Below, one piece after another: positions 1-64,000 of a stretch of DNA of 64,000 nucleotides. The DNA lies in contig NC_043003.1 of NCBI RefSeq assembly GCF_006345805.1, positions 72,354,001-72,418,000 on the forward strand. Direction: 5' to 3'. The stretch is from Octopus sinensis. Lineage: Eukaryota. The number at the start of each line of letters is the position of its first letter. The first letter of the stretch is position 1. Both the position numbers and the translations under genes were made by a program. The notes under the pieces are model-generated. The model was not told the origin of the DNA. It saw only the letters and a list, made by a program, of their open reading frames with translations, and did no database searches.

Positions 1-365
1 GTCACTGGTCTAATATCTGAATATGTCTCGTTGAGAGATTTAGGAACAACAATGTTTCGATTTATTAGATCAGTGGCTGTGAGTTACTTAAAAAATTATA
101 TATATTTTCGAACGGGCGTTTTGCAGCGCCGTCTCAGCCACGAAGTATAGTCTGTGCCGACGAAGGGAAATAATCCTGAAACCGTATGGTCCACAGATAC
201 GGCTTTGTTCTGGCTGGGGGTGCTAACCTCCCCTGTTCCCCAAAATATAAGGATACAGATTGTGAGTCGTGTAGCCAGCTGGATAAGATGTCTCCTGGGG
301 CAAGACAACAGTAGAATTTGCCCCTAAACAGGACTGCGACATTAGGTTGGTAAATAATCGTTACT
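1..365 (+). mobile_element. PLE-type terminal repeat (pLTR) fragment carrying a hammerhead, abutting (TA)n
   Basis: Contains a complete HHR at 145-200 and ends directly in a TA microsatellite, like the other pLTR pieces here. The element class is inferred from this. Confidence 0.55.
145..200 (+). ncRNA. Type I hammerhead ribozyme (U4C core variant)
   Basis: Stem I TCTGTG(151-156)/CACAGA(192-197). Core CCGACGA. Stem II AGGG/TCCT with loop AAATAA. GAAA. Stem III ACC-GTAT-GGT. GUC site with C191 as residue 17. Confidence 0.85.
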
Positions 366-379
366 TCATATACATATAC

Positions 380-436
<57 letters not shown>

Positions 437-465
437 CATATATGCACATATATATATACACATAA

Positions 466-496
<31 letters not shown>

Positions 497-1060
497 TATA
501 TACATATACATACATATATATTAGTATATATATACATATACATACATATATATTAGTATATATATACATGTATATATATATATTATATATAATATATTAT
601 ATATACTATATATATACATATATATACATATATATATACATAGTATATATTATACATAGAGAAATTATTATGTATATACTTAGAGACATACGCACAAATA
701 TACTTATATATATATATATATATTACATGCATATATGTAAACAGAAATATATATATATACATATATGTGCACATAAATATATATATATATATTATATATA
801 TATATATACATATATATATGTACACATAAATAAATATATACATATATATTACACATTAATATATATACATATATATATATATGTATATATATATACATAC
901 ACATATATACTTATATATATATATATATATAAGTATATATATATAAGTATATATATATATAATATGTATATACATTGATACACGCACATATATACATATA
1001 TATATATATATATTATATATATATATAATATATATACATACATACATATAGATATATTCA
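366..1060. repeat. Compound (TA)n/(TACA)n microsatellite
   Basis: Direct reading. It accounts for the YI-rich ORFs in this interval. Confidence 0.97.
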
Positions 1061-1569
1061 AAACAGACATAGAGGTAGATACACAAACATATGCATATCA
1101 GGAGATTTACGGATATGATCCAAAGAATTTCTGATGTGTTTGAATCTATTTCAGTGCGTATATATATATATGTGTTCGGTTTGTCCTTACACAGAGGCCA
1201 TCCGGATTCCCGTTTGCGCCGTGAACAGGAATTAATCTTCTCTCTTCGCTCTTATACGCCATTTGGTCTCAACTCTCCCCCCCCTCCTCATCTAACCCCC
1301 TCCCCCCTCACCTATCCTTTCTCCCCCCGACCCCTACTTCTTCAGTCCTTCATCCTTTCACCCCTACTCCCCTTCCCTTCTTCCCTCTTTCTCCCTCCCT
1401 CTTCCCCTTCCCTCTGCTCCCTCTCTCCCCTTCCTTCTCCCCCATCCTCTCCTCTTCCCCCTTCTCCTCCCCCTCTTCTTCCCCTCCCCTTCTCTCCCCC
1501 TCTTCTCCCCCTCCCCCTCTTCTCCTCACTACACCACATGACTTTACACATCACATCACATATGATGTG

Positions 1570-1890
1570 CCATACTAATACACACACCAACTAATACATA
1601 CTAATACGTACTAATACATACTAGTACATACTAATACTTACACCAACCCTATACATACACACGTCCAGACCCCGCATACGCACTTATACTCTCTCACACA
1701 CACACACACCTATACATACCAATACGTACTAATACATACTAATACATACTAATACATACACCAACCTATACATACACACGTCCAGACCCCGCATACGCAC
1801 TTATACTCTCTCACACACACACACACCCTTATACATACTAATACATACACCAACCTATACATACACACATCCAGACCCCTCCCACGCACT
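1570..1890 (+). repeat. Imperfect tandem repeat, about three units of 90-120 bp, inside the PLE UTR
   Basis: CCTATACATACACACRTCCAGACCCC recurs near 1650, 1765 and 1855. Confidence 0.85.
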
Positions 1891-2062
1891 TTTAGCTGGT
1901 CCCTCAACCCTTTTATCAACCCTATTATCTCCCCTTATTTCGCTCTCGCGTCTCATGTTTGATCTTTGACCTCTGGCCGAAATCAGATCGCCATGTTGAT
2001 TCGTTAGCTACTGCACGCATTTTTTTTCTCTCCTTCTTTCTGTGTTTTTCTCTCTCTGTGTA

Positions 2063-2100
2063 TCTTTCTGTTGAAGAGCGTAGGCTCGAAACGTTAAAGA
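2063..2100 (+). ncRNA. Minimal type I hammerhead ribozyme
   Basis: TCTTT-CTGTTGA-A-GAGC-GTAG-GCTC-GAAA-CGT-T-AAAGA. Stem III is the loopless palindrome ACGT. The core has A6U. Confidence 0.8.
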
Positions 2101-2197
2101 CTTGTTTTATTTATATTTCCTGAGCGCCATACTAATACAATTGTTCGTTTGTTTTCCACCTGCCTTCGTCTTTTGTTTATTTTCATAAAGCTTCCCG

Positions 2198-2237
<40 letters not shown>

Positions 2238-2829
2238 TATGTGTGTGTGCGTGTGTGCGTGCGTGTGCGTAAGTGCGCGCGGCCGCGTTTGTGTGTTTGC
2301 GTGTGTGCGTGTGCGTGAGTATATCTGTGCACATGTGTGCGTAAATCTGTGTAGAATGTATATTATTAGGGTCACAAAGCATTGCTACTATGAGTTTGTA
2401 GGTCACATTAATAAGGTTAGTATCACGAACACGTGCGAAATCATCATGACAGATTGAGGCGGACAGATTATTACAAACGCTGGAAAACAAAAAGGTCAAG
2501 TGTTAATTGATATTTGCACATTATGGAATTGTTTTATACACACATACACATTCAAATGTTTACACACAGCTGTGCTTTCATGTATGTATGTATGTATGTA
2601 TGTATGTATGTATGTATGTATGTATGTATGTATGTATGTAGTATGTATGTATGTATGTATGTATGTATGTATGTATGTATGTATATGTGTATGTATGTAT
2701 GTATGTATGTATGTATGTATGTATCTTTATAATTCAAAACTTCTATCGAAGCGTGTGTTTGAGTCTTGCTCATGCAGAATCCTAAGTTGGCGCCTCAAAG
2801 AAATACTGCTTCAGTTGAGAAAATTATCT

Positions 2830-3734
2830 TAATATTGGCACAACTAAAAGAATTCGTCAAAACACTTTTTTCAAAAAAAACTTAATTCGTGCCATGAAGG
2901 AATAAAATCACGCTTGAGTAGAAAATATGAGATTTCATCATTCTGCTTACCTTGAGCATGAAGTACCTGATGAAATGAAGGTTCTACTGGAAATTTCACA
3001 AAAACTGCCATGACATTTTATTAATGACTTCTCCAAGTTTATTGAGTGTCTAAATACACTGCTTGTTGTTCTCGGTGCGGTCACGTTCATGAAAATAAAA
3101 GATAATGAGCCTTTTGTCATCATAATTTACAGTGTCGATCATTGGTTCTTGGACTTCTAATGCCAGCGCTTGTTAGATCGGAAAAAAATACGTCTTCATT
3201 AGCTTGAAACGTTTCCAGCGTATCAGAGCAGACTTTCACTTTTCCGTCCTTGAAATCAAGAGTCAGCTGTCGAGATATCAAGTTTGCCCCCACTTTTCCA
3301 TGCCCAAATCCATCCAGCGTTTTTTCTTATGCATGGTCCGAGCTTGCTGCACAATCGTTCGTATGAATCAATTCGATCACTCGCTGACGATTCATGTCAG
3401 TGATTATAATATAATGGTCTCCTACCCGTGGATTACCTTTAAAATAGATTTTCCGATTTTGGAACTTCATCTAACTGTTATCATTACTCTTGTAAATGGT
3501 ATTCTCTCACTAAACAACCAATACCCCTCTGAGGATGTCGGCTGCTTGCACACTTCTTCCGTCAAGAACTCGAATACGGCACTTGTTTCTTCTTGAAACC
3601 TCTTTAGTAGCCCAGAAAGAAGAGTTACATTAGAGGAAGAGTTACTCCACCAACATATGCAATTTGAGCGCCATGTATCAATCAGTTAATTAAAGTTATT
3701 CCCTTTTTACATTTGTTTCGATATAACCCTTGTA
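2830..3734 (-). mobile_element. Heavily decayed mariner-like transposon
   Basis: Minus-strand remnants resembling the mariner N-terminal HTH region (SAVFEFLTEE) and catalytic segments, with many stops. Confidence 0.45.
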
Positions 3735-4358
3735 TCGTGGTCTTAGGAAGACACAGTGATCCCGGTACACAGTTTAACTATTTAACTATTAACAATTATA
3801 CTGACATCAGATAATTAAACTATTTATGCTGAATAACATGATTGTATCATATAGACTTTCGTATGAACAATAGATAAGTGAAATATAGTTAGAGAAATTA
3901 AGAAGCACCAACAAAACTACACTGAAGGGAGAAACCAGAAAGAGACCGATAGAATATGTACCAGGCTTTTAAAAAAGAAGTACTGGGGTCGATTCATTCG
4001 ACTAAAAGATTTTAAGGTAGTGCTCCAGAATTGCCGCATCTAATGACAAAAACAAGTAAAAGATAAAAGACACTCGTATGTTACGTGAGAAACAAATACA
4101 TAGATGCAAATAATTCGGTGGCCTACGAGGCAAAAGCAAAACTAAAATGAAATGTTTCTTGTAACATTTGGTGGGGATTATCGGAAACTTGGTGGCCAGT
4201 AAAAGTAGGAGTATCACTGATACTTGTTTCTTTACGAAGGAGCAGCTTCCTTTCATAGTGAGATGTTTATGTGATATAAGTGAAAGTCAATCTATATACA
4301 CATATGCACGTGTATATACTCACATACATACATACATACATACATAAATACATACATA

Positions 4359-6050
4359 CACTTGCGTCGGAAATTAATTAGCACTTCTCAAATTTCTACA
4401 TTTTCTTAATTTAATTAACTTATTATCAGAAACGAACTCGTTTTTAATCAAAAATTTATTAAAACATATCCCAGCACACCACATAATTGTTATTAATCGT
4501 GAAATTTAGTCAATATCTTGTTGCTCCTCCTTTGGCAGCAATGACAGCTGCTACGTGGGTCAGCATGCTGTCTATGAGTGCCTGCAAGTACTGTGCAGGG
4601 ATGGCCCCCCATGCAGCAAGAAGTGCCCCAAACAGCTCGTGTCGGTTCCTGTATTGTTGCACATTCAAATCCCTACCCAATCGACTCCAGAGGCTCTCAA
4701 TAAGGTTCAGGTCAGGTGACTGGCCAGGCCAGTCCATGACCGTCACCCCATGGTCCTTGAAGAAACCGGTTGTGAGCTTGGTTGTGTGGGAAAGCGCGTT
4801 GTCCTGCTGGAGCAGTACTCCTCGCCACCAAAGAGGTATCCCGTACTATCTCAACGTACTTTGCTGCGTTGATGTTGGGCATAGAGCCGCCCAACACCAC
4901 TGTAGCTGAACGCCCCTCACACAATCAGACCACCCCCACCTTACTTCATGGTGGAAGCAATGCAGTCTTTGTTGAAGCGCTCACCCCTGCGGCGTCGCAC
5001 ATGGACAGGCTTGTCACTGACGAGACTGAATCGCGACTCGTCAGTGAACATCACTGTCCGCCACTGCTGCACGGCCCATGTCTTGTGGGCACGGGCCCAG
5101 AGCAGCCGCCTCTTCCGGCTTTGGGCTGTAAGGAGCGGCTTACGGGTGGCCCTACAGGATTTTAGACCAGCTTCCAGTAATCTGGTCTTGACGGTGGTTG
5201 TAGACAACTGCTTCCCTGTCACCTTTTGCATCTCCTCCGCCAGTTGCCGGTTCGTTGCCCTTCGGTTGTACAGTGACTTTCGGATCAGCATCCGGTCCTC
5301 CCGCTGGGTCGTCAGCCTCTTCCGTCCCCTACTCTTTTTGTCAGCTGCTGATCCGGTTTCCTCGTATTTCTTAAATAAGCACTGAATTGTGCGCCTGGCT
5401 ACACCAAGTTTTCTGGCTATTGCAGCCTCCGACAGCTTCCCACGCCACGAGAGAGCCTCGTACCGTCTCTCCAAGGTCATGCGAGGTCTTGGGCTCATCT
5501 AGGAATGAACGATAAAAACCAGTTATTTTCATTAAATCTATTCATTTGAATAACGTTATGCTATAACAAAACTGCTATGAGTTATTATACATTAAACAAA
5601 AAAGAAAGAAAGCAGAATTTCTCATCTTATTTGATGTATAACAGAAAGTTTTGTGAACCGGAAGTGACGTCACGAAGCAGAGTGTAGGAGAATTTGTGAG
5701 GAAAAAAAATCTTGCAAATACACAAATCAATTAACCTACGAGCTGTTCAAAACGTCTTACGCGATGAGAAAACTTAGTACGGTGTGATTTCGGTCCTTGC
5801 GAGGCGCTACCTATATCTATTAAACAAAGGAAGATTTGTCTGCATCCGCACTCCAAGTTGTTGTTGCACTGCTATGTCAACATCATTAGGATGTAGACTC
5901 TCAAACCGCTCTGCAAACAAAGTTACGTCATCGTTCTGCGCAACAGTGAACTCGCAACAAAGCAATAGTTCGAGATATGGCCACTAGGTGACAGCAAATA
6001 CCTTGAGTGAAGAGCAAATCAAGGGTGCTAATTAATTTCTGACGGTAGTG
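4359..6050 (-). mobile_element. Tc1 (DD34E-type) DNA transposon with TIRs, inserted at TA within (TACA)n
   Basis: TIRs CACTTGCGTCGGAAATTAATTAGCAC and GTGCTAATTAATTTCTGACGGTAGTG, both flanked by TA. A transposase lies between them. Confidence 0.95.
4510..5498 (-). pseudogene. Frameshifted Tc1 transposase
   Basis: HTH (IARKLGVARRTI), RKPLL, VMFTDESRF, QQDNALSH and WPGQSPDLNLIESLW, split across reading frames. Confidence 0.93.
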
Positions 6051-6163
6051 TACATACATAAATACATACATACATACATACATACATAAATACATACATA
6101 CATACATACATACATAAATACATACATACATACATACATACAGACAGACAGACATGCATACAT

Positions 6164-6480
6164 ACAAGGTAGCATCAAAAAGTTCCCGCACTAGCGCGCC
6201 AACAGATGGCAGTGGACAGTTGTGAGCGAAGTGAAAGCTAGCAGTGACCTTGGTGAAGTAGTGTGTCGATTGACATTGCTGTGATTACGTCGCGAGTTGT
6301 GAAATTCGTGATTTTGAGATCACGTGTATGCTGGCACCGGCGCTTCAAAAACGGTAAAACGTTTCTGGAAGACGATGAGCTATCTGGAAAACCAGCTACG
6401 AGCGCCACCTCTGGAAATGTGGAAAAAATTCATCAGCTTGCGCATGAGGATCGTCGGAAGACAATCAACAACGTTTTGAA
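6164..6480 (+). mobile_element. Mariner 5' fragment (same family as 42397-43204)
   Basis: TIR-like CAAAAAGTTCCCGCACTAG followed by WHRRFKNGKTFLEDDELSGKP. Confidence 0.8.
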
Positions 6481-6547
6481 TCGTTTGGGGGAAGACATAT
6501 GTAGATATGCATATACATTCCTACATTCATACATACATACATACATA

Positions 6548-6707
6548 CGCAGGAGTGGCTGTGTGGTAAGTTGCTTGCTAACCAACCACATGGTTCCGGG
6601 TTCAATCCCACTGCGTGGGATCTTGGGCAAGTGTCTTCTGCTATAGCCCCGGGCCGACCAATGCCTTGTGAGTGGATTTGGTAGACGGAAACTGAAAGAA
6701 GCCTGTC

Positions 6708-6757
<50 letters not shown>

Positions 6758-6963
6758 ATATGTTTGTTTGTCCCCCTAGCATCGCTTGACAACCGATGCT
6801 GGTGTGTTTACGTCCCCGTAACTTAGCGGTTCGGCAAAAGAGACCGATAGAATAAGTACTGGGCTTACAAAGAATAAGTCCCGGGGTCGATTTGCTCGAC
6901 TAAAGGCGGTGCTTCAGCATCGCCGCAGTCAAATGACTGAAACAAATAAAAGAGTAAAAGAGT
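6548..6963 (+). mobile_element. tRNA-derived SINE, family A, full length
   Basis: A box TGGCTGTGTGG, B box GGTTCAATCCC, internal (TA)n(TG)n, tail GACTGAAACAAATAAAAGAG. More than 10 copies occur in the window. Confidence 0.92.
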
Positions 6964-7006
6964 ATACATACATACATACATACATACATACATACATACA
7001 TACATA

Positions 7007-8108
7007 CACACTCCTCGATATACGACCTATTTGACCAACGAATACTTACATTTAAGTCCACTTTTATTCCCGCGTGCGCACACACGTAATTTCTTCTGGC
7101 ATTCAACAGTTATTCACTGGCATGTTACATCTTACAACCACTCACAGTTAGGACCAGTATTGTTCACCCGATCGCACGCGCAATTCCTCTAGACGTCCCT
7201 TATGATTCGCACACCTCAGATTTAAGTATTCTTCCATCCACTTTTATTAGTTACTCCAACCTCATGTTTTTGGTTCCAAAGTCATTTCTACTTAAACACT
7301 CGTTTCACAACAACCTTAGGATCCTTCTAAAGACTTATTACACCAAAGAATACCCGTAAAAGTACAATTTTTCTAATTCATTACCACAGGTGAGAAAGTC
7401 ACTAGTACTACACGGGAGAAAGTCACTAGTACCACAGGTGAAAAAGTCGCTAGATTTAGTGGTTGAAATTATCATACTTAACCACGCACATGTTTTACAG
7501 GTGTCTTATTAAGGTCAAGGAAAGGGTTTTTATAGCAGTACAAGATTCAGGTGGATTGCAATGTTAACAAAGAAACGACAAGAATATATCTAAGAAGACA
7601 TTGTTGATGCTCTGTATTGAAGATTGCTTACGGAAATGTCTACATGTAAGCCTACAATCAGTTCGACGAGCGACTCGAAGCTTTTACGAAACTTTGAGGG
7701 TACGATTGAGAAATGAATACTAAGAAAACTTTCAAAGCAACAATGGACAGTTTAATAGTTTCAATAAATAAGCAAATAAATAAATAATCTTCAGAACGTC
7801 CTAATAACAAGAGAAGCAGTTAAGTGCTGATGTATTGAGAAGTTTATAAGGATTTAGATTAATCTATCAGAGAATGATATTTATGAGAAAAATGTAAACG
7901 AGATTTACTTATTTTGGAAGAGGATACATGAACGAAGTTACATATACGAAGAAGCAAACATTGTGCCTGGATTTAAGGTTTTTGAGGACCAGGTTACACT
8001 TACTTAGAGAGAATTGATTGGTAGGTGGATCACTGTCATTTGACGATGACGGTTCAATTGTTCGTGAAACGGAATTATCCGTCTTTAGTTTTTTCTGCAA
8101 ATTTCGAC

Positions 8109-8110
<2 letters not shown>
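7007..8110 (+). mobile_element. Decayed pogo/Tigger-like DNA transposon
   Basis: An FKAxNG-like CENP-B HTH end near 7730, and RSYIYEEANIVPGFKVFEDQVTL near 7930-8000 (compare Tigger RTYI..EE...PGFK..KDR.TL). Confidence 0.55.
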
Positions 8111-8140
<30 letters not shown>

Positions 8141-8190
8141 TGTATGTATGTATGTATGTATGTATGTATGTATGTATGTACATATATATA

Positions 8191-8490
8191 TGGCCCAGTG
8201 GTTAGGGTAACGGACTCGCGGTCGTAGGATCGCGATTTCGATTCCCAGACCGGGCGTTGTGAGTATTTATTGAGCGAAAACACCTAAAGCTCCACGAGGC
8301 TCCGGCAATGGGTGGTGGCGATCCCTGCTATACTCTTTCGCCACAAATTTCTCTCACTCTTTCTTCTGTTGGCCTGCTCGCTTAGCCAGCGGGGTGGCGT
8401 CATTTGAAGGCTAAAACAATGCGAAGCGCATTGTGACCAGCGATGTGAAGCAACATCTGATAGCCTTGTCGGTCACGGTGATCACGGTGA
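8191..8490 (+). mobile_element. tRNA-derived SINE, family B
   Basis: GGCCCAGTGGTTAG...TTCGATTCCC head and TCACGGTGA repeat tail. Confidence 0.85.
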
Positions 8491-8825
8491 TATATACATA
8501 TACATATATATTTCAATATAGATTTCCAATAAAAGGATAAACCATTTTTTTAGTACAATTAACATCAGTAGTAGAAATCAAAATAATTACGTTATTTCCC
8601 TTGGTTTTGTTTGTGGCATAATGAAGTTAGGGAAAAAACGTATATCTAAAGCCTACAATAATTTAGAGAGTAGCAGAGGAAACTAGTGGGGTCAAGAAAA
8701 AGGAATGGTGATAATTTATCATTATCTTTATTTTATTCAAAAAATTTTATGCAGCATATAGTCTACAACCCTTTCGAGTTAAATCCATTTGGGGTTGACA
8801 GTTCAGTTATACACACACACGGACG

Positions 8826-8873
<48 letters not shown>

Positions 8874-9256
8874 ATATAAAGTATGTTTTAAAATGTATGG
8901 GTTATTTTCGGAGTGGTCACAGAGAGCCAATGCGAAAAGAATGGAGGGTACAGGAAGTTGAAACGCAAATCATAGGCAGTCAAATAGATTCCCGAACGCA
9001 TAAATGAAAATATCCAAGCAATGTAGTTGAATCGTATATATTTACACATATCAGCACAAATCATGCATGTACAGGCGTAAATATTCTTCAAGGGTACAAA
9101 GAATAAAACAAAAGATACAGAAAAACTTGGAAGAAATATAAAGATACATAAAAATACATATAAAACTACATATAAATAAACTTTACATGTAAGGAGTTAT
9201 GCGTGATAAATACAGGTGTGCAAACATTTGTAGTGATATATATATATATATACATA

Positions 9257-10529
9257 TCAGGTCATCCCATAAGTTCTGTCTGAATTTTGAATAAAGAAAA
9301 CAAGTGATCAAATGTTATATTTAATCATCAATGTACTTTCCCTGATTATCTATGACTTCCTTTCATCTATGTACAAGCTTTTTAATCCCATCAATGTAAA
9401 ACTCTTTTGGTTTCAAAGCGAAGAACTCTGAAATGTCAGGTTCGACCTCCTCCTGGCTTGCGAAAGTTGTCCCCCAAATGATTCTGTATACTATGAAACA
9501 AATGGTAGTCTGAAGGAGCAAGATCGGCAGAATTAGGTGGATGAGGAATTTTTCCCAACCAACCTCTTCGATATTCCGTGATATGATCTTTGCAGTGTGG
9601 AGTCGCGCATTGTCCTGATGAAACATCACTCCTTTCCCATTCACTAAAGCGGGTCGTTATTTCTTCAAAGCTTGGTTCAAGCGCTCTGATTGCTGACAGT
9701 TGACTTGAGTATTGATTGTTGCATCAGGTGGTAACAATTCAAAGTGAATTACTCCTTTGCAAACCCACCAGATAGAAAGATGAACCTTTTTCCCATAAAG
9801 TTCCCTTCTCGGTGGGGTTGAGTTTTTTTCCCTTTTACCAAACCACTGTTTACGACGTTTAACATTTCGATAGAAAATCCATTTTTCGTCACCATTCACA
9901 AGTCTATCCAAAAAGGGGGAAATGAGTTCGCGAGAATGGAAAGAAGAGCAGATATCAACTCAGGATTTGCGGTTGCTTTCGGACAATTCATGACTCATCC
10001 ATTTTCCAAGTTTAGGAACCTTTCCAAGTTGTTGAAGATAACGATGAACAGTTGTATGGTTTGAACTAAGCTTTATTGCCAATTCTTCAACTGATAATGC
10101 AGGATTTTCTTCAAGTAATGCCTCATGGAGCTTATCAGCAATCTTAACTGGACGTCCTGTTCGATTTTCATCGTCAAGGCTGAAATCTCCACTTCTGAAT
10201 TTTGCAAACCATCTTCTGCAAGTGCTTTCATTCAAGCATTCTTTCCCATAAACTGAGTGTGCTTCGAGTCGCTTCGGTTGCAGAGTTTCCTTTTTTGTAC
10301 TCATAAAGCCTCAAATGCTCTTTGAATACTTCAATGTTAGAAAGGCTTTTAATCAAAGAAATTTTAATTCTATTATTCTGTAAAATAATAAAATAATATA
10401 TTTTATTAGTTTAAATGTACATAAATGCATAAAAATAATTTTAAATTCTATTAGGTATTCTAAAACATTATTAAATTTCATTTAATTCTAAAAAAGGTAA
10501 ACTCGGACAGAACTTATGGGATGACCTGA
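9257..10529 (-). mobile_element. Full-length mariner (DD34D-type) with disrupted transposase
   Basis: TIRs TCAGGTCATCCCATAAGTTCTGTC and GACAGAACTTATGGGATGACCTGA with TA flanks. Motifs WMSHEL, GDEKW, HQDNARLH and DLAPSDYHLF. Confidence 0.95.
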
Positions 10530-10584
10530 TATATATATTATATATATTATATATATTATATATATATATTATATATATTATATA

Positions 10585-10625
<41 letters not shown>

Positions 10626-10692
10626 TATTATATATATCATATATATATATTATACATATATATATATATATGTGTGTGTGTATGTATATATA

Positions 10693-10812
10693 TCACCGTG
10701 ATCACCGTGACCGACCAGGCTACCAGATGTTGCTACACATCGCTGGTCACAATGCGTTTCGCATTGTTGTAGCCTTTAAATGACGCCACCCCGCTGGCTA
10801 AGCGAGCAGGCC
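10693..10812 (-). mobile_element. SINE family B 3' fragment (a related tail lies at 11150-11263 +)
   Basis: Reverse complement of about 8370-8490. Confidence 0.85.
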
Positions 10813-10846
<34 letters not shown>

Positions 10847-11032
10847 CTTCTCAGCCTTCTTGGTGACTCCAATTTCTTCATTGATATACTCACATGCGAC
10901 GAATACCCAAAAGTAAACTTGAAAATATATAATAATGCTACCGGATAGTATCGGGTAACTCTGATGGTGGATGAGCTTTATATTGTACTCTGCCACGTTC
11001 ATAACGGAATATACCATAAATATACACACACA

Positions 11033-11155
<123 letters not shown>

Positions 11156-11955
11156 ATGAGAAAGGCGTGATCCAGAGATGAGTGGACAGCGTGCTGTGAC
11201 CAGCGGTGTCAAATGGACGCCTGACGGACTGGTCGGTCAAAGTGATCAAAGTGATCAAAGTGATATATATATATATGTATATATATACACACACACATAA
11301 TACAGGCTTCCATCTCTTAAACATATTAAGATATATATGTGTACAGAAGAGGTGTGTAAATTTATGTGTCTAGTACATATATAGTTTTGTACCTCAATAC
11401 CACCTTAACAGCTGTATAATGCAGCATTTATATACATCTCTAAATAGAACTATAGATTCTTACTTTGCACACTGTGACTTGTACAGTTGTCACTTTAGAT
11501 TGCAGCATCTCACAGTCTCATCCCCGCCCGCCACCTATGTTGACATCCTCACCTGAACTAAATACAGCTTACACTTTATCTGTACATACAAATGCCTACC
11601 ACCTGCACCAGTTTCTAAAACATGAGCCATTCATACTGAAGAGCCGAAGATAACAACAAGCAAGTTACACACGTGCTGTTGCATTGCACAGATAATGATC
11701 AACGTACACATATACTCATGTGTATACTGTCAAAGCTTCCATGTCTAATGTACCATTAATCGTGTGTGTTTGTGTGTGTGTGTGTGTGTGTGGTGTGTGT
11801 GTGTGTGTGTGTGTGTATTAGATATAAGTATGTATGTGTAAGTGTATACGAATGTATGTATGTATGCTCCAGCATGGCCACAGTCATTGGACTGAAACAT
11901 ATAAGAGAATATATATATATAATGTATATATATATTATATAATATTTACATATAC

Positions 11956-13305
11956 CACTGGTCTACAAGGTCTTTGGTGATTAGGAAATATACATCATTC
12001 CGATACAAAATCGGTCTCCTGACTCCAAATATAACCTTCGTTTTGACCTATCAGATCTAGTTTTTTAAGTTAGTCACTATGTATGTGCGTACTTCCAGTA
12101 CGCAGTGTTCGTTACCTTATTCTAAGTTTTTTGTCTTTTTCTATACCTTTTAGACGTTGTGGTGAATTAAGCAATAGAAAATGAGCAAGATGTCCTCTTC
12201 AAGAAAGTGTTACGTTAATTCTTCCAAATGTGTTTTATGTTTGTGGAGAATACACATTATTTAAAAATCTAAAAAACATCACCAATTTTGTTGAAAGAGT
12301 GTATATGGCATATTTTGGGGTCAATCTGGGAGATACTGGGCACCGCGTAGTGTCTGCAAACAATGTACAGAACGTTTGTGACAGTGAACTAAAGGGACAA
12401 GGAAAAGTTTGAGGTTTACTATACCAGTGGTATGATGGGATCCCTATAATCACGTGGACGACTGCTATTTTTTTAACCAAAATTTAAAAGAGTATTAACC
12501 GGAAAAATCGACAAACGCTTGCCTCTTCTATTAGACCGTTTCCTCACAGTGAAGAGCTTCCTGTTCTTGTCTTCAATGTCTTGCCTCAGATAACTTTACC
12601 CCCAACAAAGAATATTCATCACCTGAAGATGACACTAGATATCAAGACTTTTCAGTCGAGACTTTACCTCAGTTATTCTCCCAGGTAGAGCGGAATGATT
12701 TAGTTCGTGACTTGAACCTCCCAAAAGATTCTGCTGAACTGTTGGATTTCCCGAGAATGGTGTCCGTATAACCTTTTATTGTAGTTAGTATGAAGAGTTC
12801 CTTTCTTTCTTCACAAAAAAAGAAGAACTGGCTTACTGCAGATATGTCAGTGAGGTTCTTAATAAACTTGGCATTGAAGAATACAAACTAGAGGAATGGT
12901 GTCTTTTCATAAACAACTCTGAGCGTAGTTTAAAATGTGTATTGTTGCATAACGGAAATGTGTATGGCTCTGCCCCACTCGGCCACTCAATAACTCTGAA
13001 GAAAAAAATGTGAAGAAATTAAGTTGGTTGTAGAGACGTTACTGTATCATGATCATAAATGGGTCATTTGCGTTGAATTAAAGATGGTGAATTTTCTCAT
13101 GGGACAGCAACCTGGTTATACCAAATACCCATGCTTTCTTTGCATGTTAAGAAGGAATGGCCGCCCCGAAAAAATATGGAAGAACCTTTAGCTGGGCGAG
13201 ATAAGATCATTTTCACCCCTTTGCACATCAAACTCGGATTGATCAAGCAATTCGTTCAAGCTCTTGGCAAAAATGGGGAATGCTTCAAGTATATCTGCTG
13301 TGTAT
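11956..13305 (+). mobile_element. Chapaev(3)-like (CMC group) DNA transposon, 5' part with decayed transposase
   Basis: CACTG terminus. Motifs YVCGEY, WAPRSVCKQC, HVDDCYF, NDLVRDLNLPKDSAELL, SLKCVLLHNGN, GQQPGYTKYPCFLC and PLHIKLGLIKQFVQAL. Family assigned from recalled motifs. Confidence 0.7.
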
Positions 13306-13308
13306 AGG

Positions 13309-13348
<40 letters not shown>

Positions 13349-13496
13349 AATATAAGAGAGTGGTCACTATATGGCTCACTCTAGCACCAGTTAATCCAAA
13401 AGGTTTCAACCACAAAAATACATGTTCCCATGAAAGTCAGTACGATTGTTAGCTCACACGGACAGGGCAAATAAAAAATAACAAAAATACAGATTA

Positions 13497-13578
13497 TTTT
13501 GGGACAATTGTTTCGCTATTAATGAATTAAATGTAATTTTACTTACAAAAAAATCCACTTGTAGCTCCTCAGCCAAAA
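13497..13578 (-). ncRNA. Type I hammerhead ribozyme (inverted copy)
   Basis: Reverse complement of 14018-14099. Confidence 0.85.
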
Positions 13579-14017
13579 CTATCTGGATGAAATCCACTCA
13601 ATCACACGCCAGATTTTACCATAACGATAAATACGCGTGTGGTTCAATTGATTACATCCGACGTTATAATTCAAATGCTAGAGTGAGCCATATAGTGACC
13701 ACTCTCTTATATTTATTTTGTAAAAATATTATAATATATTATAAAATATTATAATAATCCAGGTTTCTCGGAGCACTAGGCCACTTGGTGTAGAATAGAT
13801 ATACTATTAAATTAGTATCTAATTCTCTCACCCTTATTAATTAATTATAATTATGCTGCATTTATTTCTAAATGCTGTATTTGTTTTCCGTGAAAATTTG
13901 GCGCGCTGTTAGTTGGGGCATTTGAATTATAATGTCGGATGTAATCAATTGAACCACACGCGTATTTATCGTTATGGTAAAATCTGGCGTGTGATTGAGT
14001 GGATTTCATCCAGATAG

Positions 14018-14099
14018 TTTTGGCTGAGGAGCTACAAGTGGATTTTTTTGTAAGTAAAATTACATTTAATTCATTAATAGCGAAACAATTGTCCCAAAA
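14018..14099 (+). ncRNA. Type I hammerhead ribozyme with long loop II
   Basis: TTTTGG-CTGAGGA-GCTA...TAGC-GAAA-CAATTG-TC-CCAAAA. Canonical core, palindromic stem III ACAATTGT, GUC site. Confidence 0.88.
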
Positions 14100-15051
14100 T
14101 AATCTGTATTTTTGTTATTTTTTATTTGCCCTGTCCGTGTGAGCTAACAATCGTACTGACTTTCATGGGAAACATGTATTTTTGTGGTTGAAACCTTTTG
14201 GATTAACTGGTGCTAGAGTGAGCCATATAGTGACCACTCTCTTATATTTATTTTGTAAAAATATTATAATATATTATAAAATATTATAATAATCCAGGTT
14301 TCTCGGAGCACTAGGCCACTTGGTGTAGAATAGATATACTATTAAATTAGTATCTAATTCTCTCACCCTTATTAATTAATTATATATATATATATATATT
14401 CTTTTATACGCTTCAGCCTTAAAGCTGTAGCGATACTGGGGCACCGCCTGTATATACATATTATATTCATGAATGTATATGTGTATACGAATGTGCATGT
14501 ATATACGAATGTATGTATAGCAGTTTGTGTGCCACCGTTAGTTTGATATTTACATACAAGTCCAAATAACCTTCACCATTTCAGTTTTAGTTCGATTTTT
14601 TTTTACTCCACGTCATTACTTTCTATTGCCCTGTTAGCATCTCTACACTTGATCCTCCGCTATCCGAAATCTGTTCAATCATTCTTTACACTGACCTCAC
14701 TTTATCTTTTTCTCTCTCATGCCTTTTGTCTCTCTCGCATTCTCTCCCTTCCTTCTCTCTCTATCTCTCTATCTCTCTCTCTCTCATACTTGCTCGCTCT
14801 CGCTCTCTATTTTTGAAGGTTTTATGTACGTTTTTATCTGTTCGTTATTTTTTAATTTCATGTCTGCTTTTATTTCTTCTTTCTCTGTTTATACATATTT
14901 TGTATATATTTTCTAAATGCTTTTTGTATATGGTTTCCAAAACAAATTGATACATGCAGGTTTGTGTGTATTTATGTGTACAGTTTAACGCTATTTTTGC
15001 TTTCTTAGTTAAGTCAGAAAAATAGCGTTAAACTGTACACATGAATACACA

Positions 15052-16180
15052 CATCTTAGAGCAAAGCGCAGAGTGGAATGCACCGCTTTATATTAACTTT
15101 ATTGATTTCGAAAAAGCATTTTATAGTGTAGATAGGGAAGGCTTATGGAAAATTATGCAGCACTATGGCATATCAGACAAGTATATATCTATGATAAGAG
15201 CAACTTACCAAGGAATGTCATGCTGAATCTTGCATGGAAACGGTGCTGCCGATAAATTCGAAGTAAAAAAAGAGTTCGACAGGGCTGTATACTTTCTCCC
15301 TTTTTGTTTCTACTAGTTATATATTGGATTATGAAGGAAACTACGATTGAAAGCCAAACAGGCATTGAATGGACGGATGCAGAAGCTCAAGAAGATCTCG
15401 ACTTTGCAGATGATATAGCGCTACTTTCACAAACATATAGCCAAATGCAAAATTAGAAGCAATAGCTGCCAAACTAGGATTGAAAGTCAACCGCGACAAA
15501 TCAAAAATTATGCGCGTTAATGAAGAAAACAGCGAACGTATTAAACAAGAAATCGGTGAACTAGAGGATGTAGCCGAATTTACGTATTTAGGTAGTAAGA
15601 TAAGGTTTCCAGGCGGCACCGACGAAGATATTAAGGCGAGAATAAGTAAGTGAAGGACCGCTTTTCACCTGTTAAAGAAAGTATGGAGTGCAAGTGTAAT
15701 TTCAATAAAGAACAAAATAAGAATTTTTAACACTAACGTAAAAGTGGTGTTATTGTATGGGGCTGAGACATGGCGAACAACAGTTCAGTCAAATAAGCAA
15801 ATACAATCATTCATCAACAGATGCTTGCATAGTATACTTAAAATTAGATGGCCCGAATACATAAGCAATATGGAGCTATGGCAAAGAACAAATCAAGTTT
15901 CGATTAGGGAGTAAATATTTCAGAAAAAAGTGGAAGTGGATTGGTAGCACAATTAGAAAAGACACACAAAATGTAGCGAAAAGTGCTTTACAGTAGAATC
16001 TGGATGGATATAGAAAGAAAGGTAGGCCTAAGAACTCGTGGTGTGAATCAACACAAAAGGAACTAGAGAAAGGGGGACATTCATGGCAGAGTATAAGTAC
16101 AGAAGCGAAAAATTATGCGACATGGAATTCAACTATAAGTGGCCTATACTCCGCGTTGGAGGGTTAAAGGCAGAAGAAGT
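15052..16180 (+). mobile_element. RTE-clade LINE, 5'-truncated RT pseudogene
   Basis: FIDFEKAFYSV, VRQGCILSPFLF, LDFADDIALLS, FTYLGS and LLYGAETW, with stops and frameshifts. Confidence 0.93.
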
Positions 16181-16639
16181 TAAGTCACAATGTATATTGA
16201 ACTTATGGGTGAGTACGTGCACATATCTGTATGTGCAAATACTCGATTTGCTGCAAGTAAGTAACAAATATGAATACGTATACCTGTGTGTATTTATGTA
16301 TATGGGTATTTACATGTGCACATGTAGCCAAACTTCTGCACTCGTGCATGTAGCTATCTGCATGTAAATTTATGTGCATGAATGTGTGAGCGTATGCGTA
16401 CTAGTGTGGCACAACAGAAGTTCACAACTTCCAGTTCACGACATACCTTAAACAGTTGAACCAAATGATGGCAAAAAGCCACGCATATTTCCTTGGTTGA
16501 GAAAGCCATCAGGCGAGATTTAAGTCCAATTTAACACTATCTTTGCGACATGTATATGTTTTTATGCATATGTATTTGTAGATGTGTGTATGTTTATTTA
16601 TATATATAATATAAAGCATATTCCAAGAATACTAGTTGT

Positions 16640-17690
16640 GGTCCGCATTTGCAGAATTTGTATAATCTGGGAAAATGAACAAAAACAATACAGCGAAATT
16701 TTGGTGGGATTTGAAGCATGCAACCTTTCGATCAAAGTCTTGCTTCAGAGTTAAGATGAAAGCGGGGAGAAAAGAAAAGACTGTTGGGTTTTACATCCTC
16801 TATGGTTGAGCGACTGGCTGTAACTGATGGAGAACTCAAGATATCGTGAACCTGCCTACGTAGGTATGAAGAGATGGCGAGAAAAGCTTGGTGAAAAAGA
16901 AAGAAGTAAAGAGAATGAGAAGCCGGCGAGAGTGAGGTAGAGGTATAGTTTTATGCAAGATTGAGGGTGAAAGATAATAACTGGGGATTCCTGAACTAAG
17001 AGGCGGGTGAATGAGTAGAAGGACATGCATTTTATTTAAACCCGCCGGAAATGCGCTTCCAACTTTGAGTGTAAAACGTTGTTACTTCCGATTTCTTGAG
17101 TATGCAGATCGACGATATACAGAGATGCTGCGCACGGATTAATGGAATGAATCGTTACGCTGAAGTGGGTGGTGACGGGTTGGCCGTTCGTATGTGGTAA
17201 TGTGCTTCGAAGGTGTACGCGAAATCTATCGGCAAGGTGATGGGCTGTTTTCGAAATGTAAAAAGCGATGAAAAGTTTCTAGATGATGCAATATACGAGG
17301 TTGGAAGATGCGCAGGTGAGGTTTTGTGATGATGCAGCTTAGGCCGGTTACGTTTTGTAGCTTTGTTAATGTAAAGGCAGTTATTGTAGAGTCAGTGAGC
17401 GCATTTAAAAGTGTGTACATGTCGGTGGCCGCACACTATGAAGTTTCTAACTAGGAGGTTACCCAAGTTGTTACCTTTCTTGAAGGTGAGGAGACGTGAT
17501 ACAGAAAGGGCTGGAGCAGTTGTGAAGTCAGAGGGTCCTATCTGGAAGTTTCAAAGAGAGAATTGACGGGGGAAAGTGAACAAGAGTGGAATTCGATCTG
17601 TAAGTGTGTGTAAATATAATAGGGTGTGCGGTAGTGAGGTCGATGGCCTCGACAAGACGGAGTACAGGGCTCACAACCGATCGATGGTAA
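16640..17690 (-). mobile_element. Decayed Penelope-like element: GIY-YIG domain and 3' region
   Basis: The minus strand gives NLGNLLVR, LTCASSNLVYCI, LADRFRVHLRS, PVTTHF and PAGLN. An eroded HHR-like remnant (CTGAAG...GATCGAAAGGTT) lies at about 16720-16750. Confidence 0.8.
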
Positions 17691-18789
17691 CTGCAATTCA
17701 AGGAATATAGCACTCTCTCATACTGGGATTCGAAATTCGAATCACCGTGTGCGTGTGTGTATCTGTTCAGTAACATGATACCGTGCTGCAGCACGGAATT
17801 TTGTCAGTTAACAAGTTGCGGTTTCAAAGCGACGAAAATATTTTGACAAATTAAATTTAAATATTGAAGTGAATCTAACGGTTTTTGTGTTTTTAAATGG
17901 CTTCTAAACACCTTCCACGCTGCAATTGCTTTTGTTACAGCACGCGATCTCAGATCAAGTCACTTAGCGTGAAATATATATATGTATGTACACTCACACA
18001 CGCACGTATATGTGTTGCGTGTATGAGTGTGTGTGTGTATGTGTGTGTGCGTGTGTGTATGTGTGTGTGTGTGTGTGTGTGTTCACATACATATGCGTGT
18101 ATAATATAACATTTTATTGGCGAAGGAATACTTACTATAAAGGTATAAATTGCGTTTCGATGAAACGGGCGCACCATTTCCGCTTCCGGCATCTGACAAA
18201 AGATCTTCATCATCACTTGTCCGCGATATTATTCCAACCATTTTCATTTTCAAAAACTGATTGGCCTGATCAATATTTTCCAAGAAATCTACGAAGAGAG
18301 AAATATCGGGCAATTAGTTGACTATAAATTCAATCAAACAAATATTAATTCACAATACACTTTACTGAAAGTGTATCCTCAATGGTAGGATAAACAGAAA
18401 TTATCTTCCCAGTAATGCATCCTGCATCAGATGAACGGAATCCCTCCCTCCACCACAACTTTATATATTCTACAGAAGAAGATGAGCTCGTTCACTGTAA
18501 ACCAAAGAGACAGCTATTTGTTTATTGACATCCTCTGCTGAATATTCTCAAAAATGGTTTCCAATAAAGAGAAGGGCAAAACAAATATATTATTAATATC
18601 CACTGATATTTGTTTGAAATTTTGAATGATGTCTTCCAAAGTTTATTACCATCTAGTTCTCAGAATGTGATTCTTTGGGTAGAATTGCGGTTACAATATC
18701 ACTACTCATTTCAAATTAGAACTGCCTCTTCCTTACTCTACCAAATCCACCGGGTAAATTTCTTTAGGAGTTAAACAAAATATTTAAAT

Positions 18790-20285
18790 TTTTCTAGAGT
18801 GGAAAATCAGAAAAAATTAAGAGTTGTTGCTTGTAAGCCTGTTAAAGAAGGTGGACTTGGTATGGTTGAAGCTTTTGCTTACGTCAACTCTTTAAAACTA
18901 TCCTGGATGATAAAGTTGGTGGACATTGACTGTGAATCCAAATGGAAGCTCTTATACCATGCTTCCTCCACAAAACTGAAAAATTTAGCAGTATTTAGTA
19001 ACATCTTCCTGAGCAAACTAGCTAACACTATTGGGAATGATTTTTGGCATGATTTGACAACTTTATAAATAAGATGGAGCCTAATTCATTTGATGAATTC
19101 AGAACCAATTTACTTTGATAAAAACTTATGGGTCGGTAAAGGGGCAATCTTATTTCCAGCGTGGTTTGAGAGAGGTGTTAGCAAGATTTGTGACTTTATC
19201 AATTTAGATGGATCTTACTGAACCCAGAATTTATTTAAACTAGATACAAATTTTCGCCAGTATAATGGGCTTATCAGGGCGATTAAAGGCTATCAAACAA
19301 AGTTAAAAATAAGCAAACCTACTGCTTTCCAACATTTAGAGGATAATACAGCTATCCGAAAGCTCATGTCTGTTAAGAAAGGAGCCAAACGATACTTCTA
19401 TGTTTTAAACAATGTTGAGACTTGTTTAATATTCAAATACAAATAGGAAGTGTGTGTGCTTGCTGAACTGGAATGGGAAAAACAATTTACTACCTGTAAA
19501 GACAACAACAGATGCTAAATAACGATAGTTCCAGTTTAGAATTATACACAATATTTTAGCAACTAATTCTCTATTATTCAAGATTAAACTGGCCGAAAGC
19601 AACCTGTGAACTTTTTGTCAACGTGTGGTGGAGACGGTGTCACATCTTTTCTGGTATTGTGAATGTGTACGAGTCTTCTGGCAATGTTTCTTAGATTTGG
19701 TGTATGAAAAGTGCATACATGTTCGCAACATGGAACTTGACCCACAGCTCATTCTATTCGGATTGAGAAAAACCACATATACTGATGGCATATTTGACTA
19801 GCTAATATTATTAGCAAAAATTTTTATATACAAAAGCAAAGTGGCAAAAAACACTCTCAACTTTTTGATATTTTGTGCACGACAGATATCTAATTGAAAA
19901 AAAAACAAAAACAGATCATACAATGAAAACAAGCAAGATTAATTTAATAAAAATTAGAGGCTCTACTTCGAGTTTGTAAACACATGGTAGTTTAGTGTTA
20001 CTTCTTGTAGAACTGTATAAAGATTTTATGAGTGATTGACGATTGAGTGTGTAGCCTATTTTATTTTCTTCTATTTATTTTTTATACATCCTGTTCTCTC
20101 TCTTCTCTTTATTTGTATTTTTATTTTATTTATTAGTATTTTTTTGTTTCTGTCTCTTTTTCTTTCTCTTAAAAAAAAAGAAGTCCTGTTCTCTATTTGT
20201 TTTAAACAAAACTTCACGGTCCCCTGGCCGTGCTGTTTCATATTATAACAGGGAAAACTGGAAATAAAAAGTTAATTAAAAAAAT
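18790..20285 (+). mobile_element. L1/Tx1-clade LINE 3' fragment
   Basis: KPVKEGGLG, SLKLSW, FQFRIIHNILATN and zf-RVT-like FCQRVVETVSHLFWYC. AATAAA and an A-rich end near 20262-20285. Confidence 0.88.
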
Positions 20286-20330
20286 GTTACGTCATTAATA
20301 ATCTGTATATATATATGTGTGTGTGTATGT

Positions 20331-20399
<69 letters not shown>

Positions 20400-20499
20400 C
20401 ATATACATATATATATATATGTATATATATGTATATATGTATATATATACATATATATACATATTTGTATGTGTGTATGCATATATATATATATATACG

Positions 20500-20910
20500 T
20501 TTATGAAATTTGTGTTGCAAGACTCCTGGTGTGGAATCGTGTGTTGGAACAGATATTGTATTTCGGGACGGTCATTTTTTCGTGTTTTGTAAACACCCGC
20601 ACTATATATTTGTTCTCCACTCGTTTATTACTGTTCTTATTCTAACTCATATCCATTGTCTGATATGTGTGTATATATATATATTAATTTGCTTTTTGCG
20701 GGAAGGAATGTTTCAACGAAATCGTGTCTCGCCTTGACCTTCGAACGCGGAGTAGATGAAACAGAGGCGATTGAAGAAGGGGAATTTTTCTTGTGTTGTA
20801 TGTCCTGTACTCTATTTTTTCGTTGTTTAAGAAAAATGTCCATGTCCTTGGTTTTGTGTTTATGTTTCCGTTTCTCATTGTGTTCGGCGTTTTTTTTTGT
20901 CCTGTACCCA
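20500..20910 (+). mobile_element. Non-coding pLTR-like element containing a rearranged hammerhead-like module
   Basis: Bounded by TA-rich microsatellites. A structured module is followed by a T-rich tail of about 130 nt, the same layout as 1980-2200. Confidence 0.55.
20692..20779 (+). ncRNA. Candidate non-circularly permuted hammerhead ribozyme (five-helix pseudoknot)
   Basis: A CTTTT/AGAAG; B GAAGG/CCTTC; C TGTTTCA/TGAAACA; D TCGTGT/ACGCGG; E TCGCCTT/GAGGCGA. GUC lies at the D-E junction, GA(A) follows B' and TTGA follows E'. Confidence 0.65.
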
Positions 20911-21009
20911 TATATGCATGTATATATATATATGTAGATGTAGGTACGTACATATATGCATGTATATATGCATGTTTTATTTATTTATTTGTTATTATAT
21001 ATATAATAT

Positions 21010-21043
<34 letters not shown>

Positions 21044-21160
21044 TACGGAGGAGTAAACACATAAATGTGAAACAAGGTGGAAAAAAGAGTACTCAAATAC
21101 CAGTGGTAGAGTAATATGCTTTATTTTAAGCAGCAGAAAATTTCTGCTGCTAAAATAAAG

Positions 21161-21205
<45 letters not shown>

Positions 21206-21386
21206 ATGTTTGTTTTTACGCTCTGTTATAAAAACATTTTTAATCTGATATATTACTCTATACTTTTGTAGAGAACAGATTCATTATTCTTCTATAAAAT
21301 GTGTTGCTGATAACTTCGAAGTTCAGCCAACTAACCCATGTGTTTTTATAAAATCATCTTTTCGTGTGTCGGTTGATACGTATGTA

Positions 21387-21438
<52 letters not shown>

Positions 21439-21439
<1 letters not shown>

Positions 21440-22130
21440 GAGAAAGAAGCAACAAGAATGGATAGGTTTTTAGTACAATCGTTTCATACAAGGACAGGCT
21501 TATTAAAAGTTGTAAAATTACAGCATATAAACGTGTCCCGTACTCATCAGCTAAAATACATGTGAGTTCTCTAGACATCCTAGTGGTTGAGGCTATACTC
21601 ATGAAGTAATGTAGATAATAAGTAACATAAACAGATTTCCAAAGTTCATTAAAGTTCTTTAAAGATGATGTACAGTCTTATCACAGAATTTTAAAAAAGT
21701 TCTAATAGCATCACAGAGAAGGTGACCTAATCCATAGAGCACATATGAATTTCCAGAGATATGATGAGGGATTACATACTCACAGAAGACAAATTTATCC
21801 ATTGTTAATCACAACGAGGTGGGTCTCAATTCCTGCTTATTAGCATTACAGAGAGGGTGAATTAATCCTTTGTATAGATGCACAATTTCCAATGGTGTAG
21901 ATGTAAGTTTCCAGAGAAACTTATATGCTGTCATTTTTACAACTTTTAATAAAGCGTGTCCTTGTATGAAACGATTGTACTAAAAACCTATCCATTCTTG
22001 TTGCTTCTTTCTCGCTTATAATCACCCCACATTACTGTATTGTTAAAACAGTATAGTTTTTTGGGTGCATCTAAGTTAGGTACCATATTCAAGTAAATTC
22101 ATTTAAATTAACTTGAATCTTTATTGCTTT

Positions 22131-22135
<5 letters not shown>
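21439..22135 (-). mobile_element. PLE pLTR insertion with inverted arm, within (TA)n
   Basis: 21439-21530 is inverted at 21921-22014. HHR on the minus strand and TA arrays on both sides. Confidence 0.85.
21468..21556 (-). ncRNA. Type I hammerhead ribozyme with extended stem II
   Basis: Minus strand: TTTTAG-CTGATGA-GTACGGGACA...TGTCCTTGTAT-GAAA-CGATTG-TA-CTAAAA. Confidence 0.85.
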
Positions 22136-22184
<49 letters not shown>

Positions 22185-22185
<1 letters not shown>

Positions 22186-22610
22186 CTCTTTTCTTTTACT
22201 ATTTTACTTGTTTCAGTCATGTGACTGTGACCATGCTGGAGTACCGCCTTTAGTCGAAGAAATCGACCACAGGACTTATTCTTTGTAAGCCTAGTACTTA
22301 TTCTGTCAGTCTCTTTTGCTGAACTGCTAAGTTACGGGGACCTAAACACACCAGCATCGGTCGTCAAGCGATGTTGGGGGACAAACACAGAATCATAAAC
22401 ATATATACACACATACATATATATATTTATATATACACACATATATATGACGGGCGTCTTTCAGTTTCCATCTACTAAATCCACTTACAAGGCTTTGGTT
22501 GACCCGAGACTATAGTGGAAGACACTTGCCCAAGGTGCCACGCAGTGGGACTGAACCCAGAACCATGTGGTAGGTAAGCAAGCTACTTACCACACAGCCA
22601 CTCCTATGCC
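22185..22610 (-). mobile_element. SINE family A, full length
   Basis: Reverse complement match to 6548-6963. Confidence 0.92.
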
Positions 22611-22669
22611 TGTGTGCATATATTTATTTAGTTAGTTTCTGTATGCAGTGACCATCTAATTGAGACACA

Positions 22670-22810
22670 TTTATTCTTTTCTCTCTCCACTCTTTTTCTA
22701 TCATTGTTTATTCTTTCTGAAAAAGAGCTGATGCTCAAAATATAAAAAAACTCTGCTATTTTTCCTGAGTATAAACTTAACACACTTTGTTTTTTGTACT
22801 TCATCTTTAC
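22670..22810 (+). mobile_element. Decayed pLTR related to 2030-2200, with an eroded HHR (22712-22749)
   Basis: TCTTT-CTGAAAA-A-GAGC-TGAT-GCTC-AAAA-TATA, followed by TTTCCTGAG as in the 2.1 kb copy. Confidence 0.6.
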
Positions 22811-23094
22811 ATATATTTTTTAAAATCTGGCAACATATGTATTGTAGCTACATGTTGAGAAATGACAATGGTAGTGGCCATGATTGCGATTATGATGGTA
22901 ATGGTGAGGAAACGGATGAAGGAGGTTATGGTTGTAGTGATAGTGGTGCTGCTGTTGAAAAAAGAATGTAGTTGCGTATATAGATAGATAGAGATGGATA
23001 GGATTATGGATATAAGTATGCACATATATATTCATTAACTCACGCCGCGTATAACCCAAGTTAATATCTATAGCCATATTAGGCCCCTGGATAC

Positions 23095-23131
<37 letters not shown>

Positions 23132-23187
23132 AATTATGAAAACTCATCACAGCCTTGGCTTTGTTATCGCTTTTGTCTAATATATCT

Positions 23188-23242
<55 letters not shown>

Positions 23243-23246
23243 ATAG

Positions 23247-23282
<36 letters not shown>

Positions 23283-23647
23283 ATATATATATATTATGAT
23301 CAAGTATCGTATAGCTCACTAGATGCGGAAGGTAGTTTCCATTAATATGTCTATTACACGACTGACTTCTTTCCCTCTCTCTCTCATTCTCTCTGTTTCT
23401 GTCTCTCTCTCTTCCCCCCCCTCTCTCTCTCTCACACACACACACATATACATACGACATGTAAATTAGAGTGCTGTTTTCTGTTTAGTATTTTTTCATG
23501 CTGACGAGCACCCTAGTTAATAGAACAGCTGACACCCTCACTATCCAGCTCTGTATATGTATGTAAGTGTGTATTATGTATGTATGAATGTATGCATATA
23601 TGTATGTATGTGCGTATGTATGTGTTTCGGTATATGTATATATATGC

Positions 23648-23680
<33 letters not shown>

Positions 23681-23982
23681 ATGTGTGTATATATACACAC
23701 ACACGTACATATAAATGAATATGAATATAATGTATACAAATATGTAAATAAATGTGTACATATACATACATACCTACATATATACATATATATATATTTA
23801 TATACATACATGCATACATATGTGTATATAAATATGTATGTATATATATATATATATGTGTGCATATATATATATATATGCACATATATATACACTCACA
23901 TATATATATATATGTATGTATGTATATGTACACATATATTTACATATTTGTATACATTTTATTTATATTCATATATGTGTAC

Positions 23983-24035
<53 letters not shown>

Positions 24036-24123
24036 TATATATATATATGTGTGTGTGTGTGTATACATATACAGATATATATATAATTTCATACATACAC
24101 ATACACACACACACAAACACACA

Positions 24124-24169
<46 letters not shown>

Positions 24170-24521
24170 TATATGCATGGCTGCATGCACACAGTCGTAT
24201 AAACATAGCTGAAGAGAATCGAGAGAAAAAGAAAAGGGGAGGTAGAGAGAAGCATTGTCAGCTCCAGCTACATAAATAATGTGGCAGGGACGTCAACAAA
24301 AGTTGACAGCAGACTGGCAGAACTGACAGGTTTGGACTAGGGGCTCACAGTTAAGAAGGATGACGTCGGTATCAGTGACAGGAGGACAGAGGAGGTGAGT
24401 GGGGGAATGGCGAAGGAAAAAGGGAAAGAGAAAGAGAGCGGGTGTGGGACGGGTGTAATAGTTTAAGGGTAAGTTTATGAAGATGTAGGTGTTTAGTAAT
24501 GGATATATATATATATATATC

Positions 24522-24552
<31 letters not shown>

Positions 24553-24752
24553 GCGTGCGTGAGTGTGTGTGTAGGTGTGTGTAGGTGTGTGTGTATGTGT
24601 GTGTGTTTGTGTGCGTGTGTGTTTGTGTGGATATGTGGATATCAGGGGGAGGGGAGATAGAGATATAGGTACTTGCTTGGGTATATGCGAAAGGAATGTT
24701 ATACACGTACACTCATATATGTGTGAATTGCATATGAATGTATGTATGTGCG

Positions 24753-24786
<34 letters not shown>

Positions 24787-24922
24787 TGTATGTATGTATG
24801 TATGTATGTATGGATGGATGGATGTATGTATGTATGTATGTGCGTATGTATGTATGTATGTATGTATGTATGTATGTATGGATGGATGGATGGATGTATG
24901 TATGTATGTATGTATGAATATT

Positions 24923-25119
24923 CTTTTATGAGTTTCAGTCGTTTCGATTGCGGCCATGCTGGAGCACTGCCTTTTTGGTCGAAGAACTCGACACCTGGAC
25001 TTATTCTTTGTAAGCTTGGTACTTAATCTATCGGTCCCTTTTTGCCGAATAGGTAATTTATGGGGACGTAAACGCACCAACATCGGTTGTCAAGCGATGG
25101 TGGAGGGAACACACAGACA

Positions 25120-25174
<55 letters not shown>

Positions 25175-25324
25175 GTATGACGTGCCCTCTTTTAGTTTGC
25201 GTCTACGAAATCCACTCACAAGGCTTTGGTCGGCCTGAGGATATAGTAGGAAACACTAGCCCGGAACACTGGACCCGGAACCATGTGTGTTGGAAACAAG
25301 TTTCTCACCACACAGTCACACTAT

Positions 25325-25325
<1 letters not shown>
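24923..25325 (-). mobile_element. SINE family A
   Basis: Reverse complement match, with internal (CA)n(TA)n. Confidence 0.9.
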
Positions 25326-25367
<42 letters not shown>

Positions 25368-25769
25368 CGCGCGTGCGATATATGTTTTATATAAGTCCAA
25401 AACGTTGCTTTTTCAGAAAATGAAAAACAGTTTCAGCATTCTATAGTAAAACCGTTGAACTACACTTGGCATCTGAAGCAGCTTGGGATAGCTTGACCAA
25501 AAAACCGGCTATTGCGAGCAAAATTAAATATTGAAAAAAAAAACTGCATTTGGCCAAATTTGGGCATACGACAGTTTAGCATAATAGCAATGATGTATGT
25601 GTATATATATATATATACATGGGTGTGTTTGATTGTGTATAAAACAATATATTACTCAAAGAGATTCCAACTTTGTCTGATTTTCACATTTTATTTACAA
25701 TCTTATAATAATGTAATATAAGAGAATATAATATAATGAAATGATAGAATATTAAATGCCCATTCTGAT

Positions 25770-25814
25770 TGAACTAGTACTTTCATTCATTACACTGTGC
25801 AATCTTCAGGTTCA
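25770..25814 (-). ncRNA. Type I hammerhead ribozyme-like motif
   Basis: Minus strand: TGAAC-CTGAAGA-TTGCACAGTGTAATGAAT-GAAA-GTAC-TA-GTTCA. Perfect stem I, palindromic stem III AGTACT, irregular stem II. Confidence 0.7.
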
Positions 25815-26289
25815 TGTAGAAGTGGTGATAGTTATGTTTTACAATTTACAACTGTAGTGACATGGCTAAAGTGTGTGCCTTAAATACGTTTGTATAGGCT
25901 CCGAATATTAATTTTTGCAAACTGTATTCTGACCAATCAGTGTGTAGCTTTACTAAATTACTTAAGTTGATTGATCTTTTGTTTAGGTGTCACGGTTTGT
26001 TGGACATCTCAAGAGAACTGTATTTTGACCTTGGCCAAAGCAGTAATTTCCCGGGGAATTTTACGATTTAGTTATCATCTCCTTTGTTAATGTGGTCGTT
26101 GCTGTTATTGTTGTTGGTCGTGGTAGGTGTAGCTGTGGTAATAGAACTTTAGACCTCAAAATAAGATTATTTTTACGAACTTTTCTCTTGACTTAGCTAG
26201 TATTTTCCTGCTATCGTCATCATAAGCGTCTTATACATATGTGTGTGTATTTATATATATACATGTGTGTGCGTGTATATTGTTGCTGT

Positions 26290-26585
26290 TGTTTGTTCCT
26301 TCTCGATGGCTCACAAGGGCCGGTTTCCCGGTTTCATTGGCGTATAGGTTTCCTACCTGCACAGGACGTAGGTCCGTCGCAGGTGAGCTGCTAGATGCAG
26401 GAGGATAGAGTGAAAGAAGGTTGTGGTAAAAGAGTCAGCAGAAGTTTGCCATTATCTTCTGCCGGAGCTGCGTGGAGCTTAGGTGTTTCGCTCAAAAACA
26501 CACACATCGCCCGGTCTGATATTCAAACACGCAATCCTTCGACTGCGAGTCCTCTGCTCTAAATACTAGGTCATGTGCCTCCACT
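26290..26585 (-). mobile_element. tRNA-derived SINE related to family B
   Basis: Shares the head and GAGCGAAACACCTAAGCTCCACG with 8191-8490, but the tail differs. Confidence 0.75.
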
Positions 26586-26714
26586 TATATATATATAAGT
26601 ATGTGTGTGTGTGTGTGTGTGTGTGTAATGTGTATATAACTGTGGAATTTATAATGAAATTTGGGCAATAGATGATGAGGGACGTGCATATACACGTCCA
26701 TTGTGTGCGTGTGT

Positions 26715-26910
26715 TTTCCTGTTTCCCTGTCTGTGTTTGTCCCACCAACATCGCTTGACAACCGATGCTGGTGTGTTTACGTCCCCGTAACCAAGTGGTT
26801 CGGCAAAAGAGTACTGGGCTTAGAAAGAATGAATGCAGGGGTTGATTTGTTCGACTAAAGGTGGTGCTTCAGCATGGCCACAGTTAAATGACTGAAACCA
26901 GTAAAAGGAT
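26715..26910 (+). mobile_element. SINE family A 3' half
   Basis: CATCGCTTGACAACCGATGCTGG...GACTGAAAC. Confidence 0.88.
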
Positions 26911-26923
26911 ATATATAATATAT

Positions 26924-26969
<46 letters not shown>

Positions 26970-27083
26970 CATACATATGTGTATGCATGTGTGTGTTTGT
27001 GTCTGTATGTATGTGTATGCATATATTTATTTTTGTATTCATATAAGTATATCTGTATATGCATGGGTTGTGTATACACACGG

Positions 27084-27156
<73 letters not shown>

Positions 27157-27813
27157 TACATATAGACGCCCCACACACAAGCACACATAAAATGTAAAAA
27201 GTGGGGATAGCTTGGTTGGTGCGTAGGTAGATTGATAAATATATATTTTACCTGCTTGGCGTTCTACATATTCAATACACTAATGCTTTACAGTTTTACA
27301 TACTTAACATTGTAAGATAAAGAACTTTGGTGAATTAATTTGTCTTTGAAATTGCAAGACAACACAATCCATTAGTAGCTTTGAAATTCAGAAGAGAACA
27401 AGGGAAACAACTCCAATAATTAGAAAGGGATATAACTCTAATGATTATAGAACTTCAATACATATTGATCTCTAATATGATTGCTAAGGAGGTCTAATAA
27501 AGCTGAAACATATCCCTTACTTTCACCGGTTGAAATTACTGGAATTATCTCATATAGTTTTATCTTCCAGTTCTTTATAAAGAATTTACACACTCGTACA
27601 GAAAATTTTCGTTTTCTCCGAAGATTTTAACTCACTTTATCACATACGGAAGAGTTTACATATGATGTGTATACATTTCAATGAATGCATGAATGTGTAT
27701 ATATATATATATATTATATGGATGGATGGATGGGTGGATAGCTAGATAAATAGATAGATAGATAGATATACAGACAGAGAGACAGATGTAGATGCATACA
27801 GAGGGACATAATT

Positions 27814-27845
<32 letters not shown>

Positions 27846-27849
27846 ATTA

Positions 27850-28500
27850 CATAAAAAATACAAAATGGGACAAGAACGCAAAACAACCAGACAGATGATG
27901 CAAAAAAGGGATAAAAAAAATTCCATATAGATGATACAAAGAAAACAAGGTCGTGTTATTCGGAGTTTTATTTCCTCGGTCGAGTTCCAGATTATCTTTG
28001 CAATTTCGGCTGGTTATACTCGAGATTGCTGCAATCTGGCCAGCCCCAAGGAAAAACCAAGCTAAGAGCATTAGATTGCCTGGAAGAAAGCAGCAAATGT
28101 ATACGTAAACAAGGACGGAATAAAATGGAGAATGTTACACAAATACAAATAACAGGACATAAAAAGAGGTGTCTTTCGACTAAGGACGAATTAAATTAAG
28201 ATGGCGTGTGTGGAAGTAAAGCTTAACGGCAGGGATACAAGATATTACAGGTTCGGGGAGGAATATAGATGTTGCATGGATGTCGACCGAACCAAGAAAG
28301 GTCAGCCTTGGCCGAATACCGGTCACGTGGGGAGAGAAGAGAGAGAGGTAGAGGCAGAGCGACAAAAGAAAGAGGGGCGAGAAAAGAAGATAGGAACACA
28401 GTGAAGCGAAAAGAAGGAAAGTGAGCATGAAGAGTAGGCAAGGAAATGTGAGAGAGGGGGATCAAAAGAACGAAAAGTTGAATGAACGAAGTAAGTATAT
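27850..28500 (-). mobile_element. Non-coding pLTR-like element containing a rearranged hammerhead-like module
   Basis: The minus strand reads pyrimidine tract, CGCCATCTT, structured module, T-rich tail, (TA)n. This is the same layout as the PLE end at 1280-2200. Confidence 0.55.
27971..28054 (-). ncRNA. Candidate non-circularly permuted hammerhead ribozyme (five-helix pseudoknot)
   Basis: Minus strand: A TTTCC/GGAAA; B GGCTGG/CCAGCC; C CCAGATT/AATCTGG; D GCAAT/ATTGC; E TCGAGT/ACTCGA. AUC lies at the D-E junction, GAAA follows B' and CCGA follows E'. Confidence 0.65.
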
Positions 28501-28515
28501 ACATACATATATATA

Positions 28516-28551
<36 letters not shown>

Positions 28552-29783
28552 CAGGTAGGGAAGTAAAACTTTAATTAACAGTTACACTAATATTTCACAG
28601 CATCCGTTACATCTAATGATATGAAACCTAATGCAGAACAAAAAATACATTGTCAGCTAATGACGAAATCTTTTTTTTTTACAGGAATATTGGAGAATAT
28701 GACTGCGCCAAGGAGTATGTGATATGGTTCGTACACAAGTCGATCCGAGGAGGATCTCAAGCATAGTCGGAGTATCCTTACGTACAGTTTATAAAGTCAA
28801 GAAGAGAATGGACATGGGCAACGGCATTCAGAGAACGTCTGGCAACGATGGGACCAACAAGAAACGAAATCAAGACTTCATCAACACCCTCAAGTCCAAA
28901 ATTTCAACGGACCCAAGCACATCCGTGAGGAAACTGGCTTCTGAACTTTAAGTGAACCCCAAGACTATCAGAAAAGCTGTGAATGATGACTTGGGGCTCA
29001 CCAGGACACTGATACACATGTTGACAGAACCTATGAAGGCCAAGAGACCAGAGAGGTACAAAACGGTTCTCACATACCTCAAGAAGAACGGATCCACTGT
29101 GAAAATTTTCTCTGATGAGATCTTCACAGTGGCTGTCGTTGACAACCACAAAAACGACCTGTGCAGTGCATAGTCAACAGTTGACGTCAGCGGTACCTTG
29201 AGAACTAAACATCCAGCTCAGGTCATGGCCTTCGCTGTTGTGGCTTCCGACGGAAGAAAGATGTTCATCTACTTCTACAAGCCCGGAGAAAAGGTGGATG
29301 TTGACGCCTATTACAAGAAGTTGAGTTACCCTGTCTTGCATGGTTCAAGGCCAACTACCCGGAGCGCAACTATGTGTGGACCCACGATGGGATGGTGCTC
29401 TCAGCCATACTGCTTACTTTGCTGGTTTCTGGCCTGCGGACCTCTGGCCCTCTTCCAGCCCGGATCTCAAGCTTCTGGGCTATGCTATGTGGGAGCATTT
29501 TGGAGCACGCCACCAACAAAACCTCCCACCCCAACGTCAACTTTCTGAAAGCCGCCATCAATGAGGAGTGAACCAGGATGTCCAGTGACTTCGTGATGAA
29601 GAGTTGTGTGGGTTTTCGGGGCCATGTAGAGGCCGTAATTGTAAAGAATAGAAGCCACATAGAATAAATTATTCATTTTGTAATTATATGTAATTGTTAC
29701 TAACCTATTTTTGAATTACTAAACATTGCGCAATGGGAATTTCAAATGTTACAGCAATTTGGCAAGTTTTGATTCCCCACTAT
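28552..29783 (+). mobile_element. maT/DD37D-like Tc1-mariner transposon, decayed
   Basis: Imperfect TIRs CAGGTAGGGAAGTAAAACTT and AAGTTTTGATTCCCCACTAT. Motifs FSDEIFTV, TKHPAQVM and WPSSSPDLKLLGYAMW. Confidence 0.85.
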
Positions 29784-29784
29784 A

Positions 29785-30060
29785 TAAATCGACCCCAGGA
29801 CTTATTCTTTGTAAGCCTAGTACTTATTTTATCGGTCTCTTTTGCCAAACCGTTAGATTACGGGGTCGTAAATATACAAACAACATATACGACGTAAACA
29901 CACACACCTGTACAACGGGCTTCTATCAGTTTCCGTCTATCAAGTCCACTCACAAGGCTTTAGTCGGCCCGAGGCTATAGTAGAGGACACTTGCCTAAGG
30001 TGCCACGGAAGGGATTGAACCCGGAACTATGTGGTCGGAATTCAACCTTCTTACCATATA
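29785..30060 (-). mobile_element. SINE family A, partial
   Basis: Reverse complement match. Confidence 0.85.
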
Positions 30061-31309
30061 GGTCTCGTTGTTCATTTTCAATAAAATGAAATGAAATGTC
30101 TTGCTCAACAACATCCTCTTGATCCAAGAACATCATATTGCACACACAAACACACACACACACACACAAACACACGTACACACAGCACGCATACTCACAC
30201 ATACGCACACAAACACTGACACGCACACATGTGTGTGTGCATATGTGCGTGAGTGTGTGCGTACATACACATACGCACCCTACATACGTACATACATGTA
30301 CTCAAACGAGCAATGTTTATGAATGTCTTATGTATGGATATATCACGTGTGTGTGTGAACATGCATATATCTAAATATAATGTACATATGTGTGTATGTG
30401 TGTATACTTAAATATACAGGCACGCACACACATATACATATATAAAGGTCTATGCATACGCACATACACACACACACATATGTATGTATATATACATATA
30501 ATAGACACACACACACATACATATATCTCCGAACTCATATAGTATGTGTGTATCGAGAGTGTTTATTACACACATAAATATATGAATCTATGTATGTATG
30601 TATGTATGTATGTATGTATGTATGTATGTATGTAGGTAGGTAGGTAGGTATGTTAAGCACCCTACGTGTAAGCGCCATATGCTTTCTTCACGCTGACCTT
30701 TGCTCCAATACTCCATATGGTGCATACATTTCTAGATCTTATATATGGAATGGATGGCAATACATTTTCGTATCATTTATTTTATTTCTGCATGATTTTG
30801 TATTTTGCTTCCATATTGTTTAGATTTTGTTTTTTTTTCATTTTTTATATATATTTCTATCATTTTTTTTTTAATGTATCATTTCATTCCATCTGTTTTT
30901 ATAATAAACTTGTATTTATGTGTTTTCATGTTTTAGAGGTTCACTTCCATTTCTTGTCAAGGCTAATTGATTCTACACATGGTCTTCACTTTCTGCTTTT
31001 CACCTCACTAAGCTCTTCCATCATTTTATGTCAATTCATCGCCACCGTCATTTTTGGATGCATCTGCATTAACATCATACGTACATCTACTACATTTTCT
31101 TTCTCCTTGAACCATCGTTATGTCCCATTCGCAAACATATTCACACACACACACACACACACAAACATGCATAGACTACTACTATCGGCATCACCACCAT
31201 CATTATCAACATTTGCACACATACACACACGTGCGCACTCTGACAACATTGTCACTACTACTGACTGTCACCTTCTTAATCATGATACACCAATAACAAC
31301 AATATAGTA

Positions 31310-31405
31310 GATGTAGCAACAACAGCAGCAGCAACAGCAGCAGCAACAGCAGCACCAGCACCAGCACAAGCAACAGCAGCAGCAGCGGCAGCAGCACCAG
31401 TAGCA
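31310..31405. repeat. (CAG/CAA/CAC)n trinucleotide repeat
   Basis: Direct reading. No surrounding coding context. Confidence 0.9.
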
Positions 31406-31467
31406 ATGTTGTTAGAAGAGTAATAGCAGGAGAATAATCGATTTATAATTAACATCTATTAATAATA

Positions 31468-31655
31468 AGGCGGCGACCAGGCAGAATCGTTAGCATGGCG
31501 GGCCAAATTCCTTTACGTTCTGAGTTCAAATTCCGCCGAGGTTTACTTTGCCCTTCATCCTTTCAGGCTCGCTAAAATATGTATCAGTTGAGCACTGGAG
31601 TCGATGTAAGCAACTTACCCTGTCCCCGAAATTGCTGGTCTTTTGCCAAAACCAG
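31468..31655 (+). mobile_element. SINE family C (Meta/MESC-core-like); degenerate relatives near 46100-46250 and 55890-56000
   Basis: GAGTTCAAATTCC B box followed by a TTTGCCCTTCATCCTTTC core, shared with 57995-58198. Confidence 0.7.
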
Positions 31656-31746
31656 TTTAATATCTAATAATATTTAACAACAGGTGTACGGGTGTATGCG
31701 TGTAAGTGGTTTTGTGTATATATATAACATACACATATGTATTACA

Positions 31747-32655
31747 TCAGGTTGAGTAAAAAGTAGGCAACGTTTTGAACCATGTGTACCGTATAGAACA
31801 TACATCGTAAGACTGCATCGGATAGAAGTGGCTACGAGAGCTGAAGTGGAAAGGGCTCTGCGACCCATTTGGAAAGAGGTGGTCAGCTCGAAAATGTTTT
31901 AAACGATTTCATAGTGGAGGCCTAAAGGTCGTGAGCGTAGTGGACACCCATCTGTTATTGATGACAGTCAATTAAAGACCGTCATTGAAAAAGATCCACG
32001 AAAAACCACCCGAGAACTAGCAAAAGAACTTCAAGTTAGCCAGAAAACTGCCTGCTTCTATTTGCATGTGATCAGAGAATCAAAACAGCTCAACAAATAG
32101 GTATCACATGATTTGAATGAAAATCAGAAAATGCGCAGATATGAAATTTGCTCGTTGCCTCTCCGTAACCAGATCGATCCATTTTTCGATCGTACTGTAA
32201 GTTGTGATTAAAAGTGGATTCTGTATAATAAAAAAAAAACGTTCTTCGCTGTGGTTAGACCAAAATTAAGCACAGAAAACCTTCCCTAAACAATGCTCGA
32301 CCACACGTTTCACTAATGACACTCCAGAAGTTGAGGGAACTTGGATACGAAGTTCTTCCCCACCCAGTTTATTCCCCAGACCTTTCTCTTACCGACTACC
32401 ATTTTTTCAAGCACCTTGATGGTTTCCTGCGAGAGGAGTTCAAAAATCAAACTGATTCTGAAAGTGCATTCAAAGAGTTCATCAGCTCCAGAACTCCAGA
32501 TTTTTATGTTACCAGAATAAACAAACTTGTAACTCGTTGGCAAAAATGCGTTGATTATAATGGCACTTATTTTGGTGAATAAAATTTCCGCATTGTTGAA
32601 ATATATTGCGATGAATTTTATGTTTCAAAACGCTGCTTACTTTTACTCAGCCTGT
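31747..32655 (+). mobile_element. Internally deleted mariner with TIRs
   Basis: TIRs TCAGGTTGAGTAAAAAGTAGGCAACGTTTTGAA and its inverse. LPHPVYSPDLSLTDYHFF. Confidence 0.92.
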
Positions 32656-32719
32656 TGAGCATATAACATATAACATATATATATAGAGTAATAGAATGAA
32701 GAGAAACGAGTAAATGGTG

Positions 32720-32925
32720 AGTACAAAAGTACCTTCGTAATCACCATTAGACTCACACAACTCTTTCCGAATCTTCTGCACTGTCCTCAAATTGACATCC
32801 AAACACTCTGAAATATTTGTACTGAGATTCCGGCGCGAATGCCAAGCAGTACAGCATGTCGTTTCCAAATTTCTGGCAGAGCGAATTGTGTCATGGCGAC
32901 AATTTACCCATCCCACGCTGTATGT
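32720..32925 (-). mobile_element. Tc1/maT-like HTH fragment
   Basis: ISECLDVNLRTVQKIRKEL. Confidence 0.6.
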
Positions 32926-33109
32926 ATATATATAAATATGAGAGAGAGATTAGTATAAACACAAATGTATATTATAGTTCCTACGTGTGTTTCACTATTA
33001 TGACTGTTTGGAGCATGTGTTCCAGTTGTGTTTAGATGTTCAACGACAATGGCTTATTTGGGAGCAGTTAACAGTTTATTGCATTAAGTTACAGATAACT
33101 ATATATATA

Positions 33110-33480
33110 TTCTTCTATTATTTTACATGTTTCGGTCATTTGACTGCAGCCATGCTGGAGCACCGCCTTTAGTCGAACAAGTCGACGCCAAGACTTATTC
33201 TTTGTAAGCCTAGTACATATTCTATCGGTTCTTTTGCCGAACCGCTAAGTTGCAGGGACGTAAATACACTAGCATCGGTTGTCAAGCGATGGTGAGGGGA
33301 CAAACGCAGACCCACAAACATACACACACACATACATGTATATATATATGTGAAAGGCTTCTTTCAGTTTCAGTCTACCAAATCCACTTACAACGCTTTG
33401 GTCGGCCCGAAGCTATAGTAGAAGACACTTGCCCAAGGTGCCACGCTGTGAGACTGAACCCAGAACCATGTGGTTAGTAA
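33110..33480 (-). mobile_element. SINE family A
   Basis: Reverse complement match. Confidence 0.9.
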
Positions 33481-33499
33481 ACCTCTATTTGTTGTTATT

Positions 33500-35440
33500 A
33501 TATTTGTTCCTTTTGATGCTTGTATGGACTTTTTTCACTTGATCATTAACGGGTTTCTAGATGTAATATTTTTTATATTTTTGTCTATTCATCATACTTT
33601 CGTTGTTATCCAAATCATTCCTAGCTGGAGATTTAGCATTTTACATGTTATATTCTTTAATTAACTTGTTATGTCAATTGAAATTAACATGTAATGACGG
33701 TAAGATTTCTCATATTCCTTATTTTTGAAAAATACTAATCTTTCTTTGGCCTTCGGCGGGGATGATTCAGCTTTAATCAATGAATCCATTTCCTTATGGT
33801 GCCTTATAATGTTCAGCACTATCGTAAAATATTTGTTCATTAGCTGACAATTTAGATATTATAAGCAAAATATTTTTCTCTGTTTTATCTATAACAAATC
33901 TGGGATGATTAATTAGTTTGTGAATGTAGTGAAAGGTTTCGTTTGGTTTATGGTATGGAAACTAATAAATCACTACTTTGACCAAGAGTAACAATTAAAA
34001 AAATTTACTCTTTTTAGTATCATCACTAAAGTAGAAAAATTAGAATTTCCCAGTATTCCATTTAGTCATTTACGAAGCCTTTCTAAAGCAGAAGGTATCC
34101 ATTATTTTTAGTTAATAGAGCATCATCCCTGTATAGCCCTCTATCGAGTTATTGGAAATTATCTTTTTGTTGATGTACTATAGAAACAGTTTGACTTAGT
34201 CCGTAACTTGAGCTGAGTTCAATTAACCCATTCGTAAGCAAATCAAAGTAATCTTTTATTTCGTTACGGAGACATTCGTTGAAATTTGATGCGTTTTTTC
34301 TCGTCGTTTTAACGATATTGACATCAACTTGGTTTAGATGACATGCATAAGATCTGGTCATCAAATCTAAGTAGAGACTTCAAACTTGAAATATTCAAAG
34401 CCACAGTCGAACCAATTCTACTATATGGCTCAGAAACCTGGACGTTATCAAAGAAGCTTGAGAGGCGGTTGGATGGAACCTACACTCGCCTCCTTATGAG
34501 AGCTCAAAATCTCTCGTGGAAGCGCCATCCAACCAAAATGCAAATATATGGGAAACTACCACCTGTGTCATCTCTTGTGAAATGTAGGAGAGTCCAGTTT
34601 GCTGGACATTGTTGTAGAGCTGAAAAAGAAGTAATTTCTACTCTTCTCTTCTGGAAGCCATCTACTCGCAATACCAGAGGGCGCACACTCTCCTACCCTG
34701 ATGTAATCTCCAGGGATACAGGCATCCAGCAACAGGACCTCCGTAATGCCATGATGGACCGTGAAGTCTGGCGTAGCATGATAAATTCCATTGTCTCGAC
34801 CACGGTCGAACAATGATGATGATGATTGGTTTAGATTAGTGATTTTCGATGCGAATATACGAGATTTGCGTAGGAGAAATTGATCATTAGTACCAATGTT
34901 AAATCGAATGAAAGAAATAGTCTTTCTATTTTCAAACTTTTTATACCATAGAAGGACATTATCTATATTATCCAAAAGAGTATGTTGTACTTTTTCTATA
35001 ATTACAGGGATAACTTTATCTTTAATTCTACCCAAATGGAATTGGTAAGAAAATGCGAGTCTTATCGTTGGGTTAGCATTACCATTTTCTATGTTGTGTT
35101 TCAAGTTAAACTTTGGCTTTTTTTTTTCGTCTAAAAGGTTTAGTTCAGTCAGCCAGTTTGAATTTATTTGCTATTGTGGTTCGCTGGTCGTGTATATAGC
35201 AATTTACATACAAACTTCTCGCGGTATAGAAAGAATAGGGATATATCCCTGGTAGGAGATTAACTATTACCGAAAGTTTATTGCCTATACTTTTTCATAA
35301 GAGCACAAGAGAATATTTTCACATCGTAAGCATTCATAACAGCAAAATCATCTAAATAGATAACTGTTGATAATAATCCATATTACCCGAATTTGAATTT
35401 TACGCGGATATCTTAAGATTTTCCTAAATTTGTATACATT
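33500..35440 (-). mobile_element. Decayed Penelope-like RT, interrupted by an RTE insertion
   Basis: Minus strand: NPTIRL, VLLWYKKF...SFIRFNI, GLYRDDA (near 34130), RVNFFN, PYHKPN and YIHKLINHP. Confidence 0.8.
34340..34826 (+). mobile_element. RTE LINE 3' fragment with (GAT)n tail and 11-bp TSD
   Basis: ILLYGSETWTL...FAGHC...DREVWR. TTGGTTTAGAT occurs at 34329-34339 and 34826-34836. Confidence 0.93.
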
Positions 35441-35446
35441 ACACTC

Positions 35447-35790
35447 TGAAGACTTTTGCGGATTCCATGGACAGCGAGGCTCACCAATGGAGAAGTTCTT
35501 AAACAGATAAGGCCGAAAATGTCGCTAGAAGCTGGGATCACCAAGCGTAGATTGGCATATTTTGGTCATATTAGGCGGAGAGAATCCCTAGAGAAGGACA
35601 TCATGCTCGGAATGGTCAGTGGCAAGAGAGGAAGAGGCCGACCAAGAACCCGCTGGCTTGACACCATCAGGAGTGATACCGGAATGGACATGGCCAGTCT
35701 GAAGGAAGCGGCCCAGGATAGAACTGACTGGAGGACACTGATCCAACGAGTGACCGAGAGTCGACTTCGACTGAGCGGATAGAGAGATAT
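35447..35790 (+). mobile_element. RTE (BovB-like) LINE 3' fragment
   Basis: LRIPWTARLTN, LAYFGHI, SLEKDIMLG, GKRGRGRPRTRWLD and DRTDWR. Confidence 0.92.
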
Positions 35791-36586
35791 TTGTAATGCT
35801 GTTGATTATTTAAAAAATACCTTTTATAACAATACTTTTATTTCTGAAAGGTTTGTCATTGTGTATTCATCTAGAATCTTTACGAAATAACATTAGGCAT
35901 GGCTGTGTGGTAATAAGTTTGCTTCTCAACCCCATGGTTTTGGTTCAGTCCAACTGAGTGGCACTTTAGACAAGTATCTTCTAATATAATCTAGAACAAA
36001 CCGAATCCTTGTGAGTGGATTTGGCAGACGGTAACTGAAAGAAGCTCCTGCATTAAATATTTGTTGGTGTATTCTTGAGTCCTCGCGGATGATCCGTCGT
36101 GTAGAGTCCCTAGTCCCGATCAGTCCCCATTTCCGCGAGATACTTCCTCATCTGCTGTGACCATGTGACCATATGACATGTGGTCGATCAACACGTGCTG
36201 TCAATCCAGCAGGATTCACAGTGAAGAGGAAAACCGAGCAACATGACCAAACAGTCTGAGCCGGCGCTTCCGAATCATACAAGTGACATGACGCACACCA
36301 GTTTCTGAGTCGAGTCGTTGGATATGAAATCCGACTAATGATAACCCATAATCCCGCGAAATGTCCAGGTACGAAAAGAGTTCCTTTGCTACATGTATCG
36401 AAAGGAGTAAAAAAAATGTTGGTTTTATCTACATACGCATGCTAACGATCATATAGAAAGAAAGAAATTCCATAATATCATATATGTAATATAACTTGGC
36501 AGCTACATATATTTTATTGCTGTACACACATACACACACACGCATATACACACACACATACACACACAGACACACACACACTCACA

Positions 36587-36656
<70 letters not shown>

Positions 36657-37293
36657 CTCTTACGTGTACACACATATATTACGAAAGCAAGATGTACAAT
36701 AATTTCTTCTGCTTCGCGGAGCGAGGAGATAGCTTTGTTATGCATTAATACCTACATCGAACTTTAAAGTTAGCGTAGCGTATTCTCTGTCTCCCTAACA
36801 TAAAAATAGTAACTATTTCTTGAATTATACTCTAAATTCAATACAGTAAATTTTCGTGATGAAGTGGAGATCATTTAGTCTTTTGTTTTTGGTTATATAT
36901 ATATTTACGATTGCAATCTGAGAAAGAACTGCCTATCTCGCCTTCATAGACAAGACGTCCCTCATCTATAAGTATCTAAATATTAATGACTGAGAAGAAT
37001 GTTATTTTTATTCTCACATCTTGTACACTTACGCGTAGCGAGTATTTATTTAGGCAGTTTCAGTTTGTGCATGTGTGCATATATTTCCCTGTCAGGCTTA
37101 ATGTTATTATTAATAAGTTTGTTTATTTCAATATGTGAGAATGCGTCAGTGTTTACGAATATATGTCTGAGTGTCAGTGTATTTACGCATTTCTATTTCT
37201 TTATTCATACAAAATAAGCGTATGTATACAAATATGAATTGACCTAGAGGCGAAATAACTGCACTCACATCAACAGAAGCAAGTATGAACACA

Positions 37294-37332
<39 letters not shown>

Positions 37333-37903
37333 ACACACACGCACACACACACACACGCACGCACGCACGCACACACACACATCAGGACAGAGAGAGAGGG
37401 GAGAAAGAAGAGAGATGGAGAGAGAATTCAATATATAAAAGGAAACAGGTATTTGTAGGTTTACATGTAAACATTAGTTTTTGATAGTAAGCTAAAAGTT
37501 GGTTATGCACACAGAAGTGCGCGCGCTCACACACCCTCACACACACACACACAGATGCACACACTGAGACTGGTTAGCAAGTTTGTTTTCGCAAGTACAT
37601 GGTTTCTGGCAGATTTCCACTGCATCTTGGGGAAGTGTCTTCTCATCTAGCTAATATAACCGACTTGGTGAGTGAATTTGGTGACGGAAGCTGTTTGGAA
37701 GACCGTAGCGTGTGTGTAGGTGGTGGTGGTGCGTGTGTGTTTGTGAGATTGTGTCTTTCCGTTTATATAAATGTCTCGCCAATTGACAGCCGATATTGGT
37801 TTGTTTACGTTTCTAACTTAGTAGTTTCACGAGAAGAGCCAACGGTATAGACATGAGACTCAAAAATAAGTACTACGGTTCCTTTGGCATATATATCGTA
37901 ATT

Positions 37904-38150
37904 TGTTACGTACGATAAATAAGATAACCAGATAATAATAAAGACAATGTAACGAACTAACAACTTTCTTTATGAACCAACAATCAATATTTCTTGTGAA
38001 CTAGACAACCGACACCTTCTGACTCACTGGGAACTGACACGAACTTCAGTCGACCCCGAACTCTGAACCTTCAACTCACTCGGATTGTTACTATTTATAC
38101 TTTACTCGGACCAGTCTATCTTTCGCAAGGGGGCGTCCTAACTCTCATCA
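37904..38150 (-). mobile_element. Probable 3' LTR of the Gypsy element
   Basis: The minus strand runs TG...CA and is preceded by a PPT-like AAAAGCGGAGATA. It lies downstream of the integrase. Confidence 0.5.
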
Positions 38151-38199
38151 TATCTCCGCTTTTGAGATTTTAACTACTGTGAAAAAATGGAATTTCTTA

Positions 38200-40700
38200 T
38201 ATTTAATTTTTTTCCTTTCCAGCACCTCTTTTTGTTTCTCGAATTTTTGGTGCCCGAATTTTAAGGTAGTATTTTTCGTTGCACACAGCACTTTTTCGTT
38301 TCGTAGTACTAAGCACTATTGTTGGCACTCTTTTTTTCTTCTTTGAAAATTTAATATTCTTTCGTTTAGGAGTTAGTTCTTGATATTCAGTCTCTTTTCG
38401 TTTTCTGAAACTAGTTCTAGAGGGTTCAATATCTCTCGGTGCTGGCACTTCAAACATCTCATAGAAGACTTCCATAGGTATTACCCTTCGTTCTTCTGTA
38501 TTTCTCATCTTTAACTTGTTAAGGTGTCTCTTATGTTCCGAATGTTATTCTTTAATTAAATACATCATGTTACCGAATCTTTTGATTACACAGTCATCCT
38601 CCCAACTTTCTTTACCATTTTTATGGTTTTTAAGATGGAATTTATCTCCTACTTCGAAATGTCTTGTAATATTTTTTGTATTTCCTTCACATGTATTTTT
38701 CATCTTTCCCTTATATGTATATTTTCCTGGCAATAATTTATCGAAGATTGATTTTTTTTACACGTGAACATTAACTCTGCTGGTGACTTTTCTGAATTAG
38801 TATTTGGATTTGGCGCTATTCTATATACTCTCAAAAATTTCGTTAGTGCCACGTCATTATCGAGCTTGTTCCTAGTTTTTCGTAAAGCTCTTTTGAACGT
38901 GTCGACAAATCTTTCCATCTGCCCATTTGATCTCGGGTGGTAGGGCAGGGTAAAGATGTGCTTTATGGCATGTATTTTGCATTAATTTCTTAATTCATAT
39001 CCCGTGAATTGTGTCCCATTATCTGAAACTAACGTGTCTGGAACACCGTATCGAGCAAATAACTCGAGTAGGAACTTTATTGTTGTCTTTGCTGTGAGTT
39101 TATTAAATATACATGCCTCTGACCACTTTGTATAACTATCCACAACGATTAGATAGTATGTGCCGTTCACTGGTCTTGCATAGTCGATATGTATCCTGGA
39201 CCATGGGCTCTCAGTCTCCGGTCACAATTGGTATTTTACTGGTGGTCCTTTGGTTGCCAACAAACAGCTTCAACATGATTTCACCAATTTCTCGATGCTC
39301 CAGTCCATAGTTAGCCAATATACAATGCTACTCATTTAAGCTTTCATTCTGGACATTCCCGGGTGCCCACGGTGGAATTGTTGCAATACTTGTTTCTGTT
39401 GTGCACTTCGTACTACTATTCTGTGCGCGTACATTAAGACATCGTCACATAGTGAGAAATTATTTAAATTTGTATTTTTATTATGCTTATTTTTCGATGT
39501 TTCTTTTATTCTTGTAACGTAACTAACTTCTACAGATTTCATTTTTATATCATGCGCTGTCACCGGCAGTTCCTAGATTATATTGTACACAATACTTCTT
39601 ACTTCATTTTCTAACTGCAGCAACGTTCCACGCTCTTGGGAATTAGCTTCGATAAGCAGTCTGCATGACCAGTTTTCTTCGACGGAATATACTGCATCTT
39701 AAAATTGTAGTTCAGCAATATTGTGCCCCAGCGTTGTAGTCGGCCCACTGTATGGCTAGGCAATCCCTTCTTCGATCCAAAAATTGATAGTAATCGCCGA
39801 TGATAGGTTTGTAACAAAGAACTTCTATCATGTAGAAGTATGTGAAATGTTTTACCCCCAAAAATAATCGATAGAGACTCCTCTATCTTACTATACTTTT
39901 TTCTCCGCTGCTATTAGCGAATGTGAAGCATAAATTACTGGCTTCATATTTCCATCCTTATACTTGAGTAGCAAGACTGCTCCTATTCCATACTCCGAAG
40001 CATCAAACGCTACAACAATGTCCATTCTAGGATCGTAATGTGCTAGTGACAAGTCAGAAATTAGTATTTTCTTTATGTCTTCAAATGCGTTTTGGCATTT
40101 TACTGACCAATTCTATTTTATTTTATTTTTAGTAAATCGTTTAATGGTGCTCTCAGTTTAATGTATATTAGGAATGTACTGTTGATAGTAATTTGCTAGG
40201 CCTAGGAAAGCTTGTAATGTTGGTATATTCGTTGGATGAGGCATATTCTTGATTGCGTCCGCCCTCGATAGGTCAAGACGTCTTCCATTCTTATCTATTA
40301 ATTGATTTTAGGCAAAAAATATTCCCATTTCTCTTCACTGAGTGTGAAACCATAGTCCTTAATTTTTTTCACGACCCTCTTCGCATGTTCGATATGCTCA
40401 TTCCGTGATTTGCTTTTGATTAAGACGTCATCAAGGTAAGGAATAGCAAATTGACAGTCTGCCAATATCACGTCCATCACATGTTGAAATATTGAAGGTG
40501 CTACATTCAGTCTATTGTATTTGTATAGACTTCTGTGCATGTTGACCATTAACAGCTTTGAGCAGTTTTTATCTACTTTGATTTGTAGATATGCGTCCGA
40601 CATATCGAATTTTGAAAATATTTTACCTCCGTTTAGTTTTATAAAAATATCTTCTGGGATCGGTATATGTAGTAAGGTATATGGTAAACTTTGACAGTTG
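38200..40700 (-). mobile_element. Ty3/Gypsy (Mag-like) pol pseudogene: RT, RNase H, integrase
   Basis: FSKFDMSDAYLQI, PYLDDVLI, DASEYGIGAVL, RLQRW, HRGHPG, IVVDSYTKW, LVSDNGTQF and PYHPRSNGQMERFV, in RT-RH-IN order. Confidence 0.95.
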
Positions 40701-41866
40701 CTCATTTTGAGCTCTAATATTTTGACAATCTTTATTTTTTGTTAGAAAGCCGACACATCCATTTCTTTATTCTAACTCATTTTGCGCTTTATAAAGTATT
40801 TATAAATCGTTTTTTGCTGTTTTTGTTTAGAGATGGATAAGTCGGAAATTCCTACGGTTTTGAAATATGAGTTCTTTCTTGGAAATACAGCATCACAGAC
40901 AGCTCGGAATATTAATGGAGTATTTCATTGTAATTTTATTGCACAGCAGACAGTATTAAATTGGTTTGTAAAATTTCGTTCTGGTAACTTTGACCTCTCA
41001 AATGAGTAACGCAGTCGACAAGAAACGAAGGTGGATAATGACGAAATGAAATCCACCGTTGAATCAGATCCATTTCAAAGTGTCCGTGAATTATTGTTAT
41101 TGTTTGGTGTTAGCAAGCAAACAATATTGACTCACCTAGTTCAAATCGGTAAGATGAAAAAGTTGAATAGGTGGGTTCCACATAAACTCAATGAAAATCA
41201 GAAACAACTACATTTGGAAGCCTGCTTTATACTACTTTCTCATCACAAAAATGAATCACTTCTGAATTGAATTGTAACATGTGATGAGAAATGGATTCAA
41301 TACAAAAAGCGAAATTCATCAAAAGAAGCTGATGGTGCGTGTTTGTGATCTGGCGCAGGTATGATCCATTATGATTTCATTAAAGCTGGCTCATCAATCA
41401 CGGCTGAAGTATACTGCAGCCAACTGGACCAAATGATGCAGAAACTTACCCAAAAAATAGCCTTAATTAGTCAACAGATCCACTCCTATTTTATTACAAG
41501 ACAACGCCAGGCCACACGTCGCGAAAATTACATTGGCGAAACTACAGGAATTGGAGTTGGAAGTTCTCCATTATCCACAATACTCACCTGATCTTGCCCC
41601 CACTGACTACCACTTCTTCCAGAATTTGGATAACTTTTTGATAGGAAAAAATTTAATTCCGACGATGCTGTAAAAGAGACCTTCCAAGATTTTATTGACT
41701 CTAGATTGGCAGGCTTTTACAATTCCGGGCTGGACAAGCTACCGCTGAAATGGTAAAAGTGTATTGGCAATATAGGTGCATACTTTGAGGAATAAAAATA
41801 TTCCTTGCATTTATAAAACATTAGCTTTTTTTTTCTTTTCTACAAATTTCATACTTGACGACCTAA
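40700..41866 (+). mobile_element. Mariner with disrupted transposase; right TIR retained
   Basis: MDKSEI..LKYEF, WVPHKL, VTCDEKW, QDNARPH and YSPDLAPTDYHFF. Confidence 0.93.
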
Positions 41867-42396
41867 TATTAGGTGGCCATTTACTGCTTAATTTTTATCA
41901 TTTTTACCAATTCCTACAACTACTATCAATTCCAATGTGTATCTTTCGAATTTAATTTCTTATGTTAACTCTCACTGTATCTCTCATCCTTATCTTCCTT
42001 CTCTCTATGATGTAAAGCGTGAGTTCAGAAATCAACCAAAAAAACAAAAAACATTTGTATTACAAGTTCGAAATCTGACGTTATATATCTTGACTTCAAC
42101 AAAACCTTCTACAGAGTTGACCCCGTGGTAAACGACTGCACTGAATTAAATATTTCCTGGTGAACAGAAGGCAACATGTCCGATAGAATAAGTACTATGC
42201 TTAACAAAACAATTAAGTACTGCAGTCGATTCATTCGACTAAAAAATTCTTCATGCGGTACCCCCAGAGTGGCCGCAATCGAATGAAACAAGTAAAAAAC
42301 TAAAAAAAGATAAAAAGAGTAGTTTCAATGTTATTAAAGCATCATTAAGGATCAATTATCTCACCTTTCAACAGTCCGAATTAAGAAGTAATCTTA

Positions 42397-43204
42397 TAAA
42401 GAACCAAAAGGTTCCCGGACTAGATCTGTAGCGCGCCTACAGATGGCATCACACGGTTGCGTGTGGAGTGAGAGCTAGCAGTGACCCTTCAAGAACTGGT
42501 GTGCTGAGTGACATCGCTGTGTTTATTTCGTAAGTTGGGAATTTTTTTGTATGTGTGTGTGTGATCACTTGCATGCTGTAGTCCGCGATTTTGTCATTCG
42601 ACAGGAACAAAGGGCCAATGTGAAATTTTGCGTTAAACTTGGAAAGTCTGCTACTGAGACACTGGGCATGATTCGGCAAGCTTACAGCGACGAAGCAATA
42701 GGGCTTACGCAATGATTCTCGTGGCACGGGCGTTTCAAAAGCGGGAGAATGTCCCTAGAAGACGATGAGCAATCTGGAAGATCTTCCACGAGCCTCACCT
42801 TCGAAAGCGACCGGATCTGTGGAGCGCAAAGAATTGAATTCTTCACGGCGACAATGCACCCTGTCACCAAGCCCTCCTCACTCGTACATTTCTCGCTAAA
42901 ACCAACATGGTATCGCTTCCGCACCCACCTTATCCGCCAGATTTAGCACCTGCGGACTTCGATCTCTTCTCCAAGATGAGAGTGCAGCTGAAAGGTTTCC
43001 ATTTAACATCGTTGTCGAGATCCAGAGCGAATTGCAGAAGGTCCTCGACTCGCTTACGGAAAACGACTTGTAGGCAGGAACGCTGGGACCGGTATATTGC
43101 TGCGCAAAATGACTATTTCGAAGGAGACGATGTCAAAACTTGGGTAAATAAGTTATATTTTATTAAATATAACTAGTCCGGGAACCTTTTGATATCACTT
43201 CGAA
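42397..43204 (+). mobile_element. Internally deleted mariner with TIRs
   Basis: CAAAAGGTTCCCGGACTAG (42405-42423) and CTAGTCCGGGAACCTTTTG (43173-43191). Motifs HGDNAPCH and HPPYPPDLAPADFDLF. Confidence 0.9.
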
Positions 43205-44950
43205 TATCAGAAGTAGCAACATAGCGTAGTTATGGATAAATGTAAATGTGAAAATAGTTTACCAAATCTATAATAAATACATATTTAACCTTTGTGTAAT
43301 AGAAAAAGTTTGTTTTACATATTCGTAAATCGGCATTCCTCTTAAAACTTTGCTTTGTATTCACTGTCCTAAAATCTATCACATACGGCTGAACATGTCC
43401 GTCGAGAGAAAGAGATATACTCTACGGAAGAATGTTTAGGAACCCCACACTCATTACTGAAACTAAAAATCTACTTATTACCAAATATTATGACTAACAG
43501 TGTTTTCCCTTTTTTTAGAAACACTGCAAAAATCGTTCCTGTACAAATATTCTTAATAGTTCGATAGTTCCGATTCGATGCTGAGCCAAGTTAAGACTAT
43601 CAAATGATCTTATCGCATATTTGTACTTAGTTCCGGTTTTTTTTTTATCACCGATTAAACGTTCTGGCGAAGATACCGTTACAGGTATGATGAGGAAAGT
43701 CGGGAGTGATGCACAAAGTCATGGAACAACGTTTTCCATTTTGTAGTTCTATGTTTGTCTATGCAGTGATTATATGGAGTTAACTTACAGTTTGCCATTG
43801 TTGCTATGATGTATCGATCATAATGTTTATGTCATTGTCAACAATATAACTTTCTACAAATGAGACACACACTTTATGGTCAAAGGATTTTCCGATAAAG
43901 ACAGAAATTGCCATAAGAATGAAAATATATCGCAAAGTTTCTTAGCACCTTTAAATTTTCTTATGAGACCATCAACACCAGAATTGGCAATGCTATCAAA
44001 TAGAGATGTTCAAAATAATGATTCTGAATTTGTATCAGGTTCCATGACGCTTCTCTTCAAAATGTGCTTTCCGTTTCCTCATTTGTTTATAGTTTCTTTT
44101 CCAGTTTTTTTTTCTTTAAGTGACATATTTTGATTCTGTTAGCAGTGTATAAAATTGTCATTGCAGTTTCAGCAGATTTTCGATTAAGATTTCAGTTTTA
44201 CCTACATCACTTATCAACAGTGGTAAAACTTTTGCCTAAAACACCATATAGCGCATGGTAATGAGAGCAAGAATGTTGAAGCAGATGGAGTACATGACTA
44301 TTCATCTGAAAGAGGGCATTATTTAAAAGCTCCTGTTACTTTATTTTTCGTCTTAGGTTTCAGTGTTCAATGTTTTTGAATAAGTTTTAGTGTCACACGT
44401 GTGCTAATAAATCATGTCACAGAAGTACAGGAAAATCAGGTTAACATGCGTGTAATTAAATTGATAGAAATAGCCTTTGCCAAAAGATTGCTCATTTAAT
44501 CTAAAGCGTTTCATGTTTTATGACAGCTGAGATACGATTCTGTTCTGTGTTGTCGCTTCTTATGTGTCTGTGTGAAAAAAATACTCGGCCGGTCAACTGC
44601 TAGATCTGTCTGGTGTCAAGCAAAGTGTCCAAATACCCAGTCGCATATTCTAAATAAATAGCTAGAAATTTATCACAGACGTCTACTTTCTGATTGGCTT
44701 AAATAATGCATCTAACAAAATAATGAAACCAATATGTCAACAGTGAAAAAGAATCGCTACAAATGTAATTCTTGGTGAAGATGATTGCATTAATAAAGGT
44801 ATTGCTGTCAGGCCCACAGAAGCATTAAGTTGATTAAGGGATATCTTATAATAAATAAGCATTGCTTTGTACGTGAGAGAGAGAGAGAAAGAGTGTGTGT
44901 GTATGTGTGTGCGAGAGAGCGAGAGAGAGAGAAAGAGAGAGAGAGAAAGA

Positions 44951-44991
<41 letters not shown>

Positions 44992-45177
44992 GACTAACGT
45001 CTTGGTGTGTGGAAAGAGAAAGAGTGGGGGAAAGGAACAGAGTGGAAGAGACAAAGAGTGTGATAATGAAAGCAAATAATTCAAGAGCATGTTGGGGAAA
45101 AGTATTGAAAAAAGATGACAAAGAGGGAATAAGGGAGATAGGTTGTTGGAGAGGTGTAGTAAAACAGTAAGATACAG

Positions 45178-45202
45178 GTAGTAGTAGTATTAGTAGTAGT
45201 AT

Positions 45203-45258
<56 letters not shown>
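45178..45258. repeat. (TAG)n microsatellite
   Basis: Direct reading. Confidence 0.95.
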
Positions 45259-46679
45259 AGATAATTTCTCCCCCTCTATATACATGTATATTACACTAAA
45301 CTGGTAATGAGGAACCTAGCTAACGTTAGTGTATCATAATTTTTTTTTAATAAGATATTGACTAATGACTAATTGACTGATTAATCAGTTGACCCGTTTG
45401 CATCACTACCAGAGAGAAATTATTGTATTATAACTGTATTTTAACTTACAAAATATTAGACCTGAATTATGCTGTGTTTAGTTAGTTACTTGGTCAGTTT
45501 TGTATGAGAAATCCTACTATCTAATCAAAATAGTTTGAAATATTATATATAAGTAACCTGATCAATCATGTGCTCCAAGCAGTCGCTCCTGCCCCTGTCT
45601 CACTCAATAATCGCCCTTATCCCTATCATCTCTGGTTATTATTACAACAACCAGTGTGATAGACAGGCTCCTGTAAGTTACATGAGCTAATATCTTTTAT
45701 AAGATCATTCTTACTAACATTTTCCGCTTATATCATCCAAGTTACAGTCATCTGAAATTATATATTTGGATTTAACTAAATCTTCATTTTGAATATTATT
45801 TAAAATAATCAACATTTGGACTATTCGGAGTGATATTATACGACAACCTCATTCGAGATAATCTCGTCAAGTTTAATGTCATTCTGACTACCATCACTTA
45901 GATTAATATAATTCGGATTAACTTTACTGAGACTAATATACTACAATTAGTTTAACTCCAACCTTGCATGCGTTAAGTTACTAATTTTGTTTATCAATAT
46001 TATTTCGATTTAACAATATTTGCCCTAAATACATTTGTTATGACATATTTAGGTTAGTATTATTTGAACAATGGATGACAAAAGTAAAAGAGTGTTGGAC
46101 AAAGTATTTCGTTAAGTCCTCATATGTTCTGAGTTCAAATCACCCCGAGGATAACTTTGCGCTTCGTTCTTCAGAGGACGATGAAATCACGACTAATCAT
46201 GTATTTGGCATGATCTAGTCTTCTGACAAATGAGTGGGCTTGTGCTTGTGATAAATATCTTTATTGCATTTAGTATCACTTTAATTGAGCTAACTTTATA
46301 TAACTATTCGGTTTAAAGTTTACCATAATATTAACATTGTTTTAGTTAGAGTCAACAGTAATACGTCAATTAAAACATCTTTAGTTCTGGTGCAACAAGT
46401 CTTTAGTCTTTGGTGTGATACATCTTTACTCTAACTACAGATGATATTAACTATATCTTAAAATTTGCTATACACTGCCGTCATCTAAACCAGTTCCCCA
46501 ACCACTGAGCCGTAAATCATTTGGTACCGGACAGTTCACAAAAAATAAATCTTAAAATTTTATTTCTATTTTATTCTCTATCGCAGTCTGCATAATGTGT
46601 TTGTATTATATTTGTAATAGTTAAATGATATATTTAGCACTTTACAAAACGTAGGCTATAAATTGTAGTCCAGCGGAGA

Positions 46680-47795
46680 TGACACCATGCAACAACATGG
46701 CCTACATCGTCAACAAAAACAGAATAAATTCAGTCATCGGCTGCACACTAGTCGCCGGCACTGTACTATTGCTGAGAAACCCCCAAAACATCAGTATTGA
46801 AGTCTGAATATAACGACAATGGAGTTAAAGAGTTTTCTAACTACTTACAGAAAATCATCATCTCCAAAGAAAGATGTCTGCATTGTCTTGAGAGACGAGA
46901 ATGCTAAATTAAAGCAGAGACAGCAGGGTATTTCAGGATTGAAGATATAAACAATAGGGGACTGCAACAAGCTTATCCTAGTCAATACACTGATCCCTCA
47001 TAAAACCTCCCGGAAAATGTCATGTAGGAGACAGTATATGGCCTCCACACCTCCATTTCCATTGGAGGACCGCTGCTGTTTCCTGATATCGGCCTAATAA
47101 GAGGCAGCAAAACCGAACTCCAGGAACTCACCATCAGATTAGAAACAGCATCAAAAGTGTATGTAATGGAGGTCAGATTGGAAAAGTACAAGATTCTGAT
47201 CAATAACCACAACCAGAACACACCAGCAAACATTAATGCTGAACGGAAAATTTTTAATATCTCGAATCTACTTTGAGCAAGGCTGGCAGCTCATTAAAAG
47301 AATTGAAAGCTCGGCCTGGCATAGTATCATCTGCAATGACAAAACTGAATGTCATATGGAGAAGCAAATCCAACAGTTTCCCAACGAAACTTAAACTGTT
47401 TTAGTCCCTAGTGACTCCGATCTTCCTGTAAAGATATTAAAACAGAACACTCATAGCAGACACCGAATTTAGAAACAAGGTATTCAAGTATAAGTGTATA
47501 AGTGCTTCAGAAAACCGATACGCATCTCGTGCAAAGAACACAAGACAAAGTGTCATTTCCAGTAGCAGGTCGTTAAATATGCTAGCTGATGAAAACAGTG
47601 ATGTGTCGGAATTCAATTTATTTGGGCACATGTCATGGCAAGATTCCCTGACCAAAACCCATGCTCCTAATCACAGTTATAAGAAAACGAAGCAGAAAAT
47701 CCTAGTCTGACAACATCAACGTCTGGGCAGGTTTCAACACGATAGCAGATTTCCGAGTGACAAAAGTTTAGGAACCAGTGATGATTACTCGACTA
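46680..47795 (+). mobile_element. Old RTE-like LINE remnant (APE and RT C-terminal pieces)
   Basis: ELKARPGIVSSAMTKLNVIWRSK...TKLKLF and FGHMS remnants, with many indels. Confidence 0.65.
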
Positions 47796-47854
47796 AAGAG
47801 TATCTGGAAAGGAGCATCTTGAGGATTGATGTTTCAGTAGTGTGAAGAAGATGG

Positions 47855-47883
47855 TGATGATCGTCATCATTATAATAATAGGG

Positions 47884-47969
<86 letters not shown>

Positions 47970-47970
47970 T
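47855..47970. repeat. (ATC)n(AAT)n compound microsatellite
   Basis: Direct reading. Confidence 0.95.
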
Positions 47971-48589
47971 TCAGGCCGGTAGAACATGCATAGATTTTAG
48001 CGCTACCGTTCTTAAAGCTTTAAACAATGATGGAGCTTGTTAGAAATAGCTGCCAAATCGCTCATAAATCATACCCTAAGATTTTAATGTAATCTTAGGT
48101 AGATTATATATAAATAAAGGAGAAACTGTCAGAGCTGTGACGCTTTTTATCATAATTCTACCGGATCACATCTGATCTAGAACCAAGCAATAACTACCGT
48201 AAATGATATGCACCACACACGGTTGCTAGTTTTTGCTTTTATAGTTTTCTGTTGAAAATGGAGTATCTTGATCCCCAAAGCAGAAAGTGTCGAAAGCAAG
48301 ATACGAAAGCAATCTTGCCTGATTGCTAACCTCCTATCCAAGCATTGTTCATCGTTTCCAACAAAGTGACGGATAACGTAACATTCCCACATTTGACCCC
48401 GAGGGAATTAAAAACCTTAAGTGGAATGTAAGTACTTCAACCGGGAATCGAAATTAAGGAGGACAGATTCATTTTTAACAGCTTTATACCAACACAACAG
48501 CGCTTGTCAGCATCAGCCTCTGTACTGTCATCACCATCACTGCCACCCACCACATCCACCACCACCTCTACCATAATTAACATCACCAC

Positions 48590-48932
48590 TATTGAGACCT
48601 CCTTTGGTCATGCCTGATCGTGGGATTGCACCTAGAAAGTTATCCCCCACCCACAAGGCACAAGTCCAGGCAAGGTTATTTATGGAAGACCAGCAGCCGC
48701 CCATGCATACCGGCCTCCCCTCTCCACGCCACCAATGTTATCCAAGGGAAAGGCAAAGGCCGATACAGCTTGGCACCTGTGACGTCGCAACTCATTTCTA
48801 CAGCTGAGTGAACTGGAGCAACGTGAAATAAAGTGTCATGCTCAAGAAGACAACACGCAGCCCGGTCCGGGATTCGAACGCACAACCTCACGATCGTTAG
48901 CTCGACGCTCTAACCACTGAGCCATGCGCCTT
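48590..48932 (-). mobile_element. tRNA-derived SINE, family D
   Basis: The minus-strand head GGCGCATGGCTCAGTGGTTAGAGCG...GTTCGAATCCC has clear A and B boxes. The core is shared with 58205-58520. Confidence 0.85.
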
Positions 48933-49523
48933 CACTACTACAACTATAACTACCAACAACAAAGACGATAACGCTACCACCATCACCGCTATCATCACCA
49001 CAACCATCACTATCACTACCACCATTTCCATCTATACCACCACCACCACCACCAGCATCACTTCCACTACTGCAATCACTACCATCGCACCATTACTACC
49101 GACGCACCATTACTACCGACGCACCACCACCCAACCTCCACAGCACCATCACGACCACCAACACCGCAACTACCATTAACTCCACTACTAATGTCGCCCA
49201 CCCCCCACATCATCTCTACCATCATCACTAAAGCTACCACCGACAACACCATCACCACAAAGCATTCACCAAATCATAACAGAATTTGACAATTGTTTGT
49301 GAAGTTTTGGGGTATCCCTGTTTATGATGTGTAAGCTCCATTGATGTGACACGGAGTGCTGAGATGGAGATTGGGGCATAACTGTTGGGGAAGTGACGCA
49401 GCTGAGAAACGAAACCGTCTTTCATTTGATACAGTTCACAGTCACCATAGCTTTTATTCATCACTAACGAAACATTATTACCCCACACCCACTCGATATA
49501 TATGTTTGTGTGTGTGTGTGTAC

Positions 49524-49565
<42 letters not shown>

Positions 49566-49803
49566 CACACACATACACATATATATATACATACATATCA
49601 ATGTGTATGTATCAGCGTATGTATGTATATATACAGAGAGTTCTAGTTATGCAAAAATTGTAAAGAATAGTAAAAATATATCTTATGTTGGACAAACATC
49701 TGATGTACAACTCAAACAGTGTGTAGAATGCATTCATGTGCTTATTACGTCGAAAGTTGACAGTCTGTTCAGTCTCTGCACATAATCTATGTGTACATAT
49801 ATG

Positions 49804-49854
<51 letters not shown>

Positions 49855-49865
49855 TATAGATATTT

Positions 49866-50332
49866 AGGCGCAGCGTGACTGTGTGGTAAGAAGCTTGCTT
49901 CACAATCACATGGTTCCGGGTTCAATTCCATTACGTGGCGCCTTGGGTAAGTGTCTTATACTATACCTCAGGCTGACCAAAAGCCTTGTGAGTGGATTTG
50001 GTAGGTGGAAACTGAAAAGAAGCCCGTCGTATATACATATATATATATGTGTGTGTGTATGTGTGTGTGTGTGTGAGTGTGTGAGCGTGTGTGTGTTTAT
50101 GTGTGTATCTCTCTGTGTGTTTGTCCATCCCCACCATCGCTTGACCATCGATATTGGTATGTTTACACCTCCGTATCTTAGCGGCTCGGCAAAAGAGAGC
50201 GATATAATAAGTACCGGGTTTATAAAGAATAAGTCCTGGGGTTGTTTTCTTTGACTAAAAAGCGGTGCTCCAGCATGACCGCAGTCAAATGACTGAATCA
50301 AACAAAAGAGTAAAAGAAGGAATAAAGACTAC

Positions 50333-50411
<79 letters not shown>

Positions 50412-50812
50412 CGTAGGAGTGGCTGTGTGGTAAGTAGCTTGCTTACCAACCACATGGTTCGGGTTCAGTCCCACTGCGTGGCATCTTGGGCAAGTGTCTT
50501 CTACTATAGCCTCGGGCCGATCAAAGCCTTGTGAGTGGATTTGGTAGACGGAAACTGAAAGAAGCCTGTCGTATATATGTATATATATATATGTGTGTGT
50601 GTCTGTGTTTGTCCCCCCCCCAACATCGCTTGACAACCGATGCTAGTGTGTTTGCATCCCTGTAACTTAGCGGTTCGGCAAAAGAGATCGAAAGAATAAG
50701 TACTAGGCTTACAAAGAATAATCCCTGGGGTCGATTTGCTCGACTAAAGGCGCTGCTCCAGCATGGCCGCAGTGAAATTATGAAACAAGTATCAGAATAA
50801 AAGAATAAAGGA
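49866..50812 (+). mobile_element. Two head-to-tail SINE family A copies (49866-50325, 50410-50812) separated by (TA)n
   Basis: Both match 6548-6963. Confidence 0.92.
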
Positions 50813-50980
50813 ATATATATATATACATACATCCACATATATACATATATACGTACATGAGTACAGACAGACAGTCGGACAGACAGATTGATAGCTAGAC
50901 GTAGCTATTTCGATTTATAGGTATATGTATATGCATAGAAACACATTCATATATACTCACACATACACTCAGTTATTCAC

Positions 50981-51020
<40 letters not shown>

Positions 51021-51134
51021 TCTGACACGCAGAACAATGTAAAGATTTTTGGCACGAATGGGCGTAATTGAACGTTAAAACATTAGATGATGTAGTACTC
51101 AATACATTATGTAAAGGATTAATGATAGTTAGGG

Positions 51135-51179
51135 AAGTAGATAGATAGATAGATAGAAGATAGAGAGAGAGAGAGAGAG

Positions 51180-51258
<79 letters not shown>

Positions 51259-51299
51259 CAAACAGACAGAGAGACAGACAGATAGACAGACAGACAGAC

Positions 51300-51392
<93 letters not shown>

Positions 51393-51395
51393 TAT
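51135..51395. repeat. (GATA)n/(GACA)n microsatellite; a similar (CTAT)n/(CTAG)n/(GATC)n array lies at 53950-54150
   Basis: Direct reading. Confidence 0.95.
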
Positions 51396-52798
51396 AAACA
51401 GAGACTGACAGGGAGTTAGAAAGCAGACAGACAGACAGACGTACAGGTAGACAGGAAACGAGTGAATGGTGTTTGTAAACAAAAGCACAAGACAAACTAA
51501 GAAACAGATACATCAATAATAAAAGAACCCAACACCACAACTAATACCACATGCCACAAAGATAATTTCTGCCATGCAACAAAAATGTCACAACACAATA
51601 ATACAGCAAACATACCTTCATACAACATACAAAACAATAACAATTGCAAAACAATAACAATTGCAAAAACAATAACAAGCAACAAGTACACCGTCATAGA
51701 GTCTTTCAGAGGTTCGACACATTCACCAAATACTGTTACACAACTACCTCACAACTACCCAACAATTAACTCACGAGATACCATCAAGGAAATACCAGCG
51801 AACAACGATCCGGAACACACGCACTACACAACAGGTTATATAACGTAACAATCAACAGGTTACCTACAAAGCTATCACATAATGTCATATAACAAACTAA
51901 CCAACAACACGACATCATAAACACCACACAACTCACGTGCAATGTATAGAGGCATAGCCCAACACTCCAACATATTTTACAACCACCACACAACGTAATA
52001 CAGTATACAAACCATGCAACACAAATTCCACCGCTTTCCTACAAATGCACAACACACACACACACACACTTGCGCATACATACTCAAACATATACACAAA
52101 CACACACACACACAGCATAACTATAACGATTACACTGAACTAGCATCACACACAGAAGTACTATGAGTAAACACACAACACGGCACCGCCAGAAGTACTC
52201 TAAAAAGTACAGAGCACAGCTCACCTATACAGGCATACAGACGTACACAAAACAAGTACACAACACTTCAAAAGCAAGCGTAAACATGTAAAAAAAAACA
52301 TGTACAATAACAATCATACACTACGACATATACATACATGTAGAATAATATATACACACACGTATATCTTTACAACGAAACTCAAACTAACAAGCAGATA
52401 CTACCTAAACACTAACACATGCTACAAACTGTGACAAACATGCATACACTTAAAAAAATAGACGCATACCCATACACACACACACACAGAGATATACATA
52501 CAAACTACAGAGTAAGCTGAGTAAAAAAGAAAAAACAGCGAATTGTCACCTACCGTCAAAGTTATAAAGTCGTGTGGTGCGTGTTAACGGTGGCGGACGA
52601 CTTGCCGTCACTGACTGAGGCGCATTTCTCGTCAACAGAAGCAGAAATATCAAAGCAGAAGCAAGTTCACAGAACTTAACCAATGAATTTATCATCTTCC
52701 CAACCACAAAAAAAATGGACGGCTCCAGAATGAAAAAAGAAAACAAAAAAAAAAAAAAAGAAAATGAGAAAGGTTGGGGGTGTGTGGGTATGAACGTA

Positions 52799-52840
<42 letters not shown>

Positions 52841-53129
52841 TAGAGAGAGTCTATATATATACACATATAAATATATGTATGCATGGATATATATATATAT
52901 ATATATATATAGGGAGAGTTTATATATATTTATAGATGCAAGAATGTATGTATGTTTGTATGTATATATTTGTGTCATATTTCTACATTTATGTATTTAT
53001 GAATCTGAGTGCATGTGTGTGTATATGTGTATACTGCCTCTGTTATTACTAAATGATTGTAAATATGTATCATATGGGTGTCGTGTTTGGAGGTTCCAAT
53101 TTATACACCAAAAAGAAAAGAATCATGAG

Positions 53130-53169
<40 letters not shown>

Positions 53170-53323
53170 GTACATGTATATATATATATATATACATACA
53201 TATGTATATACATATATACATATATATATATACATATATATATACATACATATATACATAAATACATACATACACATATATAAATAACTATACATACATA
53301 CTACATGCGTGTGTGTGTGTGTG

Positions 53324-53380
<57 letters not shown>

Positions 53381-53959
53381 ATAGACAGTTCTACGATTTT
53401 TTTTTTGAATGTATGGATGTATAAATAAATATGCAAAACAAAATAATCATAAATATTCATGGATATACACACATTCACGTAAAACAACTCACTCATACAC
53501 ACACACACACACCACACACACACACACATATGTATATATATATATACTCTTGCTTCCCTTTTCTTTTTCTCCTTTGTTTATTTGTTCCTTTTTCTATATC
53601 TGTATTTCTTACTCATGTGTATATATATATACTCGCATGTATGTATTTGTGCATTTATATGCATGTGAATGTTTTATGTGAATTTGCGTTGTATTTGTGT
53701 GTGTTCGTGTGTACACACATATATATATACACACACACACACACACCACACTCATAAGCGCACACACACACACACACTCATAAGCGCACACACACACACA
53801 CACACCCACAGACATGCACATCTGTATATGTGTGTTCGTGATTACAGATTAACCGTAATATCTGTCTTAGTTTCAACCACCTCTACCTTCCTCTCCTCTC
53901 TATATTTTCTCCTCCCACTTTTCCACATGTCTATCTTTGCTTCCCTAGTTTATCCATCC

Positions 53960-54044
<85 letters not shown>

Positions 54045-54401
54045 GCTAGCTAGCTAGCTAGCTAGCTATCTGTCTATCTATCTATATATCTATCTATCTA
54101 TCTATCGATCGATCGATCGATCGATCGATCTATCTATCTGTCTATCTATCAAGCCATCTATCTAGCCATCCATCCACCTCTCTCTTTTGCCCTCTGTCTT
54201 TAGATATATACACACAAGCATACATACATACATACATACATACACACTCATGCTTACATACATATACACACATGCATACAGGCATATATGTATACAAACA
54301 TACATATTTCCGTATATTCATTTCAACCGTTTATTGGATATCCCTTTCTGCCCCTATCTCCCTCTCCCTCGCTCTCTCTCCCTCACGCACTCCCTCCCTC
54401 C

Positions 54402-54447
<46 letters not shown>

Positions 54448-54539
54448 ATATATATACATAGGCACACACGTACACCGATCCATTTATACATATATGCAAG
54501 TAGTACGTATATATATATCTTGTATATATATATATATCT

Positions 54540-54574
<35 letters not shown>

Positions 54575-54586
54575 TGTATATATATA

Positions 54587-54664
<78 letters not shown>

Positions 54665-56370
54665 ATTCATTCATTCTTTAGTGTTTAGGCTTTTTCCTTT
54701 CTTTTATGCTTGGTATTGTGACGTTGATATACCTCCATTCCGTCTTCTTCCTTTCGTACCAAAATCGTCCCAACATTACACTGTGTTCTTTATTTCTATT
54801 ACCTTTTACATCTCTCACAAATATATTCCGGCACACATCCATTCATATTTCGCGGATTTATTCTTCTATTCTACCATTTTTCCCTCATTCATTCTTATAA
54901 AACTAAACACATATTCCATTGATCTCTTCGTAAATTCATTTATTATTCGTTCATTATTCGCATCTTTCAAATCTTTTTGTTATCTTTCTGCAAGATTCGG
55001 TCATTCATATTTTGACATTCATTTAGTGTCATTTTAAGTGACATTCATACAGTGTCATTATTCCAATGTGAAAATACCTATTTCATTCATTCAGTCATTC
55101 AATTATACTTATTAACTAATGAATTTAGTCATTCATTCAAATTCATTCGTGCAATTATCCTAATGCCTTTCCTTCTTTTGTTTTTCCATTCATTCATTTC
55201 TACAGATATTTACCTTGATTGGTATATTCAATCTTAACTATACTTATTCTCTCATTTGTTTATTTACCTGTTCTCTTTTTCCTTCCAGTTTTCATTCTTT
55301 TATACATTATTTATTTCCTTTCCAATCCTATGCATTTATTCAATGGGTGCATTCAGTCTTATTCCTAATATCTTATCTTTCACTTATTCATCCAATTAAA
55401 GATTAACGAACGATATTGATACAGAATTAAGGAATACTAAAATGCACGAGTTAATTCTTCTTTCCTATTATTCCCGTTGCCCCATCACCACCCTTATATA
55501 TTCTTCTAGTATTTCATTTACACATTCTTTCATTCTTTACTATTTTTATTCATTCATTCATGTATCCATTCATTCATACCTTTTTTCTTCTTTCGTTCAT
55601 TCACTCATTCATTTTCTCCTTTCTCTTTCTCTTTCTCTTTCCTTCCCCCACCCGTTCTTTCTCCACCTACACCTCCGTCATCCATTGTTGTATGTTCGCC
55701 AACAATTCGATGTATGTTCGCCACCAACCCACCGACCAGCCACCCAACCAACCTACCACCGACTCACTCACCAACCAGCCTGCAAGCCAGCTACATCACC
55801 ACCTAACCAGCCAACAAATCAACTTCCACCTTAAAATACTTCACAGACTGTCATCATTTAAAGTGGAGACATGATGTCGGTGCTGGCGCTGATGATGAGG
55901 CACCTAACTGGATGTTTTTACAACCTTATCTCAAATTATGAATGTGAGTTCAATTCCTACCACCGACAGCTACTGATTTTTATTTCTACAAATAAGGTAG
56001 CCTCTACATGGTCACTGAACCTGTTAGAAATAGCAACTAATCCTCCGAGTTACACCTTACAGTCATAAAGAGTGAGTAAAGGGACACAGTGTATAATGTA
56101 GTCCTACGTACCATTTGACAAATGGTCAGAGTTGGACTGCTTCTTATCACTGGTTGATTCGGTCAGTGAGTACCTAATTAACTACCGTTTTCATTATTTT
56201 AACGTATTATATACATATATGCTTATCTGTTATGAGTATATGCAAGTATACTAGAATTTGCAGATGCATATATCTGTCGATCGATCAATCGATAGATGAA
56301 GATAGCTACTACTCTCTCTTTCTCTCTCTTCTCTCTCTTTCTCTCTCTTTCTCTCTCTCTCTCTCTCAAT

Positions 56371-56712
<342 letters not shown>

Positions 56713-56724
56713 ATATATATATAT

Positions 56725-57528
56725 AATAGTGTATAAAAGTTTATACACGGACAAGAGACCGCCATGTGGATTCCTTACATGCTAGAGAGGGCATGTACAA
56801 GCAACTTGCAATGTAAGAATATCTCTTTCGTCGTTTGGGTTTTCACTGCCCTCTCTAACGTGTAAGGAATCCACATGGTAGTCTTCTTTCCGTGTATAAA
56901 CTCTTATACACTATTGTATCATAAAATTATTAATGCTTTCTGACTTTTATTACGCATGCTAACCGCTGGTATGAATTATTAATTTAATAATTTTTACCCT
57001 ATATTTATATAGTTAAATATTTAAATTCTTCGGTTGGATAATATACGGAGAATTTATTCTCTGCCGTACTACTCTGACTCTGCATGTTGATTGGGGGTAT
57101 TCGATTAGGATTCTTGGCGTATAAAGATGAAGCTAAGTACGCACGTGTTTACTTTGTGTTTTCGGCACGTATTATATAGTTTCATAATTATGCGTTTAGC
57201 AGCGACCTTACTGACGAGCCACAGATGGTTAACCAATTAACTGATTGACTAATTGATTGATGTATTTGATCATTAATGATGAAACTCATGGGTATAGGGT
57301 TAACTGAGATTTTTATTAATTCAAGTGTTCTACAAGTAACGTGCAATGCAAGAATATCTCTTTCGTAGTTTGCGCTTTGACTGTCTTCTCTAGCATGTAA
57401 GGAATCCACATGGTGCTCTCCTCTCTGTATATATATACTATATTATAAAAATGTTTATGTCTTCTGACATTTATTACGCATGCTAACTACTGGTATTAAT
57501 TATTAATTTAATAATTTTAACCTGTATA
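56725..57528 (+). mobile_element. PLE pLTR insertion with inverted and partial-tandem repeats
   Basis: 56725-56793 is inverted at 56847-56915. 56796-57003 is repeated at 57331-57528. HHR at 57204-57301. Confidence 0.85.
57204..57301 (+). ncRNA. Type I hammerhead ribozyme with long loop II, partly decayed
   Basis: GACCTTA-CTGACGA-GCCA...TGAT-GAAA-CTCATGGG-TA-TAGGGTT. Confidence 0.72.
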
Positions 57529-57536
57529 TATGTAAT

Positions 57537-57960
57537 TGAATAAGATAAAGTCAACAAGAAGGAGTACGGTTAGACAGTTATTTAATAATCACTACACATA
57601 TTCCAATACAACATAGATCTTCATATATACAGGATTTAAATTATGCAACTAATGGGGACAGCAATTGTATATCACATGAAGAAATACAACTAGATCCCAT
57701 TATACAGGTAAACCGTTGCGTAATATAAATCCTGTATATATGAAGATATATGTTGTATCGAAACATGTGTAGTGATTATCAAATAACTGTCTAGCCATAC
57801 TCTTTCTTGTTAACTCTACCTTATTCAGTTTTAATTTTACACACAAAGAATGCCTAAACGTTGACTTGGAATAATATCATAATACTACCGGCTATTTGGT
57901 AATACTAAGGATAAATGTGCTCTATTTTGTCCTCTGCTACGTTCCTGGCGGAATACACCT
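57537..57960 (+). mobile_element. Truncated pLTR with inverted arm and the 3' half of an HHR
   Basis: 57537-57649 is inverted at 57715-57827. GAAACATGTGTA at 57760-57771. Confidence 0.65.
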
Positions 57961-57994
57961 TAAATAAATAAATAAATGTATATATATTTATATA

Positions 57995-58520
57995 TTTCTT
58001 TACTACCCACAAGAGGCTAAACATAGAGGGGACAAACAAGAACAGATAAAGGGATTAAGTCGATTATATCGACCCCGGTGCGAAATTGGTAGTCTATTTA
58101 TCGACCCCGAAAGGATGAAAGGCAAACACGACCTCGGCGGAATTTGAACTCAGAACGTAACGACAGAGTTCAAATTCCGCCGAGGTCGACTTTGCCTTAT
58201 ATATATGCCACACCGTCGGTTACAACGAGCATGGTTTCAGTTGATCCAAACAACGGAACAGTCTGCTTCTGAAATTAACGTGCAAATGGCTGCGCACTTC
58301 ACAGACACGTGTACCCTAAACGTAGTTCTCAGGAGGAATCAGCGTGACACAGAATGTGACAAGGCTGGTCCTTAGAAATACAGGTACAACTCATTTTACC
58401 AGCTGAGTAGAATGTAGCAATGTCAAATGAATTGTCTTGCTTAAGGACACAACGCTGGGAATTGAATTCACGACTTTACGATCGTGAACCGAATACCCTA
58501 ACCACAAAGCCACACGCTTT

Positions 58521-58566
<46 letters not shown>

Positions 58567-59163
58567 CGCACATACGACAGGCGCCTTTCAGTTACCGTCT
58601 ATCAAACCCACTCACAAGGCTTTTGATCGGCCCGTAGTATAGAGTAAAAGGCACTTGCTCAGTGGGACTGAGAACTGAACCCAGAACCATGTGGTTAGAA
58701 AACAAGCTTCTTACCACAGAGACACGCCTGCGCCTTATACACACACACACACACACATATACACCACTCCGTCGGTTACGAAGAGGAGGTTTCCAGGTGC
58801 AGGAGTGGCTGCTGTTTGGTAAGTAGCTTGCTTACCAACAACATGGCTCCGGGTTGAGCCCCACTGCGTGGCACCTTGGGCAAGTGTCTTCTACTATAGC
58901 CTCGGACCGACCAAATCCTTGTGAGTGGATTTGGTAGACGGAAACTGAATGAAGTCCGTCGTATATATATGAACCCTCACCATCGGTTAACAACCCATGT
59001 TGGCGTGTTTGCTTCTCCATAACTTAGTGGTTTGACAAAAAACACCGATAGAATAAGTACTAGACTTACAAAGAATAAGTCCTGGGATCGATTTTGTCGA
59101 CTAAAAGCGGTGCTCCAGCATGGCCACAGTCAAATGACTGAAACAAATAAAAGGATAAAAGAA
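57995..59163. mobile_element. SINE cluster: family C (57995-58198 -), D-like (58205-58520 -), A 5' half (58570-58735 -), A full length (58797-59163 +)
   Basis: Matches to the other copies in the window. Confidence 0.85.
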
Positions 59164-59334
59164 TATATACAGGGATGGCCAAAAGTCACCCGACAGTAAA
59201 TCAAAATCTCTTACATACTATCTGTAATTGACTCGAATGGAAAATATGTCGTTCAAGAAGGACTTCAGTTTGAACAATTTTCATGATGTTTGATATGCAG
59301 ATGCTTTTACTAAATTCATTCATTTGTAAACAGG

Positions 59335-61260
59335 GGCCCTGCCTACAAAATCTATGTAAGTCAAGCTTACAGTTCACAAATTTGTGATCCGTATAGCTTA
59401 CGATGTGAAATAGTGGGCAACTAACATTAATTCTATCTGCTCAGCTAATGAAAACTCTAAGACCCAATGCCGTTGGTCCACATTGGAGCATTCGGGTGAT
59501 CCGCGACTGATTAGGTTAACGAGGCATGGGTTCCCTTTTCTATCCGTAATCGAACCAACACAATCCACACGTGCATCGAGGATTTTGTTAAAGTCACCTA
59601 GTAACACTAACGTGCGCGACTATCAAGGAAGGGCTCTAGACGTCTGAAGCAGTCTGATTGACCCGTGTCATTTAGCGCATAGACAGCGACCAGTCTGAAA
59701 GCATTACCGTTACTATGCGTTAAATCAAATAACGACCAGCATATCCTGTGGGTCTACAAAGATTGTTCTGATCTCTAAGTTCATGTTTTTTTTCTAAATA
59801 AGACCGCAGTTCCCCCACCACCACCACCACCACCACCTTTGGACTAGCATGGAGATGCGTAAATTTCGTAACCTTCGAAGAGAGGACGGAAAGCCTGTGG
59901 TCTGGTCACTCTGGTTTCGCTGGTGACTATCACATCTAAATTCCATGACCTGAGATCATTTAGTAAGTAGCCTTGCTTCCAATTCGATCCCAGACCACGC
60001 ACATTCACACTGCAAGCTTGAGCGAAAGTGTGAAGAGAGAGAGAAAGAGTCTACTTACTTGGCGTTTTTTATGGTTGGGTGAAGGTCTATCCTCTCCTCC
60101 CTGTGTGGCTTGTGGGATGTCCTTGATTAAGTTAAGGTTCGAGCATTTAGTGAATGCTAATTGAAGAGTTCCAATGTCACCAGGGGCGCTTTCTTTTAAT
60201 TCAATATATGTATGGTTATAAATGTCAATGAATTGTACGCGGGTGTGAAAAGGGAGCGTTGAATGGGGTGATGCGGTGAATTTTACTTGCGCGTTCAACT
60301 ACTTGTCTGTTATTGGCGTTGCTGGCTGTGTGTTGATGATAGTGTCTTGTGATTGTGATGCTTGTATATGTGTGAGGTGTGTGCGTGCTGGGGGATGTGT
60401 ATCTGTGGGGCGGAGGGGAGTTAGGGAAGTGCTTTTACATTTTCTTTTTTTTTTGGCGACTTCCTTCCATTCTGAATCGTTTACATCTTTAGTGGGGTCA
60501 TCTTGGGTGTGTTGTAGATCCATTGCTTTGCTGTTACTGGTGGGAGTCTGGTCGTGAGTGATTTTTGCTCCCTTGGTTGCTTCTTTCACTTTTGCCGCTG
60601 GGGCTGGGCCTGTTGGGGATTTTTCGGTGACAGTTCTGTTGGCCTTAAGAATTAGCTGCAGGTGATCGTTTGGTGGTGGAGGGGAACCATTGTTGCGGAT
60701 TCTAGTAGGTAGGAGATCCTAATGTGACCCTTCTCCCCACATTTGTAGCATCTGGCTCTATGTCCCTCCACCATGACGCGTAACGCTGTTCCATCGGGCA
60801 GTTTTACGAGGTCCGAGATTTCTTCTAGGTCCTGTTGAGCTGCTTGGATCAGAATTTCCAGGCCTTGGTTGCTACCAGTTTTGTTGTAGCTTGGTGATTT
60901 TCAGTATTGTAATACTGCTTTCCAGATCCAGTAGGACAACCGCCACGAACCACACCACATCAATCTCTGGTGGGAACTCCCCTATTTTTATGTTTGATGT
61001 TCTTCTTCACAGGTACGTCGATAGCAGTACTAAATTAATTGATTTTAAAGTCACTGTGGAGTGTTCTTTTGCTTCACATATGTGGTTTTGCCCCATATGG
61101 GTTGTAGACATTTGTCAATGCTTTCTTTTGGAATGTGTTCGATTTTCATGGTTTTAAGTGACAGAGTTTTAAAGATTGTTTTCCTCATGGCTTGTTGCAT
61201 TATATCACACAAAGTTTTAATATTCTTGCTCACTTCCGCTGCTTACAGCAGTGCTTGGAA
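59335..61260 (-). mobile_element. L1/Tx1-like LINE 5' part: ORF1 with zinc knuckle and APE endonuclease, decayed
   Basis: RCYKCGEKGHIR (about 60720-60755), VNVRGL...LDVIVTSETR, FRLVAVYA and LLGDFN. Confidence 0.88.
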
Positions 61261-61264
61261 TGAA

Positions 61265-61470
61265 GGTATGTAGTGTGTGATCGTTGCATTGACCATGATA
61301 GAGAAAGGTGTCATGGCGATACCTGCTCAGAGGCCTACGCAAAGTTGCAGAAAGTGTTTGGAGAGGAGTCTATGAGCCGCACACAAGTGTACGAGGGGTT
61401 CAGAAGTTTCCAAGATGGCCGAAAAAATGTCGATTGTGACGAAGGTTCTCGGAGACATGCAACCAGCCTA
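61265..61470 (+). mobile_element. Mariner HTH fragment
   Basis: EAYAKLQKVFGEESMSRTQVYEGFRSFQDGR. Confidence 0.8.
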
Positions 61471-61664
61471 TTTATTGTATTTGTTGCATTCACCGCACGT
61501 ATTTATCAATAGTGAGAAATTTGCGGTTTTGGATTGTCAGCTTCTGTTTTTAGCAAGTGGTATTCTGATATCTTACTTTGTTCATATAATTATATATGTA
61601 TGTATATATGTCTGTCTGTCTGTCTGTATGTATGTATGTATGTATGTATGTATGTATGTATGGC

Positions 61665-62760
61665 GCCTCTTTTAATTGCTGTTTAAAGGAGAACTGGAAG
61701 AGGTATTTGGATGATTGCTTCATACTTTGGAAAGACAGCATGGACAAACTCCTTGATTTCAAAATAATGCTTAACAACATACACAGCAATATACAATTCA
61801 CTATGGTACACAACAGTAAACAACTCCCTTTTCTAGACATCTTAATTAAAATAGTTAACAACCACAAAGAAACAGACATCTTTTATAAACCTATAGATTC
61901 TAAACAATTCCTATTACTTAACTCTTGCCACCCAACACATAAAAATTAATATGCCTTTTAATCTAGCGAAAAGAATCTGTACCATAGTTTCGGATACGTA
62001 TACCCATGAACAAAGACTCCTTGAACTTAGATCAACACTAACTAAAAGACATTACCCAATCTCATTAATAAATGATGGCATTAAAAGAGCTAAGGAAATA
62101 GATATACAAATATTAAGGCAAGCCAGCCGAAATACTAAACCAGACTTTAAAATACTCCCGTACATTTCCACACACAACCCTAGAAACAACGAAGCCCACA
62201 AAATTATCACCGAAAATCTTCTCATCCTCAAAGAAGACAAAACAATGAACGAAATTTTAAGCTCATACAAAATTATAAAAAGCAAAATGCAACCGAAGTC
62301 GCTGAAAAAAATATCAGCCAGCTCAAGACTATATCCACTAACAACAGAACCAAAAGTGAACAAATGTGGTCGTCCTAACTGTGGAACATGCCCCCACCTT
62401 TTGGAGGGTTCAGAATTCTACTTCAAACAAGGAGAAATATTTAAGATCAAATCAAATTTCACCTGCGCCTCGGAAAATCTAATCTATGCCATGACATTGG
62501 ATGTGGTAACCACTACATTGGACAAACAGGAATATCAGTCCGTCGAAGAACCACCATCCACAAAGAACAAATCCGCCACCCACAATACAGACAGTTACTG
62601 GTTAGTGAACACATAGAAAGGTGTGCCAGGAATCTTAATCCTAATTTCCAAATCTTCCCCTTCTATCAATGTTCACAGAACACCTCAGTGCAACAAAGGT
62701 TGAATAAAGAGGCAATTTTAATCAATAAATAGCTTCCCCAACTAAATATAAATACACAAC
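61665..62760 (+). mobile_element. Penelope-like element (Neptune-like): RT C-half, Cys linker and GIY-YIG pseudogene
   Basis: RYLDDCF, IQFT, LPFLDI, TDIFYKP, SCHP, KCGRPNCGTC, FTCASENLIY and YIGQTG, with frameshifts and stops. Confidence 0.95.
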
Positions 62761-64000
62761 TTAATACAGAACACCACTAACCCTTCAATTAACACCACTA
62801 ACCCCTATACATTCCTTACACCATGCACATTACAATTCTATATGTAACATTCCAGAGCTACTTACAGTATGGTACACAGGATGCATGAGTGTATGTATGT
62901 GTGTGTGTGTGTGTGTGTATTTAGAATAAGAAAAGGGAGTTTTGCGAAATTCAGCTAATTGTTTATCTCGTCATTTTTCAAACTGGCAAAGTCAACAAAA
63001 CGGTTTTGTAACGGCGTTTGAGTAATAGGAACGCATTTCTGAAAAAGAAGCAGAGAGCGATCAAGAGGTGATGCGCGATGACTAACTAAAAACAGTTCTT
63101 TTTTATGAATATTGAAACCAACACTGAAGTGGATTATGATCTGTCCGGGTAGCCAGTCTTTAATTCCTGCTAAGATGTATTTTGTAAGACGCGGACATGA
63201 TGAAAAGATCTCGCTTTTGGTATTCATACAGCCCCTGAATTTTCTTAAATTCTTTAAAAGATCCAGTGGTTTACTCTGAACAATGAAGGAGAAGTGCTGA
63301 ACACGTGTTGCAGAAGATATAAGGATAAGGCTTTTCTTTTGAAATTAACTGAAGTTTATCTTGCGACGCTAGTTTCACGCCACTGCGATCTTCAGTTCGG
63401 ACGTGTTATTTCCTTGTGTACACGTCCAAAAACGTTTTCAAACCCTTTTGATCGTTTTCGAAAAGAAAATTCTACAGTGTATTGTCCTCTCTGTGTTCAG
63501 ACCTTCGTGGCTAATAAACAAATCTATCTTTAGAAGAAAACTATTACAATTCGGTATTGGTGGTGTATTTTTATCCTTTAATATGTGGGAGAAGGCCTAG
63601 TGCTTATGTTTGATCATTAATTAGCTTTACGTATTAATTAATTGTGTTTGTACCCTATTCATTGGTAATTCATGTTATTTCGTAATGTGGTGTTTTCATT
63701 TCATTTTGTAACGTAATATTTTGTAACGTGGTGTTTGTAAGTGTAGTTGAGAGGGTGTTATAAATTTGTTTCGAATTAGTGATTTTGGACGTTTTCTCTT
63801 GGTTGTGTACGCGTGTGTTTAAAGTTTTAAGTATATTGTCTTTTAGAAAGGGTGTCTATGGATGAGTTATGTGAAAAAGTCCTTAATGAAAGGTGATTTT
63901 CCCGAATGAGTGATTTTTGGAGATGTTTTGTGAGATATATGTAGGTCCGTATGTGTACATGTAGGTCTGTGTGTGTGTGTGAGTATGTGTATGTGTGTGT

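What the first reader, a model, noticed from the sequence alone, without database searches (positions are those of the whole stretch)
20692..28054. Two unrelated elements share one scrambled-hammerhead pseudoknot (non-circular permutation, core apparently split by an extra helix)
Seen: 20692-20779 (+) and 27971-28054 (-) share almost no primary sequence. Yet both can form five helices in the identical crossing order A B C D E B' D' C' E' A', with similar helix and linker lengths, including a 6-nt purine-rich D'-C' linker. The shared unpaired residues are hammerhead-like: one C after U at the D/E junction (GUC or AUC), GAA right after B', YYGA right after E', and GG before B. Known: an HHR has strands S1 (I-CUGANGA-II), S2 (II-GAAA-III) and S3 (III-UH-I), and types I-III are circular permutations of S1-S2-S3. 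Inference: D is stem III, E is stem I and B is stem II, so the strand order is S3-S2-S1, which is not a circular permutation. The CUGANGA strand appears split at position 7 by helix A, and helix C is an extra scaffold. Both modules sit about 120-130 nt upstream of a (TA)n-abutting T-rich end, where ordinary HHRs sit in the PLE ends in this window. Non-circularly permuted hammerheads have, as I recall, been reported in some animals. Whether these families or this split-core topology are described needs checking.
Basis: partly seen in the sequence, partly recalled or inferred. Interest (0 to 1): 0.92.

Follow-up and report, generated by a model that had tools for sequence, protein, structure and literature searches.

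The report
Rewired hammerhead ribozyme in animal retroelements
The two stretches are damaged copies of a hammerhead self-cutting RNA fold wired in an order I could not find described; it sits at the tail of thousands of jumping-gene copies in this genome and of Naiad retroelements from several animal groups thought to lack such a ribozyme, but cutting itself is untested.

Summary
Both modules belong to high-copy, non-coding, (TA)n-inserted Penelope-like repeats. Other copies restore an intact CUGANGA and GAAA; the window copies are mutants. Genome-wide, G8 and A9 are kept and N7 varies, so the core is not split at position 7. The block order is type SGC (Eckert 2023), with its interaction helix. 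However, the chain is opened between A9 and G10.1: the stem II strand sits at the 5' end. A closing helix A and a hairpin H join it, usually as a perfect four-way junction. Read by eye, the same layout is in published Naiad consensi from cephalopods, corals, a box jellyfish and an acanthocephalan. Nematode Naiads carry type CSG. Naiads were reported to lack canonical hammerheads. Ten literature searches found no description. Cleavage is not shown, and the autonomous partner of the two window families was not found.

The parts
27837..28495 (-). M2 non-autonomous Penelope-like repeat copy (family unit about 770 bp), 3' end in (TA)n
   Evidence: blastn to family loci; 2095 first-look candidates, 40 scored; tandem pair in L017
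28084..28090 (-).
28046..28083 (-).
   Evidence: (7 of 10 pairs of its main helix with changes on both sides)
28040..28045 (-). M2 stem II, 10.x strand (B), moved to the 5' side
   Evidence: helix 4
28033..28039 (-). M2 interaction helix, 5' strand (C)
   Evidence: helix 5
28018..28029 (-). M2 block S: stem III strand 28029-28025, H17 = C28024 (predicted cut 3' of it), stem I strand 28023-28018
   Evidence: helices 6 and 7
28000..28013 (-). M2 block G: stem II' 28013-28008, GAAA 28007-28004, stem III'
27987..27993 (-). M2 interaction helix, 3' strand (C')
27973..27985 (-). M2 block C: stem I' 27985-27980 and core 27979-27973 (family CUGAGGA; U4 changed to C in this copy)
27965..27972 (-). M2 helix A, 3' strand, directly after A9
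20684..21004 (+). M1 non-autonomous Penelope-like repeat copy, 5'-truncated inside hairpin H, flanked by (TA)n (related unit 879 bp in tandem in L139)
   Evidence: (2702 candidates, 40 scored)
20686..20701 (+). M1 3' arm of hairpin H only; the 5' arm and the 5' strand of helix A are lost
20702..20715 (+). M1 stem II 10.x strand 20702-20706 and interaction helix 5' strand 20710-20715
20723..20734 (+). M1 block S: stem III strand, H17 = C20728, stem I strand
20738..20749 (+). M1 block G: stem II' 20738-20742, GAA 20743-20745 (family GAAA; one A lost here), stem III'
20757..20782 (+). M1 interaction helix 3' strand 20757-20762, stem I' 20765-20770, core 20771-20777 (family CUGAAGA; C3 changed to U here), helix A 3' strand 20778-20782

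Best explanation
A hammerhead ribozyme of the non-circular (SGC/CSG/GCS) cyclic class, opened at a new point. 5' to 3': A, hairpin H, stem II 10.x strand, interaction strand, III-UH^-I, II'-GAAA-III', interaction strand, I'-CUGANGA, A'. The catalytic core is standard. The A9-G10.1 backbone link is replaced by a strand exchange: A9 runs into helix A, and hairpin H runs into G10.1. The likely form is a four-way junction, with stem II stacked on the core and A stacked on H (inferred). The ribozyme lies in the 3' pseudo-LTR of Naiad elements and of non-autonomous tandem Penelope-like repeats. It most likely cuts tandem or read-through transcripts 3' of H17 into unit-length RNAs for reverse transcription and insertion into (TA)n (inferred from canonical PLE hammerheads). 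The two window copies are probably dead or impaired. Shown: core conservation, covariation, context. Inferred: stacking, cleavage, role.
For: Core words are invariant while N7 and the stems change. Eight family representatives give different Watson-Crick pairs in all six helices, with U16.1-A15.1 in 8 of 8. Alignment A1 (24 distinct rows, 45 pairs): 83.3% of cells paired; 103 cells changed on both sides against 38 in shuffles, 0/500; slid controls 27-50% paired. A2 (10 distinct rows, 41 pairs): 91.9% paired, 32 cells, 0/500. 44 of 71 high-scoring hits have no unpaired base at any of the three junction positions. H and A form in the unconstrained folds of L108 and L005, and H in L036. The same layout, with unrelated sequences, was read by eye in Naiad_Obim/Ovul, Amil/Aacu/Anas, 2_Movir, Plae and two unnamed entries. 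In G000 the Naiad form has 227 matches against 0 control and follows RT motifs on the same strand in L198. A bulged base between 9 and 10.1 is common in PLE hammerheads (PMC4209133).
Against: No cleavage data; the RNA runs were contigs only and their RNA status is a guess. Helix A has the weakest covariation within superfamilies (77.7% paired in A1; 1 of 5 pairs changed on both sides in A2). It is not formed in the constrained folds of the M2 and Naiad consensi or in the free fold of L036. The measure 'further pair types' does not beat the shuffles (233/500, 350/500), and relatedness inflates the other measures. The rows were partly hand-picked. Nested folding puts competing helices over the pseudoknot in all five sequences folded. 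The Naiad examples from other animals were parsed by eye, not by script. No motif was seen in the tails of Naiad_Dcar, Omin, Pmar or Mcor. No 3D model tests the junction.
Confidence: 0.83

Rival explanations
1. One reading: the core is split at N7. CUGA comes from the 3' strand, the two G's before stem II act as G8/G9, and a helix joins the 3' arm of H to the strand starting at N7/G8.
For: The pairing can be drawn in M1 and M2 (7 and 10 bp). It is favoured in the two damaged window copies. GG precedes stem II in 43 of 71 hits.
Against: The helix does not covary. It is only 3-4 bp in the F12, Naiad and F18 families. G8 and A9 after CUGAN are conserved. The GG is explained as the base of hairpin H and varies.
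Confidence: 0.03
2. Same core, but assembled mainly across tandem units or around a circular monomer: blocks S, G and C of one unit use A, H, the stem II strand and the interaction strand of the next unit. That is a type SGC ribozyme with the whole element looped out between A9 and G10.1.
For: The elements occur head-to-tail (three copies at 776-780 bp in L108, two at 879 bp in L139). Canonical PLE hammerheads act as dimers (PMC4209133, PMC6765202).
Against: All partner strands lie within about 140 nt of one copy and are transcribed first, so local folding should win (inference). Autonomous Naiad units are 3-4 kb long.
Confidence: 0.08
3. The fold is hammerhead-derived but does not cut, or cuts only with a protein; it serves as a 3' recognition structure for the element's reverse transcriptase.
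For: No activity data. PLE hammerheads are slow in vitro (PMC4209133). Eckert et al. assume block C cannot be interrupted.
Against: Every catalytic position (G5, G8, G12, A15.1-U16.1, non-G at 17) is kept across unrelated families and phyla while the stems change. That is the signature of selection on catalysis.
Confidence: 0.06

Closest known systems
Type-SGC hammerhead ribozymes (HRIMA-1 and variants; Eckert et al. 2023, PMC10085705; main text read, parts 1-6 of 8, supplements not read)
   Same: Block order S-G-C, short linker from stem I to stem II', a helix joining the other sides of stems I and II, standard core.
   Different: In SGC the stem II strand follows CUGANGA directly. Here it lies 5' of block S, and A9 leads into a closing helix A with a hairpin H. 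The authors assume block C cannot be interrupted. Their SGC motifs came from metatranscriptomes, none from genomes of known organisms; these are in animal genomes.
Type-CSG hammerhead ribozymes (same paper; two metagenomic sequences)
   Same: Same cyclic connectivity. Read by eye, six Naiad consensi (four named nematode entries, two unnamed) fit type CSG directly.
   Different: The window's form is opened inside block C, not between blocks G and C.
Naiad Penelope-like elements (Craig et al. 2021, PMC8557442; passages, supplement parts 1, 12, 21, 24 and four searches)
   Same: (TA)n targets, 5' truncation, tandem pseudo-LTRs. Published consensi flagged HHR_core or HHR_half_core, and some unflagged ones, carry the same ribozyme layout.
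   Different: The paper reports no canonical hammerhead in Naiads. M1 and M2 are non-coding and share no sequence with the G000 Naiad body.
Type I hammerheads of canonical PLEs and non-LTR retrozymes (PMC4209133; bioRxiv 10.64898/2026.07.22.740005; passages)
   Same: Position near the 3' end, tandem non-coding units, frequent extra base between 9 and 10.1.
   Different: Those are nested type I motifs, often minimal and dimeric. This one has full stems, at least two pseudoknots and two extra helices.
Hammerhead core variants with insertions (Perreault 2011, PMC3088659, passages; Weinberg 2015, PMC4509812, not held, nothing seen)
   Same: Natural tolerance of small insertions in the core.
   Different: The passages seen describe insertions of 1-2 nt, not a chain break at 9/10.1. 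The 2015 variants 'with additional helices' could not be checked.

Membership tests
Hammerhead ribozyme | CUGANGA directly 3' of a stem I strand | tested here: met
   Met in the families; the two window copies each carry one change.
Hammerhead ribozyme | GAAA between stems II and III; A15.1-U16.1 pair; UH cut site | tested here: met
   GAAA columns invariant in A1; U-A pair in 24 of 24 rows and 8 of 8 families; H17 = C in 67, A in 4 of 71 (the descriptor excludes G).
Hammerhead ribozyme | Stems I, II and III supported by covariation; G10.1-C11.1 | tested here: met
   G-C in 65 of 71.
Hammerhead ribozyme | Site-specific self-cleavage | not testable with these tools
   Only contigs were available.
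Type-SGC hammerhead | Block order S, G, C with a short stem I to II' linker | tested here: met
   Linker 1-5 nt in 7 of 8 families.
Type-SGC hammerhead | Helix joining the far sides of stems I and II | tested here: met
   Helix C: 5 of 7 pairs change on both sides.
Type-SGC hammerhead | Stem II strand follows CUGANGA within 1-2 nt (uninterrupted block C) | tested here: not met
   No downstream stem II partner in M2. M1 offers only a weak 4-bp alternative after a 1-nt insertion. The covarying partner is upstream.
Hammerhead types I-III (circular permutations) | Nested three-way junction, order CGS, GSC or SCG | tested here: not met
   The order is S-G-C with crossing helices.
Naiad PLE | ORF with N-terminal GIY-YIG and C-terminal RT | tested here: not met
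   M1 and M2 units are non-coding, with no homology to Naiad loci beyond separate insertions. Family F1 with the same ribozyme is linked to RT motifs (RVT_1 E=0.00085, below the Pfam cut-off).
Naiad PLE | (TA)n targeting, fixed 3' end, 5' truncation, tandem copies | tested here: met
   Cut site to (TA)n clusters near 170 nt (M2), 146 nt (F12) and 195 nt (M1); variable 5' extent; tandems. Not specific to Naiads.
Non-LTR retrozyme | Type I hammerhead in each tandem non-coding unit | tested here: not met
   Tandem and non-coding, but the ribozyme is not type I.

The most novel reading that the evidence does not exclude
Naiad retroelements and their non-coding dependants are the genomic home of non-circularly permuted hammerheads across animal phyla. 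They include an undescribed seventh layout, in which a four-way junction replaces the A9-G10.1 backbone link, present as about ten thousand recognisable copies in this genome, plus type CSG in nematodes. The reported absence of hammerheads from Naiads would then be a search artefact.
Probability: 0.68. Interest if true: 0.86.

Novelty: new variant of a known kind. Interest (0 to 1): 0.8.

Why it matters
Eckert et al. counted six possible hammerhead layouts by assuming that CUGANGA and its stem II strand cannot be separated. A natural, covarying form opened exactly there would break that count. It would also show that the core can be entered through a four-way junction, a new place to attach sensors or switches. 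Non-circular permutations were reported only from uncultured sources and one doubtful bacterial case; here they would be abundant in animal genomes. The finding also bears on a stated puzzle: Naiads were said to spread without canonical hammerheads, which was taken to suggest that hammerheads may merely parasitise Penelope-like elements. Rewired ribozymes at the same position argue that self-cleavage is part of the cycle. A 150-nt in vitro transcription tests this directly.

Tried and rejected
Rfam scan of the window: no hammerhead among the 150 of 188 rows shown, which were almost all microsatellite-driven miRNA matches. M1 as a plain type SGC with a downstream stem II: only 4 bp with wobbles, and absent in M2. 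Autonomous partner for M1/M2: searched by ORF scans, upstream extension and blastn against Naiad, diverged Naiad and intact 782-aa PLE loci; none found. The GIY-YIG ORF upstream of an M1-type copy in L121 is separated from it by a TA run and looks like a separate insertion. Expression: no RNA holder listed on record. Four runs laid as contigs hold the family but cannot show ends; one contig begins at the predicted cut, but this fits graph branching equally well and is not used. Metagenome and viral scans with one M2-type pattern: 141 loci, 4 weak parses with broken helices, none accepted. In one search the relaxed descriptor also gave many low-scoring single hits, which I treated as chance and left out; one search used 8 of the clusters. 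Literature searches found no description. Weinberg 2015 was not held. The supplements of Eckert 2023 and of the bioRxiv preprint were not seen and may bear on novelty.
Full report
Observation. Each belongs to a large repeat family in G000, a 2.7-Gb animal genome: 2702 and 2095 first-look candidates, 40 scored each. Aligning the fetched copies shows that the window copies are damaged. M1 (20684-21004, +) is cut off at its 5' side, has lost one A of GAAA and has U for C3. M2 (27837-28495, -) has C for U4. Family copies read CUGAAGA and CUGAGGA; 28 of 33 distinct M1 rows and 30 of 37 M2 rows keep the core.

The core is not split at position 7. A genome-wide pattern fixing only UCUC, GAAA and GACUGAN found G at position 8 in 9833 matches (control 66) and another base in 708 (control 282). 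Only 183 of the 9833 lack A9 (control 48). N7 is A, U, G or C in different subfamilies. Conservation inside one family partly reflects descent. Here, though, the core stays fixed across subfamilies whose stems differ, which is the hammerhead signature. These matches are not a copy number: the pattern misses damaged copies and families with other stem I letters.

The real architecture. A further helix (A) pairs the bases right after A9 with the bases right before H. The order is A, H, stem II strand, interaction strand, III-UH-I, II'-GAAA-III', interaction strand, I'-CUGANGA, A'. My descriptor found 120 hits with the four core helices, 99 of them with A and H, in 630,692 bases of loci that were chosen by search. 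It found none in 6.3 Mb of shuffles, and 1 of 1920 with the core words fixed. Of 71 distinct high-scoring hits, 44 have no unpaired base at any junction position.

Covariation. Eight family representatives use different pairs in all six helices. On a MAFFT alignment of the M2 superfamily (24 distinct rows: copies nearest to five cluster consensi, ten hand-picked singles and the window copy), 83.3% of cells pair, and 103 cells change on both sides against 38 in shuffles (0/500). Slid controls pair 27-50%. The M1 superfamily (10 distinct rows) gives 91.9% and 32 cells, 0/500. Against my reading: the count of pair types does not beat the shuffles, related sequences inflate these scores, and helix A covaries least within superfamilies. 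Helix A was not formed in the constrained folds of two of the large families. Free folding gives H and A in L108 and L005, and H only in L036.

Context. The units are non-coding and about 770-880 bp long. They occur head-to-tail, are variably cut at the 5' side, and end in (TA)n at a family-specific distance from the predicted cut. This is the pattern of non-autonomous Penelope-like elements. Craig et al. 2021 (PMC8557442; passages) state that Naiads lack canonical hammerheads, though some have core words that fit no descriptor. I read part of their consensus file by eye (parts 12, 21, 24 and four word searches, not all 54 entries). The same layout, with unrelated sequences, is at the tail of Naiad_Obim and Ovul, Amil, Aacu and Anas, 2_Movir and Plae and two unnamed entries near parts 9 and 19. 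That makes about six independent cases, since the coral and cephalopod sets are near-identical within themselves. Plae has A 5 bp, H 8 bp and stem II 6 bp with no linker. The Beroe entry is a doubtful variant with a 2-bp stem I. Four named nematode entries and two unnamed ones fit type CSG. I saw no such motif in the Dcar, Omin, Pmar or Mcor tails. In G000 the cephalopod Naiad form has 227 matches, control 0. It follows RT motifs on the same strand in L198. I found no autonomous element with an M1 or M2 tail, so their tie to Naiads rests on shared ribozyme layout and insertion pattern only.

Mechanism. Shown: a standard hammerhead core, covarying stems and the 3' position. Inferred: stem II stacks on the A9-G12 pair as usual, while the backbone leaves after A9 into A and returns from H into G10.1, a four-way junction. 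The site tolerates a bulged base in PLE hammerheads (PMC4209133, passages). Also inferred: cleavage 3' of H17 releases unit-length RNA from tandem transcripts for copying by a Penelope-like enzyme. Assembly across tandem units or around a circle is possible with the same helices. No data show cleavage; the runs were contigs only.

Comparison and novelty. Eckert et al. 2023 (PMC10085705; parts 1-6 of 8 read) define six layouts by assuming uninterrupted blocks. They found SGC in metatranscriptomes, CSG in two metagenomic sequences and a doubtful GCS in one bacterium. This RNA is built like type SGC but fails one defining feature, the unbroken block C, so I do not file it as SGC. Ten searches and passages of PMC13725137, PMC10162972, PMC3088659, PMC7936874, PMC6765202 and bioRxiv 10.64898/2026.07.22.740005 gave no description. 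A 2026 paper still cites only general 'variants with additional helices'; one of its sources, Weinberg 2015, was not held. Most subscription journals are not searched.

Verdict. Real feature, new variant of a known kind, interest 0.8.

Noticed in passing
PMC8557442 supplement File S5: Naiad-1, -2, -3_Nbra, Naiad_Hcon and entries near parts 13 and 16: These tails fit type-CSG hammerheads with an interaction helix of 9-13 bp, a form reported from only two metagenomic sequences. Read by eye.
   Followed up: partly
PMC8557442 File S5: Naiad_Ptep and entries near parts 17-19: Spider and other arthropod Naiad tails have hammerhead core words in yet other wirings; not resolved.
   Followed up: no
   Followed up: no
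window 14024 (+), 13572 (-), 21550 (-): Ordinary type I hammerheads with long stem II loops; the first two are identical over the hammerhead and form an inverted pair.
   Followed up: partly
L361-L363 (for example L361:2397-4742, -): A young Penelope-like family with an intact 782-aa RT plus C-terminal GIY-YIG frame and an upstream 499-aa frame. Its tail holds what looks like a minimal type I hammerhead with the U3-A8 variant. A candidate mobiliser, but it shares no sequence with M1 or M2.
   Followed up: partly
window 61590-62616 (+): Broken C-terminal GIY-YIG Penelope-like ORF related to the 782-aa family by eye; no Pfam hit at E 0.01.
   Followed up: partly
M1 and M2 families: The 3' arm of H is also complementary to the CUGANGA strand in these two families, so branch migration could give an off state; not seen in F12, F18 or Naiad.
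   Followed up: partly
L099, about 1477 (-): A GC-rich S-G-C-like arrangement unrelated to the other families, with an imperfect stem I; unresolved.
   Followed up: no
window 4487-5498: Tc1/mariner-like transposase fragments, judged from the translations.
   Followed up: no

What the first reader, a model, noticed from the sequence alone, without database searches (positions are those of the whole stretch)
27971..28054. Rearranged hammerhead candidate 2 (- strand, AUC site)
Minus strand: UUUCC UUGG GGCUGG CCAGAUU GCA GCAAU C UCGAGU AUAA CCAGCC GAA AUUGC AAAGAU AAUCUGG A ACUCGA CCGA GGAAA. This gives five perfect Watson-Crick helices (29 bp) in 84 nt. UUGG can also pair with CCGA, which would extend helix A and mask the putative core strand, a possible OFF conformation (inference). 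A GUC-GAAA-GAC hairpin (28171-28180) and a YY1-like CGCCATCTT lie upstream on the same strand.
Basis: partly seen in the sequence, partly recalled or inferred. Interest (0 to 1): 0.82.

Follow-up and report, generated by a model that had tools for sequence, protein, structure and literature searches.

The report
Split-core knotted hammerhead in animal retroelements
This is a worn copy of a repeat with thousands of relatives in this animal genome whose sequence carries all the parts of a hammerhead self-cutting RNA in a knotted order, with the catalytic strand opened by two extra helices; intact relatives are predicted to cut themselves, which would supply the ribozyme reported missing from Naiad retrotransposons, but cutting is untested.

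Summary
The sequence and 29 base pairs are there. Four of the five helices are hammerhead stems I, II, III and the I/II brace. The fifth (helix A) is not the conserved one. The fold extends to 28089: two helices (X, P0) are inserted between A9 and G10.1 as a four-way junction, and a kink-turn-like loop joins stem III to the brace. Seven sequence variants in this genome keep these helices with different letters (187 of 189 pairs; 59% when strands are swapped between families). All keep CUGAnGA, GAAA and a non-G cleavage base. One is the tail of a published octopus Naiad retroelement. The window's family is a non-coding, ~750-nt, partially tandem repeat inserted in (TA)n, like a retrozyme. The window copy is decayed (U4C, broken kink-turn, X and P0) and predicted misfolded. 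The strand order is that of the type-SGC/CSG hammerheads (Eckert 2023), but opened inside the block that paper assumed unbreakable; nine paper searches found no such form. Cleavage is not shown, and insertions do not start at the predicted cut. The scan noted this fold before on other DNA. Verdict: real, new variant of a known ribozyme.

The parts
27855..28498 (-). 5'-truncated copy of a non-coding ~750-nt repeat unit (family A), followed by a (TA)n tract; pyrimidine-rich body, structured RNA near its 3' end
   Evidence: covers unit positions 53-657 of the reference copy
28084..28089 (-). X' strand: 5' strand of the helix that closes the molecule; pairs with the bases right after A9
28076..28083 (-). 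P0 5' strand (one C-C mismatch in this copy)
28046..28053 (-).
28040..28045 (-). stem II 5' strand (starts at G10.1)
28033..28039 (-). brace helix C 5' strand (the stem I/II interaction helix of type-SGC hammerheads)
28030..28032 (-). short strand of the kink-turn-like loop; GCA here, GGA in 57 of 67 copies
   Evidence: kink-turn rule recalled
28024..28029 (-). stem III 5' strand with U16.1 and C17; predicted cut 3' of 28024 (AUC)
28018..28023 (-). stem I 5' strand
28014..28017 (-). 4-nt linker from stem I to stem II (typically 3 nt in type SGC)
28000..28013 (-). block G: stem II 3' strand, GAAA, stem III 3' strand
27994..27999 (-). 3-nt bulge plus GA-U strand of the kink-turn-like loop
   Evidence: kink-turn rule recalled
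27987..27993 (-). brace helix C 3' strand
27973..27985 (-). stem I 3' strand and core strand (CCGAGGA here; CUGAnGA in the family)
27967..27972 (-). X strand directly after A9 (one mismatch in this copy)
28171..28180 (-). small GUC-GAAA-GAC hairpin in the repeat body; not part of the ribozyme fold
   Evidence: 35 of 57 copies intact

Best explanation
The locus is a decayed copy of a non-coding, Penelope/Naiad-type retro-repeat whose intact relatives likely encode a self-cleaving hammerhead ribozyme in a pseudoknotted (SGC/CSG-class) strand order, opened between A9 and G10.1. Shown from sequence: the order is X'-P0-II-C-III'-UH-I-II'-GAAA-III-C'-I'-CUGAnGA-X, and X and P0 meet stem II and the core with no unpaired base in variants A, A', D, E and the Naiad tail. 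Inferred: this four-way junction keeps A9 stacked on G10.1-C11.1 without a backbone link, and the kink-turn-like loop bends stem III back to the brace helix. P0 likely forms first during transcription and so stops its 3' strand from pairing with the core. Cleavage once per tandem unit would release unit-length RNA that is joined into a circle. A Naiad-like RT/endonuclease in trans would then copy it from a fixed 3' start into (TA)n targets, which gives 5'-truncated, more-than-unit and inverted copies. The window copy is predicted inactive: U4C, three broken pairs or contacts, and the core trapped in the OFF pairing.
For: Core signature: CUGAnGA with n = G, A, C or U, invariant G10.1-C11.1 and A15.1-U16.1, H17 = C, A or U and never G in the majority of 7 variants. 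Covariation: 187 of 189 family-majority pairs versus 669 of 1134 when strands are swapped between families. On a MAFFT alignment of 6 real copies, 91.4% of 221 cells pair, 18 of 38 pairs change on both sides, 0 of 500 shuffles reach that, slid controls 26-51%. X+P0 module versus 3000 shuffles of the upstream 62 nt: A 0, A' 0, B 1, C 0, D 6, E 39, window 45; Naiad tail 3, 8, 12, 5 for four copies. The youngest families are the most intact: C 40 of 40 scored hits 100% identical, B 98-100%, with all 10 and 15 distinct copies keeping the core. The same fold ends the published Naiad_Ovul and Naiad_Obim consensus sequences; 655 matches to that tail in G000; locus L093 joins it to the Naiad ORF C-terminus. 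Two Naiad records in the same supplement show the unsplit type-CSG form and one shows the same four-way form (parsed by eye); types SGC and CSG cleave in vitro. The A9/G10.1 step is the known insertion-tolerant point of viroid and PLE hammerheads. Retro-anatomy: fixed 3' end, scattered 5' ends, partial tandems, inverted upstream pieces, (TA)n flanks, as described for Naiads.
Against: No cleavage assay and no RNA-end data. Insertions do not start at the predicted cut: 0 of 28 true 5' starts in family C at position 0, one at +5, one at +20; none at 0 among 92 family A starts (biased sample). 26 of those 28 copies run across the cut, which fits a religated circle but equally an uncut transcript. 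Known single-base insertions at A9/G10.1 can lower activity, and no natural or engineered break there was found in print. Nested-only folding puts the core in the OFF pairing for a well-preserved family A copy (G5, G8, A9 unpaired only 0.06-0.10) and finds alternative folds in B, C, D. Three of seven Naiad-tail copies tested gave no X+P0 signal (930, 1810, 600 of 3000), and X is weak there (68% of cells paired). B has a 2-bp stem and C a U-U mismatch at the junction, and the kink-turn-like loop is non-standard in B and D. Helix registers were chosen per family to maximise pairing and anchors favour intact copies, so 187 of 189 is inflated; A, A', B, C, E are related. No coding partner was found for family A, so the Naiad link rests on fold and anatomy.
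Confidence: 0.72

Rival explanations
1. The fold is kept by selection but no longer cuts. It descends from a hammerhead and now serves as a protein-binding site (RT recruitment, or a kink-turn bound by an L7Ae-family protein).
For: No pile-up of insertion starts at the cut. Most copies run across it. Naiads were reported to proliferate without canonical hammerheads.
Against: Every catalytic position is kept while only N7 and H17 vary, across families with different helix letters. A binding site would not need H17 to avoid G. The unsplit sister form matches a type that cleaves.
Confidence: 0.15
2. One reading: helix A closes the molecule, either as an insertion at N7 with G8/A9 supplied by the upstream strand, or as a conserved OFF switch that masks the core.
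For: The pairing is the MFE in the window copy and in a family A copy. A helix starting at N7 of 7-8 bp (G-U allowed) is possible in A, B and C. 5 of 67 copies have A at the upstream position that would be A9.
Against: 60 of 67 copies have G there. The downstream strand carries a full CUGAnGA with free N7. The helix shrinks to 3 bp in A' and D (E and the Naiad tail were not run for this measure). X+P0 is supported by shuffles in all seven variants. An insertion after A6 gave low activity in a published variant.
Confidence: 0.07
3. The ribozyme is real but the repeat is mobilised by a LINE rather than a Naiad PLE.
For: No Naiad frame is attached to family A in 60 loci. An earlier AI note reports the fold in the 3' UTR of a HERO-like element of this genome (not checked). 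Cephalopod Naiads were described as long-inactive remnants, yet families B and C are nearly identical across copies.
Against: (TA)n targeting, partial head-to-tail tandems and inverted 5' pieces are Naiad/PLE hallmarks, and the Naiad tail has the same fold. This rival changes the mobiliser, not the RNA.
Confidence: 0.2
4. Chance pairing, or the terminal repeat of a DNA transposon next door.
For: A decayed Tc1/mariner-like frame lies 650 nt away at 28703-29600.
Against: 0 descriptor hits in 60 shuffles. The transposase remnant is not shared by the other loci, whose matches stop near 28498. Copies have one fixed end and no terminal inverted repeats.
Confidence: 0.02

Closest known systems
Type-SGC and type-CSG non-circularly permuted hammerheads (Eckert et al. 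2023, PMC10085705; read: abstract, sections 13-16, part 1 of 2 of section 18, term passages, term search of the supplement text; figures and alignments not visible)
   Same: Same cyclic block order C-S-G, short linker from stem I to stem II, a helix bracing stems I and II, same core bases, about 80 nt.
   Different: Block C is interrupted: stem II's 5' strand lies 66 nt upstream of CUGAnGA, which that paper assumed impossible. The ends lie in an inserted X+P0 junction. Stem III and the brace are joined on both strands by a kink-turn-like loop ('kink' 0 hits in text and supplement). Found in an animal genome repeat rather than beside hairpin ribozymes in metatranscriptomes.
Naiad Penelope-like elements (Craig et al. 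2021, PMC8557442; read: abstract, term passages, supplement metadata rows, parts 24-25 of 59 and term passages)
   Same: (TA)n targets, partial tandems, inverted 5' copies; the fold ends Naiad_Ovul and Naiad_Obim, the former flagged 'HHR_half_core'.
   Different: Reported to lack canonical hammerheads. Family A has no ORF, and its link to Naiads is by fold and anatomy only.
Non-LTR retrozymes of animals (PMC7229834, term passages; bioRxiv 10.64898/2026.07.22.740005, part 1 of 5)
   Same: Non-coding tandem units with one ribozyme per unit, low GC, thought to derive from PLE pseudo-LTRs and to move through circular RNA.
   Different: Defined by type I hammerheads and units of about 150-450 nt; here 700-900 nt units with a pseudoknotted split hammerhead. 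Circular RNA not shown here.
Minimal type I hammerheads of PLE pseudo-LTRs (Cervera and de la Pena 2014, PMC4209133, parts 1-2 of 4) and the CChMVd hammerhead with an extra A10 (PMC3705267, passages)
   Same: An insertion at the A9/G10.1 step; position near the 3' end of the pseudo-LTR.
   Different: There one nucleotide is inserted and stem III is minimal (dimer-active). Here two helices holding the RNA ends are inserted and stem III is complete.

Membership tests
Hammerhead ribozyme | CUGAnGA core strand with free N7, next to stem I | tested here: met
   the window copy itself has U4C
Hammerhead ribozyme | GAAA between stems II and III, A15.1-U16.1 pair, NUH triplet | tested here: met
   AUC, GUC, AUA, GUU, GUA; U-A pair invariant
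Hammerhead ribozyme | Stems I, II, III supported by covariation | tested here: met
Hammerhead ribozyme | CUGAnGA followed directly (at most 1-2 inserted nt) by stem II | tested here: not met
   X follows A9; stem II 5' strand is upstream
Hammerhead ribozyme | Site-specific self-cleavage abolished by G5A | not testable with these tools
   needs in vitro transcription
Hammerhead types I/II/III (Rfam models) | Match to an Rfam hammerhead model | tested here: not met
   Searches (window 27900-28250; young copy): no hammerhead hit at E <= 10
Type-SGC / type-CSG hammerhead | Cyclic order C-S-G with short I-II linker and brace helix | tested here: met
Type-SGC / type-CSG hammerhead | Three uninterrupted blocks | tested here: not met
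   block C split in all seven variants
Kink-turn | 3-nt bulge followed by tandem G-A / A-G pairs between two helices (recalled rule) | tested here: inconclusive
   standard pattern in A, A', C, E and the Naiad tail; non-standard in B and D; broken in the window copy; no structural data
Naiad PLE | ORF with N-terminal GIY-YIG and RT with DKA motif | tested here: not met
   no such frame at family A in 60 loci; present only for the separate Naiad-tail family
Naiad PLE | (TA)n insertion, partial tandems, inverted 5' copies, 5' truncation | tested here: met
Non-LTR retrozyme | Non-coding tandem repeat with one ribozyme per unit | tested here: met
   partial tandems in A; arrays of 795, 708 and 908 nt in B, C, D
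Non-LTR retrozyme | Type I hammerhead | tested here: not met
Non-LTR retrozyme | Expressed as circular RNA | not testable with these tools
   only assembled contigs were available

The most novel reading that the evidence does not exclude
A seventh natural wiring of the hammerhead: the catalytic strand is cut open between A9 and G10.1 and held by a four-way junction, and the knot is braced by a kink-turn that could put cleavage under the control of a host kink-turn-binding protein. It is the general ribozyme of Naiad retroelements and their non-coding passengers. It is a true circular permutation of an unsplit type-CSG form seen in other Naiads, so the path between wirings can be traced within one element family, and tens of thousands of animal hammerheads have been missed by every descriptor in use.
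Probability: 0.6. Interest if true: 0.82.

Novelty: new variant of a known kind. Interest (0 to 1): 0.7.

Why it matters
If it cleaves, it breaks the published assumption that only six hammerhead wirings are possible. It explains why Naiads, a very successful PLE clade, seemed to lack the ribozyme. It puts non-circularly permuted hammerheads into animal genomes in thousands of copies. It also offers a hammerhead whose two ends exit from the core, a new attachment point for aptamers or switches. The claim is testable with one transcription gel on real young copies. The window copy itself is only a worn example.

Tried and rejected
Rfam: the 150 best of 249 window matches shown were microsatellite-driven miRNA and similar hits; no hammerhead hit on the site or on a young copy. 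No tRNA gene in the window. Coding partner of family A: none among frames of 110 aa or more in 60 loci; the RT remnant downstream in L008 has the DKG motif and no Pfam hit and is taken as another element. A recalled Naiad motif pattern gave 6 non-coding hits. A second pattern gave one interrupted Naiad remnant whose tail was not in the 8 kb fetched. Insertion starts at the cut: not found. RNA: no RNA holder listed; all 23 runs were contigs, so no RNA ends could be read. Three runs guessed to be RNA cover the repeat at 85% likeness and give no cover on most of the unique flank; one contig goes once round the family B unit, which tandem DNA would also give. Neither is used as evidence. A minimal type I reading of the 3' half (core strand followed by a local hairpin) was rejected because 10.1/11.1 and 15.1/16.1 do not pair. 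A downstream hairpin partner for X is possible in family A but was not tested across families. Nested folding cannot score stems I and II with the rest. Paper searches for a prior description; the library lacks most subscription journals, and figures and alignments of PMC10085705's supplement could not be seen. A look-up of earlier scan findings by sequence found none.

Full report
Observation. The quoted 84 nt are at 27971-28054 on the minus strand and contain the five helices, 29 Watson-Crick pairs. The fold is more stable than all 200 shuffles (z = -3.78). A descriptor for this strand order finds only this site in the window and nothing in 60 dinucleotide shuffles of the window. Rfam has no hammerhead match here or on a young relative. 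The upstream hairpin is a family feature (35 of 57 copies intact); the YY1-like word is private to this copy (1 of 51).

The element. The site is part of a dispersed repeat of G000 (2.7 Gb): 275 first-look candidates for the fold and 2448 for the upstream body, 40 scored each time. In a DNA-like run the depth was 40 on the unique flank and about 1.0 million on the fold at 85% likeness; the tool warns this is no copy number, but it points to tens of thousands including sister families. Copies share a 3' end followed by (TA)n, start at scattered places, and often carry a partial head-to-tail or inverted copy upstream. The unit is about 750 nt and had no convincing coding frame in 60 loci. The decayed Tc1/mariner-like frame at 28703-29600 is a separate neighbour. 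This anatomy matches the published description of Naiad Penelope-like elements and of non-LTR retrozymes.

The core. In 67 distinct family A copies the last strand is CUGAnGA: position 4 is U in 50 and C in 16 (half the loci were picked with the window's C, so C is over-counted), N7 is G 51, A 11, C 3, U 1, G8 63, A9 66. A subfamily A' changes stem III on both sides and has a GUC site; 13 exact matches, mostly with C or U at N7. Using the block names of Eckert et al., the order is S, short linker, G, then C, with a brace helix as in type SGC. But stem II's 5' strand does not follow CUGAnGA: it lies 66 nt upstream. That paper assumed blocks cannot be interrupted and so counted six wirings.

How the split is closed. 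Earlier AI notes of this scan gave me three leads: Naiads, a kink-turn, and extra helices in the core. I tested them. The published Naiad_Ovul and Naiad_Obim tails carry the same arrangement with different letters. That tail has 655 matches in G000, and locus L093 joins it to the end of the Naiad ORF. Comparing it with family A showed two helices at the A9/G10.1 step: X pairs the bases right after A9 with a strand at 28084-28089, and P0 is a hairpin whose 3' strand runs into G10.1. Scanning fetched loci gave four more families: B (98-100% identity, 795-nt arrays), C (40 of 40 scored hits identical, 708-nt arrays), D (96-100%, 908 nt) and E (85-89%). Across seven variants, family-majority strands form 187 of 189 pairs in six helices, against 669 of 1134 when strands are swapped between families; G10.1-C11.1 and U16.1-A15.1 never change. 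Registers were chosen per family and anchors favour intact copies, so the first figure is inflated. On an untuned alignment of six real copies, 91.4% of 221 cells pair and 18 of 38 pairs change on both sides (0 of 500 shuffles; slid controls 26-51%); these copies are related and the structure came from one of them. Shuffling the upstream 62 nt reached the X+P0 score in 0, 0, 1, 0, 6 and 39 of 3000 trials for A, A', B, C, D, E, in 45 for the window copy, and in 3, 5, 8, 12, 600, 930 and 1810 for seven Naiad-tail copies. The junction is perfect four-way in A, A', D, E and the Naiad tail; B adds a 2-bp stem and C has a U-U mismatch. The loop between stem III and the brace fits the recalled kink-turn rule in A, A', C, E and the Naiad tail and is non-standard in B and D. 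In the ten CUGAUGA passages shown from the Naiad supplement (places 31-40 of 62, parsed by eye), one other record has the same four-way form, one a looser split form, and two (listed just before Naiad_Hcon and Naiad_Hpol) have an unsplit type-CSG hammerhead.

N7 changes without any change in its partner, and the best helix of this kind is 3 bp in A' and D, though 6-8 bp in the window, A, B and C (E and the Naiad tail not run). It is an alternative pairing: in family A the P0 3' strand is complementary both to the P0 5' strand and to the core. Nested folding favours the core-masking form for the window copy and for one good family A copy. The window copy also has U4C, G-to-C in the kink-turn-like loop, a mismatch in X and one in P0; the majority letters in four public runs are the family's at 27978, 28031, 27970 and 28078. 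It is most likely dead.

Mechanism. Shown: anatomy, covariation, presence at Naiad tails. Inferred: folding into an active hammerhead core, cleavage after H17, circularisation, and copying by a Naiad-like enzyme. Plausibility of a break at A9/G10.1 rests on single-base insertions there in PLE and viroid hammerheads and on the activity of types SGC and CSG (0.004-0.19 per min). In family C, picked only by sequence downstream of the cut, 0 of 28 true starts were at the cut (one further row was an internal break), 27 of 29 rows ended at +140, and 26 of 28 crossed the cut. So the template is continuous across the site: a circle, or uncut RNA. Four independent B copies start at +19, unexplained. 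No RNA ends could be read.

Comparison and novelty. It works, by inference, like a type-SGC/CSG hammerhead and sits like a retrozyme. It fails the membership tests of uninterrupted blocks and of type I. Nine searches of the paper library found no split form and no Naiad ribozyme; subscription journals are mostly missing and the figures of the Eckert supplement were not visible. The scan has noted this fold on other pieces of this genome and in other genomes; those notes are not independent support.

Verdict. A real feature and a new variant of a known ribozyme; cleavage untested; this copy decayed. Interest 0.70.

Noticed in passing
window 150-197 (+): Classic type I hammerhead with a U4C core (stems I, II, III all pair; GUC site); a different family from the finding.
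   Followed up: no
window 28703-29600 (+): Decayed Tc1/mariner-like transposase with stops and a frameshift; HTH_29 at E 5.5e-5, below the curated cut-off. A second mariner-like remnant at 31915-32582.
   Followed up: partly
window 13355-14384: 325-nt segment repeated in inverted form at 99% identity, with a further 91-nt exact duplication; looks like a recent fold-back or an assembly artefact.
   Followed up: no
window 6529-6961, 22183-22630, 29786-30056, 33100-33480, 50415-50823, 58801-59165 and others: Abundant ~400-nt SINE-like repeat, at least ten pieces in the window, 70-90% alike; no tRNA gene called.
   Followed up: no
PMC8557442 supplement, records just before Naiad_Hcon and Naiad_Hpol: Their tails hold unsplit type-CSG hammerheads with all stems pairing (by eye); this type was published from only two sequences.
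   Followed up: partly
L118, L130, L132, L138 (family B): Four insertions on different flanks start at the same base, +19 from the predicted cut (the last A of GAAA); could be an RT stop or microhomology.
   Followed up: partly
L123:1549-1593 in run X12: Contigs of a sister variant reach depth about 60,000 over the core, against about 300 for the rest; three runs show a 23-nt insertion in the P0 loop.
   Followed up: no
L008 (downstream of the repeat); L010, L013, L029, L078: A canonical-type PLE RT remnant (DKG motif) and several type I hammerheads of other PLE families lie next to family A copies or pattern hits.
   Followed up: no
L002:930-990 and other tandem junctions: The tail between tandem units has an ATGGCGGC word and a GTAAGT word just before the (TA)n tract, possibly a promoter element and a splice donor as in other PLE pseudo-LTRs (recalled motifs).
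   Followed up: no
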